Notes under the pieces: generated by a model | Database searches by the model: none | What the model was told of the DNA's origin: nothing | What the model saw: the letters and a program-made list of their open reading frames with translations, nothing else | Source of the DNA: Alphaproteobacteria bacterium | GTDB lineage: Bacteria > Pseudomonadota > Alphaproteobacteria > MPNO01 | Assembly: GCA_965248835.1 (NCBI GenBank) | Contig: CBDFLJ010000001.1 | Location: 1,312,001 to 1,376,000, forward strand | DNA: 64,000 bases | Reading direction: 5' to 3' | Shown: positions 1 through 64,000 of the stretch, one piece after another | How positions within the stretch are numbered: the stretch's first letter is position 1 | Layout: each line of letters begins with the position of its first letter | Translations under genes and position numbers: made by a program

Positions 1-2
1 AA

Positions 3-239
3 ATCCGGCCGATCGAGGCGAAGGACGGCGAGGCCCAGCCGATCGCAAGGCGGCCGGTCTATTGGCGCGGCGCGGGGTGGGTCGACTGCGCGATCTGGCG
101 GCGCGAAGACCCGTCGATCGGCGCGGCCGTCGCCGGGCCGGCGATCATCGAGGAATACGGCGCGACCATCGTCGTGCCGGAGACCTGGCGGTCACGGACC
201 GACCGCTACGGGAATCTCATCCTGGAGAAGCTCCCATGA
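3..239 (+). CDS. Hydantoinase A/oxoprolinase family, C-terminal end (partial)
   Basis: Frame 3 reads ...GPAIIEEYGATIVVPETWRSRTDRYGNLILEKLP*, a typical HyuA C-terminus; ATGA overlap with next gene. Confidence 0.85.
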   Translation: MRPIEAKDGEAQPIARRPVYWRGAGWVDCAIWRREDPSIGAAVAGPAIIEEYGATIVVPETWRSRTDRYGNLILEKLP

Positions 240-2140
240 GCAGGACTCGAACGCTCGGGCCGATCGAGCTCGAGATCATCACCGGGACCATCCGCTCGGC
301 GGAGCTCGAGATCGAGGCGGCGGTCGAACGCACCGCGCGCTCGCCGATGATCCGCGACCAGCACGACTACCGGGTCGCGCTGTTCGACGCCAAGGGGCGC
401 AAGCTCACCGGGCGGTCCTATTCGGCGCTGGTCGAGCCGGTGTTCGAGTATTTCGAGCCCGACGACATCCACCCGGGCGATGTCTTCTTCTGGAACGATC
501 CCTACAACTCTTCCGGCGGGATCGGCCATATCCCGGACTTGTGCAGCACTTTGCCGATCTTCCACGACGGAAGGCTGATCGGCTTCTCCCAGGTCTTCGG
601 CCACCACGACGATGTCGGCGGCTCGGTGCCCGGCAGCCTGCCGGTCCATGCCGAGGACATGTGGACCGAGGGGCTGGTGATCCCGCCGATCAAGCTCTAC
701 GAGCGCGGCGTCGTCAACGAGGCCGCGTTCAGGATCATCGTGCGCAACTCGCGCCTGTCCGAGCATCTGCGCGGCGACCTCGATGCCGAGATCGGCGCTG
801 CGCGGCTGGGCTCCAACCGGGTCGTCGCGCTGGCCGAGCGCTATGGCGCTGATACGCTGGAGGCCGCTTTCGATGCGATGATCGCGAACTGCGCGGAGAC
901 CATCCGCCGCGAGCTCCTGCCGCGCATCCGGGACGGGGTCTACGCCTGGGAGGACTATATCGAGAACGACGGCGTCGATGCTCCGAAGCTGCATGCCATG
1001 CGGGTGACGATGACCAAGACCGCCGACAAGATCGTGCTCGACTTCACTGGCACCAGTGCCGAGGCCAAGGGGCCGATCAACTGGCCGATCGACTATTCGG
1101 ACGGCAAGTTCGTGCGCAAGTGGATGGGCCCGGTGCTGCGCTCGCTCGCCAGCTCGCCCGAGCGCGCGGCCGAGATCGACATGAACGAGGGCGTGCTCGA
1201 GGTCATCGACGTCAAGTTCCCCGGCAAGGGCACGCTGGTCACGCCCACCTTCGGCAAGGCGACCGGCATGCGGTTCTTCATCCTGCTGCGCTCGCTCGGC
1301 ATCTTCGCCGCGCTGTTGTCCAAGGCGACCGGCGGGCAGATGCCGGCCGATCACGAGACCATCCGCATCTGGGGCCTGCACGGCGGCAAGTCGGGCGATG
1401 ACTTCTTCCTGTTCCGCGAGGTGCTGGGCGGCGGCGGGCCCGGCCGGCCGTGGGCCGACGGCTCGGACGTGGTCCACATCGTGCCCAACTCGCGCAACCT
1501 GCCGGCGGAGTTCTCCGAGACCCGCTACCCGGTGATGGTCGAGAAGCTCGGGCTGGCGCAGGATTCCGGCGGTGCCGGGCTGCGCCGCGGCGGCTTCGGC
1601 TACGACAAGCGGATCAGGGTGCTGCAGCCCTGCCGGCTGCTGTCGAACGCCGACCGCGCGCTGGTCAACACCTATGGCGTCAACGGCGGCAAGCCGGGCT
1701 CGACCTATGCGATCGCCGTCGAGGCGCCTGACGGCGCGGTCAACGACCTGGCCGGCATGGTCGACAATATCGAGGTCGCCGCCGGATCGGTGGTGCGCAT
1801 CCGGACCACCGGCGGCGGCGGCTGGGGCGATCCGCTGAGCCGCGAGGCCGCGCTCGTCGCCTACGACGTCCATTGCGGCCTGGTCTCCGAGGACGCCGCG
1901 CGTGCCGATTACGGCGTGGCGGTCGTGCGCGACGGCCCGCGGGTCGCGGTCGATGAGGCCGCGACCGCCGCCCTGCGCTCGCAGCTCCGCGCCAGGCGCG
2001 GCGCACTTGCGATGTTCGACCGCGGTGCGTACGCGGCTGCCGCGCGCGCCCGCGATGGACTCGACCGGCCGGACGGCTGGGAGGACCCGGACGCGGGTTG
2101 GTGGGCCGTACCGGTTGCCGAGGCCGAGGCCGCTGAATGA
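236..2140 (+). CDS. Hydantoinase B/oxoprolinase family protein
   Basis: NDPY..GHxPD, HHDDVGG, EGLxIPP and TGGGGGWGDP motifs; ATG 236 overlaps upstream stop. Confidence 0.92.
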   Translation: MSRTRTLGPIELEIITGTIRSAELEIEAAVERTARSPMIRDQHDYRVALFDAKGRKLTGRSYSALVEPVFEYFEPDDIHPGDVFFWNDPYNSSGGIGHIPDLCSTLPIFHDGRLIGFSQVFGHHDDVGGSVPGSLPVHAEDMWTEGLVIPPIKLYERGVVNEAAFRIIVRNSRLSEHLRGDLDAEIGAARLGSNRVVALAERYGADTLEAAFDAMIANCAETIRRELLPRIRDGVYAWEDYIENDGVDAPKLHAMRVTMTKTADKIVLDFTGTSAEAKGPINWPIDYSDGKFVRKWMGPVLRSLASSPERAAEIDMNEGVLEVIDVKFPGKGTLVTPTFGKATGMRFFILLRSLGIFAALLSKATGGQMPADHETIRIWGLHGGKSGDDFFLFREVLGGGGPGRPWADGSDVVHIVPNSRNLPAEFSETRYPVMVEKLGLAQDSGGAGLRRGGFGYDKRIRVLQPCRLLSNADRALVNTYGVNGGKPGSTYAIAVEAPDGAVNDLAGMVDNIEVAAGSVVRIRTTGGGGWGDPLSREAALVAYDVHCGLVSEDAARADYGVAVVRDGPRVAVDEAATAALRSQLRARRGALAMFDRGAYAAAARARDGLDRPDGWEDPDAGWWAVPVAEAEAAE

Positions 2141-3003
2141 AGCCGGCGCTGTTCGACTACCTCGCTCCGGAGACGGTGGCCGAAGCGGTCGCAGCCCTTG
2201 CGGCCGAACCGAACGCCCGCCCGCTGGCCGGCGGCCAGAGCCTGATCCCCACCATGAATTTCCGGCTGGCGAGCCCCGCCATGCTGGTCGACCTCCGCAA
2301 GATCGCCGGCCTGCGCGGGATCACCGTGGCCGGGCGGGAAATCCGCGTCGGGGCGATGACCCGCCACCGCGATCTCGAGACCCATCTCGGCGCCAACCGG
2401 GCCAACCCGCTGATCGCCGAGGTGATGGCCAACGTCGCCCACATCGCGATCCGCAACCGCGGCACGGTCGGCGGCAGTATCGCGCATGCCGATTCCGCGG
2501 CCGAACTGCCCTGCATGCTGGTCGCGACCGGCGGGGCGGTGCGCGCGACCGGCCCGGACGGCGAGCGGACGGTGGCCGCCGACGGGTTGTTCAGCTTCCA
2601 CATGACCACCACGCTCGAACAGGCCGAGCTGCTGACCGAGGTCAGCATCCCGGTGCTGCCGCCGGCGACCGGATATGCGTTCGAGGAATTCGCCAGGCGC
2701 CGCGGCGACTACGCGCTGGCCGGCGTGTGCGCGCTGATCACCCTGGGTGAGGGCGGGGTCTGCACCGAGGCCCGGCTCGCCGGGTGCGGCATCGGCTCCC
2801 GGCCGGTCCGGCTTGCCGCGGCCGAAGACGCGCTGCGCGGCAAGCCGGTCGGCGAAGCTGCGCTCGAAGCCGCGGGCGAGGCCGCCAAGGAATACGTGAC
2901 CGCGCCCGGCGACCTGCAGGCGAGCGAGGCCTATCGCAAGGACCTGCTGGCCGCCCTGGTTCGCCGCACCGCGGCGCGTGCGGCGGTGCGGGCCGGGGGT
3001 TGA
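2137..3003 (+). CDS. Mo-hydroxylase FAD subunit (CoxM/CutM-like)
   Basis: MKPALFDY, AGGQSL, IRNRGTVGGS, RRRGDYA. Confidence 0.93.
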   Translation: MKPALFDYLAPETVAEAVAALAAEPNARPLAGGQSLIPTMNFRLASPAMLVDLRKIAGLRGITVAGREIRVGAMTRHRDLETHLGANRANPLIAEVMANVAHIAIRNRGTVGGSIAHADSAAELPCMLVATGGAVRATGPDGERTVAADGLFSFHMTTTLEQAELLTEVSIPVLPPATGYAFEEFARRRGDYALAGVCALITLGEGGVCTEARLAGCGIGSRPVRLAAAEDALRGKPVGEAALEAAGEAAKEYVTAPGDLQASEAYRKDLLAALVRRTAARAAVRAGG

Positions 3004-3007
3004 GCCG

Positions 3008-3544
3008 ATGGCGAAGTCCGTTCGCGACAAGCCGATCCCGTCGGCCTCGTCCGATCCCAGGCACCAGGTCACCGTGACCGTCAACGGCCAGACGGTGACC
3101 CGGGCGGTCAGCCCGCGCATGCTGCTGTCCGACTTCATCCGCCACGAGCTCGGGCTGACCGGCACCCATGTCGGCTGCGAGCACGGTGTCTGCGGCTGCT
3201 GCACGGTGATTATCGACGGCCGCGCCGGACGGTCGTGCCTGACGTTCGCGGTCCAGGCCGACGGTGCGGCGCTGCGCACCATCGAGGGCGTGGCCGCCCC
3301 CGACGGCACGCTGCACCCCTTGCAGCAGGCGTTCATGGAATGCCACGCGCTGCAATGCGGCTACTGCACGCCGGGCTTCGTGATGGCGATCCTGAGCTAT
3401 CTGGAGGAGACGCCTGCGCCGGATCTGTCCGAGGCGGCGATCCGCGAGGTGCTGGCCGGCAATCTGTGCCGCTGCACCGGCTACAAGAACATCGTCAAGG
3501 CGTTCCGCCGCGGGGTCGAGCTGATCGGCGCCCGCCCGGGCTGA
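3008..3544 (+). CDS. Mo-hydroxylase 2Fe-2S subunit (CoxS-like)
   Basis: GCEHGVCGCC, QCGYCTPG, NLCRCTGY. Confidence 0.93.
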   Translation: MAKSVRDKPIPSASSDPRHQVTVTVNGQTVTRAVSPRMLLSDFIRHELGLTGTHVGCEHGVCGCCTVIIDGRAGRSCLTFAVQADGAALRTIEGVAAPDGTLHPLQQAFMECHALQCGYCTPGFVMAILSYLEETPAPDLSEAAIREVLAGNLCRCTGYKNIVKAFRRGVELIGARPG

Positions 3545-3557
3545 GGGAAGCGATACG

Positions 3558-5957
3558 ATGTCGACAAGACAGTTCGGCGAGCCGGTCCAGCGCAACGCCG
3601 ACCCGGCGCTGCTCAAGGGCGAGGGCACGTTCATCGACGACATCGCGCTGCCCGGCGCCCTGCACGCAGCCTTCGTCCGCAGCGCCCACGCACGGGCGCG
3701 GATAAGGTCGATCGACACCGCCGCCGCGCAGGCGCTGCCCGATGTGGTCGCGGTCTATACCGCCGAAGATCTCGGCGCGCTCGATGTCGTGCTGCCGATG
3801 CTGATCCCCCATCCCTGCATCACCGGCGGCGGCAAGACCCAGCGGCCGCTGGCGCGCGATGACGTCTTCTATGTCGGCCAATGCATCGCCATGGTGGTCG
3901 CACTCGACCGCTACACCGCCGAGGACGCCTGCGGGCTGGTCGTGGTCGACTACGAGCCGCTGCCGGTCGAGCTCGACCTGGAGAAGGCGGTCGCGGGCGG
4001 GGCGCCGCTTGTCCATGAGGATATCCCCGACAACATCGCCGCCCACTTCGTCCAGCAATCGGGCAACGCCGAGGAGGCCTTCGCCAGGGCCGAGCACGTC
4101 ACCACGCTCAAGGTCCGGATCGAGCGCTCGACCGCCGCGCCCATGGAGTGCCGAGCCATCGCCGCGCGCTGGGACGCGGTCTCGGGCGATCTCACGGTCT
4201 GGGACTCGACCCAGGCGACCATCTCGGTGCGCGGCGGGCTCGCCTCGTTGTTCGGGATCGACGAGGACAAGGTCCGGGTCGTCGCGCCCAATGTCGGCGG
4301 CGGGTTCGGCCAGAAGATCATGATGTTCCACCCCGACGAGATCGTCGTGCCCTATGCCGCGATGCAGCTCGGCCGGCCGGTGAAATATATCGAGGACCGG
4401 GTCGAGAACTTCATCGGCGCCTCACAGGAGCGTGCGCAGATCCATGAGATCTCGCTTGCGGCCCTGAAGGACGGCACGGTCCTGGGCCTGCGCGATTCCT
4501 TTCTCCACGATACCGGCGCCTTCATCCCTTACGGCATCGCGGTTGCCCAGGTTGCCTCGACCTCGATCGCCGGCCCCTACCGGATCCCCGACATCTGGAT
4601 CGCGTTCACCGCCGTCTACACGCCCTGCGTCCAGGTCACGCCCTATCGCGGCTGCGGCCGGCCGCAGGCCTGTTTCGCGATCGAGCGCGCGATGGATCAG
4701 CTCGCCGACGAGCTCGGGATCGACCGGGCCGAGATCCGGCGGCGCAATTTCATCGCTCCGGATCAGTTCCCCTACAAGCGCGAAGGGCTGCTGTTCGCCG
4801 ACGGGCTGGCGGTCAACTACGATTCGGGCGAGTACGCCAAGGCGCTCGATCTGATCGCCGAGACCATCGATCTCGAGGCCTTCCGCGCCGAGCAGGAACG
4901 CGCGCGCGCAGCCGGGCGCTATCTCGGCTTCGGGCTCGGCTTCTATGTCGAGGGCACCGGGCTCGGCCCTTACGAGGGCGGCCGCGTCAAGGTCCACCCG
5001 ATCACCGGAAAAGTCTATGTCAACACCGGCCTGACCAGCCAGGGTCAGGGCCATGAGACCGTCTTCGCCCAGATCGTCGCCGACCAGGTGGGCTGCGCGG
5101 TGACCGACGTGATCTTCGTGGAGGGCGACACCCAGGCCTACGAATGGGGCGTGGCGACATTTGCCAGCCGGGCCGCGGTGGTCAGCGGCAACGCGATCCA
5201 CAAGGCGGCCGTCATGGCGCGCGGACAGATCATCGAGGCCGCTTCCAACATGCTGGAGGCCGATCCGGCATCGATCGAGTTGCGCGACGGCGCCGCGTGG
5301 ATCATCGGCGGCAACCGCTCGGTCACCTTGGCGACCATCGCGACCGCATCGAACCCCCTGCGCTATGCCTTCAACGAGGCCTCCCAGGCCGCGACCCAGT
5401 TCGCGCCGGCCTCCAGGCACGACGGCCCGCCTCTGGCCGAGGGCAGCCATCCGGGGATCGAGGCGACCGCCTATTTCAGCCCCAGCCACGCGACATGGGC
5501 CTACGGCGTGCATGCCGCGATCATCGCGTTCGACGCCCAGACGTGCGCGATGGACATCAAGCGCTATGTCTGCATCCACGACTGCGGCAACATGATCAAC
5601 CCGATGATCGTCGACGGCCAGGTGATGGGCGGCATCGGCCAGGGCATCGGCGGCGCGTTCTACGAGCGCTGCGCGTTCGATGAGAACGGCACGCCGCTGG
5701 CGGCCAACTTCATGGATTTCCTGATGCCCTACGCGACCGAGGTGCCCAATGCCGAAATCCTCCACATGCAGACGCCCTCGCCGCTCAACCCTCTGGGCAT
5801 CAAGGGGGTGGGCGAGGCCGGCACCATCCCGGTCGCCCAGGTCGTGGCCTCGGCGATGGAGGATGCGTTCGCGCCCTTGGGCATCGCCCCGGTCCGGGAA
5901 TCGCCGATGTCGCCCAACATGATCCACGCGCTGCTCGCCGAGGCGCGCGGCGGCTGA
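3558..5957 (+). CDS. Mo-hydroxylase molybdopterin large subunit (CoxL/CutL-like, not form I CODH)
   Basis: VGGGFG, QGQGHET, KGVGE; active-site loop PYRGCGR. Confidence 0.92.
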   Translation: MSTRQFGEPVQRNADPALLKGEGTFIDDIALPGALHAAFVRSAHARARIRSIDTAAAQALPDVVAVYTAEDLGALDVVLPMLIPHPCITGGGKTQRPLARDDVFYVGQCIAMVVALDRYTAEDACGLVVVDYEPLPVELDLEKAVAGGAPLVHEDIPDNIAAHFVQQSGNAEEAFARAEHVTTLKVRIERSTAAPMECRAIAARWDAVSGDLTVWDSTQATISVRGGLASLFGIDEDKVRVVAPNVGGGFGQKIMMFHPDEIVVPYAAMQLGRPVKYIEDRVENFIGASQERAQIHEISLAALKDGTVLGLRDSFLHDTGAFIPYGIAVAQVASTSIAGPYRIPDIWIAFTAVYTPCVQVTPYRGCGRPQACFAIERAMDQLADELGIDRAEIRRRNFIAPDQFPYKREGLLFADGLAVNYDSGEYAKALDLIAETIDLEAFRAEQERARAAGRYLGFGLGFYVEGTGLGPYEGGRVKVHPITGKVYVNTGLTSQGQGHETVFAQIVADQVGCAVTDVIFVEGDTQAYEWGVATFASRAAVVSGNAIHKAAVMARGQIIEAASNMLEADPASIELRDGAAWIIGGNRSVTLATIATASNPLRYAFNEASQAATQFAPASRHDGPPLAEGSHPGIEATAYFSPSHATWAYGVHAAIIAFDAQTCAMDIKRYVCIHDCGNMINPMIVDGQVMGGIGQGIGGAFYERCAFDENGTPLAANFMDFLMPYATEVPNAEILHMQTPSPLNPLGIKGVGEAGTIPVAQVVASAMEDAFAPLGIAPVRESPMSPNMIHALLAEARGG

Positions 5958-5958
5958 G

Positions 5959-6738
5959 ATGGAGGTCCGCCTCGCGCACATGACCTATGACGAGGTCCGC
6001 GAGGCGATCGCGGCAAAGAAACTGGTCATCGTGCCGACCGGGGCCACCGAGTCCCACGGCCCCCATATGCCGTGCGATACCGACACCCACCAGGCCGACT
6101 ACATGGCCGTCGCGCTGGCCCGGCGGGTCGACGCGGTGGTCGCGCCCGCGATCCCCTATGCGGTGTCGAAAACCTTCGAGCATTTCCCGGGCACGATCTC
6201 GCTGTCGATCCCGACCTATCAGGAACTGGTCTACGAGGTCGGCGCGGCGCTGATCAGGCAGGGTTTCGCCGACCTCCTGATCCTCAACGGCAACCGCCCC
6301 AACGGGACCTCGAACGACGCCGTGGCGCGCCGGCTGATCGACGATCTGGACCGCGACTTCGACTTCCAGGTCACCGCGGTGAGCTACTGGGAGCCGGGCG
6401 CGGCGGCCGTCAACGCGCTGCGCAAATCGGCGGTCGGCGGCATGGGCCACGGCGGGGAGTTCGAGACCTCATTCCAGCTCGCCACACGCCCCGAGCTGGT
6501 CAAGATGGACCGGATCGAGGGTATCCATACCCCGCTGGTCGGCTGGGACCTCGTCGCCCCGGTCGAGCCCTCGCGCACCTACCGCCGCCGCCCGAACCCG
6601 GCCAGCAACCATGCCTCGATCTTCGGCGACCCGCATGCCGCATCCGCCGAGCAGGGCCGGGCGCTGGTTGCCGCCGCCATCGACGCCCTGGTCGAGATGA
6701 TCCGCAACCTGCGCCCTGCCTACGAGGAGCGGCAATAG
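5959..6738 (+). CDS. Creatininase/MftE family amidohydrolase
   Basis: GATESHGPH..DTD, FPGTISL, HGGEFETS. Confidence 0.85.
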   Translation: MEVRLAHMTYDEVREAIAAKKLVIVPTGATESHGPHMPCDTDTHQADYMAVALARRVDAVVAPAIPYAVSKTFEHFPGTISLSIPTYQELVYEVGAALIRQGFADLLILNGNRPNGTSNDAVARRLIDDLDRDFDFQVTAVSYWEPGAAAVNALRKSAVGGMGHGGEFETSFQLATRPELVKMDRIEGIHTPLVGWDLVAPVEPSRTYRRRPNPASNHASIFGDPHAASAEQGRALVAAAIDALVEMIRNLRPAYEERQ

Positions 6739-6805
6739 CGCTGCCGGCAGGGCGATCGCCCCGCGCGACGGGGCACGGCCCGACAACGGGCCGCGAGGAC
6801 TCCGT

Positions 6806-6847
6806 TTGACAGCTCCGCAGAGCTTTTCTACGGTTCGGTCTCCGAAC
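6806..6847 (+). promoter_or_regulatory. Sigma70-like promoter with overlapping palindromic operator
   Basis: TTGACA(6806)-N17-TACGGT; GTTCGG-TCT-CCGAAC at 6833-6847. Confidence 0.6.
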
Positions 6848-6916
6848 ATGACACCGCGAAGCGGGAAGCGGATGAGCGGGGTGCGGGCGCGGCCCGGAAA
6901 AGGGGGAGACAGGGAT

Positions 6917-8002
6917 ATGATGTTCAGGACAGTTCTGGCCGGGGCCGCCGCGATGGCGCTGGCGCTCGGTGCGGCCGGCACCGCCGGGGCCGCCTTCAAG
7001 CTCAAGGGCGAGCCGCGGGTTGCCTTCGTCTACTTCAACGTCAAGAACGACGGCGGCTGGACCCAGGCGATCGACGAGGCCCGTGTCAGGGTCGAGAACA
7101 AGCTCGGCTGGAAGATCCCCTATGCCGAGAAGGTGCCTGAGAAATCCTCGGCCATCCGCCCCGTGGTCGAGCGCTTCATCCGCCGCGGCTTCAACATCAT
7201 CAACGGCTCGGCCTTCGGCTATTCGGACACCTTCAAGGAGCTCGCCAAGGAGTATCCCGAGGTTGCCTTCGTCAACCCGGCCGGCATCACCAACGGGGTG
7301 AACCTGCAGTCCTATTACGGCCGCACCTATGAGAGCCAGTATCTGTGCGGCATGGTCGCCGGCGCGATGACCAAATCGAACAAGCTCGGCTTCGTTGCCG
7401 CCCACCCGCTGGGGCTGGTGACCTGGACGGTCAACGCCTTCGCGCTCGGCGCCCAGGCGGTCAACCCCAAGGCGACGCTCAACGTGGTCTATACCGGCTC
7501 GTGGTACGACCCGGTCAAGGAACGCGCGACCGCGCTTGCCCTGATCGAGCGCGGCATCGACGTGATCGGCCAACATGTCGACACCCCGGCGGTCCAGGTC
7601 GCGGCCCAGGAGAAGGGCGTCTGGGGGACCGGCCACCACCGCGACATGAGCGAGTTCGCGCCTAAGGCGACGCTGTGCTCCTCGGTCTGGGTGTGGGATC
7701 GCTTCCTGATCCCGCTCTACAAGGAGATCTCCGGCGGTGCCTGGAAGACCAAGCCCTATGGCGAGTTCGTCGGCCTCAAGCACGGCGGTGCCGACATCGC
7801 GTGCTGCAACGCAATCGTGCCCAAACAGGTGGTCGACAAGGTCATGGCCGCGCGCCAGAAGATCGTCGACGGCTGGCACGTCTATACCGGCCCGATCCAG
7901 GACAATGCGGGCAAGACGGTCATCCCGGCCGGCAAGACGCCGAGCGACGCCGATCTGTGGGGCATGAAGTATCTCGTCAAGGGCGTCATCGGCCAGCTCT
8001 GA
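6917..8002 (+). CDS. BMP family (nucleoside/purine-type) ABC substrate-binding protein
   Basis: Signal peptide; DGGWTQA, YLCGMVAG, NAFALGA, WYDPVKE. Confidence 0.9.
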   Translation: MMFRTVLAGAAAMALALGAAGTAGAAFKLKGEPRVAFVYFNVKNDGGWTQAIDEARVRVENKLGWKIPYAEKVPEKSSAIRPVVERFIRRGFNIINGSAFGYSDTFKELAKEYPEVAFVNPAGITNGVNLQSYYGRTYESQYLCGMVAGAMTKSNKLGFVAAHPLGLVTWTVNAFALGAQAVNPKATLNVVYTGSWYDPVKERATALALIERGIDVIGQHVDTPAVQVAAQEKGVWGTGHHRDMSEFAPKATLCSSVWVWDRFLIPLYKEISGGAWKTKPYGEFVGLKHGGADIACCNAIVPKQVVDKVMAARQKIVDGWHVYTGPIQDNAGKTVIPAGKTPSDADLWGMKYLVKGVIGQL

Positions 8003-8093
8003 GCCGCCGCCCGGACGACACCCGACCCGTGCCCGGCCGGAATCCTTCCGGCCGGGCTGTGCCCCTGCGCCGCCGCTCGATGGAGCATCACCG

Positions 8094-9590
8094 ATGACCG
8101 TCGCGCTCGACCTGAGCGGGGTCACCAAGGATTTCGACGGGCTCAAGGCGCTGGACGAGGCGTGGTTCAGGCTGGAATACGGCGAGGTCCACGCGCTCCT
8201 GGGCGAGAACGGCGCCGGCAAGTCCTCGCTGATGAACGTCGCCTGCGGGCTCTACCTGCCCGATGAGGGCCGTATCGCGCTCGACGGCGCCGCGGTCGCG
8301 ATCGAAGGCCCGGCCCATGCACGCGCGCTCGGCATCGGCATGGTGCACCAGCATTTCAAGCTGGTCCGGCCGTTCACCGTTGCCGAGAACGTGATGCTCG
8401 CGAACCCCGCACCGGGGTCCTGGTCGCGCGGGATCGAGCGGATTGCCGGCCAGATCCGCCGCTACGGCGAGGATCTCGGCTTCCCGCTCGACCCGCACGC
8501 CCGCATCGATGCGATCTCGGTGGCCGAGCAGCAACGGGTCGAGATCATCAAGGTGCTGATTGGCGGGGCGCGTATCCTGATCCTCGATGAGCCGACGGCA
8601 GTGCTGACCGACGAGCAGGCCGACCGCCTGCTGAGCCTGGTGCGCGACATCGCCCGCCAGGGCTCGGCGGTGGTGCTGATCACCCACAAGCTGCGCGAGG
8701 TGCACGCGTTCGCCGACCGGGTGACGATCATGCGTGGCGGGCGCACGGTCGCCGCCGAGACCCCGGCCGCGCTGTCGAGCGAGCGGATGACCGAACTCAT
8801 GGTCGGCTCCGCGCCCCGCGACGACGCTCCGCGGGCCGGCCATGTCGGCGGCGTGCGCCTGGCGATCGCGGCTCTCGAAGCCGCCAACGCCGACGGCCCG
8901 CCGACGCTGGCCGGCGTCAGCCTTTCGGTCCGCGGCGGCGAGATCTACGGCATTGCCGGCGTCGGCGGCAATGGCCAGACCGAGCTCGCCGAGATCCTGC
9001 TCGGGGTCCGCCGCGCCTCGGCCGGCGGAATCGCGCTCGACGGGGTCGAGATCGGCCGCGCTCATCCGCGCCGCCGCCGCCGCGCGGGGCTGGCCAGCAT
9101 CCCCGCCGACCGCTACGTCCTGGGGCTCGCCGCCGATCTGACGGTGAGCGAGAACTACGCCCTGTCCGGCCTGGAGGCAGGCAGGTATGGCCGCTTGTGG
9201 GTCTCCGGCACCGCGATGGCCGAGGATACCGCAGCGGCGATCGAGGCCTTCGAGATCCAGGGCGCAGCCCCGCCCACCCGCTCGCGCCTGCTGTCGGGCG
9301 GCAACGCGCAGAAGCTGGTGCTGGCGCGCGAACTGTCGGGCGACGCCGGCGTGCTGGTCGCCCATTCGCCCACCCGCGGTCTCGACGTGCGCGCGTGTGC
9401 GGCGGTCCACGCTCATCTGCGCCGGGCGCGCGATTCCGGGGCCGCGGTGCTCCTGATCAGCGAAGACCTTGACGAGGTGCTCGACCTGTCCGACCGCATC
9501 GGCGTGCTGAACCGCGGGCGAATCGTCGGCGCGTTCGACCGGCCCGCCGACCGCCAGGCCGTCGGCCGGCTGATGGTCGATCATGCCTGA
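8094..9590 (+). CDS. CUT2-type ABC ATP-binding protein (two NBDs)
   Basis: GENGAGKS, LDEPT, LSGGNAQK, PTRGLD. Confidence 0.93.
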   Translation: MTVALDLSGVTKDFDGLKALDEAWFRLEYGEVHALLGENGAGKSSLMNVACGLYLPDEGRIALDGAAVAIEGPAHARALGIGMVHQHFKLVRPFTVAENVMLANPAPGSWSRGIERIAGQIRRYGEDLGFPLDPHARIDAISVAEQQRVEIIKVLIGGARILILDEPTAVLTDEQADRLLSLVRDIARQGSAVVLITHKLREVHAFADRVTIMRGGRTVAAETPAALSSERMTELMVGSAPRDDAPRAGHVGGVRLAIAALEAANADGPPTLAGVSLSVRGGEIYGIAGVGGNGQTELAEILLGVRRASAGGIALDGVEIGRAHPRRRRRAGLASIPADRYVLGLAADLTVSENYALSGLEAGRYGRLWVSGTAMAEDTAAAIEAFEIQGAAPPTRSRLLSGGNAQKLVLARELSGDAGVLVAHSPTRGLDVRACAAVHAHLRRARDSGAAVLLISEDLDEVLDLSDRIGVLNRGRIVGAFDRPADRQAVGRLMVDHA

Positions 9591-10677
9591 GCTCGCGCTG
9601 ACCGCCCGGCCCCGCCGCCGCCATTTCGGCCGGCTCGGCCTCGATGTGCGCCAGTCGATCGGGCGCACCCGCCATGCCGGCTTCATCGCGCTGTCGCTGG
9701 CGATCGGGCTCGGCATTTCCGTCGCGATCCTGGTGGTCGCCGGTGTCGAGCCGGCCAATATCTTCGAAGAGTTCGTCGTGCTGACCTTCTTCGACCGGCT
9801 GGGGCTTTCGAGCGTCCTGATCGAGTGCAGCCCGCTGATCCTGGTCGGGCTCAGCGCGGCGGTCGCCTTCCGGGTGAATTTCTGGAACATCGGGATCGAG
9901 GGTCAGTTCTTCTTCGGCGCCATCGGAGCGACGATCATTGCGATCTTCGATGTCGGCCCGCCGTCGATGCGGATCGGGCTGATGCTGGTCCTGGCGCTCG
10001 CCGGCGGGTTTGTCTGGATCGTTCCGCCGGCCGTGCTGAAGATCAGGCTCGGCGTCAACGAGGTGATCTCGACTCTGCTGCTGAACTATGTCGCCTATCT
10101 GTTCGTCCTCAACCAGGTCTATGGCGCCTGGCAGGACGAGCGCGAGCGCTTCCCCCATTCCGAGTCCTTCGACGTCGTCGAGCGGCTGCCCCTGATCGGC
10201 TGGGAGAAGGTCCATATCGGGCTGGTCTTCAGCGTGGTCGCGGTCGCCCTGGTCTGGTGGGTGATGGAAAAGAGCCGACTCGGCGTCTATATGCGCTTCG
10301 TCGGCGCCAACCCGGCGATGGCGCTGGCCGCGGGGATACCGGTGGCGCTGACCGTCTTCCTCGCGGTCGGGCTGTCGGGGATGCTGTCGGGCGCCGCCGG
10401 GTTCGTCATGGCCGCTGCCCAGGAGCACCGGCTGACCGGGACGATGGCCGCAGGCTACGGCTTCTCCGGAATCATGATTGCCTTTCTTGCCCGTAACAAC
10501 CCCGCCGCGGTCCTGGTGGTGGCCTTCCTGATCGGCGGGCTCTATGCCGCCGGCCAGAGCGTGAAGGTCTTCTACAGCCTGCCTCAGGCCCTGGTGTCGC
10601 TGATCCAGGCGATCATCGTCATGTGCGTGGCGGCCTCGGACTTCCTGGTGCGCTACCGGGTGCGCTGGGTGCGATAG
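9583..10677 (+). CDS. ABC permease (nucleoside type)
   Basis: WNIGIEGQ, NEVISTLLLNY, hydrophobic. Confidence 0.9.
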   Translation: MPELALTARPRRRHFGRLGLDVRQSIGRTRHAGFIALSLAIGLGISVAILVVAGVEPANIFEEFVVLTFFDRLGLSSVLIECSPLILVGLSAAVAFRVNFWNIGIEGQFFFGAIGATIIAIFDVGPPSMRIGLMLVLALAGGFVWIVPPAVLKIRLGVNEVISTLLLNYVAYLFVLNQVYGAWQDERERFPHSESFDVVERLPLIGWEKVHIGLVFSVVAVALVWWVMEKSRLGVYMRFVGANPAMALAAGIPVALTVFLAVGLSGMLSGAAGFVMAAAQEHRLTGTMAAGYGFSGIMIAFLARNNPAAVLVVAFLIGGLYAAGQSVKVFYSLPQALVSLIQAIIVMCVAASDFLVRYRVRWVR

Positions 10678-10686
10678 GGGGCGAGC

Positions 10687-11610
10687 ATGGACTTCATCGC
10701 CAACTGGCTCGCCTTCACCCCGGTGTTCGCCACACCGCTGATCCTCGCCACGCTGGGGCTGATCATCAACGAGCGCGCCGGCGTGATCAATCTCGGTGCT
10801 GAAGGGCTGATGCTGTGCGGCGCGCTGACCGGCGTCGCGGCCTATGTCGAGCTCGGCCAGTCGACGTTCGTCAGCATGGCCGCCTCAGGCGTCGCGGGCT
10901 TCGTTGTCGCCGCCCTGTTCGCTTTCCTGGTGGTCGTGCTCCGGGCCGATCAGGTGGTAACCGGCATCACCATCGTCTTCTTCGGCGTCGGGCTGACCGG
11001 CCTCATCGGGCTCAAATGGAACGACAAGGCGATCGCCGGCTTCCAGAAGCTCGACCTCGGCGTGCTGTCGGACATCCCCTTTCTCGGCAAGGTCTTCTTC
11101 GCCCAGGACGCGATGGTCTACCTGACGATACCGATCATCGGCGGCGTGTGGTGGTTTCTATTCCGCACCAGGACCGGGCTCAACCTGCGTGCGGTGGGCG
11201 AGAACCCGCAGGCGGCGGACGCTGCGGGCATCGGGGTCGACCTCTACCGGTTCTGCGCGGTCACCGCCGGCGGCGTGCTGTGCGGCATGGCGGGCGGCTA
11301 TCTGGCGCTCGCGGCAGCCAAGATCTGGGTCAACGAGATGACCCATGGGCGCGGCTGGATCGCGATCGCGCTGGTGATCTTCGCCCGCTGGATGCCCGGC
11401 CGGGCGGTGTTCGGCGCGCTGTTGTTCGGCGGCATCGAGGCGCTGATCCCGCGCATCTTCGCCGCCGGCTGGCCGGTGCCGCAATATTTCCTGCAGATGA
11501 CCCCGTTTCTTGCGACCCTGGCGGTCCTGGTCTATGCCGGCCTCCGGCGTTCGCGCTCCGACGCCCCGGGCGCGCTGGGCCTGCCCTATGTCCGCGAGGA
11601 CCGCCGGTGA
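10687..11610 (+). CDS. ABC permease (nucleoside type)
   Basis: ERAGVINLGAEG, GRGWIAIALVIF. Confidence 0.9.
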   Translation: MDFIANWLAFTPVFATPLILATLGLIINERAGVINLGAEGLMLCGALTGVAAYVELGQSTFVSMAASGVAGFVVAALFAFLVVVLRADQVVTGITIVFFGVGLTGLIGLKWNDKAIAGFQKLDLGVLSDIPFLGKVFFAQDAMVYLTIPIIGGVWWFLFRTRTGLNLRAVGENPQAADAAGIGVDLYRFCAVTAGGVLCGMAGGYLALAAAKIWVNEMTHGRGWIAIALVIFARWMPGRAVFGALLFGGIEALIPRIFAAGWPVPQYFLQMTPFLATLAVLVYAGLRRSRSDAPGALGLPYVREDRR

Positions 11611-11640
11611 GGACTGCCGGCGGTCTGCCTGCGTCCGGGT

Positions 11641-12045
11641 TCAGTCGAACATCGCCACGCAGTCGATCTCGACATTGACCCCGGCCCGGTGCGGCGTGCC
11701 GCCGATGCAGGTCCGGGTGACCTTCTCGCCGTCCATGAAGGCGGTGAAGGCGGCGTTGAACCGCTGGAAGTCCGCGGTATCGCGCAGGCAGACCCGCATA
11801 TTCACGACGTTGGCCATCGTTGCCCCCGCGGTCTCCAGGACGCTCTGGAGGTTGGCGAGCGTCTGGCGGGTCTGCGCCTCGATGTCGCCCGAGACCACCT
11901 CGCGGGTCTGCGGATCGAGCGGGCCCTGGCCGGAGACGAACAGCATGTTTGCGAACCTGACGGCCTGGGCGAGCGGGGATGGCGTGGATTTGTCGGAGAA
12001 CCCCGTGGTCGGCGCGCTCGCCGAGGTGAGGATCTGTTTGGGCAC
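11641..12045 (-). CDS. RidA/YjgF family protein
   Basis: SQA-like AQAVR, VSGQGP, QTRQTLANL, VEIDCVA; GTG start after AGGAG. Confidence 0.88.
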   Translation of the reverse strand: MPKQILTSASAPTTGFSDKSTPSPLAQAVRFANMLFVSGQGPLDPQTREVVSGDIEAQTRQTLANLQSVLETAGATMANVVNMRVCLRDTADFQRFNAAFTAFMDGEKVTRTCIGGTPHRAGVNVEIDCVAMFD

Positions 12046-12074
12046 CGGTCGGTCTCCTTGCCTTTGCGCGCGGT

Positions 12075-12584
12075 TCAGGGGGCCGGCATCACGTTGCCGC
12101 AGGACGCGCACGTGCGCGCCGCCTCGGACTCGAAGAACCGGGCATAGGCCTTGGAGACCGGATCGAGCGCGTAGTCCTCGACCACGAAGTCGATCTCGTG
12201 CAGCAGGTCGTCGCATTCGGGACAGAACCACTGAAATAGGTCGATCTCGCCCGGAGTCCGCTGGCGCTCCATGACCAGCAGGAACGCATCGGGCGCAAAG
12301 CGCGGCGAATGGGGCACGCCAGCGGCGGTGTAGATCGCCGAGCCTTGCTTGAGGACCGAGACGTCCTCCCTGCCCTCGGGCGTGCGGTAATGGAGGTTCA
12401 TCTCGCCCCGGATCATGTACATGACCTCATCGGAGGGATTGATATGGAACTCGCTGCGGTATTCCCGGCCGCGGGCGATGAAGGCCAGCGTGTCGGGCCG
12501 CTGCCACAGGACCCGGACCCGTTGGCCGGTCTCGGCCAGGTCGTCGGCAATCGCGTTCAGATCGGCAATCGGCATCGGCAGCAT
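12075..12584 (-). CDS. 3-hydroxyanthranilate 3,4-dioxygenase-like cupin
   Basis: RSEFH..DE, VPHSP, VMER and rubredoxin-like CPEC / CASC. Confidence 0.8.
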   Translation of the reverse strand: MLPMPIADLNAIADDLAETGQRVRVLWQRPDTLAFIARGREYRSEFHINPSDEVMYMIRGEMNLHYRTPEGREDVSVLKQGSAIYTAAGVPHSPRFAPDAFLLVMERQRTPGEIDLFQWFCPECDDLLHEIDFVVEDYALDPVSKAYARFFESEAARTCASCGNVMPAP

Positions 12585-12701
12585 CGCGGCCTCCTTCCTT
12601 GCTGATCGGGCGACTATTGCACAACCGCGCCCGCCGCGCCCAAGGTTTGATTTGCCGCGGGCGGGAAATCCCGCCAAGCTTGGCCGGAGACCGACCGAGG
12701 A

Positions 12702-13238
12702 ATGGCGAGATATGAAATGACGCGGCTTTCACACAGGGACCGCTCCGAGGTCCCCGGGCTCGAGGTGCACTTCGACGCCGTCGAGGACCGGATGGGCTTC
12801 CTGCCCAATTCCCAGCTCGTGATGGCCCACAAGCCGCTTCTGGTCGAGGCGTTCGCGGCGATGCGCGAGGCGGTCTATGACGCCGACGGCGCGACGCCCC
12901 AGGCCCTGCTGTCGCTGGCGGGCGCGGTTGCCAGCATGGCTGCCGGCTGCCGTTACTGCACCGCGCACTCGGCCTCGAACGCGGCCAGGCGCGCGGTGCC
13001 CGACGACAAGCTCGCCGATCTGTGGACCTACGAGACCAGCAGCCATTTCACCGAGGCCGAGCGCGCCGCGCTTCGCTTCGCCCAGGCCGCCGTGTTCTGG
13101 TACGGGTTCTTGAACCGGTTCAACGATTCGCTGGCCACGACATTGGAAGACGAGCCGCACGGATTCGCCGGACGAACGCTCGCCCGGAGCGGCTGGACGG
13201 CGGGCAAGCACGATCGTGCCGCGGCCGATGCCGGCTGA
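12702..13238 (+). CDS. AhpD/CMD family peroxidase-like protein, apparently with an internal in-frame deletion
   Basis: MGFLPNS, GCRYCTAH, GFLNRFND; segment between AERAALRFAQAA and GFLNR is much shorter than usual for the family. Confidence 0.7.
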   Translation: MARYEMTRLSHRDRSEVPGLEVHFDAVEDRMGFLPNSQLVMAHKPLLVEAFAAMREAVYDADGATPQALLSLAGAVASMAAGCRYCTAHSASNAARRAVPDDKLADLWTYETSSHFTEAERAALRFAQAAVFWYGFLNRFNDSLATTLEDEPHGFAGRTLARSGWTAGKHDRAAADAG

Positions 13239-13250
13239 AGAGGCGCGCAG

Positions 13251-14300
13251 ATGAAATTCGGTATGTTCGGCGGCGCCACCGCCCGCGGCCAGAGTGCGGA
13301 CGCAGCCGCGCGCTGGTCCGGGGGCGCGGATCGCTACAGGATGGCGGCCTCCGACGACAGCCATGCCTACGACCAGTTCGTCGCCGCGATCCAGGAGGCC
13401 GAGGCGCTGGGCTATCACTCGATCTTTCTGGTCGAACACCATTTCACCGGGGTGGCCCAGGTCTCCGCGTCACTCAACCTGCTGACGTTCCTGGCCGCCA
13501 AGACCGCAACGATCCGGTTGGGGACCGCGGTGGTCGTCGTGCCCTGGCACAACCCGGTCCTGCTTGCCGAGCAGGCCGCGACCGTCGACGTGCTGTCGGC
13601 CGGGCGGCTCGATTTCGGCGTCGGCAAGGGCTACCGGCCGAACGAGTTCCACGGCTTCTGCGTCCCGCTGGAGGAGGCCAGTGAGCGGTTCGAGGAATCG
13701 ATGGGCCTGATCCGCAAGGCCTTCGTCTGCGAGGAGAGGTTCACCTGGCATTCCAGGCGCTGGAACTTCGAGGACATCGTCGTCGAGCCGCCGCCGGTGC
13801 AGCGGCCGCACCCGCCGCTATGGCTGGCCGCCGGGCGCCCGGACTCGCTGCGCAAGGCGGCCGAGGACGGCTATTCGCTGCTGCTCGACCAGTTCGCGAC
13901 CCTCGAGGTAGCGCTCGAGCGTTTCTATATCTACCGCGACGCGGTCGAGGCCGCGGGCCGGGAGTTCGATCCGATGACGGTCGCCGTCGCGCGCGCGGTC
14001 GACATCATCGACAGCGAGGATGAGCGCGAAGATGCGATCGCCCGGCGGATGAACGCGCTGGAGCGGATGAACAGGCTCGCGCGGACCGAGGACGGCAGCT
14101 ATGTCTCGTCGATGGCATCGGACCCCGACCTGCGCAAGGCGGCCGAGCGCGGCACCCTGATCGGCACGCCCGATGAGATCGTCGAGCGCATCCGCCAGCT
14201 CGGCAACGGCGGCATCGAATACATCCTGCTGGCCGGCATCCAGTCCTACCCGCAGATGATGCGCCGCTTCGCGAGCGAGGTGATGCCGGCCTTCGCCTGA
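13251..14300 (+). CDS. LLM-class flavin-dependent oxidoreductase
   Basis: EHHF, IRLGTAV, GRLDFGVGKGY, PVQRPHPP. Confidence 0.92.
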   Translation: MKFGMFGGATARGQSADAAARWSGGADRYRMAASDDSHAYDQFVAAIQEAEALGYHSIFLVEHHFTGVAQVSASLNLLTFLAAKTATIRLGTAVVVVPWHNPVLLAEQAATVDVLSAGRLDFGVGKGYRPNEFHGFCVPLEEASERFEESMGLIRKAFVCEERFTWHSRRWNFEDIVVEPPPVQRPHPPLWLAAGRPDSLRKAAEDGYSLLLDQFATLEVALERFYIYRDAVEAAGREFDPMTVAVARAVDIIDSEDEREDAIARRMNALERMNRLARTEDGSYVSSMASDPDLRKAAERGTLIGTPDEIVERIRQLGNGGIEYILLAGIQSYPQMMRRFASEVMPAFA

Positions 14301-14332
14301 ACGATGACGTGCAACACAGCCGAGGACGAGCG

Positions 14333-14548
14333 ATGAAGTTCCGCATCGAATACTGCGTGGCCTGAAACTACGAGCCCCGCGCCCTCCGTGCGAGGGAACG
14401 GCTCCGGGCGAAGGGCGCCGAGGCGGAGATCGCCGCCGGCGCCCGCGGCGCGTTCGAGATCACCCGCGAAGGGGAGCTGGCGTTCTCCAAGCTCGCCACC
14501 GGCCGCTTCCCCGCCGACGAGGAGGTCGACGCCCTGGTCTCCTTCTAG
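14333..14548 (+). CDS. Rdx (SelW/SelT/SelH-like) selenoprotein, 71 aa, TGA 14363-14365 = Sec
   Basis: MKFRIEYCVA-U-NYEPRA...GAFEI...FSKLATGRFP...*; GAGG RBS; CxxU motif; hairpin right after TGA. Confidence 0.88.
14372..14404 (+). promoter_or_regulatory. Putative bacterial SECIS element
   Basis: GAGCC/GGCTC lower stem, CCCTC/GAGGG upper stem, G-containing loop CGTGC starting 21 nt after TGA. Confidence 0.7.
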
Positions 14549-14641
14549 GCCCGGCGGCTCCGGCTTGCCCTGGCGCGCGCTTTCCGAGCGCGGGCCTTGG
14601 CGGTAGTCTCCCCGTCCATGGTCAACCGGGGAGAGGACGGT

Positions 14642-15412
14642 ATGGGCGGGTTGCTCGAGGGGCACCGTGCGGTCGTGACCGGCGGCGGATCGGGGATCGG
14701 GCGCGCCATCGCGGCCGGCTATGCCGAGCACGGCGCGGAGATCGTCATTCTCGATGCGAATGTCGAGGCGGCCGATGCGGTCTGCCGGCAGATCGTCGAA
14801 GCCGGCCACGCAGCCCGCAGCATCGCGCTCGACGTCGCCGACCGCCAGAAGTGTGCCAGCGTCGCCCGGCAGGTCTCCGAGACCGTCGGCGACATCTCGA
14901 TCCTGGTGAACAACGCCGGGATCAACCGCCGCACCCCGTTCACCGGCGATCGGCCGACCGTCGCCCGGGACTGGGACGACATCATGGCCGTCAACCTCAA
15001 CGGCATGTTCAACGTCACCCACGCCTTCGTCGATCAGCTCCGGGCGCGGCGCGGCCGAGTGGTCAATATCGGCTCCATCCAGTCCTTCGTCCACGTGCGC
15101 ACGCCGAACTCGCTGGCCTACACGACTTCCAAGCACGGCGTGCTGGGCTTCACCCGCGCACTCGCCGCCGAGCTCGGCAAGGACGGCGTGCGGGTCAACG
15201 CCATCGGGCCCGGGCTGATCGAGACGCCGCTCAACGCGCAGGCGCGCGCCAACAACCCGGAGCTCATCGAGGTCTTCCTCGACCACACGCCGCTGCGGCG
15301 CACCGGGAAGCCCGAAGACATCGTAGGCCCGGCGCTCTTCCTCGCCTCGGACCTGTCCGGATACGTCACCGGCGGCATCGTGATGGCCGACGGCGGCTAC
15401 AGATCGATCTGA
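14642..15412 (+). CDS. Short-chain dehydrogenase/reductase
   Basis: TGGGSGIG, NNAG, YTTSK, VRVNAIGPG. Confidence 0.93.
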   Translation: MGGLLEGHRAVVTGGGSGIGRAIAAGYAEHGAEIVILDANVEAADAVCRQIVEAGHAARSIALDVADRQKCASVARQVSETVGDISILVNNAGINRRTPFTGDRPTVARDWDDIMAVNLNGMFNVTHAFVDQLRARRGRVVNIGSIQSFVHVRTPNSLAYTTSKHGVLGFTRALAAELGKDGVRVNAIGPGLIETPLNAQARANNPELIEVFLDHTPLRRTGKPEDIVGPALFLASDLSGYVTGGIVMADGGYRSI

Positions 15413-15419
15413 GGCAACC

Positions 15420-15560
15420 GCTCCCGTTCGCGGCGAGCATGGGCGGGTCGTCATGGCGGCGGTCGAGATAGTCCAGGATCGCCGGGGAATCACAGAGCAC
15501 CTGCCCGTCATCGGTGATCGGGCAGAGGATCCTGCCCAGCGGGTCGACCTCGGCCCGCTG
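15420..15560 (-). pseudogene. Glutathione S-transferase N-domain remnant
   Basis: VDPLGRILCPITDDGQVLCDSPAILDYLD resembles NPLGKVP..DDG..L.DS..I..YLD; no start or C-domain. Confidence 0.6.
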
Positions 15561-15601
15561 CCAAATCCCGTGCCGGCCACCAATTATGGTAAGCTGGCGC
15601 A

Positions 15602-16423
15602 ATGTGGTCGAATGTCGTCGATCTTAGGAACTTCTACCGTTCGAAGATGGGCCGGGTCGCCCGGCGGGTGATCCGCGACCATGTGCGGGCCCATTGGACC
15701 GACGTCGCCGGCATGAACGTCCTGGGCGTGGGGTATGCGACCCCCTATCTGGGCGCGTTCCGCGGCGAGGCGGCGCGCGTGATCTCGGTGATGCCGGCGC
15801 GCCAGGGAGTCCTCCGCTGGCCGGTCGATGCGCCCAACCTGACCACGCTCGCCGAGGAGGCGGAGCTTCCGCTGCCCGACATGTCGATGGACCGGGTGCT
15901 GCTGGTTCATGCCCTGGAGTCTTCGGAGCAGCTCCGGTCGATGATGCGCGAGATCTGGCGGGTGATGGCCGACGGCGCGCGCCTGCTGGTGGTGGTGCCC
16001 AACCGGACCGGCATCTGGGCGCGGCTCGACCGCACCCCCTTCGGACATGGCCATCCCTATACCAACTCGCAGATTTCGACGCTTCTGCGCGATACGATGT
16101 TCGATCCGTTGGCCGCGCAATTCGGGCTGTTCATGCCGCCCAGCCGGCGCCGCGTTCTGATTGCATCGGCACCCGCGCTGGAGCGTATCGGCGGCCGCTG
16201 GTTCCCGCGCCTGGGCGGCGTCCTGTTCGTCGAGGCGGCCAAGCAGATCCACGCCGTCACGCCGGTGACCGCGACCGCGCCGCGCCGCCGGGCACGGGCG
16301 GTGGCGTCCGGCGCTGAAGCGATTCGTTCGATCCACCGGCAGCATCTTGCGCCCGGCCGTGTCCGCGCCGCCGGCCCGCACCGTCATCATCACCGGGTTG
16401 GGGACGATCCCCGGACCGGGTGA
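15602..16423 (+). CDS. Class I SAM-dependent methyltransferase (YafS-like, alphaproteobacterial type)
   Basis: VVDLRNFY, LGVGYATPYL, DRVLLVHALE, TPFGHGHPY. Confidence 0.85.
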   Translation: MWSNVVDLRNFYRSKMGRVARRVIRDHVRAHWTDVAGMNVLGVGYATPYLGAFRGEAARVISVMPARQGVLRWPVDAPNLTTLAEEAELPLPDMSMDRVLLVHALESSEQLRSMMREIWRVMADGARLLVVVPNRTGIWARLDRTPFGHGHPYTNSQISTLLRDTMFDPLAAQFGLFMPPSRRRVLIASAPALERIGGRWFPRLGGVLFVEAAKQIHAVTPVTATAPRRRARAVASGAEAIRSIHRQHLAPGRVRAAGPHRHHHRVGDDPRTG

Positions 16424-16429
16424 GGCCTT

Positions 16430-17035
16430 CTATCCGGCCCTGGGCCGCAGCAGAAAGATTCCCTGCTCGCTCCGCAGGTTGGCGAAGGGGCCGATCCTGG
16501 CCAGCTCGCTCGAGCGGCCCTTGCGGTTCAGCGAGACCGCGCGCTCGACCTCCAGATCGAGCTCCGCGCACAGCTCCAAGAAGTCGAGGATGGTGCACAG
16601 GTGGATGTTGGGCGTGTCGTACCAGCGATCGCCATTCTCCCCGATCGCCGGCATCCGCCCGCCGACCAGCAATCGCCAGCGGATCCTCAGGTGCCCGAAA
16701 TTGGTGAACGAGACGATCGCCCGGCCGGCGATGCGCACGAGCTGGCGCAGCAACCCGCGCGGTGCGTGGGTGGCCTGCAGCGTCTGGCTCAGCACCGCGT
16801 AGTCGAACGCCCCGTCGGGATAGTCCGCCAGGTCGGTGTCGGCATCGCCTTGCACCACCGATAGGCCGTGGCTCACGCAGGCGTTCACCCCCTCCTGGCT
16901 GAGCTCGATCCCGCGCGCGTCGATCCCCTTGACGTGGACCAGATGATCGAGCAGCGCGCCGTCGCCGCAGCCGATGTCGAGCACCCGCGAGTCCGGGGTG
17001 ATCATCTCGGCGATCACCTGAAGGTCGCGCCGCAT
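16430..17035 (-). CDS. metW: Methionine biosynthesis protein MetW
   Basis: VLDIGCGDG, LSQTLQA, WYDTPNIHLCT; downstream of metX. Confidence 0.93.
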   Translation of the reverse strand: MRRDLQVIAEMITPDSRVLDIGCGDGALLDHLVHVKGIDARGIELSQEGVNACVSHGLSVVQGDADTDLADYPDGAFDYAVLSQTLQATHAPRGLLRQLVRIAGRAIVSFTNFGHLRIRWRLLVGGRMPAIGENGDRWYDTPNIHLCTILDFLELCAELDLEVERAVSLNRKGRSSELARIGPFANLRSEQGIFLLRPRAG

Positions 17036-18198
17036 CACCGGCTGGCAAGGCCCCGGTGCTCGGCTGCGCCGTCGAGGAAGCCCGACAAGGTCGCCTGGAA
17101 CACCGGCTCGTCCAGCAGGAACGCGTCGTGTCCCTTGTCGCTCTCGACCTCCACGAAGCTGACATTGGCGGCCACCGCATTCAGCGCGCGCACCACGTCG
17201 CGGCTCTCGCTGGTCGGGAACAGCCAGTCGCTGGTGAAGGATATGACGCAGAACCTGACGGTCGAGTCGGTGAACGCCTTGGCCAGCACCCCGCCATGCT
17301 CGCGCGCCAGGTCGAAATAGTCCATCGCCCGGGTGATGTAGAGATAGGAGTTCGCATCGAACCGCTCGACGAAGCTGCTGCCCTGGTGGCGCAGATAGCT
17401 CTCGACCTGGAAGTCGGCCTCGAAGCCGAAGCTCAGCGCATCGCGCCCCTGCAGCCGGCGGCCGAACTTGCGGTGCAGCGCCGCCTCGGACAGGTAGGTG
17501 ATGTGCGCGGCCATGCGGGCCACCGCCAGGCCCCGCGTCGGCGTCTTGCGGTGCTGCAGATAGGCGCCGTTGCACCAGTCGGGGTCGGCGATGATCGCCT
17601 GGCGGCCGACCTCGTGCAGCGCGATGTTCTGGGCGGAATGGCGCGCCGCGCAGGCGATCGGCACCGCAGCGAACACGCGGTGGGGATAGCGTGCGGCCCA
17701 TTCCAGCACCTGCATCCCGCCCATCGAGCCGCCGATGACGCAGAACAACGTCTGGATGTCCAGATGGTCGAGCAGCCGGGCCTGGGCGCGGACCATGTCG
17801 GAGACCGTGATGAACGGGAAATCGATGCCGTAGGGCGTGCCGGTCTCAGGGTTGACGTCCATCGGGCCGGTGGTGCCCATGCAGCCGCCGAGCACGTTGG
17901 CGCAGATCACCAAATAGCGGTCGGTATCGAGCACCTTGCCCGGTCCGACCATGGTGTCCCACCAGCCAGGCTTGCCGGTGATCGGGTGCGGGTCGGCGAC
18001 GAACTGGTCGCCGCTGAGTGCATGACAGACCAGGATCGCGTTGGAGCGCTCGGGATTCAACGTCCCATAAGTCTGGTAGGCGACCGTGAACGGCCCGAGC
18101 TCAACGCCGCAATCCAGGCGCAACGGTTTCTCGGTCGCAAGGCGGACATGCGCGCCGGGCAATTCGGATCCGGCAACGGACACACTCTGATTGTACAC
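17035..18198 (-). CDS. metX: Homoserine O-acetyltransferase (start uncertain)
   Basis: [27 protein letters not shown]. Confidence 0.94.
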
Positions 18199-18359
18199 CG
18201 GCAGGCTCTTCCCCGTTCTGACCAACGCTCCCCGAAACGTCGTTGGGCTCGATTGTAACCAAAGCCGCGTCTGGTTATAAGTCGCAAGGATGGCACAGTG
18301 TTTCCCGGGCGGAAACCGTGCCGCGCAGTTTCGCAGGGGTAAGGGAGCGACCGGTCGCG

Positions 18360-19259
18360 ATGGTCGAGGCCACGGAGTCGCTTGGGCAGGTGCGTGAGCA
18401 CATCGACATGCTCGACGACCGGATCCACGATCTGATCATGGAGCGCACCTCGCTGGTCCAATCGGTGATCCGGGCGAAGGCGGACGACCGCGCGCCGGCC
18501 TACCGGCCGGGGCGCGAGGCCCGCATCCTCCGCCGGCTGGTCGGACGCCACCAGGGCCGGTTTCCGCTGCTTTCGCTGATCCATCTGTGGCGCGAGATCA
18601 TCGCCGCCTCGCTCGGGCTCCAGGGCGGATTCGCGGTGGCGGTGCACGCCGGCGAAGGCACCGGCGACTACCGCGGCCTCGCGCGCGACCATTTCGGCGC
18701 AGCGACGCCGATCACGCTGCACCGGACCCATGCCGGGGTGGTCAACGCGGTCACCGGGGGCAGCGCCGCCGCCGGCATCCTGCCGTTCCCGAACGAGGGC
18801 CAGGCCGAGCCGTGGTGGCCGCGTCTGCTGCATGCCGGCGGCCCCTCGATCGTCGCCAGGCTTCCCTTCGCACCCCTGCCGGCGCACTCCGCGGAGACCG
18901 ACAATGCTTTGGTCGTCGCGATGAGCAGGCCCGAGCCGTCCGGTGACGACCGCAGCTTCGTTGCGCTGCGGACCGGCTCGGCGAGCAGCCGGACACGGGT
19001 CAACGATGCCTTCAAGACGCTCTCGCTCGAGCCGACCATGATGCTGTCCCTGGACGAGACCGCCGACGATCCGGAGGCGTCGCTGTTCCTGGTCGAGCTC
19101 GACGCCTTCATCGAGCCCGAGGATTCGCGCATCGCCGCCCTGCTTGCCGATCTCGACGGATCGGCGCCTGGGATCCGGGTGCTCGGCGCCTATGCCAGGC
19201 CGTTCACTCGGGCTGAGCCCAACGAGGGGTCGCCCGCCCGCGGTGCGGGGCTTCCGTGA
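18360..19259 (+). CDS. Chorismate mutase with degenerate prephenate-dehydratase-like C-terminal region
   Basis: [31 protein letters not shown]; precedes hisC-tyrA. Confidence 0.8.
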
Positions 19260-20344
19260 GCGGGCCAGCGCCCCGGCCCGGCATCCTCGACATCGCGCCC
19301 TACGTTCCAGGCGAGTCCAGCATCCCGGGCCGGAGCGAGGTCATCAAGCTGTCCTCGAATGAGGGCGCGCTGGGGCCGAGCCTCGCCGCGCTCGCCGCCT
19401 ACCACGAGGCGGCCGGGGACATCCACCGCTATCCCGACGGCAATGCGACCGCCCTGCGCGCGGCGATCGGGGCGCGTTACGGGCTCGATCCGGACCGGAT
19501 CGTTTGCGGCACGGGCTCGGACGAGCTGCTTTATCTGCTGGCCAGGGCCTATGCCGGGCCGGGCGACAGGATCCTCACCCACGCCCATGCCTTCGTGATG
19601 TACCGGCTGATCGCCCATTCGGTCGGCGCGCAGAGCGTCGAGGCGCCGGAGAGGGCGCTGACCGCAGACGTCGATGCGTTGCTCGCCCATGCCGGGCCCG
19701 GGACGCGCATCGTTTATATCGCCAACCCCAACAACCCGACCGGGACGTTCATCGACGCCGACGGCCTCGCCCGGCTGCGCGCCGGCCTGCCCGCGGACAC
19801 GCTGCTGGTGATCGATTCGGCCTATGCCGAATACGTCACCCGCAACGACTACGCTGCCGGCGAGGCGCTGGTCGATGCCGGCGAAAACGTGGTCATGACC
19901 CGGACCTTCTCCAAGATCTACGCCCTGGGCGGGGTGCGGCTGGGCTGGGCCTATTGTCCGCCGGCGATCGCCGATGTGCTGAACCGGCTGCGTCCGCCGT
20001 TCAATGTCGCCAGCCCGGCCCAGGCTGCCGGCATCGCCGCCGTCGAGGACACCGCCTTCATCGCCAGGTCGCGGGACCACAACGCGGTCTGGCTGCCCTG
20101 GATCACCGAGCGGGTTCATGCCGCGGGCCTGAAGACCACGCCCAGCATCGCCAATTTCATCCTGGTCGAGTTCCCTGAAACGCCCGGCCGCAACGTCGAG
20201 GCGGCGCTGCGCTTCCTCACCGGCCGCGGCATCATCCCGCGCCGGGTGGACGGCAACCGGCTGCCTCACCACCTGAGGATCACCATCGGCACGGAGGTCG
20301 AGATGCGCGCCCTGGCCGATGCGGTCGACGCGTTCGCGGCCTGA
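19256..20344 (+). CDS. hisC: Histidinol-phosphate aminotransferase
   Basis: KLSSNE, RYPD, NPNNPTG, RTFSKIY..RLG. Confidence 0.94.
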   Translation: MSGPAPRPGILDIAPYVPGESSIPGRSEVIKLSSNEGALGPSLAALAAYHEAAGDIHRYPDGNATALRAAIGARYGLDPDRIVCGTGSDELLYLLARAYAGPGDRILTHAHAFVMYRLIAHSVGAQSVEAPERALTADVDALLAHAGPGTRIVYIANPNNPTGTFIDADGLARLRAGLPADTLLVIDSAYAEYVTRNDYAAGEALVDAGENVVMTRTFSKIYALGGVRLGWAYCPPAIADVLNRLRPPFNVASPAQAAGIAAVEDTAFIARSRDHNAVWLPWITERVHAAGLKTTPSIANFILVEFPETPGRNVEAALRFLTGRGIIPRRVDGNRLPHHLRITIGTEVEMRALADAVDAFAA

Positions 20345-20347
20345 GAA

Positions 20348-21259
20348 ATGACCCAGGACGTGCTGTTCCGGCGGATCGCGCTGATCGGAATCGGACTGAT
20401 CGGCTCCTCGCTCGCCCGGGTGGTCAAGCGCGACGGCCTTGCCGGCCATGTCGTGGCGTGCGCCCGCACCGCGGCCACCTTGGAGGCCGCGACCCGGCTG
20501 GGGATCGCCGATTCCACCACCCACGATCCCGCCGAGGCCGCAAGCGGTGCGGACCTGGTGATCCTCTGCACACCGATCGGCAGCTATGGCGCGATCGCCA
20601 AGGCGATGGCGCCGAAGCTCGCGCCCGGGGCGATCGTCTCCGACGTCGGCTCGGTCAAGGGCGCGGCCATCGATGCGGTGCGCCCGCATCTGCCGGCAGG
20701 CGTCCACCTGGTGCCCGGCCACCCGATCGCCGGCACCGAGAACTCGGGGCCCGATGCGGGCTTCGACACTCTGTTCGAAGGCCGCTGGTTCTTGATCACA
20801 CCGCCCGAGGGCACCGACCCGGACGCGGTCGAGCGCGTGGCCGCGCTGTGGCGCCGCGCGGGCAGCCAGATCGCGGTGATGGATGCCGGCCACCACGACC
20901 ACGTGCTGGCGATCACCTCGCACATCCCGCACCTGATCGCCTATACCATCGTCGGCACCGCGACCGATCTCGAAGACCACCTGAAGGCCGAGGTGATCAA
21001 GTTCTCCGCCGCCGGATTTAGGGACTTCACGCGGATCGCGGCCTCCGACCCGGTGATGTGGCGCGATGTCTTCCTCAACAACCGGGAGGCGGTGCTGGAG
21101 ATGCTGGGCCGGTTCACCGAGGACCTCTCGGCCCTGCAACGCGCGGTCCGCATCGGCGACGGCGCGACGCTGGAAGCGCTGTTCACCAGGACGCGCGAGA
21201 TCCGCCGCGGCGTCGTGGCAGCCCAGCAGCACATCCCGCCTGCGCCGGAGGAGAAATAG
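20348..21259 (+). CDS. tyrA: Prephenate/cyclohexadienyl dehydrogenase
   Basis: GIGLIGSS, DVGSVK, HPIAGTE, FRDFTRIA. Confidence 0.93.
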   Translation: MTQDVLFRRIALIGIGLIGSSLARVVKRDGLAGHVVACARTAATLEAATRLGIADSTTHDPAEAASGADLVILCTPIGSYGAIAKAMAPKLAPGAIVSDVGSVKGAAIDAVRPHLPAGVHLVPGHPIAGTENSGPDAGFDTLFEGRWFLITPPEGTDPDAVERVAALWRRAGSQIAVMDAGHHDHVLAITSHIPHLIAYTIVGTATDLEDHLKAEVIKFSAAGFRDFTRIAASDPVMWRDVFLNNREAVLEMLGRFTEDLSALQRAVRIGDGATLEALFTRTREIRRGVVAAQQHIPPAPEEK

Positions 21260-21298
21260 CCCGGCGCCTTCCGACAAGCTTCAGATGAGGGCATACCG

Positions 21299-22192
21299 AT
21301 GAGCGCCGGCGGGCGGACGCCGTTATGGGTTGCTGCGACTCCGGGGGTGTTCGTGCTGCTCTGGGCGTCGGGCTTCCCGATCACCCGGCTGGGGCTCGCC
21401 TACGCCGAGCCGTTCACGCTGCTGGCCTTGCGCTCGGTGCTCAACGTCCTGCTGGTGCTGGCGATCCTGCCGTTCGTGTCCGTCCGCTGGCCGGCGACCT
21501 GGCGCGAGGCGGGCCACATCGCTGTCTCCGGGTTCCTGCTGCAATCGGCCTATCTCGGCTGCATCTTCGTCAGCCTGGGCGAAGGGGTCTCGCAGGGTGC
21601 GGTCGCGCTGATCGCCGGCATGCAGCCGATCCTGACGGCGATCCTGGTCGGTCACTTGCTGGGCGAGCGGATCGTAAGGCTGCAATGGATCGGCTTCCTG
21701 CTCGGCTTCGGCGGGCTCGCCTGCGTGATGATCGAGCGAATCCAGTTCGGCACCGGAACGACGCTCGGCTACTGCGCGGCCGCCGCCACGCCGGTGCTGA
21801 TCACCGCGGCCTCGCTCTACCAGAAACGGTTCTGCTCCGGCATGGACCTGCGCAGCGGGATGATCATCCAGCACTCCACGGTGTTTGTGACCAACGGCCT
21901 CCTCGCGCTCCTGCTCGAGACCCGCACGGTCATCGTCTCGGTCGAGCTCGCGTTTGTGCTGCTGTGGCTGGTGCTCTTCCTGTCGGTCTCGGCCAACAAC
22001 CTCTACTACGTCATGTTGCGGCGCGGCGCGGCAGGCCGGGTCTCGAGCTTGTTCTACCTCACGCCGCCGGCCGCGGTCGTGTTGGGCTACCTCACCTTTG
22101 GCGAGACCTTCGGGGCGACGGCGCTGGCCGGATTCGCCGTGGCTGCGCTCGGGGTCGCGCTGGTAACCCGATCGGGCGGCGGCACCCCATGA
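21299..22192 (+). CDS. DMT/EamA transporter
   Basis: ~10 TM, EPFTLL, YQKRFC, SSLFYLTPP. Confidence 0.88.
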   Translation: MSAGGRTPLWVAATPGVFVLLWASGFPITRLGLAYAEPFTLLALRSVLNVLLVLAILPFVSVRWPATWREAGHIAVSGFLLQSAYLGCIFVSLGEGVSQGAVALIAGMQPILTAILVGHLLGERIVRLQWIGFLLGFGGLACVMIERIQFGTGTTLGYCAAAATPVLITAASLYQKRFCSGMDLRSGMIIQHSTVFVTNGLLALLLETRTVIVSVELAFVLLWLVLFLSVSANNLYYVMLRRGAAGRVSSLFYLTPPAAVVLGYLTFGETFGATALAGFAVAALGVALVTRSGGGTP

Positions 22193-23055
22193 CCGGCCAT
22201 CGCCTGTTTCTGGCCGCATCCCCGCTGATCTTCGCGCTGACCTGGAGCACCGGGAACATTTTCGCCAAGCTCGGCATCCCCTATGTCGAGCCGCTGACGT
22301 TCCTCGTGCTGCGTTTCTCCTTCGCTACCCTGATCCTCGCTTCCATCGCCTGGATCGCGCGTGCGCCGTGGCCCCGGACGTTCGGCGAGGCGGGCCATAT
22401 CGTCGTGGCCGGCTTTCTGTTTCATGCCGGCTACCTGTGGTCGGTGTTCGTCGCCGTCGACGAGGGCGTGGCGACCGGCACGCTGGCGCTGATGGCCGGG
22501 CTGCAGCCGCTGCTGACCGCGCTGGTCGTCGGTCGGGCGCTGGGCGAGCGGGTCGGGTACCGTCAATGGCTTGGACTGTTGCTGGGCTTCGTCGGGGTCG
22601 CCATGGTGGTCTGGCGCAAGGTCGCGATCGCCGAGGGCACCGATTTCGGCATGGTGCTCGGCATGACCGGGATGGTCTCGCTGACCGCCGGCGCGATCTA
22701 CCAGAAGCGGTTCTGCGCGGACATGGACCTCCGCAGCGGCACGGCGCTGCAGCAGGCGATGAACGCGCTGGCGACGCTGGGCCTGGTCCTGCTGCTCGAG
22801 ACCAGGACGATCGAATGGACGGGTGAGCTCGTGCTCTCGATCGGCTGGCTGGTGATCGTGCTCACCGTCGGCGCCTATAATCTGCTCTTCTACCTGCTGC
22901 GGCTCGGCCAGGCCTCGCGCGTGGCGAGCCTGTTCTACCTCACCCCTCCGGTGACCGCGGTGATGGGCTATTTCATGTTCGGCGAGACCATGGGCGGGCT
23001 GGCGCTGGTCGGCATGGCGCTGGCGGTGCTGGGCTTCGCGCTGGCCTCGCGATGA
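22189..23055 (+). CDS. DMT/EamA transporter (paralog of upstream gene)
   Basis: ATG 22189 overlaps upstream stop; EPLTFL, YQKRFC, ASLFYLTPP. Confidence 0.88.
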   Translation: MTGHRLFLAASPLIFALTWSTGNIFAKLGIPYVEPLTFLVLRFSFATLILASIAWIARAPWPRTFGEAGHIVVAGFLFHAGYLWSVFVAVDEGVATGTLALMAGLQPLLTALVVGRALGERVGYRQWLGLLLGFVGVAMVVWRKVAIAEGTDFGMVLGMTGMVSLTAGAIYQKRFCADMDLRSGTALQQAMNALATLGLVLLLETRTIEWTGELVLSIGWLVIVLTVGAYNLLFYLLRLGQASRVASLFYLTPPVTAVMGYFMFGETMGGLALVGMALAVLGFALASR

Positions 23056-23585
23056 AGATCCGCTTCGAAGGAAGCGGCGAGGTCTGGGTGTTCGCCTACG
23101 GCTCCCTGATGTGGGACCCGGGCTTCGCCTTCGCCGAGGCGGCAAAGGCGCGGCTGTGGGGCTATCACCGCGCGTTCTGCGTGGACTCGCTGGTCTACCG
23201 CGGCACGCCCGAGGCACCGGGCCTGGTGCTGGGGCTCGACCGCGGCGGCTCGTGCACCGGCATCGCCTATCGGATCGCCGCTACCGACCGCTACGCGGCC
23301 GCGTCCTACCTCGCCCGGCGCGAGCTCGCCGAGGATATCTATTTCTGCCGCCGGGCCGCGCTCGGGATCGGTGCCGGCCGCGTGCGCGGCTATGCCTTCG
23401 TGGTCGACCGCAGCAATCCGTTCTATGCAAGCCCGCTCAGTATCGAGGACCAGGCCGCACGGATCGCGGTCTGCCGCGGCGCGCGCGGCACCAACCTCGA
23501 CTACCTTCTGGAAACCGCCGCCCACCTCGCCGATCTCGGGATCGCCGACCGCGCCGTCGATGCGCTGCTCGCCCGTCTCCGCTAG
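23052..23585 (+). CDS. chaC: Gamma-glutamylcyclotransferase, ChaC family
   Basis: WVFAYGSLMW, RGTPEAPGLVLGL. Confidence 0.88.
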   Translation: MKIRFEGSGEVWVFAYGSLMWDPGFAFAEAAKARLWGYHRAFCVDSLVYRGTPEAPGLVLGLDRGGSCTGIAYRIAATDRYAAASYLARRELAEDIYFCRRAALGIGAGRVRGYAFVVDRSNPFYASPLSIEDQAARIAVCRGARGTNLDYLLETAAHLADLGIADRAVDALLARLR

Positions 23586-23594
23586 GATGGGGCG

Positions 23595-25328
23595 ATGACG
23601 GGGAGGCCGGATATGTCCGAACAAGGGCGCGGGCATTACGACTACATCATCATCGGCGGCGGCTCGGCCGGTTGCGTGCTGGCGAGCCGGTTGAGCGAGG
23701 CCTCGGCCGTCCGGGTGCTGCTGATCGAGGCCGGCGAGGACTTTCCGCCCGGCACCGAACCGGCCGGACTGCGCGATACCTTCGCCGGCGCCGCCCACGG
23801 CAATGACCGCTTCGTCTGGTCGGGCCTTGCCGCGACCTTCGAGCCAAAGCCGGGCAACGCTCCCGACGAGCGCCCGCGTCGGCGCTACATCCAGGGCCGG
23901 GTCATGGGCGGCGGCTCATCGGTCAACGGCATGGTCTCCAACCGCGGGCTGCCGAGCGACTACGCCGACTGGGTCGCGCGCGGCGCCGAAGGCTGGGCGT
24001 GGCAGGACGTGCTGCCCTACTTCAAGAAGCTGGAAACCGATATCGACCGCGACGGGACGCTCCACGGCGCGGACGGGCCGGTGCGGATCAGCCGCATCCC
24101 CGAGGCCCAATGGCCCGGCTTTTCCGCCGCCTTCATCGATGCCGCCGAGGCCGAGGGATTCCGCAACCTCGAAGACCAGAACGCCGCCTTCGAGGACGGT
24201 TATTTCCCGATTGCCGCCTGCACCGACGACGACCGGCGGATCTCGACCGCAACCGCCTATCTGACCCCCGAAGTCCGCGCCCGGCCAAATCTCACCATCC
24301 AGCCGCTGACGCTGGTCGAACGTCTGCTGTTCGACGGCCGCGCGGTGACCGGCGTCAAAGTGCATACCGAGGCCGGCGTCGAGGAAATCCGCGCCGGTGA
24401 GGTGGTGGTGTGTGCCGGCGCGCTCCACTCGCCGCCCCTGCTGCTGCGCTCGGGGGTGGGCCCGGCGGCCGAGCTGGCCGCGCTCGGCATCCCGGTCGTC
24501 CATGACCTGCCCGGCGTCGGCAAGCACCTGATGGAGCATCCCGGCGTCAATTTCGGGGCCACCATGAAACCCGGTGCGCGGCTGCGGGCCGGGCTGCGCC
24601 GACCGTTCTACGCCGGGCTGCGCTATTCGTCCGGGCTGGCGGGCTGTCCGGACGGCGATATGTATCTGATCCCGACGAACAAGTCGGCCTGGCATGCGGT
24701 CGGCGACCGGCTCGCGCTGATCATGCTGTGGGTCAACAAGTCCTATTCAACCGGCGAGGTCCGTCTGTCTTCGGCCGATTGGCGCGCCGAACCGGTGGTC
24801 GATTTCAACATGTGCTCGGACGAGCGCGACCTGGTCCGTCTGGTTGCGGGCACCCGGCTGATGGCCAGGCTCGCCGCCCATCCGGCCATCGCCGGGGCGG
24901 CCCATGAGGTGTTCCCGGTCAGCTATGGCGAGCGTGCGCGCCGGGTCGCGGTGTTCAGCCGCTCCAACCAGCTTCAGACCTGGATCGGCGCCCGGCTGAT
25001 GGATGCCGCGGGACCGATCCGGCGCTGGCTGTGCCGCACGCTGATCGCCGACGGCCCGACGGTCGCGGATCTGCTGGCCGACGAGCCCACACTGGTTGGC
25101 TGGGTGAAGCAGGCCGTCCTCGGCCACTGGCACGCCTCGTGCACCTGCCGCATGGGCGCGGCCGAAGATCCCGGCGCGGTGACCGATCCGGCCGGTCGGG
25201 TCCACGGGGTCGCCGGGCTCCGTGTGTGCGATGCCTCGATCATGCCGGCGGTGCCGTGCGCCAACACCAATATCCCGACGATTATGATCGGCGAGAAGAT
25301 CGCCGCTTCCATCCTGGCCGAAGCCTGA
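23595..25328 (+). CDS. GMC family oxidoreductase
   Basis: GGGSAG, GGGSSVNG, WHASCTCRMG, NTNIP; start may be 23613. Confidence 0.92.
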   Translation: MTGRPDMSEQGRGHYDYIIIGGGSAGCVLASRLSEASAVRVLLIEAGEDFPPGTEPAGLRDTFAGAAHGNDRFVWSGLAATFEPKPGNAPDERPRRRYIQGRVMGGGSSVNGMVSNRGLPSDYADWVARGAEGWAWQDVLPYFKKLETDIDRDGTLHGADGPVRISRIPEAQWPGFSAAFIDAAEAEGFRNLEDQNAAFEDGYFPIAACTDDDRRISTATAYLTPEVRARPNLTIQPLTLVERLLFDGRAVTGVKVHTEAGVEEIRAGEVVVCAGALHSPPLLLRSGVGPAAELAALGIPVVHDLPGVGKHLMEHPGVNFGATMKPGARLRAGLRRPFYAGLRYSSGLAGCPDGDMYLIPTNKSAWHAVGDRLALIMLWVNKSYSTGEVRLSSADWRAEPVVDFNMCSDERDLVRLVAGTRLMARLAAHPAIAGAAHEVFPVSYGERARRVAVFSRSNQLQTWIGARLMDAAGPIRRWLCRTLIADGPTVADLLADEPTLVGWVKQAVLGHWHASCTCRMGAAEDPGAVTDPAGRVHGVAGLRVCDASIMPAVPCANTNIPTIMIGEKIAASILAEA

Positions 25329-25347
25329 GCGCAGACGGAGAAAGCCG

Positions 25348-26193
25348 ATGAAGCTGATCAGCTACCGCCACCAGGGACGGGAAAGCTTCGGCGTCGTCAG
25401 GGACGGCGGGATCGTCGACATGACGGCGCGGCTGGACGGCGACTTCGCCGCGCTCAAGGACGCGATCGCCGGTCTCGGCCTGTCGCGGATCGAGGCGGCG
25501 GCAAAGGCCGCACCCGATATCGGCCTCGACGACGTCGAATGCATGTTCCCGATCACGACCCCGGAAAAGATCTTCTGCATCGGGCGCAACTACCGCGCCT
25601 ATCACGAGGTGCTGGAGGACGGCGGCCCGGAATGGCCGAGTGTTTTCGCCCGCTTCGCCTCCAGCTTCGCGGCCCACGGCGAGCCGATCCTCAAGCCCGC
25701 GGCTTCCGAGGAGCTCGACTTCGAGGGCGAGCTCGGCGCGATCATCGGCAAGCCCGGCCGCCATATCCCGAAAGAAGCCGCCTTCGACTACATCGCCGGC
25801 TATACCATCATCAACGAGGGCTCGGTCCGCGAATGGCAGCTTCGCGGTACCCAGAACTGCCCCGGCAAGAACTTCTATCGTTCCGGTGCGATCGGGCCGT
25901 GGATGGTCACCGCCGACGAGATCGCCGATACCACGGCACTCAGGATCATCACCCGGGTCGACGGCGAGGTCCGCCAGGACGGCGGCACCGACATGATGAT
26001 CTTCGACATCCCCTATCTGATCGCCCATATCTCCACCTTCACCTGGCTCGAACCCGGCGACATGATCGCGACCGGCAGCCCCGGCGGCTCGGCCATCGAG
26101 GATGACGAGCCGCGCTGGCTCCGCGCGGGCCAGGAGATCGCAGTCGAGATCGCGCCCATCGGCACGCTGAGGAACCCGATCCGCGACGAATAG
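25348..26193 (+). CDS. Fumarylacetoacetate hydrolase family protein
   Basis: CIGRNY, LDFEGEL, GKNF, GDMIATGSP. Confidence 0.92.
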   Translation: MKLISYRHQGRESFGVVRDGGIVDMTARLDGDFAALKDAIAGLGLSRIEAAAKAAPDIGLDDVECMFPITTPEKIFCIGRNYRAYHEVLEDGGPEWPSVFARFASSFAAHGEPILKPAASEELDFEGELGAIIGKPGRHIPKEAAFDYIAGYTIINEGSVREWQLRGTQNCPGKNFYRSGAIGPWMVTADEIADTTALRIITRVDGEVRQDGGTDMMIFDIPYLIAHISTFTWLEPGDMIATGSPGGSAIEDDEPRWLRAGQEIAVEIAPIGTLRNPIRDE

Positions 26194-26203
26194 AGGCGGC
26201 ACG

Positions 26204-27226
26204 ATGTTCCTCAAGGATTGCTGGTATGTCGCGGCGTGGGACCACGAGGTCGCCGAGACGCCGCTCGCCCGGACGATCCTGGGCGAACCTGTGGTGCTGT
26301 ATCGCGCGCCCGACGGGACCGCGCTCGCGCTCGAAGACCGGTGCTGCCACCGCGCCCTGCCGCTTTCCCTGGGCACGCAAGTCGGCGATGGGCTGCAATG
26401 CGCCTATCACGGGCTTACCTTCGATCGTACCGGGGCGTGCGTCGCGGTGCCGGGACAGACGCGGGTCCCGCCCGGTGCCGGAGTCCGCGCCTATCCGCTG
26501 GTCGAGCGCTGGCGCTGGCTGTGGATCTGGATGGGCGATCTCGGCCGCGCCGATCCCGCCTTGATTCCGAACTGGTGGTGGCTCGATCATCCGGACTGGG
26601 AACTGGTCAAGGGCAAGCACCTCCACATCGCCTGCCATTACGAGCTGATCACCGACAACCTGCTCGACCTGTCGCATCTGGCCTATGTGCATCTGGCGAC
26701 CATCGGCACCGGCTCGATCACCGCGTTCCCCATCACCACCGAGCGCGAGGACGATCTGGTGCGCATGACGCGCTGGATCCTCGACCGGCCGCCGCCGCCG
26801 CTGTTCAAGACCGTCGGCGGCTTCGAGGGCACCGTCGACCGCTGGCAGATCGTCGAGACCCGCGCGCCATGCCATACGCTCATCTATGCCGGCGCCATCG
26901 CCGCCGGGACCATCGATCCCGTTCGGGGCGAGCCGGCCGGCGGCATCCACATCCGCAACGTCAACGCACCGACGCCGGAGACCGAGACCTCGACCTTCTA
27001 TTTCTACGGCCACGCGCGCGACTTCGCGGTGGGCGAGGAGGCGGTCTCGGCGACCATGTTCGAGCAGTTCGCCAGGACGTTCGACGAGGATGTCGAGATC
27101 CTCGAGGCACAGCAGGCCTCGCTTGTGCGCGACCCCGAAAGACCGCTCATCGACATCAACGTCGATGCACCGGGGCTGGCCGCACGCCGCATGCTGCGGG
27201 CGCGCCTCGAAGCCGAGCGCGGCTAA
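26204..27226 (+). CDS. Rieske oxygenase alpha subunit (VanA/O-demethylase-like)
   Basis: CCH..CAYHG Rieske motif; DNLLDLSH..VH mononuclear Fe motif; EDVEILEAQQ. Confidence 0.9.
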   Translation: MFLKDCWYVAAWDHEVAETPLARTILGEPVVLYRAPDGTALALEDRCCHRALPLSLGTQVGDGLQCAYHGLTFDRTGACVAVPGQTRVPPGAGVRAYPLVERWRWLWIWMGDLGRADPALIPNWWWLDHPDWELVKGKHLHIACHYELITDNLLDLSHLAYVHLATIGTGSITAFPITTEREDDLVRMTRWILDRPPPPLFKTVGGFEGTVDRWQIVETRAPCHTLIYAGAIAAGTIDPVRGEPAGGIHIRNVNAPTPETETSTFYFYGHARDFAVGEEAVSATMFEQFARTFDEDVEILEAQQASLVRDPERPLIDINVDAPGLAARRMLRARLEAERG

Positions 27227-27283
27227 AGCCTGTTCCGAACAAGCGCGAAGAGCCAATGATTTTCACTATGGAAGATTAAACGT

Positions 27284-27313
27284 CTTGACATGGCTCGGCG
27301 GCCTGTGCACGAT
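27284..27313 (+). promoter_or_regulatory. Sigma70-like promoter
   Basis: CTTGACA-N17-CACGAT; predicted start ~27319-27320. Confidence 0.6.
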
Positions 27314-27318
27314 AGGTT

Positions 27319-27602
27319 GACCGGGCCGTTGCGACCCGCGCGGCGGTCCGGGAGCGAAATCGGCTGGGAGGGTGCGACGCACATGGATCCGCCTGACGAG
27401 TTGCGCAGGCCCCGCGGCCCAGCGGGGCCACGGCCCGGCTGAGAGCTCGGTCCCGAGCCGGAAGGGCCGGTAAGCGACATAGATCGTCTCTCCACGGGTG
27501 AGCGGTGCGTGGGCCTGTACCGTGTCCGTGATGAAACGTCCGTCGAGCACGTCGGACGACGGCCCAAGAGGCCAATCAAAAGTGATCGACGAGCGGTCGG
27601 TC
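27319..27602 (+). ncRNA. Putative large structured ncRNA of unknown family (~285 nt)
   Basis: 5'/3' ends pair, at least 6 hairpins, complementary loops GGCCCA/TGGGCC, own promoter and terminator, no credible ORF. Confidence 0.65.
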
Positions 27603-27606
27603 CCGC

Positions 27607-27636
27607 ACCCCGCCGGCATCAAGCCGGCGGGGTTTC
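27607..27636 (+). terminator. Intrinsic terminator-like hairpin
   Basis: ACCCCGCCGGC-ATCAA-GCCGGCGGGGT followed by a short T run. Confidence 0.65.
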
Positions 27637-27709
27637 GCGTCCCGGCGAATCGCCGCGCGGCGTCACTGCCGATCTGCGCTTCGCTTCGCCCCGCGTGACG
27701 GGGCGGCGG

Positions 27710-28555
27710 TCAGGATCGGTTGAGGGTGTCCAGAAACTCCGCCACCACGGCGGCGGTCTCGGCCGGCTTTTCGACGAACGGAATGTGGCCGCCGTCGGGG
27801 ATCTCCGCGTAGCGCGCGTCGGGGACCGCATCGGCGATCTTTCGTGAGAACGAGGCCGGGATAAAGTCGTCGTTGTCTCCGGTCACGACCAGGGTCGGGG
27901 TACGCACCGCGCGCAGCCGTTCGGTATAGAGCGGCTCGGGCGCTTGACCGGGCAACCGGCCGCCCCAGCGGAGGATCGAATCGAGGAAGGCGGTGTAGAG
28001 TTCGGGCGAATTCGCGAGCACGCCTTCCTGGTTCGCCCGCATGATGGCGAGCCCTTCCTCGGTCTCCATGAACGCGCGGGTCATGGTCGACAGGCCCATG
28101 AAATCGGCCAGCTCCTCGCCCATGCCGAGCTTGGCGATCAGCTTCTTGCGCAGCGAGAAATTCATCTCCATCGCCCGGTCGAGCTCGGAGAACCCGCCGA
28201 TCACGATCATCCCGCGCACCAGGTCCGGGTGGCGGACGGCCATCGCCTGGGCGACGCATCCGCCGAGCGAGGAGCCCAGCACGTCGACGCTGTCCCAACC
28301 GAGGCGGCGGGCCAGCGCTGCGAAGTCATCGGCCCACAGCTCGGCCGTGTAGGTGACGGTCTCCGGATCGTCCTTGCGCGACTGGCCGACGCCGCGCGGA
28401 TCGGTCAGCACCGTCGCCGCATGGCCGCGCAGCAGCGGCTCGCCCAGCCGGTAGTAGCGGTGGTCGAGCCCGAGACCCGGGAACAGCATCAGCGGATGGC
28501 CCGCGCCCTGGACCTGGTACCAGAGCCTGGTGCCATTGACCTCTTCGTATGCCAT
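27710..28555 (-). CDS. Alpha/beta hydrolase
   Basis: DPRGVGQS, GSSLGG nucleophile elbow, GGHIPF. Confidence 0.9.
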   Translation of the reverse strand: MAYEEVNGTRLWYQVQGAGHPLMLFPGLGLDHRYYRLGEPLLRGHAATVLTDPRGVGQSRKDDPETVTYTAELWADDFAALARRLGWDSVDVLGSSLGGCVAQAMAVRHPDLVRGMIVIGGFSELDRAMEMNFSLRKKLIAKLGMGEELADFMGLSTMTRAFMETEEGLAIMRANQEGVLANSPELYTAFLDSILRWGGRLPGQAPEPLYTERLRAVRTPTLVVTGDNDDFIPASFSRKIADAVPDARYAEIPDGGHIPFVEKPAETAAVVAEFLDTLNRS

Positions 28556-28580
28556 GGCGGTCCCGTCTCCCGTAAGGCGT

Positions 28581-29219
28581 TCAGTGCGTAGCCGCAGCGG
28601 CCAGGATCTTGATACCCAGCGGTGCGGACTTGCCGCCGTTGGTCGGCGAGGTGTCCGCTGGACAGGCCGAAATCGCGGCCAGCACGTCCATCTCGGCCAA
28701 CAGGTCGATATGGTCGTCCGGCCCTACCGCGGTCGGCAGGATGCGAAAGCTGCCCTGCGCGTCGAGCTCGACATTCATGAAGACGTTGAAGACGTCCATC
28801 ACCTCATCGCCGCTCAGCCCGAAGGGGGCGAGCGCCTCGCTGAGGTTCTCCTGGCACGAGCGGTGGTCGGTGAGGTTGTCGCGGCGCTCGTACAGCCTGG
28901 TCGAGCAGCGCCCGCCCATGTTGCCCCAGTGGTTGGCGCAGGTATCTGCAACCACCGTCAGCATCACGTTCTCGCGCGGCGGTTTGGAGTAGAAATGCTT
29001 GAAGGACTTCGCCGTCCCGGTGCCGCAGATAACGTTGGTCGCCCAGCTCTGGCCGACATGGAACCATTCGCGGTGGTCGTTGGCGTTGTAGAAGACGCAA
29101 TCGCCGACCTGTCCGCCGGCGACCTGATGGATGCGCAGGATCGTACCCTTCTCGACCACCAGCGCCCGTCCCTGGCGCGCAGGGATGACGAACTCGGACA
29201 GGACCGTGCCCGCTTCCAT
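28581..29219 (-). CDS. Urea carboxylase-associated (DUF1989) protein
   Basis: GGQVGD, RSCQENL, FNVFMNV, AISACP. Confidence 0.85.
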   Translation of the reverse strand: MEAGTVLSEFVIPARQGRALVVEKGTILRIHQVAGGQVGDCVFYNANDHREWFHVGQSWATNVICGTGTAKSFKHFYSKPPRENVMLTVVADTCANHWGNMGGRCSTRLYERRDNLTDHRSCQENLSEALAPFGLSGDEVMDVFNVFMNVELDAQGSFRILPTAVGPDDHIDLLAEMDVLAAISACPADTSPTNGGKSAPLGIKILAAAATH

Positions 29220-29222
29220 CGT

Positions 29223-29624
29223 CTAGTCCTTGCGCTTGATCGTCCACGGGTGCTCGGAGACGTCGAAGACGACGCCGTCGGGGTCCTTGAACTTGGTCTC
29301 GGCCTCGACGCCCGGGTAGTCGCCGGGAAGCTCCATGAAGAACGTCCCGCCGGCCGATGCGATCCGCGCGGCGGTGGCGTCCTTGTCCTCGACCACCATG
29401 CCGAAATGGTGCAGCCCCGCCCAGTCGGGGCCGTTGACCCCCCCTATGGTCCCTTCGGGGAAGTGCAGCAGCGTCAGGTTCATCAGCCCGTCAGACAGCA
29501 TGATCGCATTGCCGATCGGGCTTTCGGCCTCGGCAACGCGGTCGAGCCCGAAGACGTTTTCGTAAAAGACGGCAGACTTTTCGAGGTCGGGCACCTGCAT
29601 CGCGATGTGGCGCAGCTTGGCCAT
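29223..29624 (-). CDS. VOC/glyoxalase family protein
   Basis: KLRHIA, GLHHFG, KDPDGVVFD. Confidence 0.88.
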   Translation of the reverse strand: MAKLRHIAMQVPDLEKSAVFYENVFGLDRVAEAESPIGNAIMLSDGLMNLTLLHFPEGTIGGVNGPDWAGLHHFGMVVEDKDATAARIASAGGTFFMELPGDYPGVEAETKFKDPDGVVFDVSEHPWTIKRKD

Positions 29625-29701
29625 GGTCCGGCTCCCAAAGGATCGGCTTTGATGCCATTGTGACCGCGCCAATCGAGCCTGTCCATCGAAGGCGCAAGAC
29701 G

Positions 29702-30868
29702 GTGCGAATTCTCGAAATCAGGGAAAAGACCATCCCGGTCGCGGCTGCGATGAGCAATGCCGCGATCGGCTTCGACGAGATGACCGCATCGGCGGTCGCG
29801 GTCTTCACCGATGCGGTCGTCGGCGGTGCGCGCGTTATCGGCTACGGCCTGGACTCGATCGGCCGCTACGGCCATGGCGGACTGTTGCGCGAGCGTTTCA
29901 TCCCGCGGCTGATGACCGCCGAAGAGGCCGAGATCTGCGATCCGGCCACCGGGATCATCGATCCGATGCGCTGCTGGCCGATCATGATGACCAATGAGAA
30001 GCAGGGCGGCCACGGCGAGCGGTCAGCGGCCGTGGGCGTGCTCGACGCCGCGCTCTGGGACGCCGCCGCCAAGGCCGCCGGCCTGCCGCTCCATGGGCTG
30101 CTCGCCGAGCGCTTCAACGGCGGCCGCAACGCCGAGTCGATCGCGGTCTATGCGGCGGGCGGCCACTACCGCCCTGACGGCGGCAACGAAGCTCTGGCGG
30201 CGGAGGTCCGCCGCTACGCCGGCCTCGGCTACCGAACGGTCAAGATCAAGATCGGCGCCGCACCGCTGGCCGCGGACCGCGTCCGCATCGAGGCCGCGCT
30301 CGCCGCGCTGCCGCCGGGCGGGCGGCTCGCGGTCGATGCCAATGCGGTCTTCGACCGCGAAACCGCGCTCGCCTGGGCCGCGGCGCTTGCCGATTACGAC
30401 CTTGCGTGGCTGGAGGAGCCCGGCGACCCGCTCGATTTCGCGCTAATGGAGGCCCTGGCCGCGTCCTATCCGGGGCCGTTGGCGACTGGCGAGAACCTGT
30501 TCTCGGCCGCGGACGCACGCAACCTCGTGCGCTACGCCGGGATGCGGCCCGACCGGGATCTGCTCCAGTTCGACGTCTCGTTGAGCTACGGCATCGCCGA
30601 ATATCTGCGCATCGTCGCGGTCCTCGAGGCCGCCGGCTGGCCGCGGACGCGGCTGGTCCCGCACGCCGGGCACCTGTTCGCGGCCAACGTCGTCGCCGGG
30701 CTCGGACTCGGCGGCCATGAGACGGCGCCCGACCCGGGCCTGGTCTTCGGCGGTTTCCCCGACGGCTGGCGCCTGGCCGACGGCCGGCTGAGCCTGGACG
30801 ACGCGCCCGGCGTCGGCTTCGAAGCCAAGGCCAACACCTTCGCGATCCTGGAGGCGCTCGCGCCGTAA
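29702..30868 (+). CDS. Mandelate racemase/enolase family (D-tartrate dehydratase-like subgroup)
   Basis: GGHGERS, KIKIG, VDAN, EEP, TGENLFS. Confidence 0.85.
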   Translation: MRILEIREKTIPVAAAMSNAAIGFDEMTASAVAVFTDAVVGGARVIGYGLDSIGRYGHGGLLRERFIPRLMTAEEAEICDPATGIIDPMRCWPIMMTNEKQGGHGERSAAVGVLDAALWDAAAKAAGLPLHGLLAERFNGGRNAESIAVYAAGGHYRPDGGNEALAAEVRRYAGLGYRTVKIKIGAAPLAADRVRIEAALAALPPGGRLAVDANAVFDRETALAWAAALADYDLAWLEEPGDPLDFALMEALAASYPGPLATGENLFSAADARNLVRYAGMRPDRDLLQFDVSLSYGIAEYLRIVAVLEAAGWPRTRLVPHAGHLFAANVVAGLGLGGHETAPDPGLVFGGFPDGWRLADGRLSLDDAPGVGFEAKANTFAILEALAP

Positions 30869-30936
30869 CCCGGGCCTTGCCGAATCCGGCGGCGTGGCTA
30901 GAGTGTCAGTCCACGAACCACAAGGGGAGGCCGGCA

Positions 30937-31803
30937 GTGAAGGCGCCGCGATTCGCCTATGTCAGGGCGGAGAGCCTCGATCAGGTTCTCGCGCTGCTCG
31001 CCGAGCACGGCGATGACGCCCGCATTCTCGCGGGCGGCCAGAGCCTGATGCCCACGCTCAACATGCGGCTGTCGCAGCCGAAGCTCCTGATCGACATCAA
31101 CCGGCTGGATGCGCTCGCCGGGATCGCGCTCGAGGGCGGAGAGGTCCGCATCGGCGCGCTGACCCGGCATTCGGCGGTCCTGGACTCGCCGGTCGTCGCC
31201 GAGCACCTGCCGCTGATCGCCGAGGCGATGACCCATGTCGCCCATGTCGCGATCCGCAACCGCGGCACCTTCGGCGGCTCGATTGCGCTCGCCGACCCGG
31301 CGGCCGAGCTGCCTGCCTGCGCGGTCGCACTCGGTGCGTCCTTTGTGCTGGCGCGCGTGGGGGGGCAGCGCACCGTCGAGGCCCGGTCCTTCTTCAAGGG
31401 TCTCTACGAGACCGACCGGGCGGATGACGAAATCCTCATCGAGGCGCGCATTCCGGCCCTGGGCGCCGGCTATGCCTCCTCGTTCATGGAGCTCGCCCGC
31501 CGCCACGGCGATTTCGCGCTCGCCGGGGTGTGCTGCCACGCCAAGATCGACGGCGCCAGCCTGAGCGATCTGCGCCTGGCCTATTTCGGCAGCGAGGACC
31601 GGCCGCGCTTTGCCGATTCGGCCGTCGCCGCGGCCGAGGGCAAGGTCTGGTCCGAGGACGTCAAGGCGGAGGTGGCCGAGGCGCTCGGCAACGATCTCGA
31701 TCCGATCGGCAATTTCCATGCCTCGGCGGCCACGCGGCTGCATCTCGCCAAGGTGCTGACCGGCCGCGCGCTGGACCGGCTGGTCGCACAGAACCAGGGC
31801 TAG
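30937..31803 (+). CDS. Mo-hydroxylase FAD subunit (CoxM-like)
   Basis: AGGQSL, IRNRGTFGGS, RRHGDFA. Confidence 0.93.
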   Translation: MKAPRFAYVRAESLDQVLALLAEHGDDARILAGGQSLMPTLNMRLSQPKLLIDINRLDALAGIALEGGEVRIGALTRHSAVLDSPVVAEHLPLIAEAMTHVAHVAIRNRGTFGGSIALADPAAELPACAVALGASFVLARVGGQRTVEARSFFKGLYETDRADDEILIEARIPALGAGYASSFMELARRHGDFALAGVCCHAKIDGASLSDLRLAYFGSEDRPRFADSAVAAAEGKVWSEDVKAEVAEALGNDLDPIGNFHASAATRLHLAKVLTGRALDRLVAQNQG

Positions 31804-31808
31804 GACCG

Positions 31809-32288
31809 ATGGAAGAGCATGTCGACATAACCACCACCGTCAACGGCGAGACCGTGAGCCGCCGGGTCGAGGCGCGCCAGCACCTGGTCGACTTCCTGCG
31901 GCTCGAGCTCGGCCTGACGGGCTCACATCTGGGCTGCGAGCACGGCGTGTGCGGCGCCTGCACGGTGCGGGTGGACGGCACCATCGTCCGCGGCTGCCTG
32001 ATGCTCGCCGTCCAGGCCGACGGGGCGGAGGTCTGGACCATCGAGGGCATGTCCGACGCCGGGGAGATCGCCGACCTCCAGGAGGCCTTCATCAACCGCA
32101 ACGCCCTGCAATGCGGCTACTGCACGCCGGGCATGCTGCTGACCGCCGCCGAGATGATGGAGCAGGGCCGCAAGATGACCCGCACGGAGATCCGCGCGTT
32201 CCTTTCGGGAAACTACTGCCGCTGCACCGGCTACCAGGCGATCGTCGATGCCGTCGAAACGGTGATGGAAAGCCGATTTGGTGGCTGA
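31809..32288 (+). CDS. Mo-hydroxylase 2Fe-2S subunit (CoxS-like)
   Basis: GCEHGVCGAC, QCGYCTPG, NYCRCTGY. Confidence 0.93.
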   Translation: MEEHVDITTTVNGETVSRRVEARQHLVDFLRLELGLTGSHLGCEHGVCGACTVRVDGTIVRGCLMLAVQADGAEVWTIEGMSDAGEIADLQEAFINRNALQCGYCTPGMLLTAAEMMEQGRKMTRTEIRAFLSGNYCRCTGYQAIVDAVETVMESRFGG

Positions 32289-34656
32289 CGGCGGCGCGAT
32301 CGGCCGTTCGATCCGCCGCAGCACTGTGCGCAAACTGGCTTTCGGCCGCGGCAAGTACGCCGACGACCTGCGCTTTCCCGGCCTGCGCCACGCCGCCTTC
32401 GTCCGCAGCCCCCACGCCCATGCCCGGATCCTGCGGATCGCCCCGCCGGACAGCGCCGGCGGGCGCGTGGTCACCGGCGCCGAGCTGGCAAGGATCTGCA
32501 AACCGATGCAGGGCACGGTCGCGCATCTGCCGGGGCTGGTCTCGCCGCCGCAATATCCGATGGCGGTCGACCGCGCGGTCTGGCAGGGCGAGCCGGTGGC
32601 CGCCGTGGTCGCTTCATCCCGGGCCGAGGCCGAAGACCTGGCCGAGCAGGTGGTGGTCGACTACGAGCCGCTGCCGGCCGCCGCCGTTCGCGAACGCGCG
32701 CTCGATGACGCCGCGCACTTGGTCCATCCCGCGCTCGGCAACAACCTGTGTTTCGCCAACCAGGTCGGCGCCGGCGATGTCGAGGCCGCGCTCGCCGGGG
32801 CGGCCCATGTGGTCGCGCATTCCTTCAGCTTCGCGCGCCAGACCGGCGTGCCGCTGGAGCCGCGCGGCGTCATCGCCGACTTCGATCCCGGCGAGCGCCG
32901 CCTGACGATCCACGGCACCCACCAATCGCCCTGGCAGCAGCAGGATTCGCTGGCCCATCTGCTCGGCCTGCCGGACCATGCCATCCGGGTGGTCACCCCC
33001 GATATCGGCGGTGGGTTCGGCATCAAGCTGCATGTCTACGGCGATGAGGTCGCCGTCGCCGCCCTGTCGATGCTGCTCGGCAAGCCGATCAAGTATGTCG
33101 CCGACCGGCTGGAGTCCTTCCTCGGCGACATCCACGCCCGGGATCAGGCGGTCGAGGCCAGGATCGGCGTCGACGCCGACGGGCGGCTCCTGGCCATGAG
33201 CGTCGATGCGCTGACCGCGGTCGGCGCCTATTCGGCCTACCGACGGTCGGCGATCAGCGAGGGCATGATGACCGTCAACCTGGCCGCCGGCGCCTACGCG
33301 CTCAAGATCTATTCCGGTCGGCTGCGCGCGGTGTTCCAGAACAAGCCGCCCTCGGGCATGTACCGCGCCGTCGGCCAGCCGATCGCCTGCGCGGTCACCG
33401 AGCAGATGCTCGACTGGGCTGCGCAGGCCGCCGGCATCGACCCGCTGGAGATCCGCCGGCGCAACCACCACCGGCCGGACGCCTACCCGGTCCGTATGCC
33501 CTCAGGCGTGACCGTCACGCCGCTGAGCCTCGATGCGTGTCTCGACACGCTGGTCTCGATGATGGACTACCCGGGCCAGCGGCGGCGCCAGGCGGCGATG
33601 CGCGCGAGCGGCGTCCACCGCGGAATCGGCGTTGCGACCTTCCTGGAGATGACCTCGGTCGGGCCGACCTATTACGGCCCGGCCGGATCGCGGGTCAGCA
33701 CCCAGGACGGCGCGACGGTGCGGCTCGAGCCCTCGGGCGCAATCCGCTGCGTCACCTCCGCGGTCGAGATCGGGCAGGGAACGCTGACCGGGATCGCCCA
33801 GATCGTCGCCGACCGGCTGGGCGTCGCGCCCGAGGACGTCAGCGTTTATGCCGGCGATACCGCGATGGTGCCCTATGGCGGCGGCGCCTGGGCCTCGCGC
33901 GGGTTGACGATCTGCGGCGAGGCGGCGTGGCGGGCCGCCGACGCTTTGGGCGAGAACATCCTGCGGCTTGCCGGCACGGTCCTGCAGTCCGCGCCTGAGG
34001 CGCTGGCGCTCGCCGAGGGCTTCATTTGCGACCGCGCAACCGGCGCGCGGCGGATGAGCCTCGCCGAGCTCGCGACTATCGGCCATTTCCGCCAGGACAC
34101 GCTGCCGCCGGACACCCAGCCCGAGCTGGCCGCGACGCGGCACCATGTCCCCGACGCTGCGCCGTTCGCCCTGGCCAACGGGGTCCAGGCCTCCCTGGTC
34201 GAGGTCGACATCGAGACCGGCGCGATCCGGCTGCTGGAGCATTGGGTGGTCGAGGATTGCGGGCGCATGGTCAACCCGCTGCTGGTCGACGAGCAGATCC
34301 GCGGCGGCGTCGTCCAGGGGATCGGCGGCGCCCTGTTCGAGGAATGCCGCTACGACGCCGACGGCCAGATGCTGAACGCGACCTTGGCCGACTATCTGGT
34401 GCCGATGGCGGGCGAGCTGCCCGATATCCACATCGGCCATGTCGAGACGCCGAACGCGGGCACCCGGCTCGGGGCCAAGGGCGCGGGCGAGGCCGGCACG
34501 GTCGGCGCGGCGCCGGCGGTCATGCTTGCGGTCAACGACGCGCTGTCGCCCATCGGCGCGCGCATCGACCGTTGGCCGATGACGCCCGAGACGGTGTTGA
34601 ACGCGATCGCCGCAGCGCCCGCCTCGAACGGAAGCGCCCGGCCGTCACCCGGCTGA
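32281..34656 (+). CDS. Mo-hydroxylase large subunit (XDH/CoxL-like)
   Basis: IGGGFG, loop MYRAVGQ, KGAGE. Confidence 0.92.
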   Translation: MADGGAIGRSIRRSTVRKLAFGRGKYADDLRFPGLRHAAFVRSPHAHARILRIAPPDSAGGRVVTGAELARICKPMQGTVAHLPGLVSPPQYPMAVDRAVWQGEPVAAVVASSRAEAEDLAEQVVVDYEPLPAAAVRERALDDAAHLVHPALGNNLCFANQVGAGDVEAALAGAAHVVAHSFSFARQTGVPLEPRGVIADFDPGERRLTIHGTHQSPWQQQDSLAHLLGLPDHAIRVVTPDIGGGFGIKLHVYGDEVAVAALSMLLGKPIKYVADRLESFLGDIHARDQAVEARIGVDADGRLLAMSVDALTAVGAYSAYRRSAISEGMMTVNLAAGAYALKIYSGRLRAVFQNKPPSGMYRAVGQPIACAVTEQMLDWAAQAAGIDPLEIRRRNHHRPDAYPVRMPSGVTVTPLSLDACLDTLVSMMDYPGQRRRQAAMRASGVHRGIGVATFLEMTSVGPTYYGPAGSRVSTQDGATVRLEPSGAIRCVTSAVEIGQGTLTGIAQIVADRLGVAPEDVSVYAGDTAMVPYGGGAWASRGLTICGEAAWRAADALGENILRLAGTVLQSAPEALALAEGFICDRATGARRMSLAELATIGHFRQDTLPPDTQPELAATRHHVPDAAPFALANGVQASLVEVDIETGAIRLLEHWVVEDCGRMVNPLLVDEQIRGGVVQGIGGALFEECRYDADGQMLNATLADYLVPMAGELPDIHIGHVETPNAGTRLGAKGAGEAGTVGAAPAVMLAVNDALSPIGARIDRWPMTPETVLNAIAAAPASNGSARPSPG

Positions 34657-34970
34657 GGCACCGCCGCGCCGAGACGCCCAAGCGGGCGGATGATGCGCTA
34701 ACGCCGCCTTCCTTCCTGATGGGACTCGACCTCGGAGCGGCAGGCGCGTCGTGCCGCCTGGCCCGGAGGCCCACACCGTCTCGTCATCCATCCCCGCGCG
34801 GATGATATCCCTGGGTGATCGCGGCCCCGGCAACGCTCTTTGTTCGCCGCCGTAAAGCGAAGCAGGGACGCTGCCGTCGCGTGGGTGCCGGCAGCCGGTC
34901 TTCGGCTCGACCGAGGCCGAATTTGCGTCGAATGCTGCCGCAATCGCTGCGCCGGCCTTGTCATGTCCGC

Positions 34971-35095
34971 ATGGAGTTCGAATGGGACGGGGCCAAGAGC
35001 GATCGCTGCTTTGCGCACCGCGGTTTCGACTTCGCCTACGCCATCCGAGCCTTCCTCGATCCGGACCGGATCGCCGGCCGAGACCCGCGCCGCGC
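34971..35095 (+). pseudogene. Truncated BrnT-family toxin
   Basis: MEFEWDGAKSDRCFAHRGFDFAYAIRAFLDPDR; similarity ends after ~40 aa; no BrnA. Confidence 0.7.
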
Positions 35096-35153
35096 TCTAT
35101 GCCCGCCGATCTCCGAGACCGCCGTTCTTGAGCGCAACAGACGGCTCGTCGCG

Positions 35154-35990
35154 TTACCAGGGGCGGCGGTTGATCGCATACTCGCCTTCGCCGCGCCTGA
35201 AGGGCTGAACGAGCATTTTGTGCAGATGCAGATCGCCGGCCTCGCGAAAGGTGTCGAGGCCGATCGTCATTGCTTCATGCCCAAGACGTGGCTGCGCCCG
35301 ATAGGTACCGAAGAGACGGTCCCACCATGGCAGGTTGAACCCGAAGTTGCTGTTGGTTTCGGCGGGAATGGCGGAATGGTGGACGCGGTGCATGTCCGGC
35401 GTGACGACGATCGACCGCAGCACGCGGTCGAGCCCCAACGGCAGGCGCACATTGCCGTGATTGAACATCGAGGTGGCGTTCAACAAGACCTCGAAGATGA
35501 CGACGGCCACGGCCGGCGGGCCGATGACGATCACGGCGGCGAGCTTAGGCAGAACCGACAGGATGATCTCGATCGGATGGAACCGGACACCGGTCGTCAC
35601 GTCGAAGTCGAGATCGGCGTGGTGCATGCGATGCAGCCGCCAAAGCGCGGGCACGGCGTGGAACAGGACGTGCTGCAGATAGATGATGAGATCCAGGACG
35701 ACGACCGAGAGCACGACCTCCAACCAGAGCGGCAGTTCGACCAGGTTGAGAACGCCCCAGCCGCGACTCCCGGCCATGACGGCCAACGCGACAGGCGCCA
35801 GGGGAACGAGGAGCCGCACGGCCACCGTATTGAAGACCACCATGCCGGCGTTGCTGTACCAGCGAAGCCAACGGGGCTGCGTGAGCGCTCTGCGCGGCGT
35901 CGCGAACTCCCACAACGCGACGAGAGCAAGGATGCCGAGGAAGAAACCGAGTCTGACCGCCGGTTCGTTTGCGCTGATGAACGCCGACAT
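35154..35990 (-). CDS. Sterol desaturase/fatty acid hydroxylase family
   Basis: His boxes HVLFH, HRMHH, HRVHHS; NFG..WDRLFGT. Confidence 0.9.
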   Translation of the reverse strand: MSAFISANEPAVRLGFFLGILALVALWEFATPRRALTQPRWLRWYSNAGMVVFNTVAVRLLVPLAPVALAVMAGSRGWGVLNLVELPLWLEVVLSVVVLDLIIYLQHVLFHAVPALWRLHRMHHADLDFDVTTGVRFHPIEIILSVLPKLAAVIVIGPPAVAVVIFEVLLNATSMFNHGNVRLPLGLDRVLRSIVVTPDMHRVHHSAIPAETNSNFGFNLPWWDRLFGTYRAQPRLGHEAMTIGLDTFREAGDLHLHKMLVQPFRRGEGEYAINRRPW

Positions 35991-36133
35991 TTCGTCATCC
36001 TGACGAGCACATTTCGCGCCGCCGGCCGGACTTCGGCGCTGGCAGGGGCGTCCCGGACGCCTTGCTTGCGGCATTGGCGCCGCCGGGGCTGCACTCGCCG
36101 CCGATAAGGCGCGCCGACTTCATTGTCGCAGCA

Positions 36134-36250
36134 CTCCCAACCGGGTCAACCGAATTGGTGCCGCCTCGATGACGCGGGCGGGTTCGCCGGCATCGATCAG
36201 GGGAGCCCGATCACCGAGGCGGCACGCGAGGCCCGGGGACGATTGGAGGG
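36134..36250 (-). repeat. Long imperfect hairpin (rod with symmetric 14-nt bubble)
   Basis: GTGCCGCCTCGATGA (36158-36172) pairs with 36211-36225; outer stem 36136-36143 / 36240-36247. Confidence 0.55.
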
Positions 36251-36294
36251 CGTTCGACTCCAGGCGAACCGACGGCCCTTCGATCACATCACCG

Positions 36295-37110
36295 CTACGT
36301 TATCTTGTGGTAGCCCGCGTTCTCCGCCGCGTGCTGACGGCCGATCAGCTCGTCGAACACCTCCGGCGACACCGTTTCGAAGCGCCGCAGCAGAAGCGCC
36401 TCCCGGGTTGCTGCCATCTCGGGTGCCGTTGCCACCGCGAGCAGCGCCTCCACCAGCCGCTGCCGGCCCGCGTCGTCGGCATCCAGCGAGGTCACCATGG
36501 GCGGGATCGGCGCCGGCTCGGTGGTGGCGACGACCCTTACCCGTCCCGCCGACGCGGGGTCGTGGTGACGCAGCAGATCGAGGGCAAACCCGTCGACCGC
36601 TGCGACGTCGGCCTCGCCCGCGTGGAGCGCATCGAGCACCGCTCCCTGCCGCATATAGGGGCCGACCACGTCGCCGAACAGGTTCGGCCGCTCCGGCGTC
36701 CGGTAGGGCAGCAGATGATAGCGCGCCGCGTTGTAGCCCGACTGCGAGTGCTCGGTCGAATAGGCGAAGCGGTGACCGAAAGTGTCCTCCAGGGATTCGA
36801 ACGAACTTTCCGCGGGGACCACGAAGTCGCTGACATAGACCGGGCGGTCGCCGTAGCGCGGCGGCGCGGGTACCGGGGCGGCCAGCAGGCGCGGTGGTTC
36901 GGCCGCTAGCGCCCACGGATAGCCGCACATGACGACGCAGCCCATGTCGGTCCGCGCCCAGAGCTCCTCCAGGCTCATCGGCACGTCGCGCGGAATCACC
37001 TCGTAAGCGATGCCGGCTGCCTCGCTCACCCAGCGAAGCAGGTCACCCCAGGCGGTGCCGAGGGAAGGCGACCATTCGTAGAGTCTGGCCGATCCGACCA
37101 ACCCATCCAT
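36295..37110 (-). CDS. PhnD/SsuA-like substrate-binding-fold protein (no signal peptide)
   Basis: CGYP, SQSGYNA, GEADVAAVD. Confidence 0.8.
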   Translation of the reverse strand: MDGLVGSARLYEWSPSLGTAWGDLLRWVSEAAGIAYEVIPRDVPMSLEELWARTDMGCVVMCGYPWALAAEPPRLLAAPVPAPPRYGDRPVYVSDFVVPAESSFESLEDTFGHRFAYSTEHSQSGYNAARYHLLPYRTPERPNLFGDVVGPYMRQGAVLDALHAGEADVAAVDGFALDLLRHHDPASAGRVRVVATTEPAPIPPMVTSLDADDAGRQRLVEALLAVATAPEMAATREALLLRRFETVSPEVFDELIGRQHAAENAGYHKIT

Positions 37111-37345
37111 GAGAACACCTCTCTTGGATCGAACCGCGGCGCGCCGTCTGCCCTCTGGCTTGACTGCGTTTTTCGGGCGCCGCTAGGCCGATCCACACTA
37201 CAACAAAGCAGCACGCCGGACATCATGCAGCTTGACGCCTATCGACTCCCCCTGTCGACCGTTCCGTCGAAGCCGCCGGCGTGTTCGACCGGGGTGGATG
37301 CGGATGGACGAAGCGCATTTCGTGACACCTGCGCGCGTGCGCCGC

Positions 37346-38635
37346 TCAAGACATTTCGGGATAGAGCCGCCTGGGCAACCACAGGCTGACCTCGGGCAGA
37401 TAGGTGACGATGGCGAGGCAGAACAGCGCAATGGCCAGCCACGGCAGCACCGCGCGCAACACCGTGAGATAGGGCTTGTTGAAGGTGCCGCTGGCGATGA
37501 ACAAGTTGAAGCCGAAGGGCGGCGTGATGTTGCCGATGTCAACGTTGACCGACGTCACGATCCCGAAATGCACCCCGTTGATCCCGGCCGCGGTGACGGT
37601 GCCGAGGAGGATCGGCACCAGGATGAGGATGTTGGAAAAGACGTCGATGAACATGCCCGAAACGAGGAACAACGCGTTCGCCAGCAGCAGCATGACCGCG
37701 GGCGACTGTTTGAGGTCGGCGAACGGCGCCACGATATCCCGGGTGATGCCGGAAATGGTGAACAGCCATGACAACAGGCTCGCCGCCCCCACCATGATGA
37801 GGATGCGCGCGCTGATCACCCCCGCCTCGAGGCAGACATCCCGCAGGCCCTTGAAGTCCAGCTCCCGATACACGACGACGCAGACGAAGGCGGCATAGAC
37901 GACCGACACCGCCGCCGCCTCGGTCGGCGTGAAGACGCCGCCGTAGATGCCGCCGATGATGACGATCGGCAGGCCCATGCCCCACACCACCTCGCGCGCG
38001 GCCTGCCACTGCTCGGCCAGGGTGGCGCGCGGGCGGCGCGGCACGCGGTTGGTGATCGACCACCCGACGCAGTAGAAGCCGTAGAGCAGCGCGAACACCG
38101 CCCCGGCGCCGATCCCGGCCATGAACAGGGCGCCGACTGACACGCCGGCGACCGCGCCGAACACGATCATGGCATTGCTCGGCGGGATGATCATGCCGAT
38201 CAGCGCCGAGCAGGTGATCACGCCGACCGAGAAGCGCTCGGAATAGCCCGCCGTGACAAGCGCCGGGTAGAGGATCCCGCCGACGGCAACGATAGTGGAG
38301 GCGCTCGAGCCGGTGATCGAGGCGAACAGGACGCAAGTCAGCACGACCGTCACCCCGAGCCCGCCCGGCAGGTGGCCGATCAGCGACTCGATGAACCTGA
38401 CGAGCCGCGCCGAAAGGCCGCCCTTGCCCATGATGTTGGCGGCCAGCACGAAAAACGGAATCGCCATCAGCGGGAAATTCTCGATCCCCGCGAACACGCG
38501 CTGCGGCAGGATCGAAAGCGGCATGCTCGTGGTCAGCGCGAAGACGAGGAACGCGGTACCGGTCAGCACGACGAACATCGGCAGGCTGAGGAACAGGCCG
38601 AGCGCCAGGAGCCCGAAGACGAGACCGGCCGTCAT
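37346..38635 (-). CDS. dctM: TRAP transporter large permease
   Basis: AIPFF, IIPPS, FTPTEAA, ITPPFG. Confidence 0.93.
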   Translation of the reverse strand: MTAGLVFGLLALGLFLSLPMFVVLTGTAFLVFALTTSMPLSILPQRVFAGIENFPLMAIPFFVLAANIMGKGGLSARLVRFIESLIGHLPGGLGVTVVLTCVLFASITGSSASTIVAVGGILYPALVTAGYSERFSVGVITCSALIGMIIPPSNAMIVFGAVAGVSVGALFMAGIGAGAVFALLYGFYCVGWSITNRVPRRPRATLAEQWQAAREVVWGMGLPIVIIGGIYGGVFTPTEAAAVSVVYAAFVCVVVYRELDFKGLRDVCLEAGVISARILIMVGAASLLSWLFTISGITRDIVAPFADLKQSPAVMLLLANALFLVSGMFIDVFSNILILVPILLGTVTAAGINGVHFGIVTSVNVDIGNITPPFGFNLFIASGTFNKPYLTVLRAVLPWLAIALFCLAIVTYLPEVSLWLPRRLYPEMS

Positions 38636-38671
38636 CGGACATTTCCTGGCGTGCCTCTCGCGGCCACGGCG

Positions 38672-39193
38672 TCAGTCGGCCAAGGTCGTGGAGCGTGCGC
38701 CGTCATCGGTCCCGACCGCGAGCGCGCGGCGCAGGATCTGCGCCGTGCGAATGCCCATCAGGAGGCTGCCGACCGGCATCGCCAGATAGGTCAGCCACAT
38801 CGGCGCCTCCAGGACCGGCGTGATCTGACCCGTGTCCATCACGCGCAGCGTGTGCAGACCGCTGTAATAGAAGAAGGCCGCGAAGAAGACGAGCATCGCG
38901 GTGCACACGAAGATCCTGAGGCGGCGGACGCCGACCGGCGGGAGCGCCAGCGGCAGCAGGTCGATGGATATGTGGCCGGACAGGCGCAAGGTGACGCTGC
39001 CGCCGACGAACACCAGCCACACGATGAGATACATCGTGACTTCCTCGGCCCACGACAGCGCCGAGAGAAACACGTAGCGCAGGATGACGTTGACGAACAG
39101 CAGGATGCTCGCCGACGCCATGGCGAGGGCAACGAACGTCGACTCGCAGAGCGACAGCGCCCGGTCGAGCCGCGCAAGCGCAGACCCGCGCAC
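38672..39193 (-). CDS. dctQ: TRAP transporter small permease
   Basis: NVILRY..WAEE, HISID, 4 TM. Confidence 0.9.
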   Translation of the reverse strand: MRGSALARLDRALSLCESTFVALAMASASILLFVNVILRYVFLSALSWAEEVTMYLIVWLVFVGGSVTLRLSGHISIDLLPLALPPVGVRRLRIFVCTAMLVFFAAFFYYSGLHTLRVMDTGQITPVLEAPMWLTYLAMPVGSLLMGIRTAQILRRALAVGTDDGARSTTLAD

Positions 39194-39242
39194 CCGGGCG
39201 CTCCCGTCCGAGGTCGACGCGGCGCCGCGGTCCCGCCTCAGG

Positions 39243-40235
39243 CTACTTCATGGTGGCGGACTTGACGGCATTCCGTATGAGGTCGAGGGTCGCGGTGCCC
39301 TTCTTCCTGGCGTACCAGTCATAGACACGCACCGACGCCTTCTGGAACATCGCCCGCTGGTCGTCCGACAGCGCGATGATCTGGACGCCGGCCTTGCGGA
39401 AAGTCTCCAGATGCGCGGCCTCGCTCTTGGCGATGATGTCCCGCTGATAGCGTCCGGCGGCCTGCGCCTCCTCGATCAGGATCTTCTGGACCTCCGCCGG
39501 CTGGCTGTCGAGGAACGACTTGTTCATCACGAAGATGTAGGCGATGAAGCCGTGATCGCTGAGGGTCAGGTATTTCTGCACCTCGAAGAAGCGCATCAGG
39601 GCGATGGTCGCGATCGGGTTCTCCTGACCGTCGACCACCTTCTGCTGGAGCGCGTTGTAAAGCTCCTTGAAATCGATCGCCACCGGCGAGGCGCCGAACG
39701 CCTTGAACTGTTCCATGATGACCGGCGCCGGCATGGTGCGGATCTTGTGGCCTTCGTAGTCTTTCGGCTGGCGGATCGCGAAGTTGCCGGTGAACTGCTT
39801 GAAGCCGCTCTCCCAGAAGGCGATGCCGTGCAGGTTGGCCTTGTTCAGAGGTTTCAGGATCTCCCCGCCCACCGGGCCGTCTACCACCTTGTAGAGCACC
39901 TCACGGCTGGGGAACAGGAACGGCAGATCGAGCACCTGGATATCGGGCACGATCGGCGCAATCCAGGCCGAAGGGAGCGCGACGGCTTGGATCGCGCCGG
40001 CCTGCAACTGCTCCACCATCTGCACGCCGGAGCCCAGGGTCATCGCCGGGAACAACTCTACCTCGTACGCGCCCTTGGTGCGCGCTTCGACGGCCTGCTT
40101 CCACTTGATCGCGGCCTGGTGGTGGGTGCTGGTCTCGGGCTGGTCGTGCCCGATCTTTATCACCGTCTGGGCGGCCACACCCGCGGTGAACGAGAGCCCG
40201 GCGGCGGCCAGGAGAAGTGTTCTGACGATGCTCAT
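39243..40235 (-). CDS. dctP: TRAP substrate-binding protein
   Basis: Signal peptide; LPFLF, KIRTM, ELYNALQQKVVDGQENP. Confidence 0.93.
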   Translation of the reverse strand: MSIVRTLLLAAAGLSFTAGVAAQTVIKIGHDQPETSTHHQAAIKWKQAVEARTKGAYEVELFPAMTLGSGVQMVEQLQAGAIQAVALPSAWIAPIVPDIQVLDLPFLFPSREVLYKVVDGPVGGEILKPLNKANLHGIAFWESGFKQFTGNFAIRQPKDYEGHKIRTMPAPVIMEQFKAFGASPVAIDFKELYNALQQKVVDGQENPIATIALMRFFEVQKYLTLSDHGFIAYIFVMNKSFLDSQPAEVQKILIEEAQAAGRYQRDIIAKSEAAHLETFRKAGVQIIALSDDQRAMFQKASVRVYDWYARKKGTATLDLIRNAVKSATMK

Positions 40236-40339
40236 ATCTCATTCCTCGAGTTGCTGTTCGCGACAAGGACGGGATACGCCACGCACGCACGGCGGCGCTC
40301 GGACCATCCTAGTGGCCCGACGCCTCCCGCGAAAGCGCG

Positions 40340-40470
40340 ATTCAAGGGCATCGTGGTGCCGACGCTTCTTCTCTATCTACGGCGCGCATGACCGGCTGAC
40401 GCCGCCCGCGGGGGCGAAGATCTGCACGCACGGATCGATCGCAATCTCGCAGGCTGGCTTGCCGGCAACG
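40340..40470 (+). pseudogene. Frameshifted alpha/beta hydrolase C-terminal fragment
   Basis: IVVPTLL / IYGAHDRLTPP / EDLHARI spread over different frames. Confidence 0.5.
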
Positions 40471-40619
40471 GAAGCTGTGCGATACTGTCTGAGGGTATTC
40501 GAACCAAGCGCCGCTTGTCGGCCGGTGCGGCTCGCCGCGCGATCCATGGGAGCGCATCGATGAACCCCGAGCTCCTGTCCGCCCCATCGACCGGTCGATG
40601 GGCGCATTCGCCGGCTGCC

Positions 40620-41639
40620 ATGTCATCGCCTGACGGGCTGACGATCGGCGCGCTCGTCCGGGCTGACGGCAGCCCGACCGCGCTCGCACGGGATCTCCAC
40701 GACGAACGGATCCGCATCCGGGGCTATGTCGCGCCGTCGCTGATCGCAGCACCCGGCCGGGTGCTGCTCACCGAGGCTTCGCTCGCTCCCTGTCAGCTCT
40801 GCGGCAATATCCACGGCACCATGGTGGGCCTGCAGGTCCAGCCCGAGACACCGATCGATACCGACATCGCGATGCACCAACCGGTCGAGGTCGTCGGGCG
40901 CTTGTTTGTCGGCACGGGAGAGAACGAGACGCGTGAGATCGGCCTGCGCTTGGCGCGGATCGTCCGGGTCCGTTCACTGGATGCGGAGATCGGCTCGGCC
41001 CGGCGTTGGCTCAGACGCGCGCTTGATGCACGGCCTCACGCAAAACCGCACCAGCGGCCGATCCGCCCCGCCCCTTCCGTTACCGCCGTGGGTCCGGCAG
41101 AGGTCATACTCACCAACGGCAAGATCCGCACCGTCGATGCCGCCTTCACCACCGCCGAGGCGGTTGCCGTGCGCGATGGGCAGTTCATCGCGGTCGGCCG
41201 TGCGGAGGAAGTCGAGCTGATCCACTCCCAGGCCTATAAAGCGGACAAGTCCAAGAAGTATCGCGTTGTCGCCTATACCAGCCGCGACATTCACGAGCTT
41301 TATGGCGTCGACGTGGTGCCGGCCGTCAACGTGAGCTATTCCAACAAGCTCGAAGCCCGGCCCGCCGCTTTCAAGGAGTTCAACCGGATGCTCAAGGAAT
41401 CGGTCGACTATGCGGTGGCCAATCCCCGCAAGGTCGGCGCAGCGATCAGCAAGGAGCACAACATCTCGCCGGATTTCTTCCAGGCGTGGCTCACCCGGTT
41501 CTCGTTCTTCCCGGCCACGGTGAGCAAGGCCGACGGCAAGGCGTTCGAAACCGTGTGGCAGGGGGCGAAGGAACTCGGCATCCTGAAGAGCTATCCCAAG
41601 GCCGAGTCGGTGATCTGGGAGCACGCGATCAGGGAATAG
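40620..41639 (+). pseudogene. In-frame chimera: CxxC small-protein fragment + amidohydrolase N-terminus + ABC SBP C-terminus
   Basis: IRIRGYVAP..CQLC; then AEVILTNGKIRTVD..AEAVAVRDGQFIAVG (~41098-41215); then helical SBP-like tail ending before ABC permeases. Confidence 0.65.
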
Positions 41640-41660
41640 CTCCGCCTTGGTCTGCAACCT

Positions 41661-42443
41661 TTGGCCAGGCTGACTTCAGACGCTGCGCGCCGCGACGTCC
41701 GGCGCGCAGCGCATTACTTTACGATCGGGTTCCTCGTTCTGTGGGCGGTCTACGCCCAGCTCTTCGAGCCTTTCATCATGCCCGGTCCGGTTTCGGTGGC
41801 GGTGCGGCTCTTCGAATTCTTCACCGACTATCACCTGGTGAAGCACATGTTCTGGTCGTTCGCCCATATCGGCGGGGCGATCCTGGCGTCTTTCCTCATC
41901 GGCAGCGCCCTCGCGCTACTGGTTTACTACCTCCCGGCCTTCGTGATCATGGTGCACGGCAGGCTCAGCCCTTTCCTGAATTCGTTCTCGGGGATCGGCT
42001 GGACGCTGCTCGCCATCATCTGGTTCGGGATCAACGACTTCACGGTGATGTTCGCGATCAGCATGGTCCTGATCCCGTTCTCGATCATCAACATGCGCGA
42101 GGGCCTCGAGGCGATCGATAAGGAATTGATCGAAATGGGGCAGAGCTTCGGGCGCGGGCGCTGGAAGCAGTTTCTCCTGCTGGTGCTGCCGTCGCTCTAT
42201 CCCTTCGTCTTCGCGACGCTCCGCATCAGCTTCGGCGTGGCCTGGAAGGTGACGCTGACCGCAGAGCTCTTCGGCGGCGATACCGGGCTCGGCTTTCTCC
42301 TCAATCTTGCGCGCCAGGATTTCGACATGCCGATGATCCTGGTGGTGATCATCGTCATCATTCTGTTCGTCTACAGCACCGACCGCTGGGTCTTCGCCCC
42401 CATACAGGCTCGGCTGGCAAGGCATCATGCAGCCCTCCGCTGA
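41661..42443 (+). CDS. NitT/TauT ABC permease
   Basis: EAA-like IDKELIEMGQSFG, AELFG. Confidence 0.85.
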   Translation: MARLTSDAARRDVRRAAHYFTIGFLVLWAVYAQLFEPFIMPGPVSVAVRLFEFFTDYHLVKHMFWSFAHIGGAILASFLIGSALALLVYYLPAFVIMVHGRLSPFLNSFSGIGWTLLAIIWFGINDFTVMFAISMVLIPFSIINMREGLEAIDKELIEMGQSFGRGRWKQFLLLVLPSLYPFVFATLRISFGVAWKVTLTAELFGGDTGLGFLLNLARQDFDMPMILVVIIVIILFVYSTDRWVFAPIQARLARHHAALR

Positions 42444-43218
42444 GCGGCGACAGGTCCGCGGTGCGGCTCATCTGCGCTGGATTCGAGAGCACGCGCTCGC
42501 TGAAGGTCTGGTGCTGGCCGCGATCCTCGGCTGGTGGCTTGCCGCGCGCGGGATGCCGGAATTCGTCCTTCCGGGCCCGCTTGCGGTCGCCGAGCGGGTG
42601 GTCGATTTTTTCATCGTCGCCGGCATCATTGACGATTCGCTGATCAGCACCGTGCGGGTCGCCAGTTCGGTCGTCATCTCGGTAACGCTCGGTGGCGCGC
42701 TTGCCTTTATCCCGCGGCGCTGGCCGGTCGCCGACGCGATCGTTCACGAGCGCGTCAAGCCGTTTCTCAACTCTTTTCCGTCGGTCGGATGGGCGATCCT
42801 CGCCTCGATCTGGTTCGGACCGTCGAACACGTCGGTCATCTTCGTCCAGGTCGCGATCCTGACGCCGTTCTGCCTGGTCAACATCTCGGAAGGCATCAAG
42901 GAGCTCGATGCCGAGCTCCTGGAAATGGCCAGAAGCTTTACCCGCAACGGCATGAAAGTGTTCTGGCGCATTACGGTGCCGCTTCTGATGCCCTACGTCG
43001 TCGCTGCACTCAGGATCGCCTACGGTGTGGGCTGGAAGATCGCGCTGGTCTCCGAGCTCTTCGGCGCGGAGAGTGGCATCGGTTTCCTGATGCTGCGCGC
43101 GCTCACCGCGTCGGATGCGGTGACGCTGTTCGCCGCCTGTTTCGCCATCGTCCTGATCTTCATGGCCGGCGAAAAGCTCGTCATCGAACCTCTATCGCGC
43201 CGGTTTGGCGGCAGGTGA
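42427..43218 (+). CDS. NitT/TauT ABC permease
   Basis: LDAELLEMARSF, WKIALVSELFG. Confidence 0.85.
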   Translation: MQPSAERRQVRGAAHLRWIREHALAEGLVLAAILGWWLAARGMPEFVLPGPLAVAERVVDFFIVAGIIDDSLISTVRVASSVVISVTLGGALAFIPRRWPVADAIVHERVKPFLNSFPSVGWAILASIWFGPSNTSVIFVQVAILTPFCLVNISEGIKELDAELLEMARSFTRNGMKVFWRITVPLLMPYVVAALRIAYGVGWKIALVSELFGAESGIGFLMLRALTASDAVTLFAACFAIVLIFMAGEKLVIEPLSRRFGGR

Positions 43219-43224
43219 ACCGTG

Positions 43225-43509
43225 AGCCGGCAGCCGGCCAGCATATCGGCCGAACAAGCCGGCGCTCGACCGCGCGCAACAGCACAAGACCGCCGTCCGG
43301 GGACACCAGGCCGGCATCGAAGGCCGCCGTCACCGTCTTGCGCCGCACGGCTGGAAGATCGAAGGCAAGAACGGTATCCTCGGTCATGGCGGGCGTGGCG
43401 CTTTCGTTGTCCGGGTTGAAAACCGTCTCGACAACGATTTCACACACGATTTCGAAAAATCACGCTATGTCCGCCAACCCGAAACCATGCCCGGAATGAA
43501 TAATCCGGG
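43225..43509 (-). mobile_element. IS1380-family remnant (one end plus transposase 5' fragment)
   Basis: MTEDTVLAFDLPAVRRK near-identical to the transposase at 56993; terminal IR CCCGGATTATTCAT at 43496-43509. Confidence 0.85.
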
Positions 43510-43527
43510 CTCGAGGAGGCGAGTATC

Positions 43528-44511
43528 ATGATCGATTTTCCGTCATTAACGAGACGCGGCGCGGTCGCCGCCCTGTCGGCGGTCGCCTTGTTGGCGATCG
43601 GCGCAACCGCCCAGGCCGCCGATAAGGTGAAGGTCGGCGTTTTCCCGGTGGCATCGGCGCTACCTTATTTCGTCGCGCTCGAGCGGGGCTATTTCAAAGA
43701 CGTCGATATCGACGCCGAGTTGGTGCGCCTGATCGGCGGACCGGCATTGGTCGGCGCCATGATCACCAACGACATCGACGCGGCGGCCAACCTGGTCACC
43801 ATCGAGGGCATGAACGCCAATCTAAAGAAGCCCGGCGTCGCCAACTATATCTCCATCAATAGTCAGAACAAGAAGTTCAAGATGGAGCAGTTCGTCGTCA
43901 ACAATAAGGCGGGCATCAATTCCTACGCCGATTTGAAAGGCAAAAAGATCATGTCGGCGCCAGGACCGGCGAACATGACGATGGCGCGCGCCGTGCTTGC
44001 CGCCAACGGTCTGAAAGAAGGCGATTATCAACTCGACCAATTGGCCATGCCGCAGCACGTCACGGCCATGAAGGCCGGCACCTATGATGCCGGCTATACG
44101 CTGGAACCCGCCGCCTCGATCATGGCCCAACAAGGCTCGGCGAGGACGCTCGAGGCCGGTGTCGTCGCTAAATACGTTCTCGGTAGCGACGACGCCGATG
44201 CCTTCATCGCCGGCGGTGCACTGACCGGCAAATTCATCGCCGACCGGCCCGACGTGGCCAAACGCTTTGCCGCGGCCTGGGGCCGGGCGCTGAAGGACAT
44301 CGCAAGCGACGAAACCGTACGCAAGCATCTGGTGAAGAACACCTTCACGCCGCCGAGCCTGGCGCCGACCATGCCGCTGGTGAAATTCGTAATGGTCGGC
44401 GATCTTTCGGCCGGCGACCGGGAGGAATTCCAGACCTTCATCGATTTCGCCTCCAACAACGGCATTCTCAAAGAGAAAGTCGACACGGCGAAGTACCTGA
44501 AAGTCTTTTAA
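43528..44511 (+). CDS. NitT/TauT ABC substrate-binding protein (Tat-like signal)
   Basis: LTRRG signal; PYFVALERGYF, DLKGKK. Confidence 0.88.
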   Translation: MIDFPSLTRRGAVAALSAVALLAIGATAQAADKVKVGVFPVASALPYFVALERGYFKDVDIDAELVRLIGGPALVGAMITNDIDAAANLVTIEGMNANLKKPGVANYISINSQNKKFKMEQFVVNNKAGINSYADLKGKKIMSAPGPANMTMARAVLAANGLKEGDYQLDQLAMPQHVTAMKAGTYDAGYTLEPAASIMAQQGSARTLEAGVVAKYVLGSDDADAFIAGGALTGKFIADRPDVAKRFAAAWGRALKDIASDETVRKHLVKNTFTPPSLAPTMPLVKFVMVGDLSAGDREEFQTFIDFASNNGILKEKVDTAKYLKVF

Positions 44512-44528
44512 GGGTACGGGAATATCTG

Positions 44529-45365
44529 GTGACGGTAGAGAAAGCAGCGGCGGTGGCGGCGGGGAACGTGGCGCCGCTGCCGCCCGCCGCAACCGCGCCG
44601 CCCGATGCGCGCCCGCACATCACCGTGCGCGGGCTGTCGAAGCGTTTCGGCAACGCCACCATCTACGACAAGTTCGACCTCGACATCCCGCGCGGCCGTT
44701 TCGTATCGGTGTTCGGCCCCAACGGCTGCGGCAAGTCGACCCTGATCAATATTATTGCCGGGCTGCTCCCGGCCGATGAGGGTGAGATCCTGTTCGACGG
44801 CAAGACGCTGCGCCAAACCAATTTCGGCTATGTGTTCCAGAACTATAGGGAGGCACTGTTTCCCTGGCTCAGAGCCATCGACAATATTCGCTACCCGCTA
44901 AAGTTTTTTAACTTGTCGAAAGCCGAGCAGCGCGACAAGGTCGACCGGCTGGTCGAGCATCTCGGCGTCAAGATCGATCTCACCCGCTATCCCTACCAGT
45001 TGTCGGGCGGCCAACAACAGCTGATCTCGATCATGCGCTCGCTGGTGATCGAGCCGGAGGTGCTGTTCCTCGACGAACCGTTTTCGGCGCTCGATTACGA
45101 GATGACCTTGTTCATGCGCGACCAGTTGCAGGCGGTGTTCCTGGAAACCGGCACCACCATGGTGTTCGTCTCGCACGATTTGGAAGAAGCCATCTATCTA
45201 GCCGACGACGTGCTGCTGCTGTCGCGCGGCCCGGCGCGGATCGCCGACTACGTGACCGTTAGAAATCCGCGCCCGCGCAGCGCCGATACCCTGTCGGACA
45301 GCGAATTCGTTCAGGTCAAGGGACACTGCCTCGAAGTTTTCCAGCGTCTGGTGCGCGGCTCATGA
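44529..45365 (+). CDS. NitT/TauT ABC ATP-binding protein
   Basis: GPNGCGKST, LSGGQQQ, LDEPFSALD. Confidence 0.92.
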   Translation: MTVEKAAAVAAGNVAPLPPAATAPPDARPHITVRGLSKRFGNATIYDKFDLDIPRGRFVSVFGPNGCGKSTLINIIAGLLPADEGEILFDGKTLRQTNFGYVFQNYREALFPWLRAIDNIRYPLKFFNLSKAEQRDKVDRLVEHLGVKIDLTRYPYQLSGGQQQLISIMRSLVIEPEVLFLDEPFSALDYEMTLFMRDQLQAVFLETGTTMVFVSHDLEEAIYLADDVLLLSRGPARIADYVTVRNPRPRSADTLSDSEFVQVKGHCLEVFQRLVRGS

Positions 45366-46129
45366 GCGGACTGCGTCAAATGCTCGGCTACTGGACGCCG
45401 CTGATCGGCGTGGTCGGGCTGGTGCTCTTGTGGCAGATCGCGGTCTGGATCGAAATCGTCGATCCCGTTCTGCTGCCGCCCCCGAAAGCGACCTTCTTGG
45501 CGATCTGGAATGGAATGACCGGCGGCAGGCTGTTGTTCGACTTCCTGCGCACGGTCGAACGGACCACGTTGTCGATCGTCTACGCCGCAGCAATTTCGAT
45601 CCCGCTGGGGATCCTCCTGGGCTCCTCGACCCAGGTCTACCGGTCGGTCGAGTTTGTTGTCGACTTCTTCCGCTCGACCCCCGCGTCCGCGGTTTTCCCG
45701 CTGTTTCTGGTTATCTTCGGGGTTGGCGACAACACCAAAATATTGGTGGCGACCTTCGGCGCCAGCCTGGTGATCCTGTTCAACGTCGCCTACGGCGTCA
45801 TGAACGCACGCAAGACCCGGTTGCTGGCGGCCAAGGTCATGGGGGCGTCGAAGATGCGGGTGCTGACCGACGTCATGCTGTTCGAATCGATGCCGCAGAC
45901 CTTCATTGGATTGCGCAACGGGGTCTCGCTGGCGCTGGTTATCGTCATCGTGGCGGAAATGTTCATCGGCTCGGTCGACGGGCTCGGCTACAGTGTGCTC
46001 GACAGCCAGATGCTATTCGAAATGCCCGACATGTACGCTGCGATCTTCGTTGCCGGCGCCCTGGGCTATGGGTTTAACTTATTGTTCCTGCTGATCGAAA
46101 AGCGCTTCATTCATTGGTCTGGCCACTAG
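45362..46129 (+). CDS. NitT/TauT ABC permease
   Basis: LPPP, DFFRSTP, IVAEM. Confidence 0.9.
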   Translation: MSGLRQMLGYWTPLIGVVGLVLLWQIAVWIEIVDPVLLPPPKATFLAIWNGMTGGRLLFDFLRTVERTTLSIVYAAAISIPLGILLGSSTQVYRSVEFVVDFFRSTPASAVFPLFLVIFGVGDNTKILVATFGASLVILFNVAYGVMNARKTRLLAAKVMGASKMRVLTDVMLFESMPQTFIGLRNGVSLALVIVIVAEMFIGSVDGLGYSVLDSQMLFEMPDMYAAIFVAGALGYGFNLLFLLIEKRFIHWSGH

Positions 46130-46135
46130 CCGCCA

Positions 46136-47311
46136 ATGGACGATCCCTATAACGCGTTTTGCGACCATGCCGTCGTCTATATCGAGGGCGACAGCGACGG
46201 GCCGCTTTCCGGCCTGACGCTCGCGGCGAAAGACCTGTTCGATATCGCCGACTACCGCACCGGCGGCGGCAACCCGGATTGGCTGATGACCCACCCGCCG
46301 GCGAGCCGCCATGCGCCGGTTGTCGAGACCCTGCTGGCGGCCGGCGCCACCCTGGTCGGCAAGACCCATACCGACGAGTTGTCGCGCGGCATTTTCGGCG
46401 AGAACCCCCATTACGGCACGCCGGTAAATCCGAAGGCCGAGAACCGATTGCCGGGGGGCTCGTCGAGCGGTTCCGCGGTAGCGGTGGCCGCTGTCATGGT
46501 CGATTTCGCCATCGGCACCGATACCGGTGGGTCGGTGCGCGCACCGGCGAGTTTTTGCGGGCTCTACGGCATTCGCCCGACCCACGGCCGCCTGGCACTC
46601 GAAGGCGTGCTGGGGCAATCGCCGAGTTTCGACACCGTCGGCTGGTTCGCCCGCGACGCCGACATGTTGGCCCGGGTCGGCGCGGTCTTGCTCGACGCCG
46701 ACATTGCCGACGACGTACCCGATCGCCTGATCATCGCCGAAGATGCGTTTGCCGCCGCCGACCACGATGCCGCGGCGGCGCTGAGGCCGGTTGCCGAGCG
46801 GCTAGCGGCGACGGTCGGACAGAGCGCCCGGCAGGCGATAAGTCCCGAAGGTCTAGACGTGTGGGTCGGCCATCAATCGACCTTGCAGGGCCGCGAGGCG
46901 TGGCAGACCTTCGCCGACTGGATCGATCAGACCAACCCGCGGTTCGGCTACGAGGTCGCCGAGATATTCAATTTCGGCGCCGCCGTCACCGACCAGCGAG
47001 TCGCCGAAGCCACTGAAGCCTGGTCCCGAATCGTCGCCCACCTCGACGCTATTCTGACCCCGGGGACCGTCATCTGCCTGCCGACGACGCCTTTCGTCGC
47101 GCCGCTGCGCGGCCAGCCGCGCTCGGCGGCCAAGGCGTTGCGCGGGCGCATCGCCCCCCTGACCTGCATCGCCGGGCTGCTCGGCGCGCCGCAGATCACC
47201 CTGCCCCTGGCCGAAGTCGACGGGGTGCCGTTGGGGATTTCCCTGCTTGGCCGTCCGGGTAGCGACGAACGATTGCTCGGCTTCGTCCGCCGGCTGGCGG
47301 CAAGGTTTTAG
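46136..47311 (+). CDS. Amidase signature family enzyme
   Basis: AKDLFD, GGSSSGS, GTDTGGSVR.PA. Confidence 0.92.
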   Translation: MDDPYNAFCDHAVVYIEGDSDGPLSGLTLAAKDLFDIADYRTGGGNPDWLMTHPPASRHAPVVETLLAAGATLVGKTHTDELSRGIFGENPHYGTPVNPKAENRLPGGSSSGSAVAVAAVMVDFAIGTDTGGSVRAPASFCGLYGIRPTHGRLALEGVLGQSPSFDTVGWFARDADMLARVGAVLLDADIADDVPDRLIIAEDAFAAADHDAAAALRPVAERLAATVGQSARQAISPEGLDVWVGHQSTLQGREAWQTFADWIDQTNPRFGYEVAEIFNFGAAVTDQRVAEATEAWSRIVAHLDAILTPGTVICLPTTPFVAPLRGQPRSAAKALRGRIAPLTCIAGLLGAPQITLPLAEVDGVPLGISLLGRPGSDERLLGFVRRLAARF

Positions 47312-47604
47312 ACCTCCGCGATCTTCGCCGACAGCGCCGATAAGTTCTGGTTGTCGTCGCCACTCAGGCCCTGCGCCGGTTAAATGGAGCGCGTGAGTGC
47401 GCCGGTCGTCGATGTTCGAAACCGGCATGCCAATACCGTCGATTTGCCGATAATTCGCAGAATGGTTCCTGCCCAACGGCCTGGGTGCATGGCGCGATTT
47501 GCGATTTGCTTCGAACGCGACGAGATCGATCGCCGATCGCCGATCGTTTCTCTTGATACCGCCGTGACCGCCAAACCGGGGACCGCCGAACCGGGGACCG
47601 CCAT

Positions 47605-49044
47605 TCAATGGACCGGCTCGGTTCGTTTCAACAGCGCGTCGATCGCCGCGACCTCGGGCGAGTCGGAATCCGCGTCCCGCCAGCCTTCGGCGGCACGGCG
47701 CAGATTGCCGGTCCCTTCTTCCAGCTTGCCGCCGCCGATCTGCGCCCGGCTCAGCCGAAACAGGTCGCGAACGGTCGGGCGCGGGTCGAGGCGGCTCCTC
47801 TGCAGATCCTCGGCCTCGGCGAACCGGTCGGTCCGCAAATATGCCTCGATCAGGGCGTCCCAATACACCTCGTGCTGAGCGTTGCTGCCGCCGACGCCTT
47901 GTATGCGCCCGATCGCCGGCGCCATCAGCCGGATGGTCGCGTCGTAGTCTCCGCGGGCGAACGCCCAGGCGCCTTCGACCAACGGAAGTCCCACCTCGAC
48001 CGCGGTCGTCCCGCCGCCCTTGTCCAGCTTCCCGAGACCGGCGGCCAGGCCGTTCTTTCCCGCCTCGTTACCGGCGCCGGCGAACGCGAGCGCGGCGTTC
48101 ATGCCATCCCATTCGCCCTGCGCGGGTCCGGCGATGCCGTTGGCCAGCGGCTGGAGTTCATCCCACTGCTCGGCGGTCGGCGCGTAGCCGTACACCATGC
48201 AGCGCCACAGGAACGAGGCCGAATTGTTGAGCGTGCTGCGGTGCTTGCAGACCGCGGGGCGAACCCCCGTCTCGTAGATCTCCATCGCCCGCGCGTGGTG
48301 TCCGCGCCCCAGCTCGAACAGCGTGAGATGCCACGACGTGTGCCCGAACATGGGCGCCCGTGAATCGAAGTCGCCAAGCCATGGGCCCAGAAAGGTCGCC
48401 CCCTTCTCATCATCCTTGGTGTCGGCATAGACATGGGCAAGCGTATGGGCGGCCCAGAGGTTCTTCGGGTTCAGCGCGAGCGAACGTTGCGCCGCGTCGA
48501 CCGCTTTTTCGTAATGACCGCATTCGCCCAGCGCGAAGCCGAGCTGGCCCGGAAACCACCAATCGTCGTCATAGTCTTCGGCGAACGCGTCGAGCAGCTC
48601 GAACTGCAATTGCTGGCGGTTTTCGCCTCCGCTGTAGAACAGGTAACGGTCGGCGCCCAACAAAATTAAAGCGTCGCGCGAGAATTCCGCGAGATGTTCC
48701 CGCATCAGCGCGAACGCGCGTGGTCCGTCGCCGTCGGCCAGGACCGCGATTGCCTCGACATGCTGCTTTTCGCGCCGGGTGACTTCGGTGGCCAGAGACC
48801 GCGCTAGATCGGCGGTCTCTTTCGCCTCGTCGCGTCGGCCGGTATCCCGCAGCACCACGGTCAGCGCGGCGGGGGCGAGGGCGAACCCGGGGTCTGCCGT
48901 CACCGCCTCCCTCAGCGCTGCCTCGCCGCCCGGGTTCCCGGACATGTAGAGGTCGACGCCGTCCTGATATTTTGCCGCGGCCTTGCCGTTGGCCGTGCTG
49001 ATGGTCAATCCGTGCCGATCCCGATGCATCGCGTTTCCGGTCAT
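47605..49044 (-). CDS. TTC38-like tetratricopeptide repeat protein
   Basis: DPGFALA, WAAHTLAHV, HTSWH, GGSNAQ. Confidence 0.8.
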   Translation of the reverse strand: MTGNAMHRDRHGLTISTANGKAAAKYQDGVDLYMSGNPGGEAALREAVTADPGFALAPAALTVVLRDTGRRDEAKETADLARSLATEVTRREKQHVEAIAVLADGDGPRAFALMREHLAEFSRDALILLGADRYLFYSGGENRQQLQFELLDAFAEDYDDDWWFPGQLGFALGECGHYEKAVDAAQRSLALNPKNLWAAHTLAHVYADTKDDEKGATFLGPWLGDFDSRAPMFGHTSWHLTLFELGRGHHARAMEIYETGVRPAVCKHRSTLNNSASFLWRCMVYGYAPTAEQWDELQPLANGIAGPAQGEWDGMNAALAFAGAGNEAGKNGLAAGLGKLDKGGGTTAVEVGLPLVEGAWAFARGDYDATIRLMAPAIGRIQGVGGSNAQHEVYWDALIEAYLRTDRFAEAEDLQRSRLDPRPTVRDLFRLSRAQIGGGKLEEGTGNLRRAAEGWRDADSDSPEVAAIDALLKRTEPVH

Positions 49045-49657
49045 ATCCTGCCTCCTTGCGGACCCCGATTTCGCAAACACTGGACGCCTGTCCGCCAACG
49101 TGCCGCGGATCGTGGCCGAGCAACTTTTCCGCCATGGCGGAAATCGTCAACCACGGTATCGGTTGAACCGCCGCGCCACAACAAAAGCAAGTGGCCTCGA
49201 TCGGGGGTCTCGACGGCAACGACGACGACAAGGGAGCCGGTCGCCGGTCCCGTCCGCCGGCATCGGCGCGCCGCCCCATTCCTCACCCAGGGAGCTGCCG
49301 CACGCAGCATGACAGCGCACGACCGCGGCCAGGCCAGGTCGGCGGCAAGCTGTGCGCGCCGTGCGGTCGGAGATCGAATCATTGCAGCCGTTTCGCGACC
49401 GGTGGGTTGACGAACACGGCGGCGGCAACCGGACCGCGTCACGCCGTTCGAGCTGGACGACGAAGAACCGAGGTCATTCGGTGAGAGCTCGCCGGTGCCG
49501 TCTGATCAAGCGCATCGCATCCCCGGCGCGTCATGTCCGGAGGTCGAGCCCGTCGGGCACTCATGGTTGATGCCGGGTCAAATAGGGTGTCAAATATTCC
49601 TTGAATGACAAACCTGAGGAATTGCGGTCGCGGCCGCTTCATGGGCGGAGGACACCA

Positions 49658-50569
49658 ATGACCACGCTGAGGAAAATCGAATACGGCGCGCCGACCGACA
49701 AGAGTGCGGATACGGTGCGGCTCGGTATCGAAAAGGGCATCTTCGAGGAAGAGGGGCTGGACCTGTCGGTGACGGTCGTGTTCGGCGGCCCGGAGATCGC
49801 GGCGGCCTATGAATCGGGCGCGCTGCGGATCGGCGAAATCGGATCCCCGCCGGCGATCAACGCGATCGCGGCGGGCAAATCATTCAAAATCATCGCCAGC
49901 GGGTGCCGCCAGCGGGCACACATGTTCTTCGGCGTCCGCAAGGGGATAGATTCGTTCGAGCAACTGAAAGGCAAGCGGCTGGGTCTCCTGGGCATCGGCA
50001 GCTGCCCCGACTGGATCGCGCGCAAGATCCTCAAGAGGCACGGGCTGGAGCCCGGCCGGGACGTCACCTTCGTGCCGCTGCTGGACCAGTACCCCCGTAT
50101 CATCGACATTATGGAGGAAGGCCGCATCGACGCCTGTCTCGCCGTCGAGCCCAACCTGTCGATCGGTGAAGAGAGGGGCCTGCTGGATGTCTGGGCGGCG
50201 GGTTTCGACGAGCCCTACCTGCCGCACTATCAGTGGATCGTCCGTGTCGCCCGCAACGACCTGATCGAAAGCGATCCGGAGCTGGTTGCGGCGGTCATGC
50301 GCGGCTGCCGCCGGTCGGCCCATTACGCCGCCCGACACGTCGACGAGTGGGTGGCGTTCGCGGCGCGGCAGTTCGGCGCCAGCCATGCGGCGGCGCGGCG
50401 CGCGATCGAGCGCGAGCTGCCCCATTTCCACCTCGATTGCCAGATCGACATGTCGGGGCTGCAGGTCGCGGTCGACATGCAGCACGAGCTGGGCGGGATC
50501 GCGCGGCCCATGAAGGCGAAAGATTTCGTCGACCTGCGATTCCAGCCCGACCTGTCGATCGCCGCCTGA
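49658..50569 (+). CDS. NMT1/SsuA-like binding-fold protein, orphan, no signal peptide
   Basis: EKGIFEEEGLD, LKGKRLG; GGAGG RBS. Confidence 0.8.
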   Translation: MTTLRKIEYGAPTDKSADTVRLGIEKGIFEEEGLDLSVTVVFGGPEIAAAYESGALRIGEIGSPPAINAIAAGKSFKIIASGCRQRAHMFFGVRKGIDSFEQLKGKRLGLLGIGSCPDWIARKILKRHGLEPGRDVTFVPLLDQYPRIIDIMEEGRIDACLAVEPNLSIGEERGLLDVWAAGFDEPYLPHYQWIVRVARNDLIESDPELVAAVMRGCRRSAHYAARHVDEWVAFAARQFGASHAAARRAIERELPHFHLDCQIDMSGLQVAVDMQHELGGIARPMKAKDFVDLRFQPDLSIAA

Positions 50570-50590
50570 TCCGGAACCGCGATGGCCTCC

Positions 50591-50657
50591 GCTGTGGGTA
50601 AGCGGCTTGTCGCCGCCAGACTCTCGGCGGTCGCGGCGACAAGCCGCTTACCACAGC
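50591..50657. repeat. REP-doublet-like inverted repeat
   Basis: 25-bp arms GCTGTGG(G)TAAGCGGCTTGTCGCCGC, each with an internal GCGGC/GCCGC hairpin. Confidence 0.7.
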
Positions 50658-50789
50658 TGCCAGAGGCTCCAACAACTCTTACACCACGCCTGGGGACACA
50701 ACCGAGAGGATGGCAATCGGGCGGGTAGGAACCGGAGAGGAGCGAGGAAGGACTGAGGGTAGGAATCGGGCGTTTGCGCCCTGGTAACG

Positions 50790-50814
50790 AAAAAAGCCGC
50801 CCCAGGGGGACGGC
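50790..50814 (-). terminator. Intrinsic terminator of RES-Xre operon
   Basis: GC-rich hairpin GCCGTCCC..GGGGCGGC followed by T6 on minus strand. Confidence 0.75.
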
Positions 50815-50855
50815 ATTTGGGTAATGGCGCGGGTTACTGAAGCGTTACGAGCCCA

Positions 50856-51548
50856 TCATGTGTAGGCTTCTTCAAACTCGATCTCCGGCTCGGGCGATCC
50901 CGTCCAGGTGAAACGGTAGCGCGCTCTCTTGCGAATGTTGCCGACGAGCGCGGGGCGGAAACATGCGAGGCAGACGCCGGCGTTGTGGCGCACGCTGGGA
51001 TAAATGATCCCGGACGACCGCTCTCCTAGAAGGGTCTCGGCGAGCAACTGGGATTCGACGTAGCTGTTCGGGTCGAGGCATTTTTGGTAGGCCGCATCTC
51101 CCCGAATGTCGTGATACTCCCCGCCGAAGTCCGCGAGATAGTCGTCGTAGGTGACGCTTTCCTCCAACCAGTCGATTTCAGCGAGTTCGACCGACTTGTG
51201 CCAAGCGGCCTCGGCTTGCGACGTCTCGAGCTCGAAACCCGCATACCAGGCGCCGCGATCCGGCCCGTTGAACCGGCTGCCGAGAGGATGGGCATGCGAA
51301 AAGGCGGCGTTGATGATGCGGAAACAGGGAATGCCGAATACCAGCTCATCGATGCCGATGCCCGGCAGCCGATCGTTCTCGGCGAGCACGCGGTCATTGG
51401 TCGCGTGGTCCAGATCGACGATGCCACGAAGGTGGTCGTCATCGTCGGCGATCCGGACGAGCACGCTTTCCCCACCCTCACTGTACTTCCAGGGAATGAG
51501 CCGGTGCGCGTCGAGCTGCCGAATGCGTGAAACGGCGGGACTGGTCAA
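50856..51548 (-). CDS. RES domain toxin (NAD+ phosphorylase type)
   Basis: HRLI, SRFNGPDRGAWY, AE, SYVESQ, YPSVRH. Confidence 0.88.
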   Translation of the reverse strand: MTSPAVSRIRQLDAHRLIPWKYSEGGESVLVRIADDDDHLRGIVDLDHATNDRVLAENDRLPGIGIDELVFGIPCFRIINAAFSHAHPLGSRFNGPDRGAWYAGFELETSQAEAAWHKSVELAEIDWLEESVTYDDYLADFGGEYHDIRGDAAYQKCLDPNSYVESQLLAETLLGERSSGIIYPSVRHNAGVCLACFRPALVGNIRKRARYRFTWTGSPEPEIEFEEAYT

Positions 51549-51982
51549 TGACCGCTCCGCCGTGCATCCAGAAGTTTGCGTACCGTCGCGAATGCCGGCA
51601 AGCCGCCCTGCATGAGATACTCATGTGGCGTCATCCCGCCGAAAATCCGGTTCTTGTTCGGCAGTTGCATCCAGCGGTCCGCCAACTCCTCGCTGTAGAG
51701 AATGTTCAGCGCCTTGAAGATGCCCACGAGATAGGAGATCCGGCGAAGCTTGTCCTCGTCGAGCGCGCGATCGCCTCCCTTCTTCAGAGCGTAATAGGCG
51801 CCGTTCGAGATTCCTCCGAGCAGCGGGCGAGCATCGTCGTCACGAATCTCCCAGCGCGCCATGATATTGAAGAAGGCGCGCACGGCGTCCGAGCTGAGCC
51901 GCTCGCGCTCCGTTCGATCGGATAGATCGATCAGGGGTGCGACCTCGTAGCGGGTGGCAGGATAGGCTCGAGTGAGGGGCAT
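51545..51982 (-). CDS. Xre/MbcA/ParS antitoxin
   Basis: RISYLVGIFKAL, W...PN..FGG.TP, VRKLLDA; overlaps RES gene. Confidence 0.88.
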   Translation of the reverse strand: MPLTRAYPATRYEVAPLIDLSDRTERERLSSDAVRAFFNIMARWEIRDDDARPLLGGISNGAYYALKKGGDRALDEDKLRRISYLVGIFKALNILYSEELADRWMQLPNKNRIFGGMTPHEYLMQGGLPAFATVRKLLDARRSGH

Positions 51983-51996
51983 GGCCTGCTCCACTT

Positions 51997-52025
51997 ATGG
52001 AGTAAAAATAACTCCATTTTTGGAG
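51997..52025. promoter_or_regulatory. Palindromic operator(s) upstream of the antitoxin
   Basis: ATGGAGT-N7-ACTCCAT and overlapping CTCCA-TTTT-TGGAG. Confidence 0.6.
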
Positions 52026-52110
52026 AATTACAAGCCTGCTGATGCGACCAGAAAAAGCCCGAAGAATCTCGGAGTTAGCGACTATTCTCCGGATTGGGAG
52101 GCAGATGCCC

Positions 52111-52308
52111 TCAGAGCGAGAACCGGCAGCGGCCGTGTTGCTCCTCGATGAAATCACGCCGATCCGAACGCTTGGAGAACGCCTTGGCGAGCGTATTGAC
52201 GCTGTCACTATACCCGGCGGCCTCCAGCACTTCCGCGGTCGACCGCTCGGGCTGGCCCGATTGCCACGCCTCGAACGGCTGGCGAATGACGGCCCGCTGC
52301 TTCGAGCC
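52111..52308 (-). pseudogene. C-terminal fragment of a hypothetical island protein
   Basis: Start-less frame GSKQRAVIRQPFEAWQSG..AEVLEAAGYSDSVNTLAKAFS..*; family recognition from memory only. Confidence 0.3.
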
Positions 52309-52455
52309 GGTCGCCGAACGGCCGATCCACCCGACAGGATCACGTCAATCGGAATACGCGATTGAGCGCAAGCCACAGCTCACCAGCCGGTCAAAGCTGT
52401 AGCCTGCGGGCCGCGAAACCGCTCCAATGGCGGTCAATGTCGGAAGGGAGCGGCG

Positions 52456-53253
52456 ATGCTGGAGCTCTATCACAACAACATCTCGGTCTGCTCGCAGAAG
52501 GTCCGCCACGCGTTGGCGGAGAAAGGGCTGGACTGGGCCGGCCACCACGTCCGGCTGATCAGCGGCGATCAGACGGCACCGGACTACCTCAAGCTCAACC
52601 CCAAGGCGCTGGTGCCGACCCTGGTGCACGACGGCGTCCCGATCATCGAATCGACGGTGATCAACGAATACCTCGACGAGGCGTTCGCCGCACCGCCGCT
52701 CAAGCCGGCCGATGCGCGCGGCAGGGCGCGCATGCGGTTGTGGACCAAGGTGCCCGACGAGGGCATCCATGTCGCCTGCGCCTCGGTGAGCTTCGCCGCG
52801 GCGTTCGCCAAGCAGCTTCAAACCGAGTTCACGCCCGCGGCGATGGAGGAGAGGCTCGCCGGCATGCCCGACCAGGCGCGTGCCGGGCGCCAGCGTGCAA
52901 TCATGGAGCACGGCTTCAATGCGCCGTTCGTCAAGGACGCGATCCTGCTGTTTGACAAGACATACCAGGCGATGGAAGAGGCGCTCGGCGACGGGCCCTG
53001 GCTTGCCGGGCAAAGCTTCAGCCTGGCCGACATAGCGCTGACGCCCTATCTCGACCGTCTGAACCGTCTCGGGCTGTCGCCGATGTGGACCCGGGCACGG
53101 CCGCTTCTCACCGACTGGTTCGCCCGCATCCGCGCCCGGCCGAGCTACGATCAGGCCTACACGTCCTATCGCCCGGTCGACTACGACGACCTGCTGATCG
53201 AGCGCGGCGCGACCGCCTGGCCCGAAGTCGAGGCCCTGCTGGCCGAAGCATGA
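52456..53253 (+). CDS. Glutathione S-transferase family protein
   Basis: SVCSQKVR..L.EK, LNPKALVP, ESTVINEYLD, FSLADI. Confidence 0.92.
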   Translation: MLELYHNNISVCSQKVRHALAEKGLDWAGHHVRLISGDQTAPDYLKLNPKALVPTLVHDGVPIIESTVINEYLDEAFAAPPLKPADARGRARMRLWTKVPDEGIHVACASVSFAAAFAKQLQTEFTPAAMEERLAGMPDQARAGRQRAIMEHGFNAPFVKDAILLFDKTYQAMEEALGDGPWLAGQSFSLADIALTPYLDRLNRLGLSPMWTRARPLLTDWFARIRARPSYDQAYTSYRPVDYDDLLIERGATAWPEVEALLAEA

Positions 53254-53424
53254 CGGGGTGGGGGTTCACGCCCGGCCAAGCGCCGAGAGCACCTCTTCGC
53301 GGGTGATCGGCATCGAGGCCGGAGCGGGGCGGTGTCAAAGCGAACGGACTCGAGCCGGGAACAGAGGTCTCGCCGCCTCCGCCGTTGTATCGCTTGGCGG
53401 CCCCCGCCTCGAGGCAGGACGCGA

Positions 53425-54027
53425 TCAATTCAGCGGAATGTCGTTCGCGGATTTCGACTGCTGATAGGTTTCCGACAGCGCCGCAAAGGCCGCCTTGATC
53501 CGCCCGATCTGTTGGCGGAGCCGCTTAGCCTGCGCATCGGGGGAGGCTGCGGCCATCTCGTTCAGATCATGACAGTGCCAAAAGGCGTTCCGGTGCGCGT
53601 AGGTGCCGTCAGGCCGCTTGAATACATCCTGCAGGATTTTCAGATTATGCGGAATGTGAAACGTGTCCCGGGTCTCGGCGTAATCGAACAGATAGTAGAA
53701 ATTGTCGAACCCCGCCCAGGTGATCGCCGACAGGCACATGGGACAGGATTCGTGGACGGTCAGAAAAAAACACGCGCTGGTTTTTGGCCGATCCGCCGCC
53801 GGCAGGCCGTAAAACGCATTCAGAGTCATAATCTCACCATGGAACAGGGGGTTCCTGGTTTCTCGATTGGCGTCCGCTATGACCAGCGACAAATCGGACT
53901 TGCGCAGGATCGCCGCGCCGAAGGCCTTGTTGCCTTCCGCGACCCCGGCCCGTGTTTTCGGCAGAATATCGTGCTCGATGACATCGAGAAGCCGCTTGCA
54001 CAAATCCGTTTGCGCTGCCTCTTGCAT
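53425..54027 (-). CDS. Nucleoside/nucleobase deaminase (CDA fold)
   Basis: FGAAIL, HGE, HESCPMC zinc motif. Confidence 0.87.
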   Translation of the reverse strand: MQEAAQTDLCKRLLDVIEHDILPKTRAGVAEGNKAFGAAILRKSDLSLVIADANRETRNPLFHGEIMTLNAFYGLPAADRPKTSACFFLTVHESCPMCLSAITWAGFDNFYYLFDYAETRDTFHIPHNLKILQDVFKRPDGTYAHRNAFWHCHDLNEMAAASPDAQAKRLRQQIGRIKAAFAALSETYQQSKSANDIPLN

Positions 54028-54320
54028 CCGAGAACGCGATCCTGCCGATTTCCCCGATTCGCCCGCCATCTTACCGGGCGAAGTCGCGGCTTTGCAGAAA
54101 AATCCGGCAGGGGCGCATCCTCGCCGAGCGTTCACCAGCCGTTGCCGGCTGCCGCCGGCCCCGGCAGGAGGCAGCCGGCATCGGCTGGTAGGCGCGCCAT
54201 TCCAGTGGGTCGCATGGTCCGGCACCGTTTCCAGCGTCCTCCTCGCCACCGCGGCGATCTTGTCGTCGCCGATCTTGCGCGTCGCGCCCGCGATCTCGAA
54301 GCGCCCGTCCGGGTGCGGCC

Positions 54321-54412
54321 TTGGTTCTGAGCGATGAAGAACGGTCTTTTCTCGAGAGTCAGGCCCGCCGCCGCCAGATCGCGCGGGTAGTGTCCAGTAT
54401 CTTTCACACTTT
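54321..54412. mobile_element. IS630-like transposase N-terminal scrap abutting an IS256-like terminal sequence
   Basis: LVLSDEERSFLESQARRRQIAR then TAGTGTCCAGTATCTTTCACACTTT (54388-54412). Confidence 0.5.
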
Positions 54413-54534
54413 CATGTTCGCCGACCCCATCCGTGTGGCGGACATGGAAAGAACATCATCGCTGGCAAACACCCGCCGGCAGGCGCCGTTCACGAATGAG
54501 GCGACGCCGGACGAGTGCTGGCGTTGGGTAAGAG

Positions 54535-55494
54535 CTAGTCCTTCGCCTTGTGTGCTTCGACGAGAAACAGAATCTTTGCGGCAGCCAAATGGAGAGCGTA
54601 GGCAGCTACGTAGTCGGGAGTCTCGCGCGGCGTTGCTCCTTGTCCGTGCGCACCCTCTTCGTTTCTCACTTTAGGAAGTCCGGATTTAAGCGTGGCAGCC
54701 AATTGGTCGAACGAATTATCGAGATAGGGAGGTAAAAGGCCCTCCTCGCGCACTTTTTTGAGAAGGTCCGACGCTCCGACGCCCTGCGGGTATTGCCAAA
54801 GCCTTTGATCACAAATCGCTTTTAACGTGCTTTCGAATGCGTTGTTGGCGTCCGTGATGGCGTCCTTCATTTCTCCAGATCGGTAGTGGGCATGCGCCCT
54901 CATGAATTCGTCACGCGGTCCCTCAAAGCCCGGTTGGTGCAGATATCGAAGCGCAGGCCGTACGACTTCGGAATGGATCAGCTCCGAGTCGACACGGAAT
55001 ATCTTTCCGTTGTCAAACTGATACCCCACGCCGGCACGTCGAAAACGCTCGTTAAGCTCTTCGATCGCCTCGCTCGCCTCAACCTTTATGCCACGCTTCC
55101 GGCGATCGTTGTGGTTGAAATCCCGTGCAATCTTGTCAATGTAAAAAAAGCTGGTTTCGATGAGATCAAGGGCGTTGTACACGGACTCACTTTTGAGAAG
55201 ATAGGTCTCGCAATGGTGTTTGAAATTGGGTTGTCCGATACCGTGCCCATCGGCCAGATCGAGTACACCATGTTCCCGTGCTACGATGTCGTGGATTAAA
55301 CTCCAACCCTCATTGTTCTCGATTATGTCCTCGAAGTAGTGGTGGGAAAATACGTCAAACGTACCGATAGCATCACTCCAGATATGGATGATCCGGACAC
55401 GGAGCGTTTCGGGAAGTTCGTCGTAGACTAGGACATCAGGCGTCTCGCCCTCAGCGACGCGTTTGCGGTAGGAAAAGAGGTTGAACACTGGCAC
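54535..55494 (-). CDS. Abortive-infection-like protein (STM4504/CBY_0614-like, Abi C-terminal type)
   Basis: ELNERFRRAGVGYQF, AFESTLK.IC, HEPN-like RNEEGAHGQG; visibly lower GC. Confidence 0.75.
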   Translation of the reverse strand: MPVFNLFSYRKRVAEGETPDVLVYDELPETLRVRIIHIWSDAIGTFDVFSHHYFEDIIENNEGWSLIHDIVAREHGVLDLADGHGIGQPNFKHHCETYLLKSESVYNALDLIETSFFYIDKIARDFNHNDRRKRGIKVEASEAIEELNERFRRAGVGYQFDNGKIFRVDSELIHSEVVRPALRYLHQPGFEGPRDEFMRAHAHYRSGEMKDAITDANNAFESTLKAICDQRLWQYPQGVGASDLLKKVREEGLLPPYLDNSFDQLAATLKSGLPKVRNEEGAHGQGATPRETPDYVAAYALHLAAAKILFLVEAHKAKD

Positions 55495-55500
55495 TTCTAA

Positions 55501-57114
55501 CCTGACTTATTCATCGGGGGCGGCGTTTATCGGTTGATTTTATCTGGACGCAGGTTTGCGTTCGGCGCCTTGGGGCGTCGGTATTTGAGGTTGGTGGTGT
55601 CGGGGTTTGGGGTTGAAGGCACTCGGGTTCGCGGGGCACGGCGCCCCGGCGGTCAGGGTCCCGAGGCCGCGAGGCGGCCCGCCAGCATGCGGAACAGGGC
55701 GGCGTCCGGACAGGCCGAAGCGAAGTGGATGCGGATGCGGGCGGCCCGTTCGACGACGCGGGCGCCGATCTTGAGCAGGCTCTTCCTGAGGGTTGCGAAC
55801 TCGGCCCGGGCGAGCGGCATCCTGCGGGGCACGGCATCGCGCAGGGCGAGCATCAGCCAGTAGGCCGCGGTGTGCAGGACCAGCCTGAACTGGTTGGCGA
55901 GCGGGCTCTGGCAGGAGGTGCGGTCGGAGGCGAGCTGGCCCTTGTGCAGCTTGATCAGGTTTTCGGCCTGGCCGCGGGCGCAGTAGATACCTTCGTAGAG
56001 ATGGCGGGGCTCGCCGGCGAGCGAGGTGACGATGTAGCGGGCGTCGAAGCCGCGCGCGGTGGCCTCCAGCCGGGCGACGACCCGGCGTTCGCGGTTCCAG
56101 GAGCGGGCGGCGTAGGCGAAGGCGGCGAAGGTCCGCATCTTTTCGACACCGGCCTCGGCAAGGTGCACCTTGAGGTCGTCGGCCACCTCGTATGCGTGGG
56201 CGTGCAGCACCCGATTGCCCGGCAGGCCGAAGATATAGTCGACGCCGTTGTCCTCGCACCAGGCCATGGCCTGCGTCCGGCCATAGTGGGAATCTCCCCG
56301 GAAGGTGAGCCGGGTGCGCGGCCAGTGCCGGCGGATGCGGCGGACCAGATGCTTGAGAAGGGTGCGGACCTCGACACCGGACGGCGTCTTGCCCGGGCGC
56401 AGGAGAACCGCCACCGGCTTGCCGCTCTCCACATGGTAGACGTGCACGGGCAGGAAGCAGCGGGTGTCGTAATGGGCGTTGAACAGCGACAGCTGCTGGT
56501 GGCCGTGCACCGGGTCGCAGGTGTCGTCGATGTCGAGGGTGATCGCCGCGGGAGGGGTCGGGAAGCTGCGGCAGAAGATGTCGACCAGGGCGGCCGTCAT
56601 GCGCGCCACCTCAAGCCGCGAGGGGGCGTTCTCCAGCCGGCTCATGGTGGGCTGCGAGCACAGCGGGCGGCCGCTCTCCGGCGCCTGGCCCACGGCCAGC
56701 TTGAACAGGGGATCGGTGCGCAGGGCGTCGCAGTCGTCGGCATCCTCGTATCCGCAGGCGATCGCGAACATGCGCAAGCGCAGCATCGCCGACAGCGTGT
56801 GGACCACCAGCGCCGGGTCGCGCCCGTCCCGGATGCAGCCCGCCAGCGTCTCGGCCAGGCCGAGCCGGCGTTCCGCCTCGCGCAACAAAACCAGGCCGCC
56901 GTCCGAGGAGATCAGGCCGCCGTCGAAATCGGCGGTCACCTTCTTGCGTCGGACGGCTGGCAGATCGAACGAGAGAACGGTATCTTCGGTCATGGCGGCG
57001 TGGCGCTTTCGTTGCCTGGGAAGAAAGACGCTTTGACAACGAATTTCTACCCGACGACAACGACTTACGCCACGTCCGCCACCGCAACATCAGGCCCGGC
57101 ATGAATAATGGGGG
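55501..57114 (-). mobile_element. Complete IS1380-family element (1614 bp)
   Basis: Imperfect 14-bp IRs CCTGACTTATTCAT / CCCCCATTATTCAT; 4-bp target duplication CTAA at 55497-55500 and 57115-57118. Confidence 0.9.
55653..56993 (-). CDS. IS1380 family transposase
   Basis: SSDGG, GYEDADD, SQPTMSRLEN, LDID, RGDS, RGQAENLIK. Confidence 0.95.
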   Translation of the reverse strand: MTEDTVLSFDLPAVRRKKVTADFDGGLISSDGGLVLLREAERRLGLAETLAGCIRDGRDPALVVHTLSAMLRLRMFAIACGYEDADDCDALRTDPLFKLAVGQAPESGRPLCSQPTMSRLENAPSRLEVARMTAALVDIFCRSFPTPPAAITLDIDDTCDPVHGHQQLSLFNAHYDTRCFLPVHVYHVESGKPVAVLLRPGKTPSGVEVRTLLKHLVRRIRRHWPRTRLTFRGDSHYGRTQAMAWCEDNGVDYIFGLPGNRVLHAHAYEVADDLKVHLAEAGVEKMRTFAAFAYAARSWNRERRVVARLEATARGFDARYIVTSLAGEPRHLYEGIYCARGQAENLIKLHKGQLASDRTSCQSPLANQFRLVLHTAAYWLMLALRDAVPRRMPLARAEFATLRKSLLKIGARVVERAARIRIHFASACPDAALFRMLAGRLAASGP

Positions 57115-57734
57115 CTAAATCCTCGACCAATGGGAGAGACCGATGCCCGACTAACGGGCTCTACTCTCCGTAGCTCCTTGGAGCGGGATCAAGGCACCGC
57201 CGCTGGCGCGTGATGGGCGTAGCTGAAGCAATGGCCAACAAGATAAGGCCGTAGGCCTAGAATCGTCAATTTCTAGCAGCGTCCGGCGAGGTGCCGTGTT
57301 GTGAATCGGATATCGGCGATATCATACGGTCATGGACTGGTATGCCCTTGATGCCGATGCGGTTGATCCCCGGGATCGACGCTGCGGCTCGCCTTGACAG
57401 TCTGAACGGGGGCCACATAGGGTTTTCCCACTGACTCGAGACAATCGATACATCTCGACGGCAAAACCGGGGGGGACACCAGATGATCCAACTCAAACAG
57501 ACGGCGCTTGCGGTCACGGCGGTGCTGGCGCTTCCGGTTCCACGAACCGGCCCGATAGCTAAGGCGCACCACTCCTGAAAGGCTTGGGAACCTCGCCAGG
57601 CGGCTCAAGCCGATTTACTCTGACAACGCCCCTCAGAAAAATCCCTCGGCAGAACGGCTCATGCCGGGGAGAGACTACCGGACAGGCGGCGGAAAGTGAG
57701 AACACCTCAGCCGTATAATCGGGACGATCGTCTG

Positions 57735-57791
57735 TTGACATCGGGTTTGCCAGCGACCATATTTTTAGCACTCGCCAGGATCGAGTGCTAA
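57735..57791 (+). promoter_or_regulatory. Heat-shock promoter and CIRCE (HrcA operator)
   Basis: TTGACA(57735)..CCATAT; perfect TTAGCACTC-N9-GAGTGCTAA at 57765-57791. Confidence 0.93.
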
Positions 57792-57948
57792 TCGACTGGC
57801 GCACTCGCAACTGGTGGATCGCTCAAACGGATATTTTGCGACCCGCGATCGCGGAGCCACCCATGACGGTCTGGCTCGGCACCGGCTCGTTATCAACCTG
57901 CCCGCCGCGGCGGGCTACCGACAATCACCGACAACAGGAGATGGTTTC

Positions 57949-58236
57949 ATGAGCCTCAAGCCATTGCACGACCGGGTGCTGGTCGAACCTCTGGAAGCCG
58001 AGGGGAAGTCGGCCGGCGGGATCATCATCCCCGACACCGCCAAGGAAAAGCCGATGGAAGGCAAGATCAAGGCCGTGGGATCCGGCGCGCGTGGCGAGAA
58101 TGGCAAAGTCACCCCGCTCGACGTCAAGAAGGGCGACCGGGTCCTCTACGGCAAGTGGTCCGGCACGGAAGTGAAGATCGGAGGTACCGACCTGCTGATC
58201 ATGAAGGAGTCGGACATCATGGGCATTATTGAATAG
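57949..58236 (+). CDS. groES: Co-chaperonin GroES
   Basis: [27 protein letters not shown]. Confidence 0.97.
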
Positions 58237-58249
58237 GACACCCCAGAAC

Positions 58250-59899
<1,650 letters not shown>

Positions 59900-59941
59900 T
59901 CAGCCGCCACACGGCCAATTCCGATCGGCCGAAAACAGCGG

Positions 59942-59972
59942 AGAAGGGCCGTCATCGACGGCCCTTCTTGTT
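59942..59972 (+). terminator. groEL terminator hairpin
   Basis: AGAAGGGCCGTC-ATC-GACGGCCCTTCT-TGTT. Confidence 0.7.
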
Positions 59973-60069
59973 GTCGCCGCAGTACCAGCGCTCGATGGTC
60001 GAGAAGCGGAAACATTTTCCTGGGCGCCCCGTTATCGTCGAGTCTTCGCCCGTTGTGGGCGGAGTGGGC

Positions 60070-60167
60070 CAGAGGCGGGCGATGTCGGTCCTGGCCCACG
60101 TCTCGTCGATGAAGACCGGGCGCGCCGGATCGAAGCCAACCCGGCTGTCGATCCACGCCTGCTCGGC
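60070..60167 (-). mobile_element. IS630 transposase fragment
   Basis: FDPARPVFIDETWARTDIARL resembles LDP.RLVFIDETWAKTNM.RL. Confidence 0.7.
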
Positions 60168-60229
60168 CGGGATAGAACGAACCGATTCCGTTCAGGCCCT
60201 CGCATATGGTGCGCGGCTGGAGAGTCTCA

Positions 60230-60334
60230 CCGCAGGCGCCCACAGACGAACAACAGCAGCCTGAGCGTCCCCTCCCTACCCGCCGGATAGCGCGACGGAC
60301 GCGACGCTCTTGCACCACGGCTCGGGACACGATC
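60230..60334 (+). mobile_element. IS256-like right-end remnant
   Basis: Ends in CACCACGGCTCGGGACACGATC; 23/28 identical to 50676-50703. Confidence 0.45.
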
Positions 60335-60385
60335 CACCCCATTGAACTGGTCCACCGTTATGTGTTGGAACGAGGAGGACCAAGG

Positions 60386-60513
60386 ATGGTAAGGAAGCGG
60401 TACGAGCCGGGGGCGATTGTCGGCAAGCCGCGGCGGGCGGAGGTTCTGCACGGTCCGGGCATGTCGATGTCGGATGCGATCCGGCAACTCGGGATCAGCG
60501 AGATCACGTACTA
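60386..60513 (+). mobile_element. IS3-family OrfA fragment
   Basis: MVRKRYEPGAIVGKPRRAEVLHGPGMSMSDAIRQLGISEITYY; GGAGG RBS. Confidence 0.75.
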
Positions 60514-60614
60514 CCTCTATGGACGGACCTCCCGTTGCAAGCGATGTTGAGATGAGCGGCCTGGGTCAGAACATCTATCCGGCATCGCCCGTGTCGGGGT
60601 AAGGATCTTCACAG

Positions 60615-60971
60615 ATGTCCGAAATGCGTATTCACAACGTCCACCAGGTAACCCGCGACATGGACCGGGCGCTTGCTTTCTATCGCGACGTCCTTGGGCT
60701 GGAGGTGAAGTTCCAGGACGGCGAGAAATGGTGTCAGCTGGTGGCGGGTGACAGTCGGCTGGCGCTCGCCTCGCCCCAGGAAGCCGCACCGGCGGAGGCT
60801 GGCAGCGTCGTGGTAATTCGGGTCGACGACCTCGATGCGGTGCGCGCCGCGCTTGAATCCGCCGGTACCGAAGTGGAGGCCTATCGCGATATGGGCGACC
60901 ATGGCCGGGTCGTCACCTGCCGCGACCCGGACGGTACGTTTCTCCAGCTTTATCAGGCCTCGGCCGGTTAA
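60615..60971 (+). CDS. VOC/glyoxalase family protein
   Basis: DMDRALAFYRDVLG, VDDLDA, RDPDG. Confidence 0.87.
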   Translation: MSEMRIHNVHQVTRDMDRALAFYRDVLGLEVKFQDGEKWCQLVAGDSRLALASPQEAAPAEAGSVVVIRVDDLDAVRAALESAGTEVEAYRDMGDHGRVVTCRDPDGTFLQLYQASAG

Positions 60972-61040
60972 TCGCGGCCCTATCCCCCGAGCGTTGGCTC
61001 GATCGCTTTTTGTTCTTCTCGCCCGAGGCTGCGAGGCGCG

Positions 61041-61919
61041 ATGACATCGGTCCGCGCCAATTGGTCCCGAATGCCCGCAAATATCCGTGGCGCCATCTGC
61101 ATCGTCACCGGCGGCTTTCTGCTGATCGTCATGGCATCGATGGTCAAGCATCTGGGCCAGTCGCTGCCCGCATTCGAGGTCGTCTTCGTCCGCTTCCTCT
61201 GCGGCCTGATCGTCATTCTCCCAGTGGTCTGGCGCATCGGTTTCGGCGTTTTGCGGACACAGCGCCTCAAACTCCACGTGACGCGGGGCGTGGTCGGGTT
61301 TCTTGGAAACCTCTGCTTCTTCTTCGCGCTGATTCATATGGCGATCGGCGACACGGTCACGATCCAGTTCTCCCGACCGCTGGTGATGGTCGTGATCGCG
61401 GCCGTGTTTCTCGGAGAAATTCTCGACAAGCGCCGCGTGTCGCTGACGATCCTCGGGTTCGCCGGCGTTCTATTGATCACCCGGCCGTTCGGCGAAGGAT
61501 TCGAGCCTTGGGCACTGGTCGCCCTGGCCGGTACGGTTTTCGCGACGCTGGTCGTGGTGACGGTCAAGCAGCTGACGAGAACCGAACAAACTGTCGTGAT
61601 CATGTTCTACTTCGCGCTGACCACGACCCTGCTTTCCCTCGTCCCCGCCATCCTGACATGGCAAACGCCGACGGCGGTCGAGTTTGCTCTTCTCTTTTGC
61701 ACCGGGCTTCTAGGCATCGTCGGCCAGTCGCTGTTCACGCACGGGATCGGACTCGGCGAGACCGGCTTCGTGCTGCCGTTCGATTATCTCCGGATCATCT
61801 ACGCGTTCGTTATCGGGATGATCTGGTTCGCCGAGATCCCGGATGTCTGGGGAGTCGCCGGGGCGGGCGTGATCGTCGCCGCGAGCCTGTTGCTTCTGAA
61901 AGGAGAAGGCCGCCGGTGA
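61041..61919 (+). CDS. DMT/EamA transporter
   Basis: EVVFVRF, FLGE, LITRP, PFDY; ~10 TM. Confidence 0.88.
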   Translation: MTSVRANWSRMPANIRGAICIVTGGFLLIVMASMVKHLGQSLPAFEVVFVRFLCGLIVILPVVWRIGFGVLRTQRLKLHVTRGVVGFLGNLCFFFALIHMAIGDTVTIQFSRPLVMVVIAAVFLGEILDKRRVSLTILGFAGVLLITRPFGEGFEPWALVALAGTVFATLVVVTVKQLTRTEQTVVIMFYFALTTTLLSLVPAILTWQTPTAVEFALLFCTGLLGIVGQSLFTHGIGLGETGFVLPFDYLRIIYAFVIGMIWFAEIPDVWGVAGAGVIVAASLLLLKGEGRR

Positions 61920-61928
61920 AAAAGGATT

Positions 61929-63998
61929 TCACCCGGCCGGTCCGGGCGAGCCTGCCGCACCGATCGTCCGCCACACGGCTTCGGGCGTCGCCGGCATCCC
62001 GAGGTCGCGCACGCCGAGCGGTCGAAGGGCATCGAGGATCGCGTTGATCACCGCAGGCGTCGCTCCGGTGGTTCCGGCCTCTCCCGCGCCCTTGGCGCCG
62101 AGCGGGTTGCCGCCGGTTGGCACGTCATGGGAGGCGACTTCGAAAGAAGGAATATCGTCCGCCCGCGGCATGCAGTAATCGAGGAACGAGGCGGTCAATA
62201 ACTGACCGGAGGCCGAGTCGTGGACCAGCTCCTCCATCAACGCCTGGCCGATGCCTTGCGCTATCCCACCGTGCACCTGCCCCTTGAGCAGCAGCGGGTT
62301 GATCGCCCGGCCGACATCGTCGACGGCGGCGTAGGCGACGATCTCGACCCGACCGGTCTCGGGGTCGACCTCGACCTCGCAGACATGGCAGCCGTTGGGA
62401 AAGTTCTGTTGGCTGGGCGCGAACATGCCGGAGCCTTCGAGGCCGAGACCGAGCTCGGAGGGTAGGCCGATCGGCGCGAACGAGGCCTTGGCGACGTCGG
62501 TAATCGAAATCGATCGATCGGTACCCGCGACCTCGAACCGGCCCTCGCGGAATTCAACATCCTCTTCGGCGGCCTCGAGCAGGTGGGCGGCGAAGCGGCG
62601 CCCCTTGGCGATAACGTCGTCCGCCGCGGCACGGAGCGCCGAGCCGCCGTTCACCATGCTGCGAGAGCCGAACGTGCCCCGCCCAAAAGGCACCCGGTCG
62701 GTATCGCCCTGAACCACCGAGACCGACTCGAAGGGCACGCCGAGCCAGTCGGCCAGCATCTGTGCATACACCGTCTCGTGGCCCTGGCCGTGATTGTGTG
62801 TTCCGGCAATGACGCTGATGCCGCCATGCTGGTCGAACCGCAAATCCATGCGTTCGTTCAACGGCGCGGCAAGCTCGATGAAATAGGAGAAGCCGATCCC
62901 GCGCAGAAGCCCTTGGAGCTCGGCCTCGCCACGCCGCGCCGCAAAACCGTCATAACCGGCGAGCGGCAGCGCCTTCCCGGTCGCGGCGTCGAACTCGCCG
63001 CAGTCATACGTATAGCCGAGTGCGGTCTTGTAGGGCATCTGTTGCGGCCGGATGTAGTTCCGTCGCCGGAGTTCGATCGGATCGACGCCAAGCTCGTCGG
63101 CCGCCTGGTCGATCAACCGCTCGACCAGGAAAATCCCTTCCGGGTGGCCCGCTCCGCGATAGGGCCCGGTCGGCGGCGAATTGGTCAGAATGCCGCGCAC
63201 GGCGATGTCGAAATGCCGGCAATCGTAGACCGATGACAGGATGCCCGACGCGATCACCGGGGGCACGATCGCCGAGTTCGAGAAATAGGCTCCCATGTTG
63301 AAGTCCGCCCGCGCGCGGATCGCGGTGATGCGCCCGTCGCCATCGAGCGCGAGCGTGGCCGTCCAGTCCTGGTCGCGTGCGTCGATATCGGCAAGCAGTC
63401 CTTCGCACCGCGCGGCGATCCACTTGACCGGGCGGCCGGTCTTCCAAGCCGCCCACAGCGCCAGCACTTCCTCGGGGTGGAGGGTCCCCTTCATACCGAA
63501 TCCGCCGCCGACGTCTTGCGCGACCACGCGAAACCGCGCCACCGGTTGACCGAAGATTGCGCCCGCCAACTGCTCGCGCACCCGGTGAGGCATCTGGCTC
63601 GAAAGCCACAGGGTGAAGCGATCGTCGGTCCGGTCGAAGGCGCCGATGGCGCCGCGCGGCTCCATCGGGTTGGCGGTGATCCGATTGTTATGAAGGGTGA
63701 TGGTCGTCGTATGCGCGGCATTTGCCAGCGCCGTGGAAGTCGATGCCGCGTCGCCGAGGACGTGGCGAAAACAGACATTGCCTGGCGCCGCGTCGGCCAG
63801 TACGGGGGCGCCGTCCACGATCGCCCGGGCGATCGATCCAACGGCGGGCAAGGTTTCGTATTCGACGGTAATCAGCTCGGCCGCATCCGCCGCGACAGCA
63901 GGGGTCTCGGCAACGACGATCGCGACCGCCTCACCGACGTAGCAAACGCGATCGGACGCGATCGGCGGCCAGGGCGGGAAGTGTGCGTTCGGCCCACC
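61929..63998 (-). CDS. Mo-hydroxylase large subunit (XDH/CoxL-like), 5'-truncated by window edge
   Basis: DRVCYVGEAVA, VGGGFG, PYRGAGH, HGQGHET, KGAGE; frame open to the edge. Confidence 0.92.
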   Translation of the reverse strand, partial: GGPNAHFPPWPPIASDRVCYVGEAVAIVVAETPAVAADAAELITVEYETLPAVGSIARAIVDGAPVLADAAPGNVCFRHVLGDAASTSTALANAAHTTTITLHNNRITANPMEPRGAIGAFDRTDDRFTLWLSSQMPHRVREQLAGAIFGQPVARFRVVAQDVGGGFGMKGTLHPEEVLALWAAWKTGRPVKWIAARCEGLLADIDARDQDWTATLALDGDGRITAIRARADFNMGAYFSNSAIVPPVIASGILSSVYDCRHFDIAVRGILTNSPPTGPYRGAGHPEGIFLVERLIDQAADELGVDPIELRRRNYIRPQQMPYKTALGYTYDCGEFDAATGKALPLAGYDGFAARRGEAELQGLLRGIGFSYFIELAAPLNERMDLRFDQHGGISVIAGTHNHGQGHETVYAQMLADWLGVPFESVSVVQGDTDRVPFGRGTFGSRSMVNGGSALRAAADDVIAKGRRFAAHLLEAAEEDVEFREGRFEVAGTDRSISITDVAKASFAPIGLPSELGLGLEGSGMFAPSQQNFPNGCHVCEVEVDPETGRVEIVAYAAVDDVGRAINPLLLKGQVHGGIAQGIGQALMEELVHDSASGQLLTASFLDYCMPRADDIPSFEVASHDVPTGGNPLGAKGAGEAGTTGATPAVINAILDALRPLGVRDLGMPATPEAVWRTIGAAGSPGPAG

Positions 63999-64000
63999 CC

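Follow-up and report, generated by a model that had tools for sequence, protein, structure and literature searches.

A candidate stand-alone regulatory RNA gene with a Met-X-Pro-Pro mini-ORF in a few little-known Alphaproteobacteria

In this study, we describe an unannotated RNA gene which, as judged from sequence comparison, looks real and is common to a few little-known soil and marine alphaproteobacteria. The gene lies on the + strand at about 27320-27636 (~317 nt, about 320 bases) of a 64,000-nt stretch of DNA, hereafter the window, and comprises a site resembling a promoter, several hairpins in succession and a terminator hairpin rich in GC. In our judgement the chances are about even that this single stand-alone gene represents a new regulatory sRNA family carrying a translated, leader-peptide-type mini-ORF with an early Pro-Pro. 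Its parts are, in order, a -35 box, GGAGG, AUG, codons for Asp/Glu/Thr-Pro-Pro, a hairpin (P3) lying in the reading frame, a stop codon in the following hairpin (P4), a linker, further hairpins and the terminator.

The element occupies an intergenic gap of 483 nt (27227-27709) between two convergent genes, a VanA-type Rieske oxygenase ORF on the + strand and an alpha/beta-hydrolase ORF on the - strand. None of the seven ORFs overlapping the gap had a match in Pfam, and long ORFs across the gap were rejected as coding, as they match no Pfam family and are not conserved in L177 and L002, two relatives. Membership of an Rfam family was defined as a covariance-model score at or above the gathering threshold of the family; on this basis the whole window matched none of the 4227 families of Rfam 15. 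With permissive filters, the region 27150-27750 gave only four matches, with E-values of 5.9-8.7 and scores of 13-17 bits against thresholds of 44-70 bits. A two-piece alphaproteobacterial tmRNA is recognised by its tRNA-like domain and tag reading frame, using ARAGORN or RF01849. ARAGORN found neither tRNA nor tmRNA in the window, and the genome's own tmRNA (263 bits) is located on contig 2, away from the RNA locus. 6S RNA (RF00013) and RNase P RNA (RF00010) score above their cut-offs elsewhere in the same genome and not at the locus. The view of an earlier note on this DNA, that the RNA bears no hallmark of RNase P, tmRNA, SRP or familiar riboswitches, agrees with these searches. No such RNA is described in the full-text literature searched, which included part of PMC11109978 and covered main texts as distinct from motif lists found only in supplements.

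The + strand from 27319 to 27636 folds with -173.2 kcal/mol (z -3.90), an energy that none of 100 shuffled sequences reached, in agreement with the structured RNA that the earlier note proposed. The - strand folds with -162.9 kcal/mol (z -3.46, again 0 of 100 shuffles as good), so that energy alone hardly picks the strand. The strand is indicated by signals of transcription instead. Upstream of the predicted start near 27320 lies a promoter-like site (27285-27313) with the -35 element TTGACA at 27285-27290, within CTTGACA at 27284-27290, a 17-nt spacer and the -10-like CACGAT at 27308-27313, exactly as had been noticed before. At the other end, an intrinsic-terminator-like hairpin of 11 bp with the loop AUCAA (27607-27633) is followed by UUUC, the whole element being placed at 27607-27636, and is present in the minimum free energy (MFE) fold. 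A simple consensus scan of the E. coli type between 26900 and 28000 listed no promoter-like site, nor did it list the hairpin at 27607-27635, which has only three U; the support for both signals therefore comes from homologues. A TTGAC box is found 30-170 nt upstream of GGAGG in 11 of 17 homologues, as compared to 41 of 477 background windows (8.6%), and on our reading of the aligned upstream sequences TTGAC[A/T]-N17-CA..nT is common to six homologues. The terminator stem is nearly identical in G002 and G008, the latter having a longer U tract, and in most homologues a GC-rich hairpin with a T-rich tail follows about 205-260 nt after the core. Both the -35 boxes and the T tails of the terminator hairpins lie on the + strand. 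For this reason we rejected a minus-strand sRNA with a CCCUCCC anti-Shine-Dalgarno motif. The preference of the earlier note for the + strand and for a promoter and terminator of its own is thus sustained by the homologues, and neither by folding energy nor by the consensus scan.

Homologues are few. A BLAST-level search of 61 relatives returned only a full-length match in G002 (83% identity), one of 87 nt in G005 and, in G040, 22 nt that matched by chance. A pattern scan of contigs yielded 94 stretches, only two of them homologues (public records matching G002 and G005); the others arose by chance or from coding sequence, for instance a conserved Sphingomonas gene. A first covariance model with the promoter included (R1) was too specific, since it scored the true homologue in G008 at only E 0.13, beside chance hairpins. 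A second model (R2) detected the RNA, always as a single copy, in 15 genomes: 11 of the 78 from the order, with all five families represented, and all 4 from a second small alphaproteobacterial order. Among 150 other families sampled from the class one matched and 149 did not, and among 150 other genomes sampled from the phylum there was no match. Six metagenome contigs carry a homologue, and plasmid and phage collections gave none. For comparison we used 17 distinct sequences, after dropping L198 (= L110), L206 (near-identical to L107), L149 (identical to L110) and L115 (identical to L102).

Conservation is concentrated in a ribosome-binding-site-like (RBS-like) stretch and one hairpin. The stretch is GGGAGGG (27366-27372), whose Shine-Dalgarno-like GGAGG (27367-27371) is present in all 17 sequences. 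It precedes a mini-ORF of 19 codons (MDPPDELRRPRGPAGPRPG, 27383-27442) with AUG at 27383-27385, the Pro-Pro codons CCG CCU at 27389-27394 and the stop UGA at 27440-27442; the earlier note, which saw no credible ORF in the gap, had overlooked this conserved frame. The AUG follows GGAGG at a distance of 9-12 nt in 16 of 17 homologues and is invariant inside an otherwise variable stretch, a spacing that exceeds the usual optimum. The predicted peptide begins with M-[D/E/T]-P-P in 16 of the 17, and in L177 Pro-Leu replaces Pro-Pro. In 9 of 17 homologues the AUG frame meets its first stop 0-16 nt downstream of P3, as against none of 17 in either other frame. These counts overstate significance because the sequences are related (about seven independent lineages among those with the stop), and they come to 8 of 16 clean cases without G020, where the sequence holding the stop adjoins an inserted transposase gene. 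All three stop codons are used, and the position of the stop (5, 6, 7, 10 or 13 nt) shifts with the distance from AUG to P3 (45, 46 or 47 nt), so that it stays in frame. The stop may also belong to a U-purine-purine internal loop of P4, where three of four such triplets are stops. As read from the sequences, an RBS-like GGAGG, an AUG, X-Pro-Pro and a frame-specific stop together resemble a leader attenuator. Two further readings of the coding signals were discarded. Mimicry of the translation start of another gene was dismissed, as the genome contains GGAGG-N4-13-ATGGANCCNCC nowhere but here, and a second ORF from an AUG inside 27531-27536 (window, G002 and L177) was dropped because it lacks a Shine-Dalgarno site and none of the remaining homologues has it.

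The conserved hairpin is P3 (GGCCCCGC/GCGGGGCC, 27408-27429), which has 8 bp and a 6-nt loop and lies inside the mini-ORF. Across 15 sequences about 96% of its cells are paired, and compensatory changes occur at three pairs, with C-G replaced by U-A three times and one pair represented by five pair types. The overall covariation score is 0.158 as against 0.084 for shuffles, of which 0 of 500 reached 0.158, and slid controls gave 0.077 at most. Immediately downstream lies P4 (27431-27469), an irregular hairpin with CGGCCC/GGGCCG around GCUCG/CGAGC, which is present in the MFE fold and holds the mini-ORF stop in its 5' strand. In 14 of 15 homologues a hairpin, of differing sequence, begins no more than 6 nt from where P3 ends; these hairpins have z values of -0.10 to -5.16, and 7 of 15 beat at least 95% of shuffles. 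The linker that follows (27470-27492) contains GCGACAUAG, the window's variant of an A/C-rich (C)GACAAYC motif found after P4 elsewhere. In 9 of 17 homologues GACAA lies 20-110 nt beyond the modelled core, compared with 13 of 596 background windows; the window and G002 carry the variants GACAU and UACAG.

The same observations allow a reading, possible but in our view distinctly less probable, in which the RNA is a purely non-coding trans-acting sRNA. GGAGG, AUG and CCRCC would then be kept as a hairpin (P2) or as a binding site for protein or RNA, the frame would remain unread, and the RNA would act either by base pairing, in which the A/C-rich linker might take part, or as a sponge for a protein such as Hfq. 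GGAGG can indeed pair with the CCRCC of the Pro codons around a purine-purine mismatch, a pairing drawn by RNAalifold and some folds, and the variable third positions of both Pro codons fall on this mismatch and on the end of the helix, so that the pattern also fits a hairpin. In L177 the change from Pro to Leu preserves a G-U pair with the G-rich tract. The many independent hairpins, the unpaired GACAA-type linker as a candidate base-pairing seed, the unconserved peptide and the lack of a stop at this position in G005 likewise suit such an sRNA. However, the four G-C pairs at the core of P2 never vary across two orders while the adjacent P3 covaries, and the GGAGG:CCRCC register exceeds a probability of 0.5 in no more than 4 of 17 local folds and has a median probability of 0 when full-length ensembles are computed. 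A function at the level of sequence explains this conservation better than a helix. Moreover, the AUG is invariant within a variable loop, its displacement in G005 is compensated by an in-frame AUG two codons upstream, and stops are enriched in the AUG frame only. These points argue against a purely non-coding sRNA.

The genes around the element differ in the 11 loci examined, which indicates a stand-alone gene and agrees with the earlier statement that the RNA does not precede a gene on its strand. The sequence comparisons support the locus as a stand-alone structured + strand RNA gene that matches no Rfam family and is not upstream of any conserved gene. A cis-acting element appears improbable on these grounds, be it a leader or attenuator of a same-strand gene or an antisense RNA formed by convergent read-through into a neighbour (here the hydrolase). 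It would account for a leader-peptide-like frame followed by hairpins and a terminator, and for the terminator that in G005 takes the position of P4, directly after P3. Same-strand genes do follow in G062 and G025 (an MFS transporter each) and in G036 (methylisocitrate-lyase-like), and on our reading of the G005 alignment the hydrolase neighbour is common to G005 and the window. Yet no fixed position upstream of a regulated gene emerges: the downstream gene is convergent in five loci (window, G002, G005, G008 and G156) and strong terminators precede the next gene. A link of the MFS genes to proline transport was rejected, as these proteins matched no specific or proline-related family. P3 and P4 overlap the ORF; no conserved alternative pairing was identified, and the mutually exclusive helices P8 and P9 described below lie far downstream.

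It is highly improbable that the element has no dedicated function and consists of GC-rich intergenic DNA that folds by chance and is conserved through recent common descent. Both strands fold well and the distribution is patchy; in the largest sister genus the RNA was not found in any of 12 near-complete genomes, which marks it as dispensable. On the other hand, it is recognisable across two orders despite unrelated flanks, with the promoter box, the terminator, the covarying hairpin and the frame-specific stop all kept.

We give only a very slim chance to the idea that the transcript is an mRNA which encodes a functional small protein (17-24 residues) and has a structured 3' UTR. The conserved start, Shine-Dalgarno site and in-frame stop position speak for it, as do nine frames of 17-20 codons. 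Beyond M-x-P-P, however, no residue is conserved except among close kin, and lengths range from 7 to 82 codons (mostly 7-36; the frame of G005 runs for 82 codons, past its own terminator). Three mini-ORF peptides searched against NCBIfam matched no family. A shared G-P-R..A-G-P stretch follows from the covarying P3 stem and so reflects constraint on the RNA.

Outside the core, folding models depict the molecule as a string of local hairpins in series, and the helices listed in the earlier note (27408-27429, 27431-27469, 27493-27530, 27537-27558, 27561-27573 and 27575-27586) are all present. At the 5' end stands P1 (27321-27351; 13 bp, loop ACCCG), part of the MFE fold and paired in 92.3% of cells among the window, G002 and L177, with six pairs changed on one side. 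Other homologues have a hairpin of unrelated sequence at this position, but of 15 such folds only 4 were better than 95% or more of the shuffles. P5 (27493-27530) pairs CACGGG..GCGGUGCG with UGUACCGU..CCGUG around the loop UGGGCC and shows three compensatory pairs among the window, G002 and L177, to whose subfamily it is specific. In P6 (CGUCCG..CGGACG, 27537-27558) seven of eight pairs are invariant in these three, so that the sequence is conserved and covariation uninformative. P7 (GGCC-CAAGA-GGCC, 27561-27573) changes a C-G to a U-A pair in G002 and L177; on our reading of the alignments, GGCC-(R)AGAG-GCC hairpins resembling it precede the terminator in G062, G156, G036 and G008. The segment 27575-27602 can form either P8 (AUCA/UGAU, 27575-27586) or P9 (GAUCGAC/GUCGGUC, 27584-27602), which share three bases and exclude each other; different MFE folds pick one or the other. 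P8 is paired in 12 of 12 cells with one compensatory pair, and P9 in 95.2% of cells with a single one-sided change. Taken over the two closest relatives, the 3' helices are paired in 93.9% of 132 cells with four compensatory pairs, compared with at most 47% and none in slid controls.

The earlier note had in addition closed the molecule by pairing GACCGGGCCGTT (27319-27330) with AGCGGTCGGTC (27592-27602) and suggested a ribozyme or scaffold. Both segments exist, but the helix is paired in 80.6% of cells with one compensatory pair, not above shuffles, and P1 persists in a genus (G005) wholly without its 3' partner; in the models the closing helix does no better than the local hairpins and is not favoured. 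Neither a conserved junction or pseudoknot core nor covarying long-range pairs, as would mark a ribozyme or a GOLLD/ROOL/OLE-like RNA, were found among the serial, local helices. That the element is a new class of large RNA with a global fold, serving as catalyst or scaffold, is accordingly barely tenable, for although the folding energy is low, many consecutive helices hold in close relatives and Rfam offers no match, the sole long-range helix competes with better local hairpins, the 3' half is missing in G005, diverged elsewhere and unalignable across families, the invariant nucleotides cluster in GGAGG-AUG-CCRCC and not in junctions, and the minus strand folds nearly as well.

Returning to the translated Pro-Pro mini-ORF, we propose the following course of events. 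Ribosomes would bind the Shine-Dalgarno site, which base pairing to the Pro-Pro codons would partly hide, and would slow at the di-proline. Di-proline motifs need EF-P, and Asp before them, or Asp or Gly after them, strengthens stalling (PMC4176338, in part). With a ribosome held at codons 3-4, P3 and P4 could stay folded; with a ribosome running on to the stop, both would be melted. The position of the ribosome might in this way set the fold, the stability or the 3' extension of the downstream part, which may then work in trans, either by way of its single-stranded linker or bound to a protein. Apart from its first four residues, the peptide itself probably does not matter. A more specific version, in which the RNA is a free-standing, translation-gated riboregulator whose activity or stability is set by ribosome speed at Met-X-Pro-Pro and which reports EF-P activity or prolyl-tRNA supply in trans, is a speculative one that we hold to be unlikely. 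The gene for EF-P does not co-vary with the RNA, as 74 of 78 genomes have one match each to the EF-P C-domain, irrespective of the presence of the RNA.

Among known systems, the mgtL leader of Salmonella mgtA offers an analogy, being a short ORF with early proline codons within an alternative RNA structure. Deletion of efp raises mgtA mRNA through the proline codons of mgtL (PMC6460261, in part). In mgtL the EF-P-dependent speed of the ribosome at prolines changes the fate of the RNA; for the element described here the same is a proposal. Unlike the element, mgtL is an enterobacterial cis leader fixed upstream of mgtA, whereas the element has its own terminator, no conserved downstream gene and Pro-Pro at codons 3-4, and belongs to alphaproteobacteria. 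We found no similarity between the two in sequence or in Rfam.

Dual-function sRNAs and liberated attenuators, such as rnTrpL/peTrpL of Sinorhizobium meliloti, SgrS/SgrT and SR1/SR1P, appear comparable in being of sRNA size with an RBS and a small ORF. rnTrpL is an alphaproteobacterial leader-ORF RNA that acts in trans (PMC7968998 and bioRxiv 10.1101/606483, each in part). A promoter box and a terminator are conserved at the element, which may be an independent transcription unit of such a size. In contrast to the conserved, functional peptides of the rnTrpL, SgrT and SR1P type, its peptides have only M-[D/E/T]-P-P in common, and the gene stands alone, whereas rnTrpL derives from an attenuator upstream of trpE(G). 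With Hfq-type or protein-sponge sRNAs the element shares an independent promoter, an intrinsic terminator, a chain of stem-loops, an A/C-rich single strand, restriction to a lineage and the lack of fixed neighbours. At ~317 nt it is long for a base-pairing sRNA, and its best-conserved block resembles a site of translation initiation and not a seed. In RNA thermometers (ROSE, fourU) and other hairpins that mask a Shine-Dalgarno sequence, this sequence can likewise form an imperfect helix, interrupted by a mismatch, with pyrimidine-rich sequence close by. Thermometers belong to the 5' UTRs of full-length genes for heat shock or virulence, whereas the masked site of the element serves only a mini-ORF and its masking register is poorly predicted. 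No thermometer family of Rfam matched at 27150-27750.

The intergenic structured-RNA signal in the window is genuine and does not arise from GC content. Even under the plainer reading, that of an ordinary non-coding sRNA, it defines a well-delimited family of 17 distinct sequences that has a promoter, a terminator and a covarying hairpin. If the mini-ORF is translated as we suggest, a new sRNA family would join pausing at the proline codons of a leader ORF with a trans-acting sRNA, a pairing absent from the literature searched, and would provide a simple and testable example of an RNA with a regulatory state governed by its own translation. Should translation gating also prove true, the element would act as a leader-peptide sensor that is tied to no downstream gene.

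The intergenic gap at 27227-27709 (483 nt) is flanked by two convergent ORFs, a VanA-type Rieske oxygenase ORF on the + strand, which ends at 27226, and an alpha/beta hydrolase ORF on the - strand, which ends at 27710. The long ORFs across the gap are GC-driven and lost in relatives, and none of the seven ORFs overlapping it matched Pfam. An earlier note had proposed here an undescribed stand-alone RNA of ~285 nt with its own promoter and terminator; all the sequence features it described are present, and its observation was largely right. The + strand of 27319-27636 folds at -173.2 kcal/mol (z -3.90), and 0 of 100 dinucleotide shuffles were equally good, as the note had expected of a structured RNA. 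Since the - strand of the same region also folds well (z -3.46), folding energy leaves the strand undecided.

Concerning known families, Rfam gave no match in the whole window at gathering thresholds and four sub-threshold matches only under permissive filters (E 5.9-8.7), which agrees with the claim that the RNA belongs to no described family. The tmRNA, 6S RNA and RNase P RNA of this genome were located elsewhere, ARAGORN found nothing in the whole window, and plasmid and phage records contained no match. Full-text searches of main articles turned up no comparable RNA.

The genes around the RNA (23595-30868) resemble an aromatic-acid catabolic cluster by Pfam, comprising GMC oxidoreductase, FAA-hydrolase-family, VanA-type Rieske oxygenase, alpha/beta hydrolase and MR/MLE enolase-superfamily members; the ORF at 28530-29663 is without Pfam match. 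A separate GC-rich hairpin, CGCCCCG-CGTGA-CGGGGCG (27687-27705), lies between the RNA terminator and the hydrolase stop codon. No T tail follows it on either strand, and on the minus strand it may serve as the 3' hairpin of the hydrolase gene itself. The assembly comprises 4.89 Mb in 2 contigs; its listed completeness is 100% and its listed contamination 9.51%, the latter exceeding that of every relative carrying the RNA.

The element is present in one copy in its own genome. BLAST against 61 related genomes revealed a full-length copy with 83% identity in G002, a genome of the same genus, and a partial copy in G005, which belongs to a different genus. A pattern scan with one genome per species found the core, that is the GGAGG-AUG-CCRCC block and the following hairpin P3, only in the public records corresponding to these two, and a metagenome pattern scan added six homologous contigs (L177, L190, L107, L115 and the identical pair L110 and L149). 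Three further metagenome contigs (L108, L133, L144) do not belong to the family; in all three a GGGAGGGTGCG match is followed by direct repeats with a unit of ~25 nt (..ACAAAATGGAACCATGATGCGTT..). Likewise unrelated is a well-conserved stretch that the first search pattern matched in many Sphingomonas genomes (L005, L014, L024, L027, L028 and ~15 more loci); the conservation of its flanks from species to species points to a coding region. R2, a covariance model of the core only, built from 8 sequences with the structure supplied by hand, gave a single hit in 11 of the order's 78 genomes, with all five families represented, and likewise in all four genomes from a second order. The class-wide sample gave one positive among 150 other families, which is this second order, and the phylum-wide sample 0 of 150 other genomes. 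Within the family's largest genus, R2 did not find the RNA in any of 12 near-complete genomes. Removal of four identical or near-identical rows left 17 distinct sequences for analysis. One copy, in G020 (L201, 1576-1792), is truncated shortly 3' of P3, apparently by insertion of an IS element into the RNA gene: beginning at 1588, the opposite strand encodes the C-terminal part of a DDE transposase (PF01609, PF13586) as far as the contig end.

Eleven loci whose flanks were annotated with Pfam have no neighbour in common, in keeping with a stand-alone RNA. The window, G002, G005, G008 and G156 have a convergent gene downstream; only in G062 and G025 is the downstream gene a same-strand MFS transporter. 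The proposed promoter and terminator escaped an E. coli-type consensus scan, which flagged neither, but they recur in relatives: 11 of 17 sequences have a TTGAC box 30-170 nt 5' of the core, vs 41 of 477 background windows, and on inspection six sequences have TTGAC[A/T]-N17-CA..nT in common, matching the arrangement in the window. Most copies carry a + strand GC-rich hairpin with a T-rich tail ~205-260 nt 3' of the core; the terminator stem of G008 is nearly the same as the window's, with a longer U tract. The locus is conserved, single-copy and stand-alone, its promoter and terminator signals lie on the + strand, and it is very probably a genuine RNA gene.

On the + strand, P1 (27321-27351) is followed by a short A-rich linker, the GGGAGGG...AUG...CCGCC block (27366-27394), P3 (27408-27429), P4 (27431-27469), a linker containing GCGACAUAG, hairpins P5 to P9 and the terminator at the 3' end (27607-27636). 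In a 15-sequence alignment ~96% of P3 cells are paired and three pairs show compensatory changes; overall covariation (0.158) lies above all 500 shuffles (mean 0.084) and above the slid controls, none of which exceeds 0.077. Within 6 nt of the P3 end, 14 of 15 sequences start a hairpin of unrelated sequence; these post-P3 hairpins have z from -0.10 to -5.16, seven of 15 being better than at least 95% of shuffles. Upstream of the core, all 15 sequences are predicted to form a 5' hairpin, which outperforms at least 95% of shuffles in only four. GACAA occurs in an A/C-rich stretch 3' of P4 in 9 of 17 sequences vs 13 of 596 background windows. The 3' helices named in the earlier note hold within the subfamily of the window, G002 and L177 (93.9% of cells paired, four pairs with compensatory change), to which they are specific. 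G005 carries a short form of ~150 nt (L003, 1436-1612) that keeps P1, the GGAGG-AUG-Pro-Pro block and P3 and has a strong terminator hairpin immediately after P3; the whole 3' half is thus dispensable in that genus. The helix said to close the molecule (27319-27330/27592-27602) did not survive: 80.6% of its cells are paired, not above shuffles, and its bases are accounted for by the local P1 (92.3% of cells paired) and P9, both picked by the MFE fold. P1 is retained in G005 without any 3' partner. The RNA is a chain of hairpins and not a closed multi-junction fold, which, together with the dispensable 3' half, argues against a ribozyme or scaffold.

The core resembles a translation start. GGAGG is found in all 17 sequences and an AUG follows after 9-12 variable nt in 16; G005 has lost this AUG but has another in frame, two codons further 5'. 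The next codon is GAN or ACN (Asp/Glu in 14, Thr in three), followed by CCR CCN (Pro-Pro) in 16 of 17 and Pro-Leu in L177; conceptual translation confirmed the peptide predicted for the window. The strongest single result is a frame-specific stop: nine of 17 sequences have the first stop of the AUG frame 0-16 nt 3' of P3, as compared to 0 of 17 in each of frames +1 and +2. All three stop codons occur (UGA, UAA, UAG). The stop lies 5, 6, 7, 10 or 13 nt after P3 and the AUG-to-P3 distance is 45, 46 or 47 nt, the offset moving in step with this distance so that the stop stays in frame. The stop of G020, one of the nine, is to be discounted because it adjoins the inserted transposase gene, and the counts are to be weighed against perhaps seven independent lineages. 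The sequence comparison shows a frame in which the ribosome-binding site, the start, the Pro-Pro codons and the position of the stop are conserved, and which is probably translated. The predicted peptides are 7-36 codons long, except in G005, where the frame runs to 82 codons and has no stop ahead of the terminator.

The main alternative is an ordinary non-coding sRNA whose GGAGG-AUG-CCRCC block serves as a hairpin or binding site. Its GGAGG can pair with CCRCC, and RNAalifold draws this hairpin (P2); the long GGAGG-AUG spacing, the unconserved peptide, the G-U pair retained upon the Pro-to-Leu change in L177 and the Pro-codon wobble positions, which fall on a mismatch and the helix end, would all fit. 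The four G-C pairs of P2 are invariant, the flanking pairs are unpaired in at least half of the sequences, and only four of the 17 local folds give the exact register a probability above 0.5, its median in full-length ensembles being 0. Given also the frame-specific stop, we regard a purely non-coding RNA as rather unlikely. Less likely are a cis-regulatory element, a ribozyme or scaffold, a locus with no function and a functional peptide; the peptides are unrelated past residue 4 except for a G-P-R..A-G-P stretch, which is shared because the covarying P3 stem imposes it, and three of them matched no NCBIfam family.

For a translated mini-ORF, a mechanism may be proposed. According to PMC4176338, EF-P alleviates the stalling that XPPZ motifs cause, which is more pronounced when Asp precedes or Asp/Gly follows the prolines. 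In the present family, Asp or Gly follows Pro-Pro in 8 of 16 Pro-Pro frames. Ribosomes translating the frame would be slowed by the di-proline. A ribosome held at codons 3-4 would leave P3 and P4 folded, one reaching the stop inside P4 would unfold both, and the state of P3 and P4 would alter the fate of the downstream part of the RNA. EF-P gene content did not co-vary with the presence of the RNA, the window's genome has no second copy of the start region, and the same-strand transporters in G062 and G025 are not proline-related; none of these supports the mechanism. The nearest precedent in concept is mgtL (PMC6460261), a leader ORF with proline codons, which acts in cis, unlike the stand-alone RNA described here. 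Combining these lines of sequence evidence, we give an even chance to the reading that these bacteria carry an sRNA gene with a leader-type Pro-Pro mini-ORF.
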